From Salisapilia sapeloensis CBS 127946 (lineage: Eukaryota; Protista; Oomycota), in NCBI GenBank assembly GCA_023334545.1, contig JAADVB010000017.1:1-64000 (forward strand): 64,000 nt of DNA. The letters run 5' to 3'. The position numbers were made by a program, and so were the translations under genes. The first letter of the stretch is position 1. Each line of letters opens with the position of its first letter. Positions 1 to 64,000 of this stretch are shown in pieces. The notes beneath the pieces were generated by a model. That model saw only the letters and a list, made by a program, of their open reading frames with translations, was not told where the DNA came from and searched no databases.

Positions 1-1
1 G

Positions 2-691
2 AAGGCGATTGGGATCAGCCGATAGAAAAGCTCGCGAATCGTTCGTCTTCAGCTTCAAATGGAAGATGCTTTGGACGTCGCCGACATTGGTAGGTGGTTT
101 ACTCGAGACACAGACCTCCCACTTGCACGAATCGTCGAATGCGTCTGAGGTGACGACAGCGTGCGTCAGTGTGGACGATTTGACGCCCCGGAGGACTTGA
201 TCAGTCACTTGATTGTCCTTCACATTCTTGAACATCAGATACCCGTCCTCGGAGACGGAGATGTGCCATAGCGACATCGATTGTGCTTTCTCTTGTGCCA
301 TCGCGTGGAGTCCCCCACTCTCCAGTTTGTCGGTTCTATGATATTCAACCGCTCCAAGATGGAATTTAAGCATACCCGTAGTAGAAACCTGATACAAATT
401 CCCTTTCCTTTCCTCAAACAACGCTCCGTTGTTGTCGGACAGCAAGATGTCTCGTAGTTCCCTCGGCATTGCAGACATGCTCGCTAACGCATTACGCCCT
501 TGTTGACCTCCTTCTCGAAGTAGACCTTTTCCAAGTGCTAGGAGGTTCGTATACGAATATACCGACCCGTCACCGTCTACGACTTCTTCCGCTACTGGAA
601 GATAATCACTGATGTACGTTGTCAGGTCATTAATGTATGCTGCCATGGCATCTTCATTTGAAACGGCCTCCGCTACTTTTTGATTCTTCAT
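2..691 (-). CDS. Partial gene running off the left edge; hypothetical protein with a possible beta-trefoil-like region
   Basis: Manual translation from ATG at 691 gives 230 codons with no stop to the window edge (MKNQKVAEAVSNEDAM...SLWHISVSEDGYLMFKNVK...CKWEVCV...FHLKLKTNDSRAFLSAD). It is absent from the ORF track because there is no stop in the window. An Inr-like TCATTC lies about 35 nt upstream. Confidence 0.75.
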   Translation of the reverse strand, partial: MKNQKVAEAVSNEDAMAAYINDLTTYISDYLPVAEEVVDGDGSVYSYTNLLALGKGLLREGGQQGRNALASMSAMPRELRDILLSDNNGALFEERKGNLYQVSTTGMLKFHLGAVEYHRTDKLESGGLHAMAQEKAQSMSLWHISVSEDGYLMFKNVKDNQVTDQVLRGVKSSTLTHAVVTSDAFDDSCKWEVCVSSKPPTNVGDVQSIFHLKLKTNDSRAFLSADPNRL

Positions 692-1401
692 GGTTGTTGT
701 TCTCCTCTCGTGGTAGATTCCCGAATGAGAATGTATTGAAAGAATGATAAAAACGAACGTTCTTTGAACAATTTATGGAAGGCTTTTCTAGGACAGGAGC
801 CTCCATTTGATTCGTTATCCTAGCCTCTACTCCGGGTTACCGTTGGATAGCCGACGTTCATATCTTCTTTTCCATAAAAGATCGCTACCTCGCTTGACAT
901 CATCTTTGTTTATCCATCATCATGTCCTCATCTACATGGTAGCGCTTAGCTAAACTTTGGCACGGGATCTTCATAAGCTTAACACTAGTTAAAGTACCAC
1001 TCATATCACCTCGTCATGAGCAAATCTTTAGATGTCCTACGAAAGATCCGTGAGACTATGTCAAATCTATGGAAACTTTTGCTACAGATAAGAAATAGTA
1101 CGAAAGCAATCAAAGCGGTAAACTCTCTACTAGAATGATATCTCTGTTGCTAGTATGGACAACGATATCTCTATCCAAACGCATAAGCTTTCTACGTTCG
1201 TACTACATCCTCTCAAGATACAATGAATGATTACGATGCGTCATCATCGGCTGAACTTAACTTCAATATCCTATTCGGCCGTGTTCCATTGGTTTATTAC
1301 AGCCAATCACGAATAGACAGCTTGACACCTTTCAACGCACCTAACGCACGCATTTACGACTGCGTCCGGTACATCACGGACGCTGTTCGAGTAGTAGGAC
1401 A

Positions 1402-2402
1402 ATGGACACACGTATACTCGGTGAAGCAGACGACTCACTCTCAGATGCTTCTATCGGCAAAATCATTAGCACAGGCATTGTCTTAGGCATCGTCCACGTG
1501 CTCACTGGACCCGGTAAGGCTGATTCTAGACTCTTTCGTTATTAAAGCTGACGATAATCTTACTAGATCACTTGTCTGCTTTGGCGGCAATGACTGCATC
1601 GACTTCCTGGCGTGCCTTTTGGCTCGGATGTCAATGGGGCATTGGCCATTCCGTTGGCTTGATCATCATGGCTGTCATCTTCTTTGCTGCCGGCCAAGCG
1701 ATCGATATTGATGAAGTCGGCAAATACTTTAACTACATTATTGGTGTCTTTATGATCGCGCTGGGTATATGGTCTGGCGTGCATGCTAGAAAGAAATACG
1801 TCGATACGTGTAAAGACGTACAGAACTGTGAGAATTTATCCGGGTCGAGGCGACTGCAGTCGCTACGTCGGACAGAGCCGCCAGCTACATCCCAATCGCC
1901 TATTCTGTCTCCAGTAGTAGATGAGCCTAGCTCCACGTTACCACAAGAAGAGCATCGATCTCCAATGCCATCTTCCAATCACATCGATCAGGACGTAATC
2001 GACCTGTCACAGAAGAGCGAATCGCTCGAAGCTGCATCGTGGCTACAGCGATGTCGTGCGAAATGCACATACACGAACCCGGTTGTCCAGCGTCTCATGG
2101 CGTTGGCAGTCGGTATCGTCCACGGATTCGCCGGCCCAGGCGGTATCCTCGGCGTCCTACCAGCCGTCGTGCTGGATGACTGGGGACGATCTTTAGCGTA
2201 CTTGGGCTCGTTCTGTATCTCCTCTATCTTCATCATGGGTGTCTTTGCTGCTATCTATGGCGAAGTGACAGGACGTCTTGGCCGTCAGTCACCTCGTTGG
2301 GAACTCCATCTTGGCATTGTCTCTGGCTGCTTTTCGATTCTAGTTGGTGTCGCGTGGATCATATTGCAAGCAACTGGTACAATGGACCAAGTTTTTCATT
2401 AG
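1402..2402 (+). CDS. UreH/NiCoT-like nickel/cobalt permease, copy 1 (2 exons; intron 1514-1566)
   Basis: Splicing GTAAG..TAG (53 nt) restores HVLTGPDHLSAL. The protein also has WGIGH and GIVHGFAGPGG motifs and multiple hydrophobic segments, as in UreH-like/NiCoT permeases. Confidence 0.85.
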
Positions 2403-2444
2403 AACAAACGGAATAGAAATGTTTGAAAGGTTTTGTCTTCGTGT

Positions 2445-3269
2445 TTATCCAAAGACAGCATCAAGTGTACCAGTAGACACGAGGATAACCCACATAATGC
2501 CAACGACTAACGAGACACAAGAGGAAAAGATACCAACACGATAGAGTAAGGTGTCGGATAGACGACTCATGCGACCAGTGACTTCGCCGTAGAGAGCGGC
2601 AAAGGCACCCATGATGAGGATAGAAGCACCACAGAAGGAGCTCAAGTAGGCGGAGGATCGAGCCCAGTCATTCAGGATGACAGCGGGCAACATACCAAGG
2701 ATACCTCCGGTGCCGGCTAAGCCATGCATCGTACCGTAGGCGAATGCTGTGAGACGCTGCGTCTGTGGATTCTTGATATTCGCCGTGGGCGTGGGGAAGA
2801 GTCCAAAGCAGCAGCCTCGATGATTTGTTAGTTCGTTGTTGCTTTCGGCATCAAGGTCACGTAGTGGAGTCACTTCAGTTACTTCCTTTGGTTGAGACTC
2901 GACTGATTGCTCTAACTCGATCTGCTGTTGCTGGTGACGTAAGACGATGTAGTGGCGTAGACTCCATAAGCCAAGGAAGATCATGAGGAACCCGACAAAG
3001 AAATCACAGTAGCTACCAAATGTATCGATATCTAGATGCTGGTCAAGCGCGAGGAAAATGGCGGTGACGAGGATGAGTCCTGCCGAGTGGCCACATCCCC
3101 ATCGCATACCGAGTTGGCAGGAACGCCAGGAGGATCCGGCACTGAGGACGATGAGCGCACTCAGATGATCGGGGCCAGTGAGGACGTGGACGACCCCTAG
3201 TAAAAGACCCGTGCCAACGATCGTTGGGATCGAAGCATGCTCGAGAGACTTGACGGCAGCCTCGCTCAT
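2445..3269 (-). CDS. UreH/NiCoT-like nickel/cobalt permease, copy 2 (intronless)
   Basis: 274-aa ORF with HVLTGPDHLSAL, WGCGH and HGLAGTGG motifs; paralog of the flanking genes. Confidence 0.88.
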   Translation of the reverse strand: MSEAAVKSLEHASIPTIVGTGLLLGVVHVLTGPDHLSALIVLSAGSSWRSCQLGMRWGCGHSAGLILVTAIFLALDQHLDIDTFGSYCDFFVGFLMIFLGLWSLRHYIVLRHQQQQIELEQSVESQPKEVTEVTPLRDLDAESNNELTNHRGCCFGLFPTPTANIKNPQTQRLTAFAYGTMHGLAGTGGILGMLPAVILNDWARSSAYLSSFCGASILIMGAFAALYGEVTGRMSRLSDTLLYRVGIFSSCVSLVVGIMWVILVSTGTLDAVFG

Positions 3270-3495
3270 TTCTGTTTAACACGTTTGTGACAGGTTCATG
3301 ATATATTTGAAGTTAAGTGAGATTCGTTCTTGAAGTTACAAATCATGAAAAGATGTTTGGATCAAAAATGCATTTTTGTAGATTGCTCATGGTAACCTCG
3401 GTATGGTACTTCGATATGACCATGACAGTTTGATGCACGATAGAAGCGAAATGGAAAAGAATTGAGGGCATAAATCCAAAGGATAGTCTAGTGAC

Positions 3496-4398
3496 TTAGC
3501 CAAAGACCTGGTCCAGTGTGCCAGTGGACACCAGGATGACCCACATGAGACCGACGACAAAGGATACGCCCGCGGAGAAGAAGCCGATGCCGTACAATAA
3601 CTTGTCCGAAATCCTGGTAATGCGTCCGGTGATCTCGCCGTATGCTGCCGAAAAGACGCCCATGATGAAGATCGAAGCCACACAGAAGGAGAGGATGTAA
3701 GCAGAGGAACGACCCCAATCGTTAAGGACAACAGCCGGAAGGACACCGAGGACACCACCGGTGCCGGCGAGACCGTGTGCGACGCCATATGCAAAAGCTG
3801 TTAGACGTTGAGTTGTGCCGTCCTGAATATCCGAGGATGGAGCGTTGCACAAACCGAAGAAGCACTTGCGTGTCGCGAGTGTTTCATCAAACGAGTGTTT
3901 TTGGAAGACGGGCAAGTCCGAGCCACGACCTTTTACGTCAGCTGCTGCCTCACCTGTAAAAGCGGTTGTGGGTGAGTGCTGACGTGTAGGTGTGTCGTCT
4001 TCATCATCACCCTGGTGGTTGTTCGTGACCGGAAGCTCGTTGTTCAGTGCGTTTTCCTTGGCCTCCTTGCGCATCTTCCAGTAGTGACGGAAACTCCACA
4101 GACCCAAGATCATCATGAGAATACCTACGAGGAAGTCACAGTAGGTACCAAACGTATCGAGGTCCAAGTGTTGATCGATGGCGAGGAATATCGCCGTGAC
4201 GATCAAAAGACCTGTCGAGTGACCAAGTCCCCATCTCATACCGAGCTGGCAAGACCGCCATGACGATCCAGCACTAAGCACGATCAAAGCGCTAAGGTGG
4301 TCAGGTCCAGTGATAACGTGGACAACGCCGAGGAGGAGTCCGGTGCTAATGACCGTCGAGATCGGGGCATTGATTAATGATTCGTCCAATTCACCCAT
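3496..4398 (-). CDS. UreH/NiCoT-like nickel/cobalt permease, copy 3 (intronless)
   Basis: 300-aa ORF with HVITGPDHLSAL, WGLGH and HGLAGTGG motifs; closest to copy 2. Confidence 0.88.
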   Translation of the reverse strand: MGELDESLINAPISTVISTGLLLGVVHVITGPDHLSALIVLSAGSSWRSCQLGMRWGLGHSTGLLIVTAIFLAIDQHLDLDTFGTYCDFLVGILMMILGLWSFRHYWKMRKEAKENALNNELPVTNNHQGDDEDDTPTRQHSPTTAFTGEAAADVKGRGSDLPVFQKHSFDETLATRKCFFGLCNAPSSDIQDGTTQRLTAFAYGVAHGLAGTGGVLGVLPAVVLNDWGRSSAYILSFCVASIFIMGVFSAAYGEITGRITRISDKLLYGIGFFSAGVSFVVGLMWVILVSTGTLDQVFG

Positions 4399-5646
4399 GT
4401 TTCTCGTTTGTCGTGTCTGTCGATCGAATGGAGAGACTTAGTGCCTTGAGTGATAGAGCGCTAACTGCGGAATGAGCTTTGGCAGTCATGGACATTTAAA
4501 GTTCCGTCTTACAACACGACGGTAGAGCTCGTCCTTTATTGCAATCCATCGAGCATCTTTATAACGGCTATTGTTCGATCGAGTCGAATGTGGTAAGCAA
4601 CAAGATCATGGTAGTCACTGACGTGCCCATAGCGAGCATACGTCAAGCTGTATGAGACTTTGCGCGGGGCGCCTATGGAAGAAAAAGGCTGGAAAGAAAG
4701 AATGCCATCGGTACTGAACACCTTATATACTACTTACCAAGTTCGCCTTTCGCTCCCTGTGTGTTGTCATTCCACATCTGTTCTGCATTCAGAACTTTTG
4801 CGATGCGAGTCTACTGTCTGATATCCATGGTCGTTTTGAATACAATGCGGGGCATGTATGAACCAAGTTATTAGTAGCTGTATGCTACCAGTTCATCGAA
4901 GCTTTTGGGCTGGAGATCGCTCCCAGTGCTGTCAAGCAAAATGATTTCCTTGGACAACCATGCTCCTACTAGAACAGAGGAAAACTAATGACCACAAACT
5001 AGATTTTCAATGACAGCAGCATAGCTTCATCTTTCTTTATTCGAAACGATGATAGAGAGAAACACATACATTTCGAAGCTTTATTACTGTTTCGAAGAAT
5101 GACTTGTGGCGCTGATGCGTTTGACATGCTACTGGAAAAGCTAAAGTAGCATAACGCGATGATAGGCCCCGAGAAAGGAACATTTGCAACAGTGCTTTCT
5201 CCATCCAGCGATGAATAGCAATGGTAACTCTGTCGTTTCGGGCATTAGGAACATACACCTCATATAGTTGCTTTTCTTGTCAAGACTAGTGGAACGTCAG
5301 GTAAAGACACGCCTCAATATAGAATAAGAACTTGTTCGTATTGATTTTCGTCAGAGGGGAATAAATCAAATAGCGTGGAAAGTCACGAATGAGTCGTATG
5401 AATATCGTCATCAGTACACGACGTCACAAACGTACCATATTCTGCCTTTCTAAATTCAATAAACGATAGACGAGATTCAAGTACAAGTTGCTGATACTTT
5501 AGCTCTTCGTCAGAAGTATCCTCCACCCCAACATGGCTACAAATAAATCGCTTCGTAGATGGTATCATTACAACCAATCACCACTCATATTTTTTTATTT
5601 CTACCAATCATGATAGTTTTCAACGAATCAAAACACATTTTGAACG

Positions 5647-8488
5647 ATGTGGTTTACGTCGACGTATGAGCGGGATGGAGCTGCGAGTACTACTCGCACG
5701 GATCCATTGCAACGAGATGAGCTTTATAACTTGACTGTTCCAGCAAAGGCACGTATATGGCAACCAAATACTGACGACGAAATCGTGCACAAACTTGTGC
5801 TGCCGGATAGTAGTGACGGTGCCAGCGGTGCAGCATTGACATGGGCCATCTCGACAAACATGACGGTATTTCGTCAATTGCAAATTGTCAATGGGTCTTA
5901 TGTGACCATCATATCCAACGGTCGGACCCACGTGGCGAAACTAGTGCTCAATCATGCATCTGCCACGGCGGAATCGCAAGAATCGGTCGAAGAGCCGCTC
6001 ATCCTCTCTCCTTTGCTCGCCTTTAATCTCGGCATCCAAATGTACCACGATCAGTCAAAAGTTTCGACTATCACCGTAAGACTCTCTGCTTTATAAGTTT
6101 TTGTCTAGTCTAATAGCATTGCATCAGGTGCATCTTCGAGGAGCTAGTTCCCCCGAGTTAGGTCTGCCTCGTGTCAGCTTTTCATCTCACTCGCGTCTAC
6201 GTCGTCAGAAAGAGCAAAAGCCAGCGACAGCTACACATGCTGTAATCTCGCCTCTCTTAGCCTCTAGTCTTTCCTGTCGTCATCATGCACAGATGGAAGA
6301 CGCCAAAGGTCTTGTCCAAAGCATTCGTTCGTTCTTTTCTACTCCTCAAGTTTTACAACTTGGAGATGTCTTTGCTATTCCGTTATCCGAGATGTTTCCA
6401 AAGGATGTCTCGGATGCTATAGCTTATAGCGAGATCGAGCTACCTCCTTCTTCTTTTGTTACGAGTGAAAACGCTACTCGAACGGTGTATCTCCCACCCA
6501 CTAACTTCTCTGTCGATTCAGCATTCCTTTTCTTTCGAGTGGAAACACTAGAAGGTCCGTTATCATCTTCCATGGCGCTTAGCGTCTCGGACTCGACGGA
6601 ACTCATTCAAGGCAATTCGGTGTCTCATGCTTCTCCAGACGAAGAGATCGTCCAGCATTTCTTTCAAACGTTACAAAAGTCATCGTCTACCTATCCTTCT
6701 TCCCTCCTTCCTAGTCGGTACGCCAAGTTCCACATTTCGAATGCTTTTCAGAAGCTGTATGAGCTCCTAGCTCCTTCTCGTTCGTCGAATCTATCTACCT
6801 CCGTCTTGCTTAGTGGTCCGCATGGCGTCGGGAAAGCCACACTCATTCACCATGCAGCACGTCGCCTTGGTATGGTCGTCCTCGAGGTCCCTTTCACCGA
6901 CTTGACCGGTCAATCGGAGCTGCATGTCGTCGAGAATCTAAGAGAGCAAGTCGCTCGAGCACAGGCGATGGCGCCTTGTGTTCTCTACTTGCGTCGTTTC
7001 TTTTCTGTCGATAGTGAGAATGAAGAAGGAGAGCTACGCCTCGGAGCTGCTTTATCCGAGTGTCTTCATTCCCTTCAGACAGATACTGGCAACATTCCTC
7101 TACTCGCATGCGTGGAGGATGTAGCTGACGTACCTAAATTCATCCGTCAGAGCTTCTTGTATGAGCTTGAGGTTGATACACCAGACCAGGACGAACGATA
7201 TAAGTTCCTAAAGCAACTAGAAGATCAAGTCTCTTTCGCGAAAGATGTCGATTTAAAGGAAATCGCACAAGTAACTGCCGGTCGGACGTTTGGAGAGCTC
7301 AATGCACTCGTGAGCGAAGCCGGATCACTCGTGCTCGACAAGATAGATCTAGTAGATGATATCGTAGACACATTCGTAGATAACTGGTACGAGCCAGGAT
7401 ATTCTTCTTGTTGCATTTCTCATGAACTTTTGCTCCAAGCAGCAAAAGAGCAGCAGACGCGATTGTCTTCCAAGCAAACAGGTAGCACGGCATCCATTCC
7501 GAATGTCAAGTGGGAGGATGTCGGTGGATTGGATGATGTCAAGGATGAGGTGCTCGATGTCGTCCAGCTGCCGCTACAGCATCCAGAGCTCTTTGCTAGT
7601 GGAGTGAGACAGCGATCTGGTATCCTGCTATATGGTCCACCTGGAACGGGCAAGACGTTGCTTGCGAAAGCGATCGCGACCGAGTGTCAACTCAACTTCC
7701 TTTCGGTCAAAGGTCCGGAGCTACTGAATATGTACATTGGCGAGAGTGAAAAGAACGTCCGGCAAGTGTTTGCTCAAGCACGACGATGCAAGCCTTGCGT
7801 TTTGTTCTTTGACGAGTTAGATTCCCTCGCACCCATGCGTGGACGTGGATCCGACTCGGGTGGTGTCATGGATCGTGTCGTCTCGCAGTTGTTGACTGAG
7901 ATCGATGGACTGAGCGGCGGCGGACAGGAAGATAATGTCTTTGTCATTGGCGCGACGAACCGTCCGGATCTACTCGAGACAGGTTTGCTCCGTCCAGGTC
8001 GCTTCGATCGATTGCTCTACTTAGGTATCAGCGGCTCGAAGGAGGCACAGCGAAAAGTATTGGAGGCACAAACGCGAAAGTTTACACTTGCACCGGACGT
8101 GGACTTGGATGATGTCGTGCGTCAGTGTGGCGAGACGTACACGGGTGCAGACTTTTATGCCTTATCGTCCGGTGCGTTATCGGCTGCCTTGAAGGACAAG
8201 GTGACGGAAATAGATACTCGCGTCGGTACGATTCCTCTACTTTTTAACATTTGCATTGATTACATTAATGGATTCATGTGTCTAGCTACTATCAATGCTG
8301 AGGACTGTTATTCATCTGTACCGACTAGTGCACGTATGCTTTTGAGGCAGATGACGCCAGATGAATTGCGAGTAGAAGTTGGATTACAACACTTTCGTGC
8401 GGCACTCGAGTCCATATCGCCATCAGTCTCTACCGCAGAGCTCGCCCATTATGAGACTTTGCGGAAACAGTACTCGTCGCGTGGATAA
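5647..8488 (+). CDS. PEX6: Peroxisomal AAA+ ATPase PEX6 (introns 6076-6127 and probably 8226-8285)
   Basis: Two AAA modules (GPHGVGKA; GPPGTGKT...FFDELD...GATNRPDLL), GDSGGVMDRVVSQLL-like segment (GSDSGGVMDRVVSQLL) and a PEX6-type C-terminus (PSVSTAELAHY). A phase-0 GTAAG..CAG intron joins the 5647 and 6101 ORFs in frame. Confidence 0.9.
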
Positions 8489-8591
8489 AAAGAACTGGAA
8501 CTGTACTTCCGATCAGCTTTTTTGCAGGAATAGGCTCCATGATAACCTCGTCGCATGATCGTAATAAGTTGAATCGTACTAGCTCTTGATC

Positions 8592-8608
8592 TCACTTTTG
8601 CATTTGCC
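8592..8608 (+). promoter_or_regulatory. Oomycete Inr+FPR core promoter element
   Basis: TCACTTTTGCATTTGCC matches the YCAYTYY...CAWTTT pattern and ends 22 nt upstream of ATG 8631. Confidence 0.6.
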
Positions 8609-8630
8609 GCTTCATTCCGACCTCGAAACG

Positions 8631-10385
8631 ATGGTTCGCTGTAAATTTGTCTACTTACCACTCCTCGTCACGGCCTTAGCGACCACGGCCTTTGCTGAAG
8701 ATCCGGCTAAATGCCACGCTGCGATGAACCCGACACCGGCCCCGAGCGTGCCATCAACCAACGACACACCTGACGCTGTGATGCCTTCGCCGGCATACGG
8801 TGGCGACAGTGGTAACTCAGACTTTACGCCGGACACACCGGGGGTACCTTCCAGTGGTTCGAATATGATTCCGGACGATGACACCAACGTGCCTGATGCG
8901 GTGACGCCTTCGCCGTCTAGCAATGACGACGTACCAGCAAGCGGATCCGGCATGATCCCGGACGATGGTGGAGATTTTACCCCTGATGTGTATGCGCCTT
9001 CGTCTTCTGGTGATGCTGAAATTCCTGGAAGTGGATCCGGCATGATCCCAGTCGACGGAGAAGCCACGCCTTTGCCTTCTGATGGCGCGGACACTCCGGC
9101 TAGTGGATCGGATATGATTCCGGACGACGGAGAAGTCACGCCTTTGCCGTCTTATGGTGGCGATAGCGCCGATTCGGATGTATCACCAGACAGTGCGGAT
9201 ATTCCTGCTAGTGGATCGGACATGGTTCCTGATGGTGCAGAAGTCACGCCTTCGCCTTCTGGTAGCGCGGAGGTTCCTGAAAGTGGCTCCGGAATAATTC
9301 CAGACGACAGTGGAGTCGCTACACTTTCACCTTCTGATGGCGCGGAAGTACCTTCCAGTGATTCCGACTTCACTCCAGCCGACGGTGAAAATGGTACTCC
9401 TTCATCTTCCGACGATTGCGATAGCCAGAGCTCGGACGCAGCACCGGACAGTCCTGAAGGTGTTGAAGGAGATTCTGCGACGGCTCCGAACGATATCACG
9501 GACCTTTCTGAAAGTGGTTCGAACATGACTCCAGAGATGACTCCGTCTCCTACTTCCAATGATATTCCTGACGCAAACGCTGATTCGTCTTGCAGCGAAG
9601 AAGCCGATGAATCTAATATTGCCTCTGAAAGTGACTCCTTTGGAAGCGAATACACGGAGCCGACAGATACGTCTGATGAAATTTCTCCCACAGACGATGA
9701 TGCATCGACGCCAGCGCCTTCTACAGCGGATGAAAACAGTGAAGAGCAAGAAACGGAAGCACCTGAACCTTCCGCGGACACTTACTCGAGTGATACATGC
9801 AACGTCTGTGTGTACAAGGAAGAGAACTATGGTGGCGAGTCCTACTGCATGGAAGGGCGTGATGCGAATGGAGCGGATATCCGTGCAGTGCAGCACGACT
9901 TCCCGGAATATGTGAGCAGCATCAAGTTTAACAAGGACAGCGAGGACTGTGACCTGTCGGTTGTCTTTAAGATTACCGTCCCTCCATTTGACGAAAAGTT
10001 CGAGGCTTTCAACAGCGATTGCGAGGCTACTGGCTATGACATGAACATCGTCCAGAAGATGTACGTCGAGAAGGCTGGCACGGTCTGTCTTTCTGCCGCA
10101 AATGAAGTTGGCAAGATGGGCATGTGCTTCACCGAGAGTGCTCCATCCTTCGAGAAGGCGTACCAAGATGCGTTTTTCGAAGTGATCATGTTTGAAGGCG
10201 AATCGGATGACATGAGTGTTACGCTGTACACGGAAGAGGATTACGAGGGTGAGTCGCGGACGTTCACGCAAACTGCTGGCGAGAACAGCATGTCCATGAG
10301 CTCTGAGTACGATGCGAAGTTGACAACAATGTCAATCAAGAGCAAATCACTGAAGATTTCAAATGGATCGGGAGACTCTTACTAG
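8631..10385 (+). CDS. Secreted mucin-like Ser/Pro/Asp-rich protein with a C-terminal beta/gamma-crystallin-like region
   Basis: Signal peptide MVRCKFVYLPLLVTALATTAFA, then S/P/D/G repeats, then VCVYKEENYGGES..YVSSIKF and VTLYTEEDYEGES motifs. Confidence 0.8.
   Translation: MVRCKFVYLPLLVTALATTAFAEDPAKCHAAMNPTPAPSVPSTNDTPDAVMPSPAYGGDSGNSDFTPDTPGVPSSGSNMIPDDDTNVPDAVTPSPSSNDDVPASGSGMIPDDGGDFTPDVYAPSSSGDAEIPGSGSGMIPVDGEATPLPSDGADTPASGSDMIPDDGEVTPLPSYGGDSADSDVSPDSADIPASGSDMVPDGAEVTPSPSGSAEVPESGSGIIPDDSGVATLSPSDGAEVPSSDSDFTPADGENGTPSSSDDCDSQSSDAAPDSPEGVEGDSATAPNDITDLSESGSNMTPEMTPSPTSNDIPDANADSSCSEEADESNIASESDSFGSEYTEPTDTSDEISPTDDDASTPAPSTADENSEEQETEAPEPSADTYSSDTCNVCVYKEENYGGESYCMEGRDANGADIRAVQHDFPEYVSSIKFNKDSEDCDLSVVFKITVPPFDEKFEAFNSDCEATGYDMNIVQKMYVEKAGTVCLSAANEVGKMGMCFTESAPSFEKAYQDAFFEVIMFEGESDDMSVTLYTEEDYEGESRTFTQTAGENSMSMSSEYDAKLTTMSIKSKSLKISNGSGDSY
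8845..9410 (+). repeat. Imperfect coding tandem repeat, unit about 72 nt (24 aa, e.g. SGSGMIPVDGEATPLPSDGADTPA)
   Basis: GTGGATCNGNNATGATYCC-like starts recur about 7 times, with variable spacers. Confidence 0.8.
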
Positions 10386-11281
10386 AGTCTAGTTTTAGAG
10401 AAGAGGATGAGATGGCGTTAATTTCTTTTTGCAACATTGTACCCTTACTCCATAAATGCTTGGTCGTTTGTTCACATGAGGTGGATCGGTATTCTGTCAG
10501 TAGGCAGCTAGTGGGTTAATGAACCATCATGCAATTACATGCAGTCCCAAAAGGGCAAATAATAGATCAAGATAGATATGAGATTAGTTATGGAATCGTG
10601 ATGGCATCTATTAACAACATATTATTTCTTACGCATGGGCAAACACGTTGCGGAGAACTACTGGAAAATGACAATATCGCGACGATCGATAGCTACTGCA
10701 TCATAGAACGAGGATATGCTAGAGTACTTGGCCTGTAGAATTGATGGAAACCTGGGTAGATATGTGGAAACTTGGAAAACCAAAGGTAAAAATGAATGGA
10801 AGGTAGCTTATCTATATCAAACCAATCCTGGTGATTAGTAAGATATGACGCTTGCCACGTGCAAGGCTTGTGACCCATTCGATGCGTCGAAGATGGATCA
10901 GCCCAATACGATCAGATGCTGTAAGCCAGGGCTTTATGTTTGGATGCACGATCTTAACAAGAGAGGTGCAGCGATTCTGACGCTAGCGGTTACGCCAGTG
11001 ACGACTCCCTCATGTATCTGAACTCCTCAGAAGTCTCAACGACGGACTAAGGGCGAGATAGATACGGACTTTGTAGCAATTTATCAACACGCAAGAGAGC
11101 AGTTGCTAGGAAAGACGTATGTGCTGTACGGATAGAACTCTGCTTTTTTCTGGACATAGATGTTATAGTTCCGACTCCACCATACGCGTACTTGTACTAG
11201 AACGAGATAGAAATAGCCAAGTTTACATGGTATGATAAGAATCAGTTCTTTCTATTACGCAAATGCGGATGCTTTGTGGAG

Positions 11282-11975
11282 CTATGCACGACGTGGACTA
11301 GAACTAAAACTTCTCGACTGCCTCCGCTCTCGTGCAAAGGCATGCGGAAAGACGCTTCGATCTCGACTACGACTACGATTTCTCCTCCTATCTCTATCAC
11401 TATTTCTACCGTCTTGAGTTCTTCGGCTTCTATTTAAAGAAGATCGACGTTGTGAGTAAGCTCTATCTGTACCATGACTACGTCGTCTTGCAGGTAAAGG
11501 CGATCGGCTACTACGGCTTCTACGAGAGTATCTCGGACTTTGGTTTCGATTTGACCTTCGAGAAGAGCTAGAGGAAATTTCTTCTCTTCGAGGTTCTTTC
11601 GGCGCTTCCGATTTTGACTTTTGTGCACCTCCTTTTGCTATCTCCACTTTGACTGGTTTGTCAAGAACCAGTAGCTCATTTCCATTCACGGCGGCATCAA
11701 CAGCCCGTTGAGCTTGCTCTGGCGTTTCAAAAATGATAAAGGCGAATCCTGGTGGCTATAACGATGTATATAAGAGTGAGCGATGTCGATTCCATAAGGA
11801 GTGGAGCAAGGAAGTGTACACGTCGGGCGATCCAGATATTATGAATAGCTCCAAAGCGTGCAAATACTGCTTCGAGATCAGCTTCATTGGCTTTCGTACG
11901 GAGGTTGCCAATGTACACACGACAGCCCATTGCATTGCTGTCGCTCTCAAGCGTTTTATCGTCGCTATCGCTCAT
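11282..11975 (-). CDS. SR-family splicing factor (RRM + RS domain; SRSF3/7-like; intron 11756-11819)
   Basis: RVYIGNL, then spliced IWIARR|PPGFAFIIF (RNP1), followed by an Arg/Ser-rich tail. Confidence 0.88.
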
Positions 11976-14334
11976 GACGATTTAGCTTGTCGATCAAGGT
12001 GTCGATGGAGGCTTTAGTAGGTAGTAAAGGTTGCTCGAAGGTAGCTTGTCCATTTGTGGTGATTTGATTGAAAATATCCAAAACGCTGTCTGGAAACTTG
12101 GGCAGAACGATTACGAGAGCAGAGTGCATTCTGCGTTTGACTTGTGATCTATTGCACTGGCCGAGCTGCCTCCTTGGTATATATACTAGCAAGTACACAT
12201 ATTCAACCAATTTCTTTTTAGATGGTATTAAATGCATGAAAGTTGACTCGTTTATATTGATTTTATGTAGCTAGATCCTGTCGACGAATCTAATGCTGTT
12301 CAGAACACTGCTTTATGGTTTTAGATGCGTAGGCTGATCGTACTTTGCGTGGCCTGGTACTTTCTTTTGCTATCTTTTTATATCCGTAGGGCATTATCAA
12401 GCAGATCGCCCAGATTGCCGTTTATCGAGTACTCAATCGCCAAGCCATCCGCTTGGGTATGTGGGAGAGTGGTAATGGCGCAATGCTTGCGTCATTCGAT
12501 CTACATGCAAAAGGTGGAATAATACAATTTCGACCTGATCGAGATGCTCTCTTTGAAGTCGCATCGAACGCTTCTCGCGCATCGTAGTCGTACCTGTATG
12601 ATCTACTTTCCCGTTCATCACCTATTTGGCACTCTTGCACAAGGATTTGCGTCCTGCTTCGTTTGTGTGCATTGTTCTTTGTTTCTTGTGAAATGGTCAG
12701 TCATACAGCCTACAACACGGACAAATTTTGCTATGAGGCTGATGCGCTTGACAGATAAACTGACGACTCGATCTCTTCACAGCTACCTGTAGAGCAAGCA
12801 TCCTGAGCAGAAATGTCTAATGGTAACGTGGCTACGATTGACAAGCACATGCTGTCCGCACGCGTAGGACTTTAACTGTAAAAGCATCGACGGATATTGT
12901 GGCTGAGAAGACTCGTGTTTGTCTGTGACGCTACTTTAATCAATACTTTGTGGACTGTCGTTGATCGATGAGGTGGTAGTGAGACTTTGTATTGGCACGA
13001 AAAGGTATAGGAAAGTGTGGCCCATGAGATTAAAGAGACTGACTGGTGGTAACGTGTACAGGTCCACCTCGTATCCTAGAGATGGCGTGCACGAGTGCTC
13101 CAAACCTTGTCGAGTTGACGCGATCAGACAAGCGAATGTGTGCGATCCATCACGCGTGTATTCTGCTCGGTGCATGGACTGAACTCGCCGCTGTGCAATG
13201 TCGAAAACTAAGGAGAACAGAAAAGTGGCCAAATCATTCGAGCCACATTTGTTGGGCGATGGAGTGAAACGCACATTCTCTCGATCTCAGATGTCTGTTC
13301 CGAGTATACTCGCAAGCAAAGAGTCTCTACCTTTGCTGGACAGCAGAGATGTCGATCAGGTGGTAAGCCCAGTACTTGCTCTTGCTGGCCAAGTTTCTGC
13401 TCACGTCGGATGTCGTACGCGTGAAGTGCGACGTCCGAGACTGGTTCAAGAAAACGTCCGGTTCCTGAAGAACAACGAAAACTTGTGGTGGATACGGCAA
13501 TTGCCCTCTAATTGCTTAGCCAGATTGCCAAAAGCATCTTGCGTACTTCGTTGTAATCTCGCAGTGCATAATATACCGTTCAACAAATGCATCTCTTATC
13601 CTGGTCCCGTGCAAACGCTTCCTAGCATGTAGCCAGTCTATTCCGTACTACTTGTAGCCTCCGATACAAAGCTCTTCGCTTGATAGCTAGTGTGGCGAGC
13701 AGCAGTTTTCTAGAGCTGAACGATCCGGGTCCTCAATTCCGTTTATGTACAAGCGCCTGCGGAAGATCTTGACAAAGACCCTGAACTTTTGGGTAGACCA
13801 AGCGCCCTGTCTGCCACCTTCTTCCAAATGCACCGGATCGATAGGGTTTCGAAGCAATATTCTGAGTAGGTACTACTTGTACAAGCATAGGTAGATGTCT
13901 TCATTCCTTCATGCTAAAGGATGGATTTAGAAGCACAGTCATCTACGCACGGATCATAAAGCACTGTGTAAGATTGATCGGACCATGTTCGGTATCTGCT
14001 CTTCGCGATTACAAACCTACCATCAGACTTTTTTCCCATCGTGCCGTCTGCCGAAACGGATGGCTAAGCACGACGATGCCATGTCTCTCCTACAAACGAT
14101 AGCAAAGTCAAGGTGGGACGATTGTACATCTCATGCAAGTGACTCTGACATTTTACTTGTAGGAACGATTTTAAGCTTCTTTCTTCGACAGCAAGCAATC
14201 AATGGCGTCGATACGTAACATCTATATGCAAGTTACTTGCTGTCCAAGTCTGCGTGCTCACTCATCCAGTTACTATCTCTGCGTCGAAGTGTCAACTTTT
14301 GTATCCGCAACTAGTGACGTCCTATCCACGTTCA

Positions 14335-15750
14335 ATGAGTAAAGACGAGCCTCGATGTGTGGATTCAATCTCCTGCAGAAACTCTCATTACACCATTTGC
14401 ACACTCGAGCTCAAGATGACCAACTCGTCCAAACCGTTGCGAAAGTTACGTAAATCATGTTCCTTAGCATCCTGTTCTCGACTTCCTGGTGAGTGCATGC
14501 ACTGTGCCTGTGACGGTCGATGTGGTCTCCATGGTCCTGGCCAATGTGGCGAACGTAGGGAAGGCAGTGGACCGAACTGCAAACGATCGGATTGTGCACA
14601 TGACGAGACTTGCACGCACAGTACTCGAGCTAGTTGCTGCCAATGCCGAAACCTCGTCACGACACAGAGCAGACTTTCCAGAAGCAAACGGGCCAAATCC
14701 GAAAGCTCTTTAGATCGCCAGGCATCCGGATCACGAGATACTCTGCCGACGACCATGTCAGCGTCAAGTCTTCCGACCCATGTGTCCAAACGTCCGCGAT
14801 TGGAAGAAGAGACTCCACAATGGTCGATGCAAGACGCTCTTTCATTCCTTCTCACCGATGTCGATGATCTCACGGAACGTGCGTTATGTGAATACCCCCA
14901 GTGGCGTTCACGTCGATCGACTTGCAATCTAATCGTGACGGTCGATGGCATCCAATTCAATCTGCACAAACACCCCGTTCTCTTCCACTCTGCTCTCCTA
15001 CGCACTCGCGTGAATGCACATGTAGAGAACGCATCTACCTCTAGCGTTCCTGCGATTCTAAATCTAGACAACTTTCCCGGCGGTGCAGATGCCTTCGATC
15101 GTCTCTGCATCTTCATGTACACGGGTGATCTCCCGCTTACGCCACATAAAGTCGCTGTCGTGTCTGCAGGTGCTGCGTACCTCGAGATGTCTGTCCACTT
15201 ACATACCAAGCTTCGTATATTCGTGGACAATCTTGTGGTCCGCCCGACGGACCTCGTGACTGTCATGCATGCCACAAACGACTACTTGAGCCATACGGAA
15301 GTAAAGGTAGCGTTAGAAGCAGTCAAAGTCGTAGACTACGCCGCGACGGCACTACCAAGAACGAGTCTCATTTCGCCAGACGTCCTATCTGCCTTCCTAC
15401 AGCTTCCCCTCCAAGTCTTCCAACGAGCTGTCAGGAAGCTCTCGAATGGTCACGAAGCTCGACAGAAAGAACTATTCCATTTGTACTTGAATGACTCGAT
15501 GTCGATGAATGTCAAGGTCGAGCGGATGATGCAGATCGTATCGTATGTGTCAAATGAGATGGAATCAGTCAAGTATTCGTATCAAGGAGGGCATGCATGT
15601 AGTGAGCCGATCTTTGGTAAGATGGCTGTGGATGAACTAAATGTCTTTAGTACTTCGCCACATTGTATGGATGCTTCGTTTGCACTGTCCCAACCTCCGA
15701 GTGTTCCTCGAGAGGTGAATCATTCAGTCGCAGACACCTTTTCATTCTAA
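14335..15750 (+). CDS. BTB/POZ protein (NPH3-like BTB) with an N-terminal Cys/His-rich region; start ATG 14335 or 14416
   Basis: FNLHKHPVLFHSALL...LDNFPGGADAFDRLCIFMY..YLEM is BTB-like. An Inr-like GCTCACTC near 14256 argues against the GTG start at 14254. Confidence 0.75.
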   Translation: MSKDEPRCVDSISCRNSHYTICTLELKMTNSSKPLRKLRKSCSLASCSRLPGECMHCACDGRCGLHGPGQCGERREGSGPNCKRSDCAHDETCTHSTRASCCQCRNLVTTQSRLSRSKRAKSESSLDRQASGSRDTLPTTMSASSLPTHVSKRPRLEEETPQWSMQDALSFLLTDVDDLTERALCEYPQWRSRRSTCNLIVTVDGIQFNLHKHPVLFHSALLRTRVNAHVENASTSSVPAILNLDNFPGGADAFDRLCIFMYTGDLPLTPHKVAVVSAGAAYLEMSVHLHTKLRIFVDNLVVRPTDLVTVMHATNDYLSHTEVKVALEAVKVVDYAATALPRTSLISPDVLSAFLQLPLQVFQRAVRKLSNGHEARQKELFHLYLNDSMSMNVKVERMMQIVSYVSNEMESVKYSYQGGHACSEPIFGKMAVDELNVFSTSPHCMDASFALSQPPSVPREVNHSVADTFSF

Positions 15751-15796
15751 TTCCTGCTTGTAATGTATTCCAATGAACTAGTTTTGTGTCTTTCAT

Positions 15797-16780
15797 TTAT
15801 TCCGTTTTCGTTTTTGGTGAAGATACGTACGGGTAGGAGCTGTATAGGTACATGCTAATAGCGACGAGTCCAGCAGCCATCCAGACTTCCATCGGTAGGA
15901 CCTTGTTGTACACGTAAGCTTCTGTCACAGCTGTGAGAGCGATGCCACAGATCAAGGCAAAGGATTTCATGACACCACCGACGGATTTCGTGACGGTACC
16001 GACGAGGATACCTCCAAAGGCGTTGGAAATGACTGGGACGAGTGTCCATTCGTCGCATCCTTCCAGAATGTCGAGCCATGCACCGTCCCTAGTTTCAAGT
16101 AACGTGTCGGGAGACTGGGTGATGTCTACGAGCGACTGCCATAGGAACGGCATGCACAGGAAGATGCTGCCGTAGAGAGATAACTCGATGGTGACCAGTG
16201 CAGCAGCTCTCTGGTCCGTCTGCATTGCTCTTTGGGTCAATGCAGCTCCGACACCGGAGAGCATGGATGCACCTAATGCCGGTACGAGACCCGTTTCGAA
16301 CGACATATTCATGTCGTTTTGAGTATCCTTGCCTCCGTCTTCCTTTGCGAGACTGAGTAGGACGGCAGCGGAGAGCAAAAGTACCATGGCAATGCATTGA
16401 GCAAACGAGTAGCGAGTACCCATGACGAGGAAGAGACTGACGGCCGTCCACAGGAGCTTGGTCTGATTGATCAAGTTAAAGACGATAGGAGGCAAGTGTT
16501 GATACGCAACTTGCAATAGCAGATTCTGGATTGCATAGGTGCAAGCAGGCAATCCGGATGCTTTGAGACTCTGTGCAAGTGTCCATTGCTTGAGTGTCGG
16601 GCCGAGCTGATTATTCATCATGAGCATGATAAGAGCGAAGAGTAGTTTCAAGAGTTCACATCCAATAACGAGGGCAGATGAGTGGACTGCATTGGCAGCA
16701 AATTCCTTATAAAGCACTGGTTGCATACCAAATTGGATAGCAAGTAGCACCATCGCGACATATCCCGTGGTTGTGCTCAT
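15797..16780 (-). CDS. Nucleotide-sugar transporter, SLC35A-type (UDP-galactose/CMP-sialic acid family)
   Basis: PACTYAIQNLL, NQTKLLWTA and GGILVGTVTK...MKSFA motifs with about 9-10 hydrophobic segments. Confidence 0.88.
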   Translation of the reverse strand: MSTTTGYVAMVLLAIQFGMQPVLYKEFAANAVHSSALVIGCELLKLLFALIMLMMNNQLGPTLKQWTLAQSLKASGLPACTYAIQNLLLQVAYQHLPPIVFNLINQTKLLWTAVSLFLVMGTRYSFAQCIAMVLLLSAAVLLSLAKEDGGKDTQNDMNMSFETGLVPALGASMLSGVGAALTQRAMQTDQRAAALVTIELSLYGSIFLCMPFLWQSLVDITQSPDTLLETRDGAWLDILEGCDEWTLVPVISNAFGGILVGTVTKSVGGVMKSFALICGIALTAVTEAYVYNKVLPMEVWMAAGLVAISMYLYSSYPYVSSPKTKTE

Positions 16781-16908
16781 TGCTGCAGATTTGAAGATTT
16801 GCAAAATGGTCCAAAGCTCACCACGTCACTTGGTAAAAGTTCAAGGCTGATTTTCAACCAATGATTGATGAGCAAAGATTTCTGTATATAACAGCAGAAA
16901 AATCGAAA

Positions 16909-17130
16909 ATGAGCTCCAAGCAAGAAGACAAGAAGGAGAAGCCTGCGTCGCTCGTGATCGTGACGGAGGAAGATGATGAGTTCGAGGAATTTGAGGATGG
17001 AGATTGGAATGCACGTGCAGAAGAGCGTGAAGGACAGTTAAAGCAGCAATGGCAGGACGACTGGGATCTGGACGACGCGGACGACGACTTTTGCAACCGT
17101 CTTCGACAGGAATTGCAAAAGCATAGTTAA
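16909..17130 (+). CDS. SEM1: 26S proteasome subunit SEM1/DSS1
   Basis: EEDDEFEEF...WQDDWD..D.DDDF...LR.EL signature in a 73-aa acidic protein. Confidence 0.92.
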   Translation: MSSKQEDKKEKPASLVIVTEEDDEFEEFEDGDWNARAEEREGQLKQQWQDDWDLDDADDDFCNRLRQELQKHS

Positions 17131-17216
17131 GTCAAGTCATTGGCAGACTAGATGGAAGGAGGCAGGAAATAAAGGTGGAATCTTTTTTTTCTTTTCTATT
17201 ACCGTACCCAGCAACA

Positions 17217-17789
17217 TTACTCGTCCTTGAGGTGACTCGGTGGCTGCGGCGTATACAATGCATCCCGCTTCCACTCGGGCACGTTTTTAAAGGCGTTTTC
17301 CATTTCTCGCTGACTTGTCTCGAGGATCGCTTGCGGCGAAACTTCCTCGAGGACGTCCACTTCCTCTTCCTCCTCGTCTTCCTCGTCTTCCTCAAAGTCG
17401 TCTTCCGCTTCCTGTGCAGGCTGGAACTCTTGCTGCAACGACTCGAGTGGCTGGCGAGTGTTCATGAGTCGGTCGATTGGATCACGAATTTTGAACGTCT
17501 GGAAGCGCAAGATCGGGAAACTGTTCTTCATCATCGCATCTAGCTCTTGCAATACGGCAGGAGCAGCGTTGAATTGAGATACGACGAGTTTCGCATCGTA
17601 ATGGCGTTGCAATGCACCCCATCGACGGTCCTCGACGGCGTAGCCTAGACGCTTCTCACCGCGGTTTTCGACATTTCGGACGACACCGCCTTCCTTGGTG
17701 ATAATACGAGCACAGTCCTGGAAGACTTGGGCGACTTCCTTAGGCGTCGCCTTCAAATTAGCCAGCACCACTTGCTTATACAGCGGCAT
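17217..17789 (-). CDS. MRPS6: Mitochondrial ribosomal protein bS6m with an acidic C-terminal extension
   Basis: MPLYKQVV...GGVVRNVENRGEKRLGY...ILRFQTFK pattern of the S6 family. Confidence 0.8.
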   Translation of the reverse strand: MPLYKQVVLANLKATPKEVAQVFQDCARIITKEGGVVRNVENRGEKRLGYAVEDRRWGALQRHYDAKLVVSQFNAAPAVLQELDAMMKNSFPILRFQTFKIRDPIDRLMNTRQPLESLQQEFQPAQEAEDDFEEDEEDEEEEEVDVLEEVSPQAILETSQREMENAFKNVPEWKRDALYTPQPPSHLKDE

Positions 17790-18205
17790 CGTACTTGCGT
17801 TTTTGATGGCGGGGAAGTAGTGTCTTGAATTATTCGGACACTTGTGTTCTACTATGAAATGTATTCATTATTTCGAGACATATGGTGGGAAGCGAGTACT
17901 CCCGATCTACATGTACTCCATGTGGGCATGTATACCATTTATGAGTGTGTAGCTTCCTTGAGGTTTAAGTAGAAAATCCATGATCGCTGTGCGTCTTTCC
18001 CCGACGAAAATCGAAGCCGGATTGTAAGTTAGGCAATGGTCATCAGACGAGGCGGCCGCTCATCAAGACATCCCGATCGCTTTTCATTTTTCATTTTCAC
18101 TTTTCACTTAATCCTCCTCTGGCCATGGACCTCGTCTGTACGATTGCCGACCTCATTGTGGTGCGTTTTTTACTGTATGCAAGCTTTTTGCCAATCTAAC
18201 TTTAT

Positions 18206-19168
18206 ATGCAGCCTGGTGTCGGAACGACGGTCACGATGACACTCAGTTATGTCTTTCGCTTATGCCAATCGATCAAGGACAATCAGAGTCTTTGCCAACG
18301 CGTTCATAAGAGACTGCACGATGTCTATGAAGAGCTGGAAGCCATGGAGAAGAACAACACGTTGCCGAATAATGCATTGATCGCTAAGTATGGCTACGCG
18401 CTAGCTCGCTTTCTACACTATCTGGAAACCCAGGTGGAACGTCAGCGCAACGTCTTCCTACGCTTTGCCCATGCTCGACAAGCACTGGATGAGTTGCAAG
18501 AGCTACAGCAAGACATTGACGTCCTATTCAAGCTACTCAATCTTGCTCACATCCAGCAAATGACACTTTGGCGACGAGAGTGGGAGGCAGAGCAGTTGCG
18601 TCATACAAAGCAAATGAGTCGACTACTAGACCACACGACTCAGCTACGAGATGAACTACAAGGCAAAGCATTGGCCAAAGCGCTAACAATGGTGAAAGCC
18701 GATATTGAACAAGAGAATGACTCGGACCATGGATACCTCGCTTTCAATCGCAGCGGGAAAGTGTTCTATGGTTCTTGGCGACAGTCGCCAAAGGGATATA
18801 CGGTGGATGTTTCTGATTACAACGATGACACCTTGGCTTGCGATAGTGACGAGGTCACTGGCGAAGGTGCCACTTTGACTTGCGAATGCGACGAAAACGA
18901 ATGCGCATGTGATGGGAAACAGACTCGGACACCGTCTCGTGGATTTTACCTTTGGCGCATCTTTTACGAAGCTCTCGTGAGTCGCGAGCTGTTGGCAGAA
19001 CAACAGAAGCGTTATGTCGTGAAAAAATGGGCTAGTGCATCCACAAGTGCAAGTACTAGACATTCGACCGGTGAGCGGATGTTCAAGCTCCAGTCTTCCC
19101 ACTCCTTCTCCTCTACCTCGTCTCCAAAGAAAGCATTTAAACGCAGTTATAGTGAAGAAGGTAGCTAG
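18206..19168 (+). CDS. Protein with an MLKL-like N-terminal helical bundle (as in oomycete TKL kinases) and no recognisable kinase domain
   Basis: LCQRVHKRL...KYGYALARFLHYL...VFLRFAHARQ...QDIDVLFKLLNLAH..MTLWRREW resembles the N-terminal domain of oomycete TKL kinases. No HRD or DFG motif follows. Confidence 0.6.
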   Translation: MQPGVGTTVTMTLSYVFRLCQSIKDNQSLCQRVHKRLHDVYEELEAMEKNNTLPNNALIAKYGYALARFLHYLETQVERQRNVFLRFAHARQALDELQELQQDIDVLFKLLNLAHIQQMTLWRREWEAEQLRHTKQMSRLLDHTTQLRDELQGKALAKALTMVKADIEQENDSDHGYLAFNRSGKVFYGSWRQSPKGYTVDVSDYNDDTLACDSDEVTGEGATLTCECDENECACDGKQTRTPSRGFYLWRIFYEALVSRELLAEQQKRYVVKKWASASTSASTRHSTGERMFKLQSSHSFSSTSSPKKAFKRSYSEEGS

Positions 19169-20952
19169 TAGTAGGAGAGCTGTACTAGTTTATAACGTCA
19201 ATATAAATCCTACAAGTACGTATCATGGGTGCTATTGTGATCTTACGAACAAAGTCGTACTTCCCGCGTCTGAGAACGTCCCAGGTGGGTACATCACGTC
19301 AGATGAATAATTAAAAGCTATCCCACGCGTGTGCGATCTGGTTTAGTTTGGACATGGAATAGATGTTCCCATCTATATCAGATCCATGTTCTCGATCAGG
19401 AGCTTGGGAAAAGCGAGTAAGTGTATGTGCCAAGTTACCATCGCTTCACTTTCCCGTTTGACAAGCGACGGGAAATGCAGGTGGAAGTGCGCGCATGGAC
19501 AGTACCACTATCCAACACCGACGGCATTGGCATGATGCTGTCTTGGATGGCTTCCACATCTCCTGCGAACCTTTGCTCTATACTTAAAATACCAGGAAAA
19601 TAAAAATTCTTACTCATGCAGATCACGACGATGTGTTCAGTGCGGTCGAACATCTGCGTATTCCAAGATGACATTGGTGTGTAGATCAAAGAGCTGGAGC
19701 AACATCAAATGCTAGGTCTTAATGTGTAGCGAGCTCAATGGGAAACGAGTTAGACATGCAGGAAGATTATTTGCAGTCTCTACTGCCATAAAATAATACA
19801 TTGCTGACTCTAGTGCATGAGCTACAGCGTTCCGAAAAGCTCTTGTTTAATTATTTATTGTTCTGGATTGGAAACGATTCTTGAAGCAGAACATTTTGGC
19901 GGTACGAGCCTCATGCTTCTAGATAAGAAAATGGTCAAGCTGCCAGAAATTAAAGCAGCCGATTCATCTGCATGCTTCCTCCGACGTAGCCTTGTGGGGT
20001 AGAGTTTGGAAGTTTAAATTGGCAGCGGGTCATGCGAAGCTGTCTGTGTGGTAATGCTAGTCGGAGCTAAAGGTGTCGGGTGGGAAACTATTGATGATCA
20101 TGACCAAGTAGATCAAGCTTTTGCATAAGAGGCGAAAGCCAGATACCATTTGAAACATCATGTGTATATTCTTTAATTCTGTGAGGTTTCCTTCTCGATC
20201 TTTTACGCTTCCCTTTTGGGAGGAACTTCACCATGGAAACTCTGATCGGCGTAGAAATTGATTGTAATCGTGGCGGCTCTTTTAAGAAGTACTAGAGAAG
20301 ACGAGATATCTTCGTTCCTACCGGATAATCCACGGACAGTTGGATGGCAGTAGCCAGTATTCATTTCCGAAGCCGCTTTAAAGTAAAGACTGGTCTGCAT
20401 TGTCTTTAATCTGCGACTGAACAGTAATGAGGTCGAGGTCACGATAAGTGGTAACCGGGCTGTCAATAGAGTAGAAGTAGGCGAAGGCACATTCAGGGAT
20501 GCAAACGCTTTAAATGTAGCGAATGTGGTACCTGAATTGATGGACAGTCTATCTTCCAAAGTCGAAGAAGAAAAATCGCAAAGAGAGGCGTACGTAGCTC
20601 CCGATCTTAATAAGCAGAAAAAATACATCGGCGATGCGTCATTAAAACAGGCAAACCGTACAGCTACCTATGGCAGGTTACTAATTCGATGTGGACCAAT
20701 CTACGTTACAAGACATATTGCTGCATATAATCGGTCAAGCGTATGCATAGGCATGTATTGATCCTTTTAAGCACCCTCGACGTACACGAATAGCATACTT
20801 GTACCGACTATAAGACCCAAGTGATAGATGTCCTATCTATGCATTTGATGCATCCTACGCTATAGACACATGAACAACTGAACACTTTCAAGTCAAAGTA
20901 CTGGCTTTCGTATTTATGTAGCTAGACTTTGCTTGCAAGTACTCTGCATTGC

Positions 20953-21879
20953 TCAAGCACCGGAGAGTAGTTTTTCAATCGCTTGGCCTTCATCGCCACC
21001 ACAAGCTTGCAAAGCAGCCTTTGCCTGCGTTTCGTCAAAACCCATGTCAGTGAGTCTCGATACAGCAGCATCATCTGTAGACGCCTCCTTTGCATATGAT
21101 TCGGTCCAGAATCGAGCGGTGCTAGCAAATTGCTCCGGGTCATTCAAGTACATCTTAGCTACTTCGGCATCCTACCACCATACGAATAAGATGGCTATAG
21201 AAGAAAGCTCAAGGAAATAACGTACTTGTGGATCCTCCGGCTCGGCTGCGGATAGTAGAGCTTGGACGGACAGCAAAGCTGTCTTAATAGTCAGTGCTGG
21301 TGACCACTCGTCTTTTAAGATATCCTAATAGCACGTTAATAAGAAGTAGTTAGCATGGGATTCGTAAGTAAGATGTATGGAGAGTACGAGGCAAATAGCG
21401 CCTGTTTGGGACGAGATGTTCGGATGCCAGATTTTAGTCTCAAAGCGCATTTTTGGCGGCTCAAAAGGATAACTACGATATCAGGACAAAGATACGTTGA
21501 ATGTGATCTACAAACAGCTTCGGTAATGTTATAGAAATGTACTTGGATGGGATAATCGTCTCGATGTGGAAGACACCACCTTCATAAGGTGTGCCTGGTG
21601 GACCTTGTATTGTGCCTCGAAGCAAGCTAATGTCACCAGATGTGACTGGAACGGCTGTGACACCAGAGATGTTTGCAGCTCGTTGGCATTCCTCTAATTC
21701 CTTTACGATTCGTCCTCCTGCATATAGAAAATAGAACGTCAGATCCAAATATCGTCTAAAGCTTTTGATACTAATAGATTGATATAAAGAGCATAGAGAG
21801 AGTATGGAGCAATGCCATCTGAGCTCTTATAAACATAGAAAGAGAAAGTAAGAGGCTTAGTATACGTACGTGGAGCCAT
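20953..21879 (-). CDS. UBE2K: Ubiquitin-conjugating enzyme E2-25K/Ubc1 type with a C-terminal UBA domain (5 exons)
   Basis: Spliced [14 protein letters not shown]...[10 protein letters not shown]...[28 protein letters not shown]|[11 protein letters not shown], then LTDMGF (UBA). All junctions checked are GT-AG. Confidence 0.92.
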
Positions 21880-22049
21880 TGGTACGTATCGTCTATAGGA
21901 TTTTTCTTTGTGTGTCAAAATTTCTTGCTTAGGTGTGCTGAGACGATCCGGAAAGAAGTAGGTACTAAGAAAAGAAATTGAAACAAATCTATTGTATTTT
22001 CAAGTATGTAGCAATGTAGTTGGTCAAGTACCTGTACTGATGTTTGTGC

Positions 22050-23069
22050 TTACTCTTGTTTTTCAGTACGACGTTGGCGTTTTTTCATCAGAGCTGGTAC
22101 GAGTAGACCGAGAGCTAGAAGTGATAAGGACCCAACGACGCGTAAGTCGAAGAGGTCTTTCGTGCTTTCCAATGTCGATAACACTGCGCCAGCTTGGACG
22201 GTAATGAAGTTGTATGGGAGCAGTCCTATGAGTGCTGCAAGTGTGAATTTAGGCATGGGTACGTCGAGCCATGGACTGGTGAGATTCAGGAACCAATTGG
22301 CTGTGAATGGAAAGACACGGAAGAAGAGTAGCACGTAGAATAGCTGTCCTTCTTGGCTGGCAACGTCGATCTTTTGTCTCACTATGGCCAGTTTTCCAGG
22401 CATTATACGGTCACATGCACCCACCACCATGTCCTCTGATAGTAGAGTCGATGACAAGATGTAGCAAAACGTTGCCCCACAAGCAGTCAGGATGGATACG
22501 AATGGAAATGAGACCCACATCGGCAGCACCGCGCCGGCGCAAACGTTAAGTAGGGCAGAACCAGGGATAGCAAAGGTCTGTTTGAGAAGGTAGATGCAAG
22601 CGAAGCAAAGCATCGCCAATGGAAAGTCGACGGCAAAGATATGCAGTAGCGTAGCATGGCACCTCTGCAGCTCTTTTAGACTAGATAACGCTTGGATGGA
22701 AAGCTGGTCGAGCGTGGACGTCGCCATACCCTGCGCCTCATCGTGCTCTCGGACGACGGTCACAAGGTGAGAGCACAAAGCCAATGTGATGCCAATCGCG
22801 ATGGCAAAGATGCTACCAAACCGAGTCAAAAGCTGTGCAAATGAAGATAGCGTAGATCCACTTGGTTTTATAGGGATGTCCGCCTCTGCACTTGCTTCCA
22901 TCCTTGTGTTCATCTCCTCGAAGCTCGCTCTGACAGCGGCGTTGGTACGCCCGTGTAGTCCCATCGTCACGATCCTGAACCGATGTGTAATTGCGATGGA
23001 CCAGCTTCTACGCATTCCAAAGGCGGTCTCTCTATACCTCACTAGTAGAAGGAAAATAGATCTGTACAT
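22050..23069 (-). CDS. TMEM41: TMEM41/VTT (SNARE-associated Golgi, DedA-family) membrane protein; true start may be ATG 22964
   Basis: YLLKQTFAIPGSALLNVCAGA, FFRVFPFTANWFLNL and LIGLLPYNFITVQAG motifs. Confidence 0.85.
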   Translation of the reverse strand: MYRSIFLLLVRYRETAFGMRRSWSIAITHRFRIVTMGLHGRTNAAVRASFEEMNTRMEASAEADIPIKPSGSTLSSFAQLLTRFGSIFAIAIGITLALCSHLVTVVREHDEAQGMATSTLDQLSIQALSSLKELQRCHATLLHIFAVDFPLAMLCFACIYLLKQTFAIPGSALLNVCAGAVLPMWVSFPFVSILTACGATFCYILSSTLLSEDMVVGACDRIMPGKLAIVRQKIDVASQEGQLFYVLLFFRVFPFTANWFLNLTSPWLDVPMPKFTLAALIGLLPYNFITVQAGAVLSTLESTKDLFDLRVVGSLSLLALGLLVPALMKKRQRRTEKQE

Positions 23070-23357
23070 CTTCCTTCATGCGAGTTTTTATAGATATGCA
23101 TGTACTATAAAAGGAGAGATGGACGAGCAGAGACTTATCTATCGTGAGAGTATCCACTAGTAGCATATGCTAATCATTCCTGTACGTCATCTGAGAGGGC
23201 GCCGAGCCAAGAAGATATGATATCTAGGATGAGTGATGGTAGTTTAGTGAGTGATTAGCTGAGACCGAAATGAGTCATAAGCTGGATACTTCCACTTTCT
23301 CCTTTCATTCATTATTTTGACTTCAACCGCACACTCGTCTAACCACTACCTTTTACC

Positions 23358-24872
23358 ATGACTACCTCAGTTGCAAGTGAAAATGGGGCAGACTCGGTTA
23401 CCACGACATGGAATGGTGCTATCTCGAATGCCACGACCCATAGTAGTCGAGTCGATTTATTCTACGCAGCATCTCGAGATGTCGATAAAGATCGTTTGGA
23501 TAAACTCTTGCAAGCATCGTATGAGGAAGATGCTCTCCATACGCTAAGGCTCATTGCCTACTTTCGTGATTGTCGTGGTGGCAAAGGAGAACGACTGATT
23601 GGTCGTCAGTGTCTCGAGTGGCTTGCAAAGGAGCATCCTGATGTGCTGGAGCACAATCTCAAGGCTTACGTCGGTGAATACGGTCGTTTTGATGATCCGA
23701 TGGCGCTCATGAATACACCAGTGGAAATTGCTGCATTAGATATGCTCAAGGAACAACTAGAAGACGACTATGCCAAGCTCCATTCGTCTGACGATAGTGT
23801 CTGTATCTCGCTATGTGCCAAGTGGGTCCCATCCGAGGGAAAAGCATTGGACAAAAAGTTATTCATGAACAAGAAGTTGAGTCGACACATGGGCTTGAAA
23901 CCTGCTGAGCTTCGAAAGAAGTACTTGTCTCCGCTACGCAAGGCTCTCGACATTCTAGAGCGACAGATGTGTGCAAAGGAGTGGGAAAAGATTCAATTCA
24001 GTAACGTCCCGAGTGTCGCCATGCACATTCACGGACAACACAAGCACGCATTTGAGCGACATCAGGAGAGTCGTTTTGCAGAATGGAAAGCAGACTTGGC
24101 AAGCGGGAAGACCAAAGTCAACGCCAAGGCATTGTTCCCTCACCAGATTGTCGAACGCTACTTGTCAGGTGTATCGGAGAAAGATGAGCTTTTGGAAGCA
24201 CAGTGGAAGGAGGTGGTGAAGGATGTAGCAGATAATGGAGATCTGTCCAACACGCTGGTGTTATCTGACGTCTCTGGTAGTATGTATGGAAGGCCCATGA
24301 CAGTATCCATTGCTCTCGGTCTCCTTATATCATCCTTAGCTCCAGACGCGTATAGAAACCTAGTCATGACGTTCGAGTCCAATCCGCACTTCCACTTGGT
24401 CGAGGGAGAGTCTCTCTTTGAACGTGTTCGATGCTTGCAAAAAGCTCCATGGGGCGGCTCGACCAACTTTGTAAAAGCTTTTGAAACCATTTTGGATGTA
24501 GCAACGAATGCCGAGGTGTCTGCACACAAAATGCCGAAGCGATTGATCGTGATCTCTGACATGCAGTTTGACGCAGCGGATAGAAACTTTGAGTCCAACT
24601 ATGACAATTTGAAACGAAAGTATCAAGCGTCAGGATATGCCGTACCACAGCTTGTCTTTTGGAATGTGAACGGACAGACAAATGATTTTCCAGCTTTTAG
24701 TGGGGAAGCGAATGTTGCTCTTGTATCCGGTTTCTCACCAGCGATACTCAAGTCAGTGTTGCAAGGAGATGACCTAACTCCACTCCAGACCGTCCTGAAC
24801 GTTGTCACGGATGAACGCTACGAGCAGATTACGCTACCTACAGTTGGCTTGGAAGATGTGGAGATATTGTAG
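23358..24872 (+). CDS. DUF2828/DUF7788-family protein (helical N-terminal region + vWA domain), intronless
   Basis: RDCRGGKGER, GRFDD, AKWVPSE, VPSVAM, LFPHQIV, SDVSGSM (MIDAS), WGGSTNF, ISDMQFD, VFWNV and VSGFSP motifs. Confidence 0.85.
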   Translation: MTTSVASENGADSVTTTWNGAISNATTHSSRVDLFYAASRDVDKDRLDKLLQASYEEDALHTLRLIAYFRDCRGGKGERLIGRQCLEWLAKEHPDVLEHNLKAYVGEYGRFDDPMALMNTPVEIAALDMLKEQLEDDYAKLHSSDDSVCISLCAKWVPSEGKALDKKLFMNKKLSRHMGLKPAELRKKYLSPLRKALDILERQMCAKEWEKIQFSNVPSVAMHIHGQHKHAFERHQESRFAEWKADLASGKTKVNAKALFPHQIVERYLSGVSEKDELLEAQWKEVVKDVADNGDLSNTLVLSDVSGSMYGRPMTVSIALGLLISSLAPDAYRNLVMTFESNPHFHLVEGESLFERVRCLQKAPWGGSTNFVKAFETILDVATNAEVSAHKMPKRLIVISDMQFDAADRNFESNYDNLKRKYQASGYAVPQLVFWNVNGQTNDFPAFSGEANVALVSGFSPAILKSVLQGDDLTPLQTVLNVVTDERYEQITLPTVGLEDVEIL

Positions 24873-24976
24873 AGTAAGATGAACAAGAATTGGTTTGAAT
24901 TGATGCTGCGTATGTATTGCAAGAATGATGTGAACGCTAGGCACTTTATGCACCCGCTTCTATGGCTTGCAGGTTG

Positions 24977-27140
24977 CTACATCCGAGATGTGAATGCATC
25001 GATTCGATGTTTGACATCTTCCGCGTCCCTATTATCAATTGAGTAGTGAGCTAATGAAAAGAGAGCAAGATGGGACCTTTGAGCTTTGACGATGACACTT
25101 TCTTCTTCTACACGTTTGTGGACATGATCGTAGTCGGATGAGATCCGACGACCTCGAGCGTCGTCTCTCTTTTTTCCAGCCACTGCCATCTCGAAAATTG
25201 CTCTCTTCTTGCGTACGAGCTCTTCGAGACACTTTCTTATGCTCCATTCAATCGATAGCTCTTCCTTTAGTGTTTCCAAAGCGAAGGACGATGACCTATC
25301 TCCATCCGACGTGACTCATTTGTTCATACGAAAGCAGGAGGAAACTTACGCGTTGATGGAAGCAACTGGGCTGTCGATCTTTACACAAGAAGCCTTTGAC
25401 TCTAGCATGGATAAGAGGCCTTCCAGAGCATATAGCTGGATGAAAAACGTGTAGGCTTGTATCCCTTCTTGCCTGCTACTTTCACGCATGTAGTTTTTAC
25501 CCAGACCTGGCACTTGCTTATCTGTATACACTCGTTCTCCGTCGCCTAGACATAGCTTTGTTGGGCGAGCTTCTCGTAGCTGTGCCCTCGCCACTAGCGT
25601 TATTGTAAATAAACAAAAGTTTATATAAGCATCTAAAGCGTCAGCTAGACCTACGTTTCATGTATTTGACAATGCCTGGGTGGAAGACGTTGGGGTCGAT
25701 CGATATGCTCTTAGCCTTGTTCCTCGTCTCAAACTTCATAGCGTTCCGAAGCACTGTAAAGACGCTTTTGGATAGCACCCATCTACCCACATACGTTATG
25801 GTACTGTTCAAGTGGATGAAAGGAAGATGAGTACCCAGGGAAAATCTCATTGATCGCAGGCGATAGTCCGTGATCTGTATGCGACGGAACGTTCACTAGG
25901 CTAAAAGGCATTTCTAGTTTCTGTGGTAGCGTCATGACACCTGTCGCGATGACAGTATATGGCGCACGTGAAAAGTTACTTGGGTACTTGATCTGACTCG
26001 CGAGTCCGAAGAAGACGCCTTCTCCAGCTCGGAGCTCTTGGTCTGGTGCTTTCAACGTGTGATTGCTACCAACATTCGCGCCATATCCGACGTTTCCTTT
26101 GCCTTCCGGCCAGATTGCTGCGATCAAAAGCGCTTGGTGATGGAAACCGACGAACGGTCCGACAAAACTAGCGGTCACTTCGCCTTCCGCGACACAAGTG
26201 TTGGGTCCTAGGACGGCACTTTGGACGATACCCTGACGTTCGACGCTTGCTGATTCGAATAAAAGAGCATCTTGGACGATACTTGCCGTATTGATGGAGC
26301 AATTCGACTGCATTAATGTATTCTCGACAAAGCTTTTGGCGAGAATGGAGGAAGGACTATCTTTGGAAGAGTTGATAGTCGAGTTTTTTATGATTGAATC
26401 TTGGAGGAATGCAAATGATCCGATGAAGCTATTTTTTATCGTTGAACAGTAGTACACTCGAGCATGACTGGAGATGATTGTAAATGGACATGATACACTC
26501 GAAGTGTACGCTTGAACTGCGTTTTTGAAGTTGCCTTGAAGTGACTGGTCACCTCGTTTGGTTACGACGTCGGCCGCGCCTACAAGCATAGAAGAATGAT
26601 ATACAAGGTAGAAGATAGGAGAAGGAAGATACTCGTACGTTGATACGGTACGTCGATAACGATTGGGAGGTCTCGTCCACCAGTCTCGACGCCAACATGG
26701 ATCGTGTGACCGTTTCCGAAGGATGTCCATGGTTCATCTTGTGAAGGTCCACAGATACTCCCACAACGTACGATGGTAGAAAATTCACCTATGATAGTAT
26801 TTCGGATGATGGAGCACTCAAGTACGAGGGCATTGTCACCGACAACAACGTCCGAGAGGATGGATCGGTAGCATCCAGATGGTACTGGCACTTTTTCCAC
26901 ATAAATGTCCTCGTCAAAGACACCAAAGACAACACGCCCATGAAGTGTACAGTCTCGAATGCGCAAGGCATTCAGTTTTTCATCTCTCGTCTTACGAAGG
27001 AGATCCCATCGAGACGACTGGTTTCCATGCACTCGTAGTAATTGAACGTCTTCTTCCGTCAGAGGGTAATACTCTCTGCTATTCACATCATGATACAGAC
27101 GTATCCTCCCCAGCATCGACGTCTCCCGGATGAATTCCAT
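24977..27140 (-). CDS. DUF4954-family protein (left-handed beta-helix/GlmU-like), multi-exon
   Basis: Exons reconstructed across five track ORFs. Motifs: FGNG..IHVGVETGGRDL, GPFVGFHHQALLIAA.WPEGKGNVGYGANVGSNHT..APDQE, TLPQK..MPFSL, NEIFPG|WVL and DDARGRRI..DY...H. The first intron, 26580-26638, was checked for frame. Confidence 0.75.
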
Positions 27141-27310
27141 CCGTTCGTGATGTGTGATGCGATCCTACATTGATTTGCAATTACAAATGTGCACAAGTAG
27201 TTCTTTATCCGTTTCCTACTTGTATGTTTCCTACTTGATCCACGTATGAACTTGTTTTTGAACACGACTTTTTGATTCAACTCGACCTAAATAGTTCAAA
27301 AATACCTAGA

Positions 27311-29848
27311 CTAGATCCAAACCCCTTCCGCCTCTTCCTCCATCTCGTTGGAAAAGTTCATAATCTCCGCTTCAATATCGTTCTCCGTAATCGACCACGT
27401 CTCTTCATCATAACTCGATTCATACGACAAAGTATGTCGTATCTCACTCTTCGCCTGTAGCTTTCGCGTCTCCATCTCTTCATCTTCCCATTCCTTTGCT
27501 AGTTTATCCAATCGATACTGTCCATCAATCTTCTTCAAAGCGCTTTCCGTCTGATTGCTCAGAAGTTCATTCGCCACGCGCTTCGTTTCATTCAACGACA
27601 AGTTGAGCACCCACTTTTCTCGTTCCAACTCTTGGATCCGCATCTCATGTTGGATCAAATCATCTTGCATCCGCTGCCTCACTTCATCCGCTTCGTCCAA
27701 TTCCCTTTGCATCTCCTCCTTCTCACGTTCAGACACTTGCAGACGTTCCTCTTGTGTCTTTGCAAACGACTTCCAGGCATGCATCTCTTCTTGAATCGTC
27801 TCCAACGTCGCTTCCGTCTCGTGGAATTTACTCGACATCGTCGCATACAAAGCTTCGACAGCTTTTCGACGCTTACGTTCACGACAGAGTTCATCAAGAA
27901 GCGCTCTATCCTTGCGTTCATTCGTGTCTGGAAGTACATCAGGATAGGAATACGATGATGGTAGTTTCTTATACTCTAGCTCTTGACCAAGTGACGATGG
28001 ACTTGTGTCAACTTGGTTGTTCCCATCCGAAGGCATTAATTCCTCATCTGGAAGTGTACCGGCGGTGGATCGGAAGACGTAGGAAGAGAGGTTTAAAGCA
28101 GACTCGGAGCGTGTCTCTCGTAGCCCTTCATAGAATAACGTATCGTCCTTCGTGTACTCAAGTGTCGACCTGGTACCACAAGAGCTAAAAGACGCATGAC
28201 CATGCGTTAAAGCTGTCGTTCGATCCTCGGAATCCATCGAAACATGTTTCCTACCTAGTCTTTCCGGTGCAAAGCGGACGCGTATTGCATCACTTGGACG
28301 AATCGATCTGGACGTGATGTTACTATCGCGTCGATAGTAGCTCAGTTCTTCCGTCCGACCTGAATCAGACATCGAGCCATGATCCTCCTCGACCTTTGTA
28401 TCGTCTTTCGACATGCCACGAGCATTGACTCGATACCATGGGAGGGCGAAAGCTCGCTTATCATTCGTGAAAGACTGCGCTGGTAGTTTATATCGATCTG
28501 AACGAGAAGGATACGACGCTTTGCTTTCACTTGACGCCGGATCACTATCGACGTGAGACTTGGCGTAGGAACTAGCAGAAGCATAGGACGAACTACTATC
28601 GTCTTGATGCACCCACGAGAAACCACTATCTTGTCCGGAGAACACAAGCTCCGTACGTCGATTCGAGTCACTACGTCCTTTATATGCTGCGGCTGAGAGG
28701 ACGTCTTGTGCTCCGATATGTAGAGGTTCGGTGCTACTAGGACAAGAGTCACTTGCTTCCCAATCACGTGCATGTCCAAAGCTTTTGGATCGAGCAGAGC
28801 AAGAGCGACTGAGATGCGAGGAATTCGTTAGGAGCTGACGTTTGTGGCACGTCTTACAGATAGGAACAGGAAGGCTAGTGTAGTGCGCTTCGTTACTGAT
28901 GGAGACGGGAGCACAGGCACGACAGACGACACGTTCGCAGCTGATGCAGCGCGAGTGTCGAAGTAAAGGCCAGAACTTTTGCTTACAACTAGTGCATCTA
29001 GAGCGCATGCCTCTTTGTGAGAGCGTGGTGTCGATCGGAGTACCGTAGACGTGTCGGTTTTCAACGAATCTGCGCATGCCGGTTAGAGCAGCGACTTTAC
29101 GACGAAGGAGCGTCGTGTGGAGCATACGAGCTAGTTGGTTGGATCCACAAAAGTCTACTTGAAGGAGGTAGATGCCATCCAAGTAGCCAGGGGCTTCGCT
29201 TTCGACAAAGACGTAGCCACTCGAGTACATATCTCCTCGGACGTAGCCTTTCGAAGGAGGACAGTTGGAGAGTCCGATCGAATGGGCGTTTAAAGCCCAT
29301 GCGTTTCGTCCAGAAGAATGCTCAAAACGCTTCTGACCCTAGGAGAATATGAGTAAAATGATAGAGGAAGAGAGTATAAGGAGTTGTACCTCTAAATAGC
29401 AGAAATCACGTTTTCGAGAGAATGAAGTGGGGGCTTTGTACGCAGCATACTTGACGCTGAACCGTGTGTAGCTACTGCCCACTTCGTCCGTCGGGAGGCG
29501 GCATATGACGTCGCAGTCGACCATATCATCCGGCATTTTCTGCTGCATGAGCACCGTCGAGTCTTGGTCAAAGTACGACGCAACGTCCTCGATTTTGCCT
29601 TTCACTTGCATCGTGGCACAGATGATGGTAGTACGGTCCGAGCGTTCTGTTGGGTACTTTCGGTATATACGAATACCATCGATCGTGGTTTTTAATTGCC
29701 AGTCGGCAGGTACATCCACGGGGTCTGTCTGCCTTATGAATGCATCTAGACTGTCTTTGGTTCTTGCAGCGAGCACAGACTTCATTAACGAGCTTAAGAC
29801 GGACGTGTGGGCCATGGAAGTGTCTGTCCTTCCTGGTCGTTCCGTCAT
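27311..29848 (-). CDS. START-like + FYVE-type zinc finger + coiled-coil protein (intron 29339-29389)
   Basis: WQLK...RKRDFCYLE|...YVRGDMYSSGYVF (START-like), an 8-Cys finger CTSC..CISC..VCRAC..CKTC, and a C-terminal coiled coil. The phase-0 intron joins the ORFs in frame. Confidence 0.82.
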
Positions 29849-30672
29849 GATTTTCTAACGGGACAATGGACGAATAGATAAAGCACGCAACGTTGGAACG
29901 GTCGTGGAAATTGTCGTTGCAATCGCAGCGTATTACTAGTTGGAAGCAAAGCGTGAGGTGTGCTTGACGTGGATGCTAGACGCAGTCAGTGTCACTGGTG
30001 GAAGCGATTCGGCCTTTCTTGTTTCGTATTGATGTTGCTTACGATAGGAGAGTCAGTTTCTAAACCGAAGAAAGTGAGGGTTCTGCTTGACAGATGAGAC
30101 TGCGATATTTTTCACCAGCAAGGACGGAAGCCATTCATTTCGAGGAGCATCAGAGTCATCGATATCGATGCAATGAATCAACGTACTTTGATGTCTGCAT
30201 TTACGCTAGATAAGATGGTGCATATAGAAGAAGGAACGTCGTGAATCAGACGCAAGTATCCAGTTTAGATGCTTGAAGCATAAATTTATACCATGACGAG
30301 ACGTAGCTGGTAATGCGTCTGGTAGAGCGTTTGTCTCGAAGAGAGAGAGGAATTGGATACCATAGATAGGTACTTGGTATGGTAATGTGGATGATAGAAA
30401 GGGTATATTGGACGGCAGCTTACGTGGGGAACTTTTATGAACTTGATTTCATTGACTCAGCTACGGTGGGGAATCAAGTCCGAGAGCTACCTCGGCAGAG
30501 TGCATACACGTGGTAGCCTCTTGACACCTGGGGTTGAAGAAGTGGTTGTAATACTATTCTGGGACGAATAAAAATCTCACTTGAAGCTCCCCGTTTTAAC
30601 GGCTGGGGTGAGGTAGTGGGTACATGTAGGATGAAAGGCTTTATGACATGCAAGCGTGGATATCTATTTCAG

Positions 30673-31456
30673 CTACACGATGCTTTCGATGGCTCCTGTG
30701 CCTTGCAAGAAGACCCAAGCGACATCTACAAATACTAAAAACTGGAAAGTAGAACGGGGTTCAGTGCACAACGAGCTGAACTGCGGGCCAAAATGTCCAG
30801 TGAAAGTTCCATAGATCGCTGCAAAGGTACCAATTGTCAACACTGAAGCGGCGCAGGCGCCTAGGTACGCCATGGATTGTCACAAGTGAGGAGTATGTCG
30901 ACAGGAGTCACATTGAGTATTTTATCTGGTCCAGCCACGCTATGCACAATGCCGGCCACGGACTTGCGTACATTTGGACTGTGATGGGTGCATGGCAAGC
31001 TACACTTCTTCCACTTGCTCCCGGCCACTTCCATACTTGCGGACCCAACGATTACAACTGCTTGGCGTAGTTGATACGCATGTAAAGTATTCGTTGGGAC
31101 TTGATCTATATAATCTACATATTGCCCATAGCAATCGTCTGAGCTCGTAGACTGGACATTACTCGATCGGTATGGTAACAACATTCGGTTGGGTATAGAA
31201 ACCTGCCCACTGACATCTCAACTTTCTGCTTTTGCTTTGTCAGAACCGCCCTATGTCCATTAACAGTGATCCAAAGTCATAGTACAGCCATCAGGGCACT
31301 ACTAACGTAGTTGAGATTCTTGCCAATGGAAATGATTTTGATAAATCGATCGGCATCAAAAAGAAGATGGTCATGGGGATGAGCATAAAGAGGTTTTCGT
31401 CACCATGATATACCAATGTAACTAGCTCACCATAAAGTTGATGTGGATCGATGGTC
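30673..31456 (-). pseudogene. Decayed copy of the UreH/NiCoT-like permease (closest to copy 1)
   Basis: Collinear fragments DH..STLW*ASYIGISW*, LIPMTIFF, IGKNLNYVSSALMAVL*LW, GIVHSVAGPD, LAYLG..FAAIYG and VAWVFLQGTG. TGA stops at 31427, 31400 and 31277, plus frameshifts. Confidence 0.8.
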
Positions 31457-32071
31457 GATTAGTACAAGTACGAGCATCATGCTGTTCACATCTATATACA
31501 AAATCTTTATGATCACCTTACTATGTACTCGATTCTAAAGATGGCGCATGTGCTAGTGATCTTACTTGTTGAAGCTTGGCAAATCTAGTCTCCTTGTATA
31601 CCACTCTAGCCGTCGTAAAGTTGAAATGGAAGACGAGTTCCACGCTTTCACATAACACCGTCAGCCCATCCGCTTCACCCAACGGCACTCTTTGAACATT
31701 CACAAATATCTTAATAAACGTTGATTAATTCTCTTCCTCTCTCCTGAAGCTATTCGTCTACCAAAGGAGCTAATCGATGCAGATATCTGATCGGGAGATC
31801 GCCACACCGTCATCTCGTATCTGATACCAAACCATCCTACGCCATCTTTACGTCCATGAAGATGTACATATCGATGTGATGCCTATCTGTAAGCGTGCGT
31901 GGCATCCCGAAGCACATCCTTGACATAAAACCATCCATCTCTGTACGTCAGCGCGAAAGAGGTGAAACGGAATTGTCAATCGCTCTCCTCAGCTGTTTTC
32001 CATCACATCAGAAGCTCTCGCGTAAGCGATAACCAAGTCTCACGTACGAGACTTTTGTTCCTTACTCGGCC

Positions 32072-33199
32072 ATGCCCCCGAATTGCCGGACACGAAACTC
32101 CCGCCGGCGTTCCGTCAGCTCCAGCAGAATGTCCGTCGCGACTGTAGACTCGGAATCGATTCCGATGCTGTTCGCGACGGACGAGCTGGAGGAAATCGAC
32201 CTCGTGCCAATCGACCATCCCACAGACAAACTCATGCTTCATCACGCTCGTTCCCACTCAAGTAGTGTCGACAGTCTCGAGTCATGTGACGAACTCGTGA
32301 ATCGACCGACCGAAAGCAGTAGCGTCGATAGCACCAGTTCGAGCGTCATTGAGTTTTTCAATCGACCAAAGCACAGTGCAAGCGTCGATAGCGCCCCTAC
32401 CTTTTCTCCTTACGTACACAATCAGCACCCGCGATTATCACGTCGGAGGGGGAATAGTAACCCAGGTTTAAAAGCTACTCACTCGAGCCACTCCCTCGAC
32501 ACAGCTAGCATCGAGGAAGAGTACGTCGTTCCAGACGATACACTGCTCCGTCCAAAACCCGGGACTCGTCGACGCGTTACGTTCAAGCAGGACGAGCGTC
32601 CCGAGTCCGTCCCTCGCCCGAATATCACACTCCCGAGCTTTGATGAGCTCGTGTTCCACGTCGCCAAGTTACAGCCATCAACCGCTCAGATCAGTGAACG
32701 GCTGCAGACGATGCTCCCTCAAGATGGCCAAGAGTTCCGTCTGCCATCCATGGAGCTCCTAGTCGCCGAATTTCTCCATCGATCCGCCGTCTACCTCGGA
32801 TACGAGTTTGGTACTCGTCCGTGGTTTCCCGATTTCCAGCACGATCAAAAGTTCTCGACGAACGACGTACGTCGATGGCGTCGTCTCGCTCATCATGACT
32901 GGGCTGCAGAAGAAGAGGAGTCTCGCATCCGATCCGCATCGGTGCATGGTAAAAAAGGTATTCGACAGAGTGTCGGTGGGTGGTTACAAGAGCAAAAGCT
33001 TCGTCAAAAGTATAAAATTCGTGGTCGACGTCATTCATCTCCTGTGACCAAGGTGGATGTCGGATCCTCTCCGGTACCAGCAAGTAAAGATGTCTCTTTA
33101 CTCGTGGAAGTAGTCAATAGTTGTATGTCGTTTGGTGATGTCGCTTTCCGTCCTGTCGATATCTTTGCTTTATGCAATATCGAGATTGATGGGGAATAA
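32072..33199 (+). CDS. Hypothetical protein, paralog A (disordered Ser-rich N-terminus, RVxF motif, unnamed C-terminal domain)
   Basis: 375-aa ORF; shares WRRLAxHDW and LLxEVVN...FGD..F with the neighbouring gene. Confidence 0.75.
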   Translation: MPPNCRTRNSRRRSVSSSRMSVATVDSESIPMLFATDELEEIDLVPIDHPTDKLMLHHARSHSSSVDSLESCDELVNRPTESSSVDSTSSSVIEFFNRPKHSASVDSAPTFSPYVHNQHPRLSRRRGNSNPGLKATHSSHSLDTASIEEEYVVPDDTLLRPKPGTRRRVTFKQDERPESVPRPNITLPSFDELVFHVAKLQPSTAQISERLQTMLPQDGQEFRLPSMELLVAEFLHRSAVYLGYEFGTRPWFPDFQHDQKFSTNDVRRWRRLAHHDWAAEEEESRIRSASVHGKKGIRQSVGGWLQEQKLRQKYKIRGRRHSSPVTKVDVGSSPVPASKDVSLLVEVVNSCMSFGDVAFRPVDIFALCNIEIDGE

Positions 33200-33284
33200 A
33201 AATGAGAGAAGAGAGACAAGAGATTGTTCATGTGCATGGCAAGAAACGCAAAATTCATTTTTCAAGTCCAAAAAAAAGAAGTAG

Positions 33285-34883
33285 TTAGATCCATCCATCT
33301 TCTTCCACTAAGAACTCGAGACGTACGAGGTCATCCAGTTCTTCTAGCTTGAATAACGTGTCACCAAAGTTGATGCTCGTGTTCACGACCTCCAAAAGAG
33401 GTTTCAAGTCCGTTCGTTTCGGAACTTGAAGATCATCGTCACTATCTTCATCTTCATCGTAACTACCACTCGTACCTTCCGTCGTCGAGTTACTAGACAA
33501 TCGGACACCTCGTCCAGTTGCTTCTTTCCGGAATAAGGACGAACGGAGGAGGGACGAAGCTCGAGAGAAGGAGCCTCGAGATAGTAACGAGTCTCGACTT
33601 TCTTCCATCGCTGTCTCCTCCTTTTTCCAATCGTGTAGCGCAAGTCGTCGCCACATGCGTATTTCTTCATTCGAAACGGACACGACTTGACCGTGTTTCG
33701 TCGGGACGCCATGGAGATATGATAGACTCCGATCGAGAAACTCTTGGATCTTCGTCGACGTCGGGCGCTGATCATGCGACGCGAACTTACACACGCGCTC
33801 CAACAAGTCTTCATAGCTCTCTGCTTCCGAATACACGTCGTCACCTTCTGGATAGTAGATACATTTGTGATTAAATCGGACTTTTTTGCCGTCCTGTGGA
33901 CTGACAGACTTTGTCCGATAAAGCTGCGCAAGCTTCTCTGCTTCTTTCGCATGTTGCTTGGCGGATGAACTTCGAGAGAAACTGTCTCGATCCTTCTGCA
34001 AGTCGAGATCGACGGACCCTTTGCCTACGAGTCGAGCTTGGATCGGCAGCTTCTTCCAGATCTTGGACATGAGGTGCGGACCCTCGGCCTGGACATTATC
34101 CATGCTGACGCTCCGGTCTTTTAACGAACGACCGGGAGCTGGTGTGTCTTCATACTCGTCATCACTGTCGCTCGAGTTATATCGAAATCGAGATGGCTTG
34201 ACGACCGTTGCAACGTCATCGACAACCATGGTAGAGGCGGAGGCTGGCGTCCTCTTTCGCATGCGCTTGGTGAGAGATCGCGTCATGCGTGGCTTGACGT
34301 CGGACGTTTGACCTGAATTGGCAATACGTGGGCTAATGGCACGAGGAGATTGCTTGACTGTCGATTTAAACGTGCTATCCCAACTGTGTCGACCACCAGC
34401 GACGGGTGTATTCGCATTTTCATACTCATGCCGAGTGTCCTGTTCCTGCCGCCGATTCTGTTCATGATGCGAGCTCTTGTTGAGGAATTCCCCCACCGCA
34501 CTTTTGCTCCTAGGTGCTCTCTTTGTCGACGATGTATTCTCTTCCTTACTCTTCTTCTTCGCCTTGCGTTTTTCTCGCCAAGTCGAGAGTGAGAAGGAGC
34601 TTTTGCCATGCGAAGCACTCGCATCAGCAGCATAGTCATCTAATCCGTCTGAATCGAAACTTCCTGAATTAGAAGTCGATCGACGAAAAGATAGCGAACC
34701 ACTTCGCCCGGTGCTTGGTAAAAAGCTCTTCATACGTCGTGGGCAAAGGGAAGAATGCCTTGTCGATGGTATTGCGGCTGGCTTTCGGCGCGGCACGAAT
34801 GCGCGTGCGAGTAATATGGGACACGACGACAAGTGGTGTGGAAAGTGGCGGTGGAATGAGACAGACGAATTGACGGACGACAT
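33285..34883 (-). CDS. Hypothetical protein, paralog B (start probably MKSFLP)
   Basis: 532-aa ORF with KKVRF, EFLDRSLSYL, WRRLALHDW and LLEVVNTSINFGDTLF. Confidence 0.75.
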   Translation of the reverse strand: MSSVNSSVSFHRHFPHHLSSCPILLARAFVPRRKPAAIPSTRHSSLCPRRMKSFLPSTGRSGSLSFRRSTSNSGSFDSDGLDDYAADASASHGKSSFSLSTWREKRKAKKKSKEENTSSTKRAPRSKSAVGEFLNKSSHHEQNRRQEQDTRHEYENANTPVAGGRHSWDSTFKSTVKQSPRAISPRIANSGQTSDVKPRMTRSLTKRMRKRTPASASTMVVDDVATVVKPSRFRYNSSDSDDEYEDTPAPGRSLKDRSVSMDNVQAEGPHLMSKIWKKLPIQARLVGKGSVDLDLQKDRDSFSRSSSAKQHAKEAEKLAQLYRTKSVSPQDGKKVRFNHKCIYYPEGDDVYSEAESYEDLLERVCKFASHDQRPTSTKIQEFLDRSLSYLHGVPTKHGQVVSVSNEEIRMWRRLALHDWKKEETAMEESRDSLLSRGSFSRASSLLRSSLFRKEATGRGVRLSSNSTTEGTSGSYDEDEDSDDDLQVPKRTDLKPLLEVVNTSINFGDTLFKLEELDDLVRLEFLVEEDGWI

Positions 34884-35381
34884 AGTGGCTCGAATGGAGG
34901 AAGAGGAGCATTACTGAAGTAGTCATGTGGCGACTATCACGAACGGATGATGTATATAATCTTGTACGAAAGGATGGTCTTGAAAATGCTACGTACGACA
35001 TTTTTGTATGTACAGCTAGACTAGAGGAAAGGTTGGAGCCAGCAGGAATTAGAAAAACGACTTGAGACAGCGACAGTCGTGCGAGACGGTACTTGCGGCA
35101 GGACGTTTCTTGCGGGCATTGATGGCCGATAGGACGTCAAGATGAAAGTCAAGTCGACATAAAGTTGTGGATCGTAGCATGGTAGGAAAGTAGTAGTGGA
35201 CGCTGGCAAGTAAGATAAAGACGACGATATCAATTGGCTGCAGCAGACCTTGTTTCGTTTGGATTTTAGGGATTAAGAAAGTATCACGTCGAGCTGATCT
35301 GAATGGCAACTGCTTCATGATCCGAGCAAAGGCGAGACCGACTTTCCTATAAAAATCCTGTGGACACCCGATGCACTTGAT

Positions 35382-35769
35382 TTACGTGCGACGGGCCGTA
35401 CGGAAACGCGGCGGAGGCGTACGGACACGACGGCCCTCGGTGGAACGCACACGGACGATACGCTGGTGGATGGCAGCTTCGACACAGTAGTAGTTCTTGA
35501 TGTAAATCTTCGGGAGCGCGTACGACTCGTACACGGAAGCCTCCTTCAAGTCACGAATGGCCGACTGGTCCACAATGTTGCTACAAGCATCAAAAGTCAA
35601 TACACACATACGCTCGTGCCATTTAATCTGCTAGACTGTCGTACCGGACAACAAAGCGCTTGATGGCCTTGTCCTTCGGGATAAGCTTGGACGTCGAGAC
35701 GCAGTGAACACGCTTGACGTGTCCACGGTTCTTCTTGTTACGTCCGTGGTTTCTACGCTTGACGGTCAT
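35382..35769 (-). CDS. RPS26: 40S ribosomal protein eS26 (intron 35581-35644)
   Basis: [18 protein letters not shown]...[12 protein letters not shown]|NIVD...LPKIY..YYCV..AIH..IVRVRS. Confidence 0.95.
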
Positions 35770-36042
35770 GGTGCCTTTGGGTCTGCGAGCTTTGGCGTTT
35801 TGAAAGATGGTGCGTAGGCCTGTCCGCCACCAACTTGCGCATCGTTTTTCAGCCACTCATATCGTTGGATTTAGAATTGTAGCCAATGAAAGGAGAAAGA
35901 GAATATGCTATGAAAGAAATATGAAAGCATTCTTTTAAGCCGGAAGGAAAGCCAAGGACGAGCATTTAGGAGAGATGCAAGGCAGTGTATATTTGTGTTC
36001 GAATGTCTTTCGTGCTTTGATTAACGTCTGCCTCGTACGAGT

Positions 36043-36353
36043 CTACTTGACATGCTTGAGAATCTCCGGCACGGACTAGTGGATCTCATCAGTATCATCG
36101 ATATATACGTTGCTATATACGAAAACGTACGCATTTGTCGATGCAGTGGAGGAAATCAAAGTATTGTCCGTCACACGCGCCGACGCCCTTGGCGTTGATG
36201 CGGTCCACGCATGCTCGGTATTCCTTGAATGAAGCTTCGCATTTCGGCTCACACTCCTTGCGGATTTGTGGCATCATGTCAACAGGTTCTTCGTCAGCCT
36301 ATACACACCCTTAGCATCTCTCTAGTACTCGTCTAAGCCAAGTAGCGTACCAT
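36043..36353 (-). CDS. UQCRH: Cytochrome bc1 complex hinge protein QCR6, 67 aa, 3 exons (introns 36299-36350 and 36076-36130); missed by the ORF track
   Basis: Spliced translation is M|ADEEPVDMMPQIRKECEPKCEASFKEYRACVDRINAKGVGACDGQYFDFLHCIDKC|SVPEILKHVK*, with the hinge-protein Cys spacing. Confidence 0.9.
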
Positions 36354-36540
36354 TTTGCAATTGATTCCGGAGGTCCTCAAACTGAAATGGACGGTTCCCC
36401 TCTACTTCTCAAAATATTATACCTACTTCACCGTCTTTAACTGTTGAAAATAAACTGGAACATTTTGGCTATATACAATAAACAAGTGAAATCGCTATTT
36501 GCGGCTGAGGGACCACCAGAATTTCAAATCGGCAGACACC

Positions 36541-37449
36541 ATGCTAGCACGGACGGTACGAGCAGTGGTCAATTCGACCGCCAAGCGAAGTAGTTTCCAC
36601 TCTTCGGCTGCTGTATGCAGTGGTAGCCTCCCACAGGTACCCTCGAGACTTTAAATGAATATCGTATTACGATATACTGACGTAAATGTAGCATCGGGAT
36701 ACCGAGGAGAATACCAAGGACACGGCGTTCGACTTTACCAAGGAGAACTACGAGCGTGTGCATGCGATTCTGGACAGGTATCCGGAGAACTACAAAGCCT
36801 CTGCTATCATCCCGTTGCTCGACTTGGCGCAGCGTCAACACGGCGGCTGGCTGCCTCTCGCCGCCATGAACAAGGTCGCTCGTATCGTCGACACCAAGCC
36901 CATCCAGGTCTACGAAGTCGCTACTTTCTACACCATGTTCAACCGGTACGTCTCTCCTATTCTACCACCTCTGTGGTCTAGATCCTGACTGCTATGGCTA
37001 GTGAAAAGGTCGGCAAGTACTTTATTCAGCTCTGTGGTACGACGCCGTGCATGATCTGTGGGTCGGAAGAGATTAAGCAGACGATTGAGAAGCACTTGGG
37101 TATCAAGGAAGGTGAGACGACGGAAGACGGGATGTTCACTTTGCGTGAGATGGAGTGCCTAGGTGCTTGTTCGAACGCACCGATGGTCCAGATCAACGAC
37201 GATTACTACGAGAACTTGACACCGGAGACGACCAAGCAATTGCTGGATGCGTGCATGCGTGATGAACCTCCAGCCATGAACAAGTGGGGTAGTCTCCCGA
37301 TGAACGGCCAATTGTCTTGTGAAGGTCCGATGGGCAAGTCGACGTTGACGTGGGACAAGGCGCCTGGTCCTGGCTTTAAGATGCGTCCGGATAGTGAGCT
37401 CGAGCCCAAGGTGGACCCGAAGAAGATCAAGGAAGAGATGCTGTACTAG
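36541..37449 (+). CDS. NDUFV2: NADH:ubiquinone oxidoreductase 24-kDa subunit (introns 36637-36691 and 36946-37001)
   Basis: Presequence, then [24 protein letters not shown] and [12 protein letters not shown]. 2Fe-2S ligands CGTTPCMIC and [11 protein letters not shown]. Confidence 0.95.
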
Positions 37450-37496
37450 TTCTCTTGAATACAAAAATGCTTTGTCTTTCACTTGCGATTGGGTTC

Positions 37497-38297
37497 TTAC
37501 GACACGAAGGATTTGCAGACTAGGTAGAGGGACGAAGTGCCCCATCCAACGACATTCCCGACGGTTAAGCCAACGAGACTGATGACGAGATAGTCTGACA
37601 CAGTGTAGACTTCTCGAATCGATTGACCTCGCCTGGGGGAGGAGTCTGTGGGTTTTGGAGGAGAGGAACGTAGAGAGAGGGAGGTGAGGATGGAGAGACG
37701 GTAGTGATAGAGACCTAGGAGACTGATGCCACTGACTTGGTACAGGAGCATCCGAGGTGTTGATGTGAGTACGTGGGACGTCCGGAGTGTAGAGCCGAGT
37801 AGCCCTGCAAAGAGGGACCAGAGGAGTGGAGCTAATTGCTTGATGGCTTCTTTCACTGGAGGCTATGATGATGGTTATATATGCACGTGCAGAGGATGGA
37901 GATGAAGAGAATACCTCGAGTTCAGGTCCATAGAGGTCGTATAAACGTCGTTTCTCCGGATCAGATAAGACTTCATAGGCTGTCGCGTACTCAGTGATAG
38001 TGCAGTTGTAGCTAGTATAGTAGAAGTACCTTTAGAGAGCTCTTGGAAGAGGTCTGGATCGACATTCGGGTTCTTGTCTGGATGTAGCTTCCGAGCTTTT
38101 GCTCGATAGGCTTGTACAATATCTTTCGTACTGGATGCATTGCATTAGTTTTATGATTGATAGATCATATATTCGTATATGTTCTACCTAGCGTTTTGTT
38201 CGACTTGTAAGATGTCATAATACGATTGGAGAGGCACCGTATCATCTTGTGCATCCTCCATCCTGTCCCTCACTATTTCTGAGTCGATGGGAGTCAT
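37497..38297 (-). CDS. DnaJ (J-domain) protein with C-terminal hydrophobic segments, 4 exons
   Basis: Spliced YYDILQV..AS|TKDIVQAYRAKARKLHPDKNP...K|AYEVLSDPEKRRLYDLYG, including the HPD motif. Confidence 0.85.
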
Positions 38298-38448
38298 CGT
38301 CTCATTTTATACATATCAAAGTATTAAAATACATACTGAAGCCAAGTGAATAAGAGGTACTTGTGTAATACTAGAAAAGTCGGCAGAGAACTCGACTTGG
38401 AATCCATCGAGTCGTCGTCTTCTTCCTTCCTACGCTCTACTTGCGACC

Positions 38449-39186
38449 ATGAGCTTTGCTGACTTTACACGGAATGACAGTCAAATGACGACGGGGAGAC
38501 GTAGTATCACTGCGATGCACAGTGGTTCAACAGCTAGTAGATTTCAGCCTGTAGAAGAGAATAAAAGAACGACGTTCCAGTCGAAACACTCGATCGAAGC
38601 TGCTTCACTGAAACTGGAGCAGTTCCAGCGACAGGTTGTAGCGATCAAGCGAGCTATCAGCAACAAGCAGCATGATGATGACCTTGGTGATCGTATCCGA
38701 TATGCGTGTCTTCTTCAGGAAGAAATCGCCAAAGTCTTGGCTCGGATTCCAGCCGATAGCTCCACCTCTGCCGAACGTCGGAAGCTCCTTAAGGACTTCC
38801 AGCTCATTTCAGACCAGCTAGAAGCTGCCGTGTCGAAATTACGGTCGCAGGAGCAAGCAACAGTCGATGAGCAGCGTCGACAGCAGCACGAAGGTCGCAT
38901 CGTCACGGAGCATGACGGACAAGTGCTTGCGTTTGAAGAGCTCGATGATGAGATCGCACATAACGAAGCTTTGATTGAAGAGCGAGAGGCAGATATTGAA
39001 AAGATCCACCAGAGTGTCGCGCAAGTGAACGAGATATTCCGTGATCTCGCGAGCATCGTCCATCAGCAGCAGGAAGCATTGGATGATATGGAGAATAACG
39101 TGGATGATTCGCTGCAGAATACTCGACAGGGACTCGATCAAGTGCAAAAGGCTTCGGACATGCAATGGGGTTGTATCCTCCAGTAG
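38449..39186 (+). CDS. Qa-SNARE (syntaxin 7/12/Pep12-like) lacking a transmembrane tail
   Basis: Habc-like helices and SNARE motif IEERE.DI..IHQSVAQVNEIFRDLASIVHQQQEALDDMENNV; ends WGCILQ*. Confidence 0.85.
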   Translation: MSFADFTRNDSQMTTGRRSITAMHSGSTASRFQPVEENKRTTFQSKHSIEAASLKLEQFQRQVVAIKRAISNKQHDDDLGDRIRYACLLQEEIAKVLARIPADSSTSAERRKLLKDFQLISDQLEAAVSKLRSQEQATVDEQRRQQHEGRIVTEHDGQVLAFEELDDEIAHNEALIEEREADIEKIHQSVAQVNEIFRDLASIVHQQQEALDDMENNVDDSLQNTRQGLDQVQKASDMQWGCILQ

Positions 39187-39289
39187 CTACAGACGATTGT
39201 TGCCATGGAAGACAGATACGATTATATTTTTTACCATTTTTTCTTGTATTCGAATGAAATAGACAGCACCTGATGAAAAAACAGAGGTC

Positions 39290-42200
39290 TTAGTCTTCTA
39301 GTAAGCTATTCGAGAGAGATTCGAGACGTTCGAGACGACTATGAAGGTGTTGTGAATGGGAGGTATTAGTGGATGTAGCTCTTGTCCTCGTCTCTAGAGG
39401 TTTAGGACGTGGAGAAGCTTGTGTTTGGCATGCGATGGAAGAGGTTTCTGGTTCTATGGATGTTTGGATACCGATCGAGTCCACACTTGGTCCCCTTTGT
39501 TCTTCATCAAGAGCACGTTCCTTGTCTCGTAAAGCGTTTAAAATGGTTGTACGCTCTCGTCGTAACTTGGTCAGATCGGTATCTCTGTAAATTCGTTAGA
39601 GGAGATAGCAGAAAAGATTATAGACGTAATAGACGTACCTTTTGTGGAGTTTATTCTGGAGTTCTTGGATCCGATGGGACTCCTCGCCAACAAGTGTCTG
39701 CTCACGCTTAGCTAGTTCCCTCTCCAATCTCCGGACGTTCATCTCGTGCTTTTTATTTTCCGTCTGAAGTGTTTTAAATTGGAACGATACATCCTGCATC
39801 TCCTTTTGCCATACTTGTTGTTCTCGTAAGATGTCTCTACTCGCTTGCTCCATAGCTTCTTCCTAGAGGTGGAGATCATTAGAGAGGAAAAGATCGTGAT
39901 ATGCTATTGACTACCTTTTGTCGAAGAAGCTCTGTTTTCTTTTGATCAAAGTCTTTTTGGCAAGTATCAAGTGTCGCTTTCATCTGCGCGTGTTCTATCG
40001 TTACTCGATCCAATTCACGTTCCAATGTACGTATACTCTCCGTCTGCTGTACTTCTTTTCGCTGTACATTGATGTCATGCTTTGCTCTTTGATGGAAGAT
40101 ATGGCAGCACGTACCTGAAGGATATCGTTTGTGCTAATGAGCTGATTCACTTTCTCCTTCCATTCGTCTTGGATGACATGCGCTCGTCTCTGTAGTTCCC
40201 TTGCATCCTGCAGTACTCTACGACGCAGTAGCTCTCGATCTTGTCTCAACCACTTGACTTGAGCACAGAGTTCTTCTCGACTCATCTCCTTGACATCCTT
40301 CATCCATTCCTTTGACACGTCTTGTGTATTCTTACTGGACATGCAGCTACTATCAAACGGAGGAGGTAGTGGTTTATCTACTAAGCTATCTTCTACAGAG
40401 TCCATATCGGGAATACAGCATATCATAAGTTCTCCCCATGTCAAGTTTCCATCAACTGTATGGCTAGGTGTCCGTCTCTTGATTTGACTTTTCAATTGAT
40501 GAAGTAATTTTTTTACTCTACGTTCATCCTGTCCAAGTGATGATAAGATCGCTTCATTCGATGCGATGGCTGGAACTAGCTTGTCTGCGTGGACAAGGCC
40601 TGTTTCATACGGATCTAGGTAATGAAAGAGCTTTCGCATGGCGCGTTCTGTACTACTTTTAATGACTTTATCTCGACGCGGAGGAGATGGATGGACGGAA
40701 GCTTCTTGCGAACGAGTGCGTTGGTCGTGCATGACACGACGTTCTGCTTCGATGGCAGCTTGGCTATTTCGAAGACGTACTTCTCGATGGACGAGTAGTT
40801 GCTTGGTCTGTTCCAACCGGTCTTTCATTCGTCCAACTTGTCGGATCTGTCCTTCTAACTGACGTTGAGCAGAAGACAACCGATCGAATTGTTTTCGAAA
40901 GATACTCTCCTTTGCAAAGACACTGGAGATAGCTCGAGACACACGCTGCATCGTCTGTCGTTCACATGACAGTGTACGTACAGCTTGGACGCGTCTTTCC
41001 TCTGCTTGTTGCTGCTGCTTTTGAATCTCTTTCATCTCTAATTGGACTAGCGATTGCTTCGCTTCAAGGTCATGGACCTTTTGTGCCCATACGTCTCGTT
41101 GTCGAGCTACCTCAATCTCCTTCTCTTGCCATGTAGTGATAGTTTGCTGTAGAGAGGAAGTCGCTTGGCTGTGTGTGAGTTCCATGGATTTCATTTGAAC
41201 AAGGAGAGACATGGTCTTATGTCGCCAAGATGCGAGGAGCTGGACAAAGTTGGAAGCTACTTGATCCGTATCTAAATCTGTTTGATGGACAGAGTAGAGC
41301 AAATTGGTTGGAATACTAGACACGTGCTGCTTGTGACAAGTGGATAATTGGTTTTGGACAAACTTGTCTTGTAACGAGAGGATAGACTCAAGGGCTTGTA
41401 TACGACGTTGTAAGAGATCTATGTGATCGTTGCTTGACTCTGCTGCTGCTGATGGAAAGTATGCACAGACGCTCTTGTCTTCTGTACTGATTATCTGTGG
41501 CGCACTCGAGGTACTTGATAATAGATGTTTGGCTTTTGTATAAGTTTCTAGGCTAACATCGTGTATCTTGTCCCTAGTAGCGTCAGATACGATTGATTGA
41601 GATGGGACGACTGAACTATATGAGTGGGCAACGTTACAAGGTGTCAAGAGCTTTGGAGGGGAAGGCGCGCAGCTGTTAGTAGATGCTGAACGAGGGTTAA
41701 TGGGTACTTTTGCATCCTGGTGTAGTGCTTGATGCTTTCCAAAAGTGAGACCGAGACGTTCTCTAGGCGTCACATCCTGACCATCTAGTGATTTGAGATG
41801 AGGGAGGATGGTGAGAACTTCTTGGCGATATGCATCATGCTGCGCAATAGGATTTCCCTGTAAAACGTATGGTTGAAAAGAATGAGCTTTATATGGTTCT
41901 AGGATACCCTACCTGTAATTGCAGCGATGTAATACTCTGTAACTCTTGCAATGCTGTGACTTCGCGGAACAAAGTGATCCGATTATGCTCGAGATTAATG
42001 TACCGTAGTCGAGTACAATTTGCGAGTGGCTTTAGAGATGAGCTGTCACATTGCAACAACAAAATAAGATTACAATAACAATGCATATATCAAAAAACAT
42101 GTTCAAGTACATTTGATTGTGAGCGAGACGAAGATCTTGCAAATATGGTAACCAGTCGCCAAGCTGGAGCGGGATGCTAGTGATCCAATTATTACTTAAA

Positions 42201-42340
42201 TCCAGTCGATTTAAACTCGACAATGTGTCTAAGTTTTCAATCACTTGAATCGCATTGTCAGCTAGATTCAGACTTTTCAATCGAGGATATTGGCGACTGA
42301 TTTCACCGATTAAGTCGGTCGATAGCTCCTCGAGTACCAT
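39290..42340 (-). CDS. LRR + LRRcap fused to a CCHCR1(HCR)-like coiled-coil protein, multi-exon
   Basis: LRRs (LKSLNLADNAI, LDLSNNWI) splice to GNPIAQHDAYRQEVL..LPHLKSLDGQDVT, which is in frame with ORF 40001-41773. That ORF contains LLASWRHKTMSLLVQMKSMEL. Further GT-AG exons run to the stop at 39290. Confidence 0.7.
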
Positions 42341-42402
42341 TTTCTACTTTCTGTCCGAGATATGGAGAACCTCTTTAACTGCATTGTATCATTTATTGAG
42401 GT

Positions 42403-45400
42403 TTAGAGTGGTGATGGTAACCTAGCTTGTATGTCGGTTTGCACGTCTTTCGGTGGAGATTGTAAGGGAGCTAGCATCCGTGACTTTCTCTTGGGAGTTA
42501 AGGAGGATGGAGTCAGTTCTCGACCGTCGTTGCTGATGGAGACAGAGGAATTGGAAGTTGCCAGCGAAGGATTTTGACGAACTGAGGCAAGAGACGAGGA
42601 TCTAGATATATCGGCCTGACTATCGGTGTTAGCGTGAGATGCATCTTCTGGAGATGTTCCTGGACGGAGTCTGGGTAGTTCATCTTGTTTGGACGACTCG
42701 GCTGTCGTTGGCCGTCTAGATGCGAGCTCGGCTTCAATATCGACTTGCACCTTTGTCCAATCCAAGTCCACGAGTGTCTGGAACGTACCAAGTACAGAAT
42801 CCATATCACAATGTCTAGGCGCACTCACGGAGGATTCAAATGCTGCCGGGATATCACCTGATCCTTCTTTCTTTGCTTTTCTTTTCCAATGACTCCTTTG
42901 ACCCTTTTCGAGAGTACTGTCCGTACCCTTGGTAATCATTAGATCCTGTAAATTGTCAACAGGCTCAGCTACTTCCAGGCTAGTCATGTTAAAGGTTGTG
43001 ACCACTTCGCCATTCGCAAGAGCATCTACTTCAGGCCATTCATCCATACTTGTAATCACCACTTTTTCCCAATCCGGACCAGCACTTCGTGGTACTATCA
43101 TCTGATGACCAGCGATTTTCAAACAAATTTCCTCGTTCTCTTCCTTAAGACTCGACCGAGGTGCAGAAGCATCTTGTGCTGGATTCAGATTTGGAGATAC
43201 TATCGCCATTAAAGATTTTTCGGCATTGACAAGTACTTCGTGCGGAACATGAGTATCTCCTAGCATTCCGATGGCACTGACAAGGCCTTCTTGAAGGATC
43301 TTCGTAACATATGGGTCATCCGATGAATCTTGTTGAGCGAGAGACTGGAGTGTCAATGCACATACGTGCCGTTTGAGCGCACTCGCTGCAGCTTGACCGA
43401 GCTTGAGAATGATCTTCACGCCGTCGTTGCGAATGATTTGATATCTACAACGCTTGATCGTTGCAAAGCTATGAAGAGCCATGATAATGTGCTCTCGGGT
43501 CTCCGGTACGCTGGACTGGGACATTGCCAATAAAAGCTGCACCGCATTGGGATTAGAAGCAAGTCTTTCATTTTTCACTTCGTTCGAATTGTCCGGTGCT
43601 GCAGTCGGCTCAGCGGTAAACACAGTAAGTGAGGTCGAGTCGTAGCGAGATGGATCTAAAGAGCCAATCTTCTGGACTGACAAATTGCGCAAGAGGACTG
43701 CGCAATGATAGATGAACGTCTCTCCTTTGACAGCGACGACACCTTTATATTGTGTCCTGGGGTCGCTCGTGTTTGTCTTGGCGAGCAATGCGACGATCTC
43801 CAACGCTCCATCACGCACCATCATTTCATGACAACTTGCATTCGTCGAGAGATTACTAAGAGCAGTTACGATGCTCATCCTCATGCCACCTCCTTGATGA
43901 TCACTCAGTGCCTCGTTCCCATGCTCCATAATGCCTTTTGTGATCATTGCCAATGCTTTCACGATTCCATCTCGTACGAGTTGCGTTTGGACATCTCGAT
44001 CCGTTGTCTCCATATTTGCTAATGTGCACAGCATGTCCATTGCATAGCTTAAAGTGTTTGTTTCCGCCTGCAATTCGCTCGACGCTAGGACTGAAGCAAG
44101 TGTCTTCACTCCTTGACACTGCACTAGACGTATTTGATTTTCTTCAATATTAAACAAGTTTCGTAGTACTAGTACACAAGCTCCAGTAGTCTCGAAGCAT
44201 GATGCCATTGTCTTCTTCATAGAATCATTTAGCACGCTAATGACAGAGGTACTCTCTAGCTCTGTCATCATCTTTACAGCAGATAAATTACCACTAATGT
44301 TTGCTAGTGATAAAGCGGCTAAGCGTCGAACTTCCTTGTTTTCAGCCTTGATTTCAGCCAAAAGTAGTACGATGGCATTGGCTTCGTCTCGAATGAGAGG
44401 ATCAATGACTTCCTGAACGCAAGACAAATTGTAAAGTGCATTGGCAGCAAAGACTCTCGTCTCTGGATCCCGTGACCGGATCACTTGCTTAATGATAGAT
44501 GCCATCCCTTCGTCCACAATCTTCCGATGATATAATTTCTCAGGTACGCCGGTGAGATTGCATAAGGTAGCTGCAAGGATCCGCTTGATATTGCGGTTAA
44601 AGTCCGGCTGGTACATTTTCCCAAGGATACGTACAATTTCCAAGTCAAGGAGCTGCATCGCTCGCTTTTCATCAATGGAAATGTTGTAGATAGCTCGTAA
44701 AGATAAATCTCGGACTTCTTCATTCGCTAGACGTGCCAATTTGATAAGAGCATAGAGTACACCATCCTTTACCATTTGATCGCGCGTGTCATTATGACAA
44801 AGCAGATTGAATAGTGCCCTGGCACAAATAGCCTTGGTGCAATCGCTGTTGATACGCAATAAGGTAATGACCACAAAGTCATCAATTGTTGCGTTCTTCC
44901 ACGGACGTAAGCGCAAGTCTCCACGATAGGTAGCGAGGTTGCAAAGAGCTACGGCTGCACAAATTTGAGCTTCATGCAACCCAGTGCGCATGACCAGGTT
45001 CAAAGCTGGTGGAATTTCAGTGTCCACAGCTAACAGGTTCAGCCCTGGGCGGATCAATGTCATTCTTGCAGCCGTCAGAGCGCACCATAACGCTGTCTTC
45101 TGCTGTATGTCACAACATGTCGAGTCAAAGTGGGAGTTTCGCAATGCCGCTTGGGTTGTGAGATGAAGTAAAGACGCGACAAAAGGTGGCTGAACAAGTG
45201 CGCGTTCTTCGTTTTTGCAAGCGTAAATGTTCTTTTGAAGCTTAAACAAGAGTTGGGCGATGGTAAACTGAGCTTTGACAATGGTCGTGATGGTCTGGTG
45301 GTCTCCGATCGGTCTACCGTCGGGTACGAGGACATTTAGCAATCGCTCCAAGGCACGTAAGATGTCACCTTTGATTAGTATCATCCTTTGTTCTGTAGCA

Positions 45401-47814
45401 GATGCTAGATTGGACAAAGTGAGAAGACAATCTAGCCAAGTCAAGTAGAGCGCGAGCTTGGATCTAGTTAAGTCTACTTTCAGCTGGAGCACCTGAACTA
45501 GCAATGCAGGCACTTGAACGTCGTATAGTACGTCCAGGTTGCTCTCTCGACACGAAAGATGATAAAAGAAGTTAACACAGACACCGCAAAGCTCTGCATT
45601 TGCCATATTTTTCGATGCAAAGGATTGCATGCAAGATATCGCTCCTTCGCCACTCGCAGTCGTTACCGTGGCTAACTTTGTGCTCATCTCGACGTCTTTC
45701 GCCAAGTTCAGCATGGCATACACACATGCTCGCTGGGTTTCCGGTGCATCACTCGTTTGGATTTGCGAAATAAAAGTCGGGACAACGCCTTCATCAACAA
45801 GGCGAGTAAAGTTCTTTGGGTGAAGTATGAGGTTGCTCAAAGTGGTGACACAATCCAGCTTGAGCATTAAATCTTCCTCGCTTTGACGAGTAGAGTCTTG
45901 GAGTATCTCAATGAACATCGCTACAGCATCGTGCTCCACAATAACAGGACGACAGTCATTCTCCATGGCAAGATTGGCCAGTGCAATGATACAGTTTTTC
46001 TCTGTGTCTATAACTACTTTCGCTTTAGTCTCCTCTTTCAAGTCCTGTAGCGTATGTAAAAGTTTTGGTACGAAGCCAGCTTGCTGCATCTTGATCTTGA
46101 GTTTCTTGTTACAGCAAAGCATAGATATAATACTTGTACAGTTTCTCCTGATATCGTAAAGTAAATTTTTATGACTATCACTGCGGTCGCCACAATTTCC
46201 ATCTTCCCCATTGTCCTCCGACGCTAGATAGCTTTCTTCATTGCTTTCGGTGGACTCACACACACGATTCAAATTCGTCAATGCAGCGTCAAAGATGTTG
46301 GATAAGACCTGGATTCCTCCCTTCTTCACGAGTGACGCTTGGTTCGTCTTAAAAGATGACAAGTTAGATAGAGCACAGGTAATCATCTCATAAAGTTTCA
46401 AGTCTTTGTACGATGTCAAGATTTCCATTGCGTCAATCGCTCCTTCTTCGACGAGAATGGAGCGTGTGGTTGGAAGCATAGACAAATTAACCAGCACCTG
46501 AGCTAGGCGCACGATCATGTCATAGTTATGCATCCCAGCTTCTCGCATAAGGAGTATAAGCATAGATAAAATCGAGTCGCAAGCAATTGCACGCGGGATA
46601 CTTGCAAGGTTCACTAAAGCCGAAAGACACATTTCTCTGGTTTCCATCAAGTCCATCGTGGACATCAGCATGGACAAAACAACGACACAACCTTCGTGAA
46701 CCATTCGAAAACGATGGGACTCGTCAATCGTAAGCCGAAGGAGTGTTCGAGCACAAAGCGACTTGACTGTGATGTTCAAGGTATGTGAGAGTTCGATAAG
46801 AGCACTGAATGCTCCATCGTCAATCAATTTGTTGAACAGCTCTTTCAAGCCTGGAGCAACGATAATCGACTCTTCCGTAGTAGTACCATGCGTGGGCAAT
46901 GTGAAAGCTGGTGTGACCGCTGTGAGGTTTGCTATCGTCGCAGCGGCAAAGACGCGAAGGATCGTATCGTCCGTCTTTAGTATATTCAAAATGGTCATCA
47001 TAGCACCCTCCCGGAGAATTTGCATTTCATACCCTCGTCGACATGACAAATTGTACAGCCCTTCAAGGCACTTGAGTTTCATTTCTTTCGTCAAGACCGT
47101 CGTATTCGGATGAATGTACATTGGTTCGACAAACTGAGAAAAGAAAGAAGCTGGAGCTGCTTGCTTTTTAGTCTCGTTCGCTTCTGACTTTCCGATTAAA
47201 TGACTAAGAGGAGTCGGGACTGCAGAAGATGTAGTTAACAGGTCCGAGCACGGATTCCGTTCTTCCGTTCTAAACTTGTGCTGGTCAATGCGAGAGAGGT
47301 AGATAAGTCCTTCATCATAATGCCCTTTTGTATAGAACAGATCACCACACCACTTCTTAATTGGAGAAGGCGATCCATCCTTATGCGTGCTTTCATCTAA
47401 ATCTTTCGTTTCCTGACCATTTGCGCCCGGTGATAGCATCCGAGCATAATCCGGTTGAGCTTTTCCAGCATCCTTTGTTTTTCCTACTCCCATTTTGTTC
47501 CGAAACTTTTCTTGCGCTTCTTGTCGTCGCTTCTTGTTAGCAGACTCGTTTTTGATATGCTGCAACAACGCTCGGACTAGATCATCTTTCTCCGGGTGAT
47601 CTCTCCAGAAACCTCGCTGCCGATGAAGCTTCCAGTGTTTGACGAGCTCTTTTAGCTCTTCCACACGTATTGGCGAGTTGTATGGATCACGGTTGCGTGG
47701 GAAGATGTCATACTTGATCATGTAAACACGCAAACCATCAATTTCTTGATCTCGCCGAAGCGCAGCTAATCGCTGTTCCATATTCACCGCGCATTTCGGG
47801 GGACTCAGCGTCAT
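42403..47814 (-). CDS. Large armadillo-repeat protein (1803 aa)
   Basis: Uninterrupted ORF with many ARM-like units (ALSNLS, ALYNLS, ALCNLA, LANIS). Confidence 0.88.
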   Translation of the reverse strand: MTLSPPKCAVNMEQRLAALRRDQEIDGLRVYMIKYDIFPRNRDPYNSPIRVEELKELVKHWKLHRQRGFWRDHPEKDDLVRALLQHIKNESANKKRRQEAQEKFRNKMGVGKTKDAGKAQPDYARMLSPGANGQETKDLDESTHKDGSPSPIKKWCGDLFYTKGHYDEGLIYLSRIDQHKFRTEERNPCSDLLTTSSAVPTPLSHLIGKSEANETKKQAAPASFFSQFVEPMYIHPNTTVLTKEMKLKCLEGLYNLSCRRGYEMQILREGAMMTILNILKTDDTILRVFAAATIANLTAVTPAFTLPTHGTTTEESIIVAPGLKELFNKLIDDGAFSALIELSHTLNITVKSLCARTLLRLTIDESHRFRMVHEGCVVVLSMLMSTMDLMETREMCLSALVNLASIPRAIACDSILSMLILLMREAGMHNYDMIVRLAQVLVNLSMLPTTRSILVEEGAIDAMEILTSYKDLKLYEMITCALSNLSSFKTNQASLVKKGGIQVLSNIFDAALTNLNRVCESTESNEESYLASEDNGEDGNCGDRSDSHKNLLYDIRRNCTSIISMLCCNKKLKIKMQQAGFVPKLLHTLQDLKEETKAKVVIDTEKNCIIALANLAMENDCRPVIVEHDAVAMFIEILQDSTRQSEEDLMLKLDCVTTLSNLILHPKNFTRLVDEGVVPTFISQIQTSDAPETQRACVYAMLNLAKDVEMSTKLATVTTASGEGAISCMQSFASKNMANAELCGVCVNFFYHLSCRESNLDVLYDVQVPALLVQVLQLKVDLTRSKLALYLTWLDCLLTLSNLASATEQRMILIKGDILRALERLLNVLVPDGRPIGDHQTITTIVKAQFTIAQLLFKLQKNIYACKNEERALVQPPFVASLLHLTTQAALRNSHFDSTCCDIQQKTALWCALTAARMTLIRPGLNLLAVDTEIPPALNLVMRTGLHEAQICAAVALCNLATYRGDLRLRPWKNATIDDFVVITLLRINSDCTKAICARALFNLLCHNDTRDQMVKDGVLYALIKLARLANEEVRDLSLRAIYNISIDEKRAMQLLDLEIVRILGKMYQPDFNRNIKRILAATLCNLTGVPEKLYHRKIVDEGMASIIKQVIRSRDPETRVFAANALYNLSCVQEVIDPLIRDEANAIVLLLAEIKAENKEVRRLAALSLANISGNLSAVKMMTELESTSVISVLNDSMKKTMASCFETTGACVLVLRNLFNIEENQIRLVQCQGVKTLASVLASSELQAETNTLSYAMDMLCTLANMETTDRDVQTQLVRDGIVKALAMITKGIMEHGNEALSDHQGGGMRMSIVTALSNLSTNASCHEMMVRDGALEIVALLAKTNTSDPRTQYKGVVAVKGETFIYHCAVLLRNLSVQKIGSLDPSRYDSTSLTVFTAEPTAAPDNSNEVKNERLASNPNAVQLLLAMSQSSVPETREHIIMALHSFATIKRCRYQIIRNDGVKIILKLGQAAASALKRHVCALTLQSLAQQDSSDDPYVTKILQEGLVSAIGMLGDTHVPHEVLVNAEKSLMAIVSPNLNPAQDASAPRSSLKEENEEICLKIAGHQMIVPRSAGPDWEKVVITSMDEWPEVDALANGEVVTTFNMTSLEVAEPVDNLQDLMITKGTDSTLEKGQRSHWKRKAKKEGSGDIPAAFESSVSAPRHCDMDSVLGTFQTLVDLDWTKVQVDIEAELASRRPTTAESSKQDELPRLRPGTSPEDASHANTDSQADISRSSSLASVRQNPSLATSNSSVSISNDGRELTPSSLTPKRKSRMLAPLQSPPKDVQTDIQARLPSPL

Positions 47815-48357
47815 CGTGAATGGCAGTGCTTGTAGAGTCTTATGACTTGCTTTTGGTAGACTGAACGTGCCAGAATGAGTGAACCATGCTACTCATGAAG
47901 CTATAAATAGGCTAGAGATAAACTAAAGTACTTGTGGACTAGAGTATATTGGTATTGAGTCAAAGATACCACTCGACTAGATTCGTATTGTTTCCATGCA
48001 CAAGTAGTTACCTCAATTCGTTGACACTAGGACCTGAAGGATGAAAACCAGTAGATTGATTATTCTATGCTAATGGATAAGCACTGCATCTCTCAAAGCA
48101 TGATCTAAATGGATACATCCATCTATGCAGACTTATCGGCTCCAAACACAACGCAACTCGATATGATAACTAGACACATCTCATCTAGGTGGTTGCAATA
48201 TAGACCTCCATTTTAGTACGCAATGCTTCCAATAACGATAACCATCTGCAATATCCGAGCTCTAGCCACCTTCTATTCCTACTTTCCGTCTTAACTACTT
48301 GCAAATCCAAACACGATCCTAGTAACTTTTTCCGTTCATATTTCGACATTCGCCTCG

Positions 48358-51300
48358 TCAAATGCTCGATCCTGTGGATGCAACGCCACTGTCTACAATA
48401 TAGAAGATCTTTTCTGCCATCCTGTACTTGCGTTCATCCCCATCGTCGTACGAAACATGATGCTCGTATGTGCTTTCATCGAACCGCGTCACCAGACCTT
48501 CGTAATAATTTTCCTTTGCCCACTTGACGCGCACACGCTTATTCACGAGTTGCATCGGGTTGTCATCACTATCGTAGAACATATCGACTTCACTTTCTCC
48601 ATCCAGAACATTGCGGAGTCTCGGTAACAGCTTCGACATGGATCTACTCACGGAGCGCACGACACTTTCAGTCGATGCATTTACATTTGCCCATGACGAC
48701 GTACTGTTTGGTTTCACCAGCACCGTCTTCTTCCGTTGGAGCAATCCATCCGGCGCCTGATGACCTTCCATCCACTGAATCATCCAAGAGCATTGGGACA
48801 AGTGACTTTGCATCCACTTGCGGACACCACTATGTCGTTTCGCGAGCCTCGTGAGCATATCTATCGACACTTCCGTCGCTTTGTAATATCGTTGTTGGGA
48901 TCCCATGATCCGCAACACCTCTTTCAACGCTTCACTCACACGCCAAGGAGCAAGCGAGTCTTTGATTTTAAACAAAGCGTTTAGTGTACGAAAGTATGGC
49001 TTGAGATCATAATGATCTTCGACTTCAATGCCAGAAAAGATCTTTTCGAAAAACGCCAACGTCAGTCGCTGGCTTTCCCAACACAAGTGGTACACGAGCT
49101 GTTGTAGTGGCTTCGTCTCCTTATTATATCTCTCCGCACGTTGCGTCAGGATCATGACGAAGCGGTCGTTTAATAGCATCGATCGATCGACTTCTGTCAA
49201 TTCAGCTGGATCATGGGCGATACGAGGAGGAAGATGAGTGTCCTTTGAGTCCATCGCCGGTGGCTTAGCCAGACGTACGAGCATGGACAGTAGCCGCAGG
49301 ATAGTTGGGTCCAAGTCGATGCTCTTCAGAAGCTGCTGATCTTTATGCTTCTTCATCTGAGCTTGGAGAAGAGGATGGCTACTACCTTTTCCTGTCGCGA
49401 GCGCTGCGATTGCACCCACGACACTGTGTCCTACGAGGAAGATGCTTTCGTTTCTACCTGCATGTGCAAACTGGTACAACAAAAAGAAGAACTCCTTGTG
49501 CTGCTTAACAGGCACACGTAGGACCGCTGGCATGACTTGAACAATCGCAAGAACGAACTCAAACGACGCCGGGACATGATGTGGGTCGCGCTTCGTTTCC
49601 TCCGGTGGACCATACATCGATGACTGGTTCTCATACTCAAACGAAGACACAGATAGCAGAGCCACGGACAACACGTCTGCTGTGAGTTCACGCACTTGAC
49701 TGTTCTCACTCATGATGAGCAAGTCCAGTAAGAGCGATTCTTCTCGTTGCAACGTCGATAAAGCCCATATGCATCCATCCACTTCGTCTTGCACGAGTTG
49801 CTTCAGCAGTGGTTTCCACTCAACCATTTGCTCTACATTTCCAGTCTGCCACAACGTTCCAAACACAAACTTTATCGCTACTTGCAGCGCTTCATACCTC
49901 ACTTCAATCGGTTCAAACTGTACTGTGCCGCTCTTACCGATACTGATCGAGTGAGGCGAATGGAGACAAGAATGGAGAAGGTCATATGTGAACTGGAGGT
50001 TACGCGCATTGTACAAGTACTTTTTACGCCAAAAGACACGATTTTCACGTGCAATTTGGTCTCGAATGCCTTCTGGTGCAAGCGTCTGTAGACGTAGTTT
50101 CCTTAATCTCTCTTGTGCCTTCCTCTTCAATCGGATGCAACAGAGGAGAGCTAAAGCACTCGAGTACATCTTGAGATTCTTGGTTGATGGTGATTTCGAC
50201 AAGTGGAGCTTGGGCTGCTTTCGAGAGTAAAAGAGAAGGAAACTACTACGCGTTTTCATGCGCGGTGCTTGTCCTGGTGCAGGCTGGACACTCGATCTCC
50301 CACCGAAACATTCCTCTGGGATACGACGTGAATCGAACGGAGCGACAACTGTGTCATTGAACTCAAACCAGTTGGACGTATTGTCCTCTCGAAGGAAACT
50401 ATAGTAGTGCCCAGAGTTGGCTGAACCCATGTGCACGACTGTACCTTTTAGTTCGTATTGCGAGTACTCTGGCGCTGTCGTCCTTGATGTAGTTGACTCC
50501 CATTCCGGATGATTCGAATCGGAGATACTGCTACTACGACGTTGCTCTTGTTGACCTTCCTTTGTATACGCATACATGTCCAAGTCCATCGGGAACTCGA
50601 ATCTATCATGCAGTTTGATCTGTTGCCACCTTTCCAAGTCATATTCAAAGCGCTTCAGGTGAATGATAAGGTACTCTGGTAACTTGGCAATGGAAATCCG
50701 CTTCTGCGTATCCAACGTCTTCTTCTCTTCTTCATCATCTGACGCATCCCACGTGTAACTCACCATATCTCCCTTTGCCCATGTCGTCAAAGACTCTTGC
50801 AACGTCCCTTGGTCACGCACTGGCACAGAGATGAAGTGGAAAGGCTCTAGTCGTTCACTATACTTGCCTCCATCTGCCACGAGTTCATTACTAAAGACAC
50901 CACCAAAGTACGTGTTCAAGAGGTTCTCATCATCAAGTGACTGGGCACTCGCACCATTCATCTCCGACTCGAGTTGTTGGAAGAACTCCGTTAAGAACTC
51001 ACTCGCATCTTTCTGTTCATTCACATCAATCTGACCGCCATCGCTCGTGACAGTCGCGCTGATAAGAGCACGAGGGTTATAGTAAGGTTTCGCAGACCCT
51101 TCCAAGTGTGCAAAGAGCGACTGGAGTTCGTACAAGGCACTAGGTCGATCTTTCCCACCATTCGCAACTGTCTGGCTGCGTAGGATATGCCGACGGAAAC
51201 GTGGGATCATGAAGAAAGCTTGGATGGTCGAGTTTAAGTAGCACGTGCACCCAAGGTTCTTCAGACCAACGTACTTGCCTCGCTCAGCTGTCTGTCGTGA

Positions 51301-54300
51301 ACTCGACAGCTCTTTACCGCTCGATGACTTGCGTGTGAGTGTCGCAGTGGATGACGCGCGTGTGATCTCTGGCAAAGGTGTTAATGAGTGCTGATGTGCC
51401 ATCTGGATGAACAAGTAGCGCAAGCCCGAGATGTTATCGGTCGTGAGCTCCAGTAAAAGCTGGAAAGCGACTTCCCGAGACGCTTCACTGCGGCATTTAG
51501 GCTGTTGCAAGTAGAATTGAGAGGACGCAGATGGCCATTGAGACGTCTCTTGGTCGCTTTCTTTCCTCTCAGCTTCAGGCGTCGCGAAGAGACAGTAGTG
51601 GAAGAGCTCTTCGAAAATCCCTTCGTCTTCATGAAGACATGTCGCTACGTGCTCCCTTAATCCGTGTCGATTATCTGCTGCTAATATTGGAGGTATGGCT
51701 TGAACTAACGCAAGAAGTGTTTCTAGTAGTATCTTTAACAAGGCATCTCGGAGCTCTCGTCTCATGGACGAATTGGAGCTCTTCGAGTGGTCTACGCTCG
51801 CTTCTTCCGCTGGTTCAAAGCTCTTGATACGACGACAGAGGATACGACATGCAGATATAAAATCAAACGCTTCTAACGTCTCGACTGTCCCGATGAGTTG
51901 CTTGTACGTCGAGTAGAACTCTTTGCTCTGAACGTCATCGTCGAAGGCACTGAGCATCGTGAGGAAGAGAGAGCAACAGCGTTGTCGATCTTCTTCCATA
52001 TTCACTCGACTGCAGAGAGAGAGGATGAGATAAGACGTTTCTCGACGTACGGCAGTATACTCGTAGTCCACAAGACACTTGGTCAGTACTTTTTGGTAGG
52101 AAGGATGGCTTTCTAAAAGTGACGGTGATGGATGTGCTGATGATATGAGACATGTCGATAGCAAGGAGAGTGCTCTGGACATCAAGTGACTCCAACTCGG
52201 TTGCTCACTACTGCTACTCGGGTCCTCGATACTAGCTCGAGCGTACCAAAGCGGTCGTTGTCGGACTTTTGCAGCACTTTCATCCGACTCGGTGTCGACA
52301 ATCTCTTGACTGTCACGTTCTGTTTGGAGACTAGACAACAACTCGATGATTTGCTTGACAAGTGTCCCGACATCATCGTTAGGCTCGAGGTCCTTGACAT
52401 GTTTACGAATGATAGCAAAGTAATTCAAAAGCTTCAAGAGCTTGGTGACGGCCATCATACACAACGCTCCATTGGTCACCATATCCGATGGTTTCCATGC
52501 CATAAAGATACTTTTTAAATGACTTTCACCACCAAGTGTAATGAATGATTCACACCAAGTCGAGGATTGTCCCGTCGGAGCTTCTACCTGATCTAAAGAC
52601 AAGTCATCTAGATGCTCGACGGATACAACAGTCGAGACATTCGTCTCATCCACGCCACCTAAAGCAATTTGTTCTAGCTGTTCCATCTGATACAGCAACT
52701 TACTCGCATGCTCTGAGTCAAGTAACTGCCGCCATTTTACATGATGAGAAGATGCACTTGTGCTCACTCGTCCATCCGACAAGAGCGTTCCATCTAGTGT
52801 TCTTAACGCACTGCCGATGGACTCGACAGGTGGTAAGAGTCTCAGGATCTTCCACGCTTCATCACAAATGTCTGTATCTGTTGCCAAAAGATGCAGTAGT
52901 ACGTGGTGCTCATCTTCTTTCTCACTCACTTCCATCTTCATGGCGTCCCAATCACTTAAGATACTCATACTACTTCCACCCATCCCTGTTTTATCATCTG
53001 GAGATACGTGACCTGCCGTGTCTCCTTCTGGTCTCGACAAGATGACGGCATCTACCTGATGCTTTACCTTGCCACTGTTCACAGGTGACTTGGCAGACGT
53101 CGTCGTACCAAAGACACGAGCCTTTTCCAGTGTAAACTTGCCATGGCCTTGCGCCGTCAGCTTCGTCTTGACTTCGTTAATGAGACGAATGCGATCTCCA
53201 GGATACCCCGTGTCCTTCGCGACGCGTTCACGAAGTTGACTCACGAGTGCCGTGCGTCGGAAGCGATAGCGATACTGCGCGACGTTCGTACTATCGAGCT
53301 TGCGGACGTTCACGACTAGTTCTTCCATGCCACTTCCCGTCGTTCCAGAGTTACTCGAGTGGGAAGTGGATTGGTAGAGAAAAGTGGAAAGTAGGAGAAG
53401 AAGACGTTGTGTAGCAGTCTTCTCGTCGTCTGTAGCAAGTGTCTTATGTCGTTCGATACGTGTGAACCAGTCTTTGACAAAGTCGATCCATACTTCCTTT
53501 CGCACCAGCTTCGATCCGACGTTCATGTGTAGAAAGACAATGTAATCAACGACAGCTTCCGTGACAAAGTCATCTTTTGATGCGAGGAGAATCTCGTACA
53601 ACGTCTCGAGACCTTTTAAATGCATCGACTCGATCACGACGTGTGGTTTTTCATACCGACTATCATTTGCGGATGCATCTCGTAGACTCATGTGTTTCTC
53701 ATATAAATTCACAAGACGAAAGAGATAATCAAAGCAACGGAAAGAGTACTTGCCCATCGTCTTCGGATCGAACGTCACGACGTCACTCTTATGACGTTTC
53801 TGTCCGTCCGTCGTAATGCTCTTGAAGAGATCTGTCACGACATGAAAGCCCATGGCTTTGACACCTGATCGAGATCGCTCAAGCATTACATTTGGATTCG
53901 GCAAGACGTCACATACCCATTGGAAGAAAGCTTCTCGCATGTCATGTGTGACTTTTGGATCACTAAAGCACTTCCAGAGTCTACTTAGATCAGCATAAGA
54001 TAGCTCGAGGTCGGACTGTTTGATGACAAAAGTGATAAAGATGAGTCGATCAAGCATGTCTCGAGGGTTCGATGCGTCTGTACTAGCTTCTACGAACGAT
54101 TCAACGTCGTCCAAAGAAACACCGATGAGATGATGTTTACTATCCAAATCCTTCAGCCATCTCCCAAGCGACATGCTCGCACCCGACGATGAGCTGAAGG
54201 ATGCAGCTCGAGATAGCATCCGGCCTGGTGTCGTGCTATCAAAGCTGTCTCCCACGCGCTCTATCAGTCGCATGGACGGAACGACACAGACATGCTTCTT

Positions 54301-57050
54301 GATATTCTCAATGCACTCTTGGACATAGTGGCTTTGGAGCTGGTCTTGATCATGTGGTGACGACGATCCGTGCCAGAGCTTACGAATGTAGTTGAGACAC
54401 CCTGCTAGTGCTTTCTCCATCTCGACCTTGAGCTCTGGACGCACGGGACTTGCATCCGACTTGTCCATTGTCCCATTCCAAAGCAAACAACAACCCAAGT
54501 TAACGACTTTATTCAATAGCTCGACCTCTTTCTGAGCAGTTGGACTGAGCTTGGAGCTCTTGCCACCTGCAGCAGCACTCACGAGCGACGTGAGCGACCG
54601 TTTGCTCGTTCCGTTCTCAACTGCATCGTACACACCTTTCGCAGCACTACACACGACTCGACGTACGAATTGAATGAGCACGTCGTCGTACTCTAGTACA
54701 GGAACGTTTGTAATGATGTTCATGAGACTATCTACGAGCTCTGGCTGGAGCTTACTACAGAGTGCTGACAAGACAGTCATCACTGCACGCCGATTAGACT
54801 TGAGCTGTCCTTTACTTGCTTTCCAAAGCAGCTGCAAGTGGCGTTGGGTGAAGTAGTCACGAGCAGCGATGAACTCGAGGATGTTACCACATCGTTTCAA
54901 CACTTCCACATGAGCTCCGTCCGGTAAGTCGTACTGTTTGCATATATGTGTATCACCTAGGAGGACTTCAAGCACGTCTGAGTCGACGAGCCAATGGCCG
55001 ATATAGTCACCAGTCAGCCACTTGGCGACAGGTTGTGTCGACGATGGAGAGGTCGACATGGCGAAGGATGCAGCGTGGTTTGTGAGACTTGATGCGAGTG
55101 CTGCTGTAGCACCACGTCTCTTGGATGCTGCAGCTTTCTTCATGACTTCTTCATGACGCTGTCCCATGCCAATCAGATCATTTACACGGGAGATACCGAG
55201 TAATCTTTGCGATAAGAACGGACAACAAATGAGTTTCTTTGCATGATCGAGAGAGAACGTTTCGACGGCTTGAGCAAACGTCCGATCCCAATCTGAGAAC
55301 TCTGTCGCGTCATCGGATGACGTGACATCTACTTCTCCTAACAAGGCACCGTCACGATAGATGTGATCAATGCTACTTATAATAGTTTCAACCGCGCCGT
55401 CTTCATCCTTGAGTTCGTCATTACTGCAGCTTTTTAGACGAGCGAGGACAGCGTCTAGAAATTCTTTGAAAAAAGATTCGAGCTCAGCTGTCGTAGGTGA
55501 AGAAGGAGATGTCTTGCGTTTACTAGACCGCTCTTTCGACTTGCGTCTGGCTTCCGATAGGCATGGCTTGGCCTGATGTAAGAACTCGCAGTAGATGATG
55601 ACTTCTGTCAAGGAAATGGATTCCATTTCCATTCGTGACCGAAGTAGCTTGCACCCTCCAGCTTGGAAGAACAAGTCAACGTTCGAGACGTAGTAAGCGG
55701 ATCGACATGGCTGTCGATCTGATAGAAAAGAAGAGATGACGTCTGTTGTATCTAAGAGAGACGTGTAGACGAGACGCAAGTCGCTACTAGTTGCACTACT
55801 TTGGTACTGTTTGTAAAAGAAAAGAGGAGTCGCCATGCCGTTTAATAGAAGACGGAGGACAGCGAGCAAGTATGATTCACTCGGTCCTGTTGGATCTTGT
55901 GCCTCAGCATCAAACGACAGCATCGATGCAACGACGTTCTTTAGCACATGTGCATGAAAGTCATGTACCTCCTGCGCTATCTCGTTTGACGGTAACTTGT
56001 TCAGCATTGATCGTTCGATGAACGGTACGAGGCGCTGGCTAGCATACATATCTGCCTTGACGCGCTTATCCGAAAAGTACTTTTCAAAACTCCGCTTTGC
56101 TTGTTCAATGTCTGGAGAACCGATACTCCAATGACTTCCTTCCTTCCGCAGCTTCGGGTAGGCTGAAGAGAGGTACATGTTCGTGTGTGTACCTAGCTTG
56201 GCGACACGGCTGGTGCAGCTCGCCTGTGGGATGTCTTCATCTCGATTCGCTCGCCACGTTGACATGCGGACGTGAATGTCTGAAGTCGTGAACGACACGA
56301 TGAGTGCGACGTGCCACATACCAGAGGACAGGTCTCGGACTTCTATCCACGATCCTGGCTTTTGGCTATAGACAGACCACCTGGACGCCGCCATGTCTTC
56401 TCTCGTCAAGCGTTGATAGCACAAGTAGGACACAAGGTTTTCTGTATTTTAGAGCAAGTAAGAGTGAATACGAAGAGGTGGAGGAGAGCATCGAGTATAA
56501 ACGTACTGTCATTTGGTCCATTGGGGACGGAGATCGGGTCCTGTAGATGGCTGTAGCCTTCAGGCATATCATCCAATGTACGTGTCACTTTGATATCTTT
56601 CAGAGGCATGGACATGGAGTTATGGACTGGAGACGACGAAGAATTTGCTTGTGCTTCACCAACTTGATACCAAAGATAGGTACCTTGGCTCTGGTCAATG
56701 CACTTGTCCAATTTCGTCCATTCCGTCACGTCATCATCATTTAAAGTGTGCTTCCCGATCCTGAGATGGGTAATCCCTCGGACACTCAACGTCGTATTTG
56801 AGGACGCAGAGCCACTGCCATTCCTCGTTCGACGACTAGAGGTGGAGGAGACTGGAGATACACTTCGAGCAGAGCCCGTGCTTTGAGATCGCGTCGATCC
56901 ATGCGATGATGAAGTCTTGAACCAAAGGAATGTGCGTGGCGCAATTTCAGCCGCTGTTCCATCCGGCTGCGTGACGCGATGGAAGCCACCTCCAGCAGCC
57001 AACGCATTGCCATACGTGATGTCGATATCGGTGATGACTTCATGCTGCAT
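48358..57050 (-). CDS. Ubiquitin carboxyl-terminal hydrolase, USP9/24/34-like, with an N-terminal MABP-like domain and Tudor-like domains (intron 56442-56506)
   Basis: Cys box GLKNLGCTCYLNSTIQ, QKDASEF and His box VVHMGSANSGHYYSF. The GTACG..CAG intron joins ORF 56406-57050 to the 2691-aa ORF in frame (ND|KNLVSYLCYQR). Confidence 0.9.
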
Positions 57051-57324
57051 CTCGAAAACGACCGCGAGCGCCTTGCGCTTCTTTCACAAGAGTATCGACG
57101 GAGCTTCTTAGGTTAAATGCAAGATCTCGTGTTTTGTATGGGATGTCGAATATGATTCGATTTAGATGATGCATCATCATAACCCTATTTTATGGAGCCA
57201 TGCAAGTACAAGTTAATGTGATCTATTCAAATGGTAGTAGTAAATGGTAATTTTTATGATGAAATATACGTCCTCGTGGTGGTTATTATAGAATACTCGC
57301 AATAAACCGTTATCTCGTTTTCCC

Positions 57325-58935
57325 ATGTATACGACAAATCGTGTGCGTCGGCGATCGAGTGGAAACGATAACGAGCTGATGAATGTCGGATTGCCACAGT
57401 CTGTGGATGGTAAGGAAGTGAAAATTCGACGTGCATGGCAAGGGGGATTATGGCACCGATATGTCGTACGTCCCTACCATCGACTTCGACTTCGGACGTC
57501 GCTCGGGTTTTTCGCAACGCTTGCCATTGTCCTCCCGGTCGTTGCACTCATTTTCATCGTCGTATTGGAAATTATTGGACGAGTACGCTTCCAAGGCGGA
57601 TACTTTGGACCCTCTCCTCATCTCAACACTGGACTCGGCTTCTACCACGAGATGGACGTCGATATGGACTATTTAGCACGTGCTGCAAATGTACCAGAAG
57701 GGCACTCGCCTCCTCATCTTTATAGTGTCGCTCATCAAGACACGAGGGAGTTGACCGCGTGGGTCAAGGAGCGACGTCGACGAACCAATGGTCGGAAGGT
57801 GTTCATTGGATGCAGCAGCCATTGGGAAGGCTACGTCCTCCGCTCGTTCTTGCTTATGTTCTCAGAGCTCAAAACCGATTACGGGTGGGAAGAGATGACT
57901 GGAGACGATCCTCACAAGTACTTTGACGAGACAAGCAAAGCGTCGGAAGGGTCCACTCCATTCGTGCTCTTCTTCTGTCTCAATTGGACGCATCTCCCCA
58001 TGGAACATCTACTCGAGTACTACAAGTACTTTGCTTCGATGCGCAAGAAAGGAAGTATCATCGTCCTTTGGAACGACGATCTGCATTATTACGATCAGTT
58101 CGATCCGCTTATACTGCGTGAGAAAATATTTGGTAAAGTCGATGTACTCGTGAGTTCCTATGCATACCTCATGGACGACTACTTTGCGTCCGTTACCAAA
58201 GACATGGATGCAAGAGACTTGCCACTAACACTATGGCTGCCACATGCTGCTGGGAAAGACTTTACGACCATGCCGATGAATACACATCCGATTCCCAAGA
58301 TTCTACTGTCGGGACACACAGGTGTGACGTGGTATCCACTACGGCATTGGCTTCTAGAGTACCAGCATGAACGACCGGATCTGATCGATCAATACCCGCA
58401 TACAGGCTACTACGTCGCAGATAACCAGTCATACGTCTATGCGACCTACTTACGTAGCTACCAGGCAGCTATCACGACGACGTTGATATTCCAGTACATT
58501 GTCGCCAAAGTCTTGGAGATTCCAGCGACAGGGAGTCTACTCGTTATCAATGACGACGTTTCTCCGTTGCTAGAAGGATTGGGTTTGTACGCAGGACAAC
58601 ACTATGTCAGTCTAGATCGACGTAATCCACAAGCTGCCATCACCTGGGTTGCCAATCCTGAGAACGCCGACAAAATCGATGCGATGCGCAAGGCTGGTAT
58701 GCAAGTAGTACGGTCTTCGCAGACCGTCTCCAACCGTGTTGCTTCTCTTGATGCTTTTTTCACGAACGGCACCGTGTCATACAAGTACCCACCGTCTCTT
58801 CGTATCCCACCTCCGTGTCCATCCGTCGCGTATGCATCTGAAAAGGAATGTCTAGACCATCACGCTCGTCACGCTCGTTACAAGTGTGATCGGTGGTTAT
58901 GTGGCATGACGTCTCTCTTGTCCAAGTGGACGTAA
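57325..58935 (+). CDS. Type II membrane glycosyltransferase-like protein (Glyco_trans_1_2/CgeB-like C-terminus), intronless
   Basis: One N-terminal transmembrane segment; C-terminal AKVLEIPATGSLL...LGLYAGQHYV motif. Confidence 0.7.
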   Translation: MYTTNRVRRRSSGNDNELMNVGLPQSVDGKEVKIRRAWQGGLWHRYVVRPYHRLRLRTSLGFFATLAIVLPVVALIFIVVLEIIGRVRFQGGYFGPSPHLNTGLGFYHEMDVDMDYLARAANVPEGHSPPHLYSVAHQDTRELTAWVKERRRRTNGRKVFIGCSSHWEGYVLRSFLLMFSELKTDYGWEEMTGDDPHKYFDETSKASEGSTPFVLFFCLNWTHLPMEHLLEYYKYFASMRKKGSIIVLWNDDLHYYDQFDPLILREKIFGKVDVLVSSYAYLMDDYFASVTKDMDARDLPLTLWLPHAAGKDFTTMPMNTHPIPKILLSGHTGVTWYPLRHWLLEYQHERPDLIDQYPHTGYYVADNQSYVYATYLRSYQAAITTTLIFQYIVAKVLEIPATGSLLVINDDVSPLLEGLGLYAGQHYVSLDRRNPQAAITWVANPENADKIDAMRKAGMQVVRSSQTVSNRVASLDAFFTNGTVSYKYPPSLRIPPPCPSVAYASEKECLDHHARHARYKCDRWLCGMTSLLSKWT

Positions 58936-59011
58936 AGTATCATTATCCAATCGAGAAACAGTTTATGCTGCACGAAAGCTCTTTCAAAACACTTGCCTAT
59001 CACTACTATCT

Positions 59012-60655
59012 TTACTCCGTATTCATGCTAGATGTCCTTCCAGCCATTGGTCTTGTCTGACGCTGCGTGTGTGCTCCGTCGAGAGATGGCCATGTTGATG
59101 GGAAGACAGCCGAGAAGAAGGCGTCCTCGATAATTCCAATGCATACCATCAGCACGACGTAGCTGAATAAGATCAAGTACGAGTAGACGTAGAGCTGTCC
59201 TATCCACGGTGTATAGCTAACAGACTCGAATGTCTCTCGGATCTCGTCACCGTTGGCGATGGCGAAGAGTGTAGTCGCCGTAGCGCTAAGCGATTGGAAA
59301 CGAGGCACACTGGCACCGAACATGATAGTACCGAAGAGAACAAAACCAACAAAGAGAGGAAGGACGCCGAGGAGAAAGCGAAGTACGCGTGGGAGGCCAC
59401 GACGTAGTGTCCGGCCGAGGATGTGGAGTCTCGTGTTCGACTTCATGTGCCGACCGAGTGTGACCCACTGTAGCGCCGTGCACGTTGCAAAGATAAAGTT
59501 TAAGCCAGCCCGTTCTGCTAGTTTAAAGGTGTGGCTCCAAGCTGCTATGAGACAGCCGATGGTGGTTAGATTGAGGAAGGTCGTGATCCAGAACCACGGA
59601 ATGTCCGTCTGGAGCGTCAGAACCATACGGATGTGCTGCCATCCTGGCGGATTATCATGCACAGAGCTTTCTTGTGTGTACTTGATACCTGTTTCTGCTG
59701 CCTATTGATCGGAATGAGTGTTTCTAAGAGGTGGATGTGCATGGTTATAGAGGTGTTGAACGTACCTGATAGAGGAAGATCACTAGTAAAAGTATCCAGT
59801 CCAAGTGACTCGTTTGATCCACAAAAGGCGTTGGCATGGCCATTTCTTCATTCTGTTTCATGCTAATGGTCGTCTCTTCGACTTGCTCGAAGTGATACTT
59901 GTAAGACATAGTGAGCTGGAGATGACTTTGGCTTTTAAAGTCATACACGAACATGATTTTCCACAACAAGAGGTCGATGCCATCGATGTGTTGCGTTGGT
60001 ACTGCCACCAAATCTGCTGGACAGTTTTCCATCCCAACGACAAACTCGAGTTTCATTGCTACAAGTTCATCAAAGAAAGACCGAGTGCTAGGCGATATAT
60101 GTGAGAGCTGAAGTGGTTCCGGCCAGGCACTTTCATTGTGAGGAGATAAAATGTACTACAGGTTGTTGTTAAGGCTCATGTATATCGTCTGTGGGTACTT
60201 GAAAGTACCTGCTCATCGACTCGCTTGGTGTCATTTATTTTCCGTACGATGAGCTTTGGAGGGTCGATGCTAGAGGAAGGTGATGCTGTGTGGTATGGCT
60301 CTAAAGCGACCTGATCCAGTTGATAATAATTGTCCAGAGCTCCATGCAAATGGGATATGGTCTCATTGATGGTGAAGAGGACTCCTACAGGTAGTGCCGA
60401 AGTCTTTTCGACCGCTCCACCAGATATGAATTCATCTTCGACACTAGCAGCGACTTGTTCATCGACGTCGAGGAGAAAGCGAGGAAGGAAGCTCCCGTCA
60501 GAATCCTCGACATAGTACAATAGATGTGTCCATTCATCTGCGAGGGATCTTTCGAAAGGATTAATTGCACGAGAGAGTTGGACACTTCGTAGAGTTAATA
60601 GTACGACCACAAGGACGTGCGCAAGGAGCTGGAGAACTCCCATCCGTCGACTCAT
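59012..60655 (-). CDS. Mucolipin (TRPML)-like cation channel, 3 exons; start codon uncertain
   Basis: LQLLAHVLVVVLL (S1-like); PRVLRFLLG..FGTIMFG...RFQSLSATATTLFAIANGDEIRETF (pore) and YVYSYLILFSYVVLMVCIGIIEDAF (S6). Confidence 0.8.
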
Positions 60656-60693
60656 CCTGATGATCTGACTCGATAATACAAAAGGGAGGATAG

Positions 60694-62142
60694 ATGGATC
60701 CTGAACGGACGGATACGACGATCGGGAGATATATCGCGAGGTTCCGGAGCGAGCGACCTCGAGCAAGGGAAGAACGTAGTGGTGTACCAGGAGCATCGTT
60801 CTGGTGGAATAATACTCCGGGTAAAGAATGTATGTCACCAAAGCAATCCGTCTCTAGTCGAGCTGCAAGTGACTGGAGCTACAGCCTACCGGATGTACAA
60901 TTTGAGCCGAGCGAACATCGGTATAGCATGCACGATAGTTCAGAGATGAAAGAGGAGTCTATGGGTGATAAGGTTGCCCAGTTTGACGAAGTGGAAACTC
61001 GCTTAGAAAGCATCAAGAAACGATTGGCAAAGTCGAATAGGAGCTCGAGAGAGAGAGCTGGTAGTCCCATGTATTTGAAATTGTCTCCAGAACGTGGACA
61101 CGAATGTAACGAGTACCTATCAAAGGATTCTAGCATGGTACAATTGCCTCTGTATAAAGAGGATGAGTCGATTGCTTTGGAAGACCCGGATACAGTCATT
61201 AGCAGAGTACGGGAGCGACTTGGATGGCAAAATTCCTTTCTTGATGACGTTGCTACGCCAAATTCTCAGCAGGATCACAAGGGTAGAAGACCTGAAGCTG
61301 ATGATGTGAGCGAAACAACAGACCCGAAGGATATGGTAACAACTATTGACTTTGGCAATCAGGTTTCCGATCATCACGATTCATCCATGAGTGTTTCTCC
61401 GTCCAATCATCAGCACTTGTATGGAGATAGGCAGGGCGATGAAGTGGCTGATAGTTCAGACATCCCGGAAGGTGATGAAGTAAGCTCCATTTCGGATAAT
61501 GTGAAAGATATTGGAGAGGATCTGAAGGTTTCTACATCGATTGAGTACACGAGCAATCCTCCATCCGCATCAAATAATGGTGTATTGATTGAAGAAGATC
61601 AGATATTCATCCATGTGCAGCAGAGCGAAAGTCTTCACAACGATCAAGTGTTAGAAACCTCGTGTTCAAATGCTTCTACTCCATTAAGTCAACAGATCGA
61701 ACCAACGTTTAGTAAATGTTCACCGATATCACCGATCACTTCGCAGTCGTACAACCTCTCCAAATCTTCCACCCCACTCAACATGAAATCTATATCAAGG
61801 GATGAAGCAAATACCGATGCTGATAGTATCGCAAGTCAAAGTTCATCTTTTGTAAATGCAGAGATAAATGCAGTGATGGAACGACTAGTACAATGCGTTC
61901 TACAAAAGCAGCAGACAGCGATCGTGAATATTTCTGAAGATACCATTCGCAAAGAGGTGACAGAGAGCAGATCAATCAATGATCCAATTGTGGACATCGA
62001 CGATGATCCTGTCGTGATTTTACTTCGAAAGCGAATTGCATTGCTAGAAGCAGCTTTAGAACACTTAAACTCGAATGAAGAAACTGGTGTCTATATTGTC
62101 GGTTTGTTCTGCCAGAACAGACTTTGCTTTTCATTTTCTTGA
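60694..62142 (+). CDS. Low-complexity protein with PROSER3-like terminal motifs
   Basis: N-terminal RYIARFRSERPRAREER...FWW and C-terminal DDDPVVILLRKRIALLE resemble the conserved PROSER3 motifs as I recall them. The last exon is uncertain. Confidence 0.6.
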   Translation: MDPERTDTTIGRYIARFRSERPRAREERSGVPGASFWWNNTPGKECMSPKQSVSSRAASDWSYSLPDVQFEPSEHRYSMHDSSEMKEESMGDKVAQFDEVETRLESIKKRLAKSNRSSRERAGSPMYLKLSPERGHECNEYLSKDSSMVQLPLYKEDESIALEDPDTVISRVRERLGWQNSFLDDVATPNSQQDHKGRRPEADDVSETTDPKDMVTTIDFGNQVSDHHDSSMSVSPSNHQHLYGDRQGDEVADSSDIPEGDEVSSISDNVKDIGEDLKVSTSIEYTSNPPSASNNGVLIEEDQIFIHVQQSESLHNDQVLETSCSNASTPLSQQIEPTFSKCSPISPITSQSYNLSKSSTPLNMKSISRDEANTDADSIASQSSSFVNAEINAVMERLVQCVLQKQQTAIVNISEDTIRKEVTESRSINDPIVDIDDDPVVILLRKRIALLEAALEHLNSNEETGVYIVGLFCQNRLCFSFS

Positions 62143-64000
62143 ACAGCGCTAATCTCCTTTCGTGAAAGGCTTTGCTTGACATGTGGCGTAAGAATATTTG
62201 TCGTCGTTGGAAAGAAGAAATCTTTAGGTCTATGTGTATCAACGTCCTTTGCAAGGAAAGCTGACTTATCCGTCGGTCGCAACCTTGATGCGAACATTGC
62301 GTGAACGCATCCTTCATACTCTTGTTGGGAAAGAATGGAAGCTGGAGCATTGGTAAGTGGCACTCGTTTTCCACTGGGAAGAATGGCGTTCTTGACGATA
62401 CGAAGAGGTTTAGATCGTGGAGATCCGGAGAGCATACCATTTAATCGATCGATCTGAGACGGCTTTGCTCGTGGTTGACTGCAAATATTACCATGAGCTA
62501 CAAATCGTAGCTGAGACTTGTCTACAACCAGCTTCCGTTCCCACTCTTCCTCCTCACGTTTCAAAGCTTCATCCATCTCTTGCTGAAGTCCGTCTCCACA
62601 GAGGTGGACACTACGGAAGTACTCTTCATTTACCGTTCCGTCTGCATTTGTACCACCAAAAACCATGTCTTTTGACGGTAGTGTACTAAATGGAGCAATA
62701 CCGCGTGCATCCGCCTCTCCTCCTCTTTCAATCGGTTTCGGATGATTTTCATTTTCGACAAACGGTTGTCGTAGATCTTCGCAGCGTGCAGCGCTAGGTG
62801 CAAGTGGATGCTTGTAGTATTCATCTGGTTGCCTAGGTGCAGGATAGATAAAGCCTTTTGGAGTAGTCCATCTCTTTTTGTTAGCTGCTTCCTCCTCTTG
62901 TCGAATTTCTTCCGGGTTGACAAGACTGAGTGTCTGTGAATGGAAATCTTGACTGTATGTGTAAATGCCATGCAGATCTTTACCAAGCCGCTTCCTCATC
63001 TCGTCCTGAAGCACGTCTTGAGTCTGGTAGTACGTAAAAGTGATAAGTGGTAACTCTTAAATAAAAAGTTGAAAATTACTTACTCGAAGTTTCTGGTTGC
63101 TATACATGTAAACTTGTGTTGGAGGTGATTTTAGCAGTTCAGCTTCTTCTTCAGCTTTTTTCTTTTCATACTCTTTTCGAACGCGCTCAGATTCCTTTCT
63201 GTAGAGCAAAACGGCTTGTAAGAAGACCATGTTACTGGTAACTAATTCAAAAGAGTTACCGTCGAGCTTGAAGATAATCGTTGACGGCACGCTCCCGAAC
63301 AAATTCTTCATATGCATCATTACGAGAGTCCGTAGGAGCTTTATACTTCTTCTCTCGGTTTCTCCCTCTTCTTCGCTTAACAGTTTCCAAGCTACTGGAT
63401 GCTTTCAATCCATTCGTAGTTGTTATTGTGCTCTTGCCACTCGTGCTAGTTCCGTAGACACCGAATCGATCTTCTGGCCTCAATTCGCATCCGTATTGAC
63501 GATCCATCTCTTCAAGCATATACGCAGATGGGAACAAGTTCATTTGTTGCATGGTCTTTAGTGAATATACATGAAGAATATCCTGCAATTTGATAATGGA
63601 TTCACAAGAGTCCGCTGAAACCTTCGATCGGACGTAGATCTCCGGCATACTTGCTAAAGTGGAAATCGTTTCCTTTAACTTTATACACTTCACTTGCGGA
63701 CCAAAGATATTGTAGAGACGACGGGTGAATCGAATTTGATGGTCTGACGAAAGCTGTACAGAGTCATCACTGTTTTGTAATGCAGTCGTGAGCGCTTCGT
63801 TTAATCGATGCATTCCCTTGTCAGCCAGACCTTCCAATATAAAGATACGCTTATCTTTGTCAACGAGTTGAGTGCCTGTGATTATATCTAGCGCTCCATT
63901 ACTACTCGCAGTCATTTCCTCCTCTGTTAGTTGGTAAGCGAGCAAATCTTGGTCTGGAAGCGCCTCTGCGTTAATGCTGCCAACAGTATCAATGACTACA
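62091..64000 (-). CDS. CFAP92/KIAA1257-like cilia-associated protein, 3' part (gene runs off the right edge; multi-exon)
   Basis: The frame is open to the edge. Motifs DIITG..LVD...IFILEGL, FTRRLY, LFP.A.M, VYMYSNQKL, YTYSQDFHSQT and WTTPKGFIYP. Confidence 0.6.

Follow-up and report, generated by a model that had tools for sequence, protein, structure and literature searches.

The specificity of protein phosphatase 1 (PP1) comes from its regulatory subunits, and to our knowledge very few such subunits are known outside animals and yeast. The published consensus for RVxF-type docking is [K/R][K/R][V/I]x[F/W], and the residue preferences of the family described here agree with it (PMC10454571). 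In yeast Reg1, RHIHF is a functional Glc7-binding motif (PMC12520357). The only oomycete link to PP1 that we found in the library searched is a secreted effector: the Phytophthora infestans RXLR protein Pi04314 binds plant PP1c via an R/KVxF motif (PMC4740116). A first-pass annotation of the window (the whole 64,000-nucleotide stretch of Salisapilia sapeloensis DNA analysed here) had drawn attention to a tail-to-tail gene pair, A and B, as a possible new family of PP1 regulators. We lean toward the view that A and B stem from an ancient duplication within a family confined to oomycetes, and that the proteins of this family most likely serve as PP1 regulatory or targeting subunits.

The open reading frames and the sequence of the spacer at 33200-33284 bear out that the two genes are convergent and lie 85 bp apart (Table 1); the spacer includes a run of eight A residues within aaaaaaaagaag, at about 33270-33281. 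Paralogy, proposed from the letters of the sequence, was confirmed by BLASTP (E 2e-10, 32% identity across 158 residues of the C-terminal parts), and the N-terminal parts are without similarity, as had been described. All four elements of the ordered C-terminal series that the pair was said to share were found in both proteins: YEDLLERVCKF in A versus FDELVFHVAKL in B, EFLDRSLSYL versus EFLHRSAVYL, WRRLALHDW versus WRRLAHHDW, and LLEVVNTSINFGDTLF versus LVEVVNSCMSFGDVAF. These two are the only copies of the family in their own genome. The tail-to-tail order of A and B also occurs in L003, L004, L016 and L017, and the syntenic block NDUFV2-QCR6-RPS26e-A-B-PIP5K is the same in Pythium oligandrum and Phytophthora infestans. 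A special linkage of the pair was considered and rejected, since the whole block is syntenic and A and B are not adjacent in Aphanomyces euteiches.

Table 1. Features of the A/B locus, in coordinates of the window.
Feature	Coordinates	Strand	Remarks
Gene B	32072..33199	+	375 aa, intronless ORF, short paralog
RRRVTF, RVxF-type motif of gene B	32567..32584	+	residues 166-171
Helical domain of gene B	32639..33175	+	about residues 190-368, two low-confidence inserts
Spacer between both stop codons	33200..33284	.	85 bp, A-rich
Gene A	33285..34883	-	532 aa ORF, long paralog
C-terminal tail EEDGWI of gene A	33288..33305	-	second short conserved motif, A-clade-specific
Helical domain of gene A	33324..33815	-	about residues 357-520, divided by variable acidic, Ser-rich loop
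KKVRF, RVxF-type motif of gene A	33873..33887	-	residues 333-337
Conserved island preceding the motif in gene A	33966..34175	-	about residues 237-306

In the gene B protein, a disordered, Ser/Arg-rich N-terminus is followed by the RVxF motif and then, at the C-terminus, by the helical domain. Its orthologues include P0049 (40% identity), L004:4590-5630:- (35% identity, E 7e-50) and the neighbour gene in P. infestans (E 2e-30), and it was placed in the B clade of the tree with support of 98/98. Gene A, placed in the A clade with support of 97/93, has 48 homologues (E 3e-92 to 6e-55) from Globisporangium, Pythium, Phytophthora, Plasmopara, Peronospora and Hyaloperonospora. From the N-terminus on, its product has a long disordered region that includes several conserved islands, then the RVxF motif and the helical domain, and last a C-terminal tail that is likewise conserved. 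The N-terminal peptide that its orthologues conserve is missing from gene A, so that translation may in fact begin at Met51 and not at Met1; no upstream exon for the conserved MSQQAKD start was found 35 to 717 bases upstream of the gene. The island listed in Table 1 is found in A-type proteins only. It comprises an acidic Ser cluster, RSxSMD, HLMSKIWKKLPIQARL and SVDLDLQKDRDSFSRSS, with invariant or near-invariant columns from S237 to S306 in alignment A1. At the other end of the protein, a [DH]-G-W-[ICL] ending is present in 19 of 20 A-labelled tails, namely all 18 of the tree's A clade and the metagenome sequence P0072; the exception, P0065, lacks this ending and is placed by the tree outside the A clade. 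The tail of gene A itself falls in a part of the structural model (model residues 205-208) with pLDDT below 50.

When 1.84 billion cluster representatives were searched exhaustively with a profile, 44 matches were returned, and an iterated word-indexed profile search added proteins from Saprolegnia, Thraustotheca and Aphanomyces only. All named relatives are from oomycetes and are usually labelled 'hypothetical protein'; by these searches, the family is restricted to oomycetes. A few homologues are named 'Sterol 3-beta-glucosyltransferase', 'protein kinase domain-containing' or 'BTB domain-containing', and we rejected these names, which we take for annotation carry-over, since the proteins have no recorded Pfam domain. 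On the tree, the A and B clades each hold members from Peronosporales/Pythiales, Albugo and Saprolegniales. Since the clades are separate and each tracks oomycete phylogeny, the duplication into A and B, as placed by this tree, is older than crown oomycetes. A literature search under six of the family's locus tags and on oomycete PP1 regulators returned nothing on the A/B family.

The first reading had recognised no named domain in the shared C-terminal part, and this held against every resource searched. The domain is outside Pfam-A: the window proteins gave no match at E <= 1 near a curated cut-off, and none of 27 further family members, searched at E <= 0.1 or 0.01, had one above cut-off. 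Weak Pfam matches to Auxin_canalis, DUF6033, TFIIE-A_C, HEAT and DUF4704 were dismissed as noise or as products of the fused gene model P0090. A profile search of PDB sequences had a best E of 0.33. AlphaFold2 models were obtained for both genes. That of gene B (mf814c303a484, pTM 0.69) places helices at model residues 33-40, 70-84, 106-117, 120-134, 185-193 and 204-211, with block pLDDT of 90-97, and that of gene A (m2ac3067cffa2, pTM 0.64, 80 residues with pLDDT >= 90) places them at 33-41, 51-67, 81-92, 95-111, 170-179 and 189-196. Compared with PDB folds, the gene B model had a best match of Z 3.6 only. For the gene A model, Foldseek against the PDB gave no match at E <= 0.001, a wide VIA-align search had a best Z of 3.7, and ESM Atlas comparisons reached a TM of at most 0.33. 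An ESM Atlas feature search gave no usable match. The invariant elements of the domain are F..RS, WRRLAxHDW and VVNxC..G..F.

Both motif positions given by the annotation, RRRVTF in gene B and KKVRF in gene A, were found as described. Across 43 diverse members, [KR]-[RHK]-[VI]-x-[FW] is the sole conserved island in the variable stretch ahead of the domain, with K/R in 40, V/I in 39 and F/W in all 43 (F in 40, W in 3); F-to-W is the only exchange at the last position, and F337 of gene A is invariant in alignment A1. The five motif positions carry 2.6, 1.7, 3.1, 1.5 and 4.5 bits, and the 12 upstream columns carry 1 bit or less. The pattern [RK]x{0,1}[VI][^P][FW] is matched at the aligned site by 38 of 43 representatives, F-to-W swaps included, and by 5 other sites in the 17,126 residues of these proteins. 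The strict form [RK][RK][VI]x[FW] is found in 16 of 43, both window genes among them, and in 25 of 43 when His is allowed at position 2. Elsewhere the A-type site reads KHIYF, KHIRF, RHVHF, RHVSF, KHIHF or RVTF; the B-type site, sampled from Pythium, Lagenidium, Plasmopara, Albugo, Saprolegnia and Aphanomyces, reads RRVTF, RKVTF, RRVRF, KRVSF, KQVQW or KHVQW, and in one Aphanomyces protein NHVHW, which is without K/R.

The pattern is short and the N-terminal parts are Ser/Arg-rich, so that both matches might in principle have arisen by chance in low-complexity, Arg-rich sequence of fast-evolving orphan genes. We consider this extremely improbable: in both clades, and in every oomycete order sampled, the site holds its place with respect to the domain, and its flanks are randomised, and orthologues of both genes are under clear purifying selection. 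The presence of such a pattern would by itself be weak evidence; it is the positional conservation that refutes a chance origin, and by this measure the motif is more than a coincidence.

The claim that RVxF is conserved in homologs could be upheld for both clades across Saprolegniales, Albugo and Pythiales, and for B-type Peronosporaceae, but not for A-type Peronosporaceae, where the site is degenerate. A-type proteins carry KRTRF in Phytophthora, Nothophytophthora, Peronospora and Hyaloperonospora and KRLRF in Plasmopara, with Thr or Leu replacing the consensus Val/Ile, outside the [VI] requirement; their B neighbours retain RRKVTF. Past the motif, a ΦΦ-like pair at 5-8 positions could be assigned by a loose rule in 29 of 43 members and is missing in window gene B and 13 others. 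Columns +2 to +5 and +7 to +12 carry 0.5-0.9 bits, a level exceeded only at +1 (1.3) and at +6 (1.8), where Tyr, Pro, Val and Ile are mixed. By this alignment, the ΦΦ element of RVxF-ΦΦ-R-W string proteins (spinophilin, PNUTS, PPP1R15) is not conserved. No SILK or MyPhoNE motifs were seen when the proteins were read by eye.

These exceptions bear on a different reading, which we regard as rather unlikely, in which the basic-V-x-F/W island is functional but is no PP1 dock, and instead packs onto its own domain or meets another partner (as a MAPK D-site-like or cyclin-type motif would) in a role unconnected with PP1. Thr or Leu in place of Val/Ile, not to be expected of a strict PP1 dock, is found throughout an A-type clade that otherwise keeps the domain at about 45% identity. 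The lack of a conserved ΦΦ points the same way, the B-type RR(R/K)VTF also suits a loose basic-x-Φ-x-Φ docking pattern, and RVxF-like patterns are common in proteomes; a conserved basic-V-x-F could serve another partner, which we count against PP1. However, F is swapped for W only and V for I only, with one clade excepted; Pro never stands at x, and the basic positions are exactly -4 and -3, a residue profile that corresponds to RVxF specificity and not to that of a D-site or RxL motif. Nor does a D-site fit the many A-type sites in which a lone K is accompanied by H or G, with no spacer. In the AlphaFold2 models of both paralogs the motif lies in low-confidence coil (pLDDT 53-61 overall; 53-60 in A, 57-61 in B), unpacked from the confident helical domain that directly follows it. 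The motif is thus predicted to be accessible in a disordered or extended segment, as PP1 docking asks. Because of the KRTRF and KRLRF variants and the unconserved ΦΦ, the new PP1-regulator family that was proposed is a well-founded candidate, not a demonstrated one; its motif, conserved outside A-type Peronosporaceae, and its undescribed domain stand.

A PP1 catalytic subunit is encoded in the same genome: PF16891 matched at 80.9 and 76 bits at two loci above cut-off, both cut by contig ends, and exon 1 matched PP1-alpha residues 8-62 with E 1.8e-22 (exons were searched singly, not joined). Additional, weaker PF16891 matches lie elsewhere in the genome, and they would suit a variant in which the docking partner is not canonical PP1 but a PP1-like phosphatase. 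In a related variant, PP1 is bound via the motif and the protein acts as its substrate or inhibitor. Conserved Ser in basic or acidic contexts abounds in the N-terminal part of A-type proteins, as expected for a phosphoprotein, and 12 of the 43 members have Thr or Ser at x; in RV[ST]F motifs this position can be phosphorylated, releasing PP1. The data suit these roles and a targeting role alike; a conserved folded domain beside the dock would nevertheless be more typical of targeting or specificity subunits, and we consider both variants quite improbable.

Returning to a regulatory or targeting role, we infer both PP1 binding and any role of the helical domain. The basic-V/I-x-F/W motif, in a flexible segment 11-26 residues ahead of the domain, would dock into the RVxF-binding groove of PP1c, and the six-helix domain, held beside the phosphatase, would recruit substrate, set location or shape specificity. 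Paralog A would contribute phosphorylatable conserved islands and the acidic GW[ICL] C-terminal tail, and because of these extra elements the holoenzyme formed with A would differ from that formed with B. We tentatively suggest, as a possibility that we hold with some doubt, an oomycete-specific class of PP1 holoenzyme subunits with a new helical fold, whose paralogs steer PP1 to different targets and in which the tail and phospho-islands of A provide a second, regulated interaction. On balance we favor, with guarded confidence, the broader conclusion that the family is real and undescribed and that it plausibly forms a new class of PP1 regulators of the RVxF type.

By these searches the family is universal in oomycetes and absent elsewhere, and it combines two anciently split paralogs and a textbook docking motif with a domain without known fold. 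If confirmed, a PP1 role would make the PP1 network of oomycetes accessible to study and bring to light a new structural means of PP1 regulation. Were the oomycete-specific class of PP1 subunits real, it would also give lineage-restricted access to an essential phosphatase in organisms that count important plant and animal pathogens among them. If PP1 binding fails, what stands is a domain of unknown function, conserved and specific to oomycetes, together with a short linear motif that is unusually clean, and the interest would be narrower.

Among described systems, the RVxF-type PP1-interacting proteins (for example spinophilin, PNUTS, PPP1R15/GADD34 and CD2BP2/GEXP15) share with A and B the type of motif, its setting in a disordered segment beside a folded or partner-binding module, and, outside A-type Peronosporaceae, its retention across orthologues while the flanks drift. 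Unlike them, A and B have a helical domain without Pfam or fold match and belong to an oomycete-only family; unlike the RVxF-ΦΦ-R-W string proteins among them, the family lacks a conserved ΦΦ. The PP1c_bdg domain of PPP1R15/GADD34 gave no Pfam match in the window proteins and the 27 relatives. A further comparison is with the yeast Glc7 targeting subunits Reg1/Reg2: the A-type RHVHF, KHIHF, KHIRF and KHIYF, grouped as the variant with His at positions 2 and 4, are close to the functional RHIHF of Reg1, and A-type proteins are likewise long, mostly disordered and Ser-rich. DUF1752 (PF08550) of Reg1/Reg2 had no match in the window proteins at E <= 1 or in the 27 relatives at E <= 0.1 or 0.01, and the resemblance to Reg1, compared at the five-residue motif alone, is a lead only. 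Like Pi04314, A and B are oomycete proteins with the same motif class and are candidate PP1c binders. Pi04314 is secreted and host-translocated; in contrast, reading of the A and B N-termini found no RxLR motif and no hydrophobic leader, as would be expected of an RXLR effector (signal peptide then RxLR(-dEER)), and both genes are kept in non-plant-pathogenic and saprotrophic oomycetes, within a housekeeping syntenic block. Compared with this effector, A and B would act on the organism's own PP1.

The window carries a long paralog (gene A) and a short one (gene B), which are convergent with 85 bp between their stop codons. Their products align in the C-terminal parts only (BLASTP E 2e-10, 32% identity over 158 residues). 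Every element of the C-terminal series that the first-pass annotation had described was found in both proteins, and the two basic-V-x-F motifs, which resemble the RVxF-type docking motif for protein phosphatase 1 (PP1), sit exactly where it had placed them. Its failure to recognise a named domain was borne out as well, as Pfam has no match for either protein. The domain occurs only twice in the genome (22.4 Mb, 1365 contigs), in genes A and B. The N-terminal peptide MSQQAKDIYSGIKKIFP, conserved among its orthologues, is missing from gene A; nothing elsewhere corresponds to the first 50 codons of its ORF, and Met51 may therefore be the true start. An upstream exon for the start of gene A was looked for and none was found.

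Coordinates of the paralog pair, its motifs and compared loci (window positions unless a locus is named)
Feature	Location	Strand	Remarks
Gene B	32072-33199	+	intronless ORF, 375 aa
Gene A	33285-34883	-	intronless ORF, 532 aa
RRRVTF motif, gene B	32567-32584	+	
KKVRF motif, gene A	33873-33887	-	
A-clade C-terminal tail (EEDGWI in gene A)	33288-33305	-	acidic residues, then [DH]-G-W-[ICL], protein end
Possible start of gene A (Met51)	34731-34733	-	ATG
Gene A region lacking the conserved N-terminal peptide	34731-34883	-	
Syntenic block	35623-37449 with 32072-34883		compared with L016 and L017
Phytophthora infestans A/B pair	L016:4001-7175		KRTRF (A-type) vs RRKVTF (B-type)
PP1 catalytic subunit, gene start	G000:C412:138209-138678 (L014)		at contig end
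PP1 catalytic subunit, gene start	G000:C1047:3425-3894 (L015)		at contig end

Gene A has 48 homologues (E 3e-92 to 6e-55) from Globisporangium, Pythium, Phytophthora, Nothophytophthora, Plasmopara, Peronospora and Hyaloperonospora, all with 'hypothetical' or spurious names; on this evidence the window is oomycete DNA. A profile of the region from motif to C-terminus (A2, 41 sequences), scored against all 1.84 billion cluster representatives, returned 44 proteins at E <= 0.001; a more diverse profile (A4) added only proteins from Saprolegnia, Thraustotheca and Aphanomyces. The named matches were oomycetes only (Albugo, Achlya, Aphanomyces, Saprolegnia, Lagenidium, Pythium, Globisporangium, Plasmopara, Peronospora, Phytophthora), alongside a few members from marine metagenomes. 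No paper in the literature library mentions the six family locus tags searched, and literature searches on oomycete PP1 regulators of this kind found none. The A/B family is real and undescribed.

We constructed a maximum-likelihood tree of 43 family representatives, which separates an A clade from a B clade (97/93 support for a core of 18 A-type proteins). Within each clade, Peronosporales/Pythiales, Albugo and Saprolegniales branch as expected, so the duplication is older than crown oomycetes. A third branch, close to A, is made up of four metagenome sequences. In Aphanomyces stellatus the long paralog has undergone a lineage-specific tandem duplication, seen as two adjacent A-type genes (P0070 and P0110; tags 4761 and 4760).

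The tail-to-tail pair recurs in two further assemblies (L003, L004) and in Pythium oligandrum (L017); in P. infestans (L016) the convergent neighbour of A is B-type (E 2e-30), and in Albugo laibachii and Plasmopara halstedii the pair is inferred from adjacent locus tags. On two metagenome contigs the genes lie in tandem or 1.5 kb apart, and the B-type gene of Aphanomyces euteiches has no A-type neighbour at its locus. The flanking genes NDUFV2, QCR6, RPS26e and PIP5K are likewise common to pair-bearing loci, so the adjacency of A and B is part of ordinary microsynteny. The order NDUFV2, QCR6 (UCR_hinge), ribosomal S26e, A, B is shared with P. oligandrum, where PIP5K follows B; synteny extends to P. 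infestans as well, where the segment compared does not include NDUFV2 and QCR6.

To describe motif conservation, 43 diverse members were anchored on the invariant aromatic residue (position 0; F 40, W 3; 4.5 bits relative entropy). Position -4 reaches 2.6 bits (K/R in 40/43), -3 1.7 (R, H, K), -2 3.1 (V 32, I 7, T 3, L 1) and -1 1.5 (never P). Each of the 12 preceding columns has <= 1 bit, and those that follow are mostly <1 bit, except +1 (1.3) and +6 (1.8; variously Tyr, Pro, Val or Ile). The pattern [RK]-x(0,1)-[VI]-{P}-[FW] is present at the aligned site in 38/43 proteins and elsewhere only five times in their 17,126 residues; this positional conservation excludes a chance motif. The strict form [RK][RK][VI]x[FW] fits 16/43, or 25/43 with His permitted at position 2. 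The exchanges tolerated, Ile for Val and Trp for Phe, with a basic residue or His ahead of them and no Pro, agree with the published RVxF consensus (PMC10454571).

The earlier claim that the motif is retained stands for 38 of the 43, drawn from both clades, but gives way in A-type proteins of Peronosporaceae. There the exceptions are patterned, with KRTRF in Phytophthora, Nothophytophthora, Peronospora and Hyaloperonospora and KRLRF in Plasmopara, whereas their B-type neighbours retain RRKVTF. One Aphanomyces B-type protein has NHVHW. Some Phytophthora A-type proteins carry a second match (KPVVF, KVTYF) seven residues downstream, which may reflect compensation or relaxed constraint on A. A ΦΦ-like hydrophobic pair, often found downstream of RVxF, follows the motif in only 29/43 members and is absent after that of gene B in the window. 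The missing ΦΦ and the Thr/Leu replacing V/I in one clade are the best support for the main alternative, that the conserved island engages a different partner or makes a contact within the protein itself, which we consider rather unlikely.

AlphaFold2 models built with family alignments predict a confident compact helical domain in both A (pTM 0.64; 80 residues with pLDDT >= 90) and B (pTM 0.69). The helices follow an identical order, bear Y/F-[DE]-[DE]-L, EFLxRS, WRRLAxHDW and VVNxC..G..F, and are split by a variable loop. In both models the motif is coil (pLDDT 53-61), 20-odd residues upstream of the first helix. The models gave nothing at E <= 0.001 with Foldseek against PDB, no match among 48,161 chains with VIA-align (best Z 3.7 with A, 3.6 with B) and none among ESM Atlas structures (TM <= 0.33); the profile found none among PDB sequences (best E 0.33). 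No described domain was met in these searches, though such blanks are no proof of a new fold. Gene A also has conserved Ser-rich islands (residues 237-306). Its acidic GW[ICL]-COOH tail, a second short linear motif that is predicted to be flexible, is found in the whole A clade and in metagenome sequence P0072; the pattern fits 19/20 printed A-labelled tails, and the exception (P0065) lies outside the clade. The variants EEDGWI, DEDGWC, EEDGWL and ETHGWL span Saprolegniales to Peronosporales.

The genome also encodes the PP1 catalytic subunit. Two loci, both intron-interrupted and cut by contig ends, match the PP1-type N-terminal domain (PF16891) with 80.9 and 76 bits, and the first exon of one, the single exon searched, matches human PP1-alpha residues 8-62 (E 1.8e-22). 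The two loci have the same translation from the second exon up to the contig end but differ in the intervening intron; they may represent a single gene or recent duplicates that the assembly has split.

Together, these observations modestly favor A and B as candidate PP1 regulatory or targeting subunits; a less likely variant is that they are PP1 substrates or inhibitors. As regulatory or targeting subunits, A and B would dock onto PP1 through the motif, and the helical domain would supply substrate, location or specificity, with the Ser-rich islands and acidic tail of A as possible extra regulated elements. If this mechanism holds, the proteins would form a new family inside the known class of RVxF-type PP1 interactors, itself very heterogeneous; the His-containing motif variants of the family are similar to the RHIHF through which yeast Reg1 binds Glc7 (PMC12520357).
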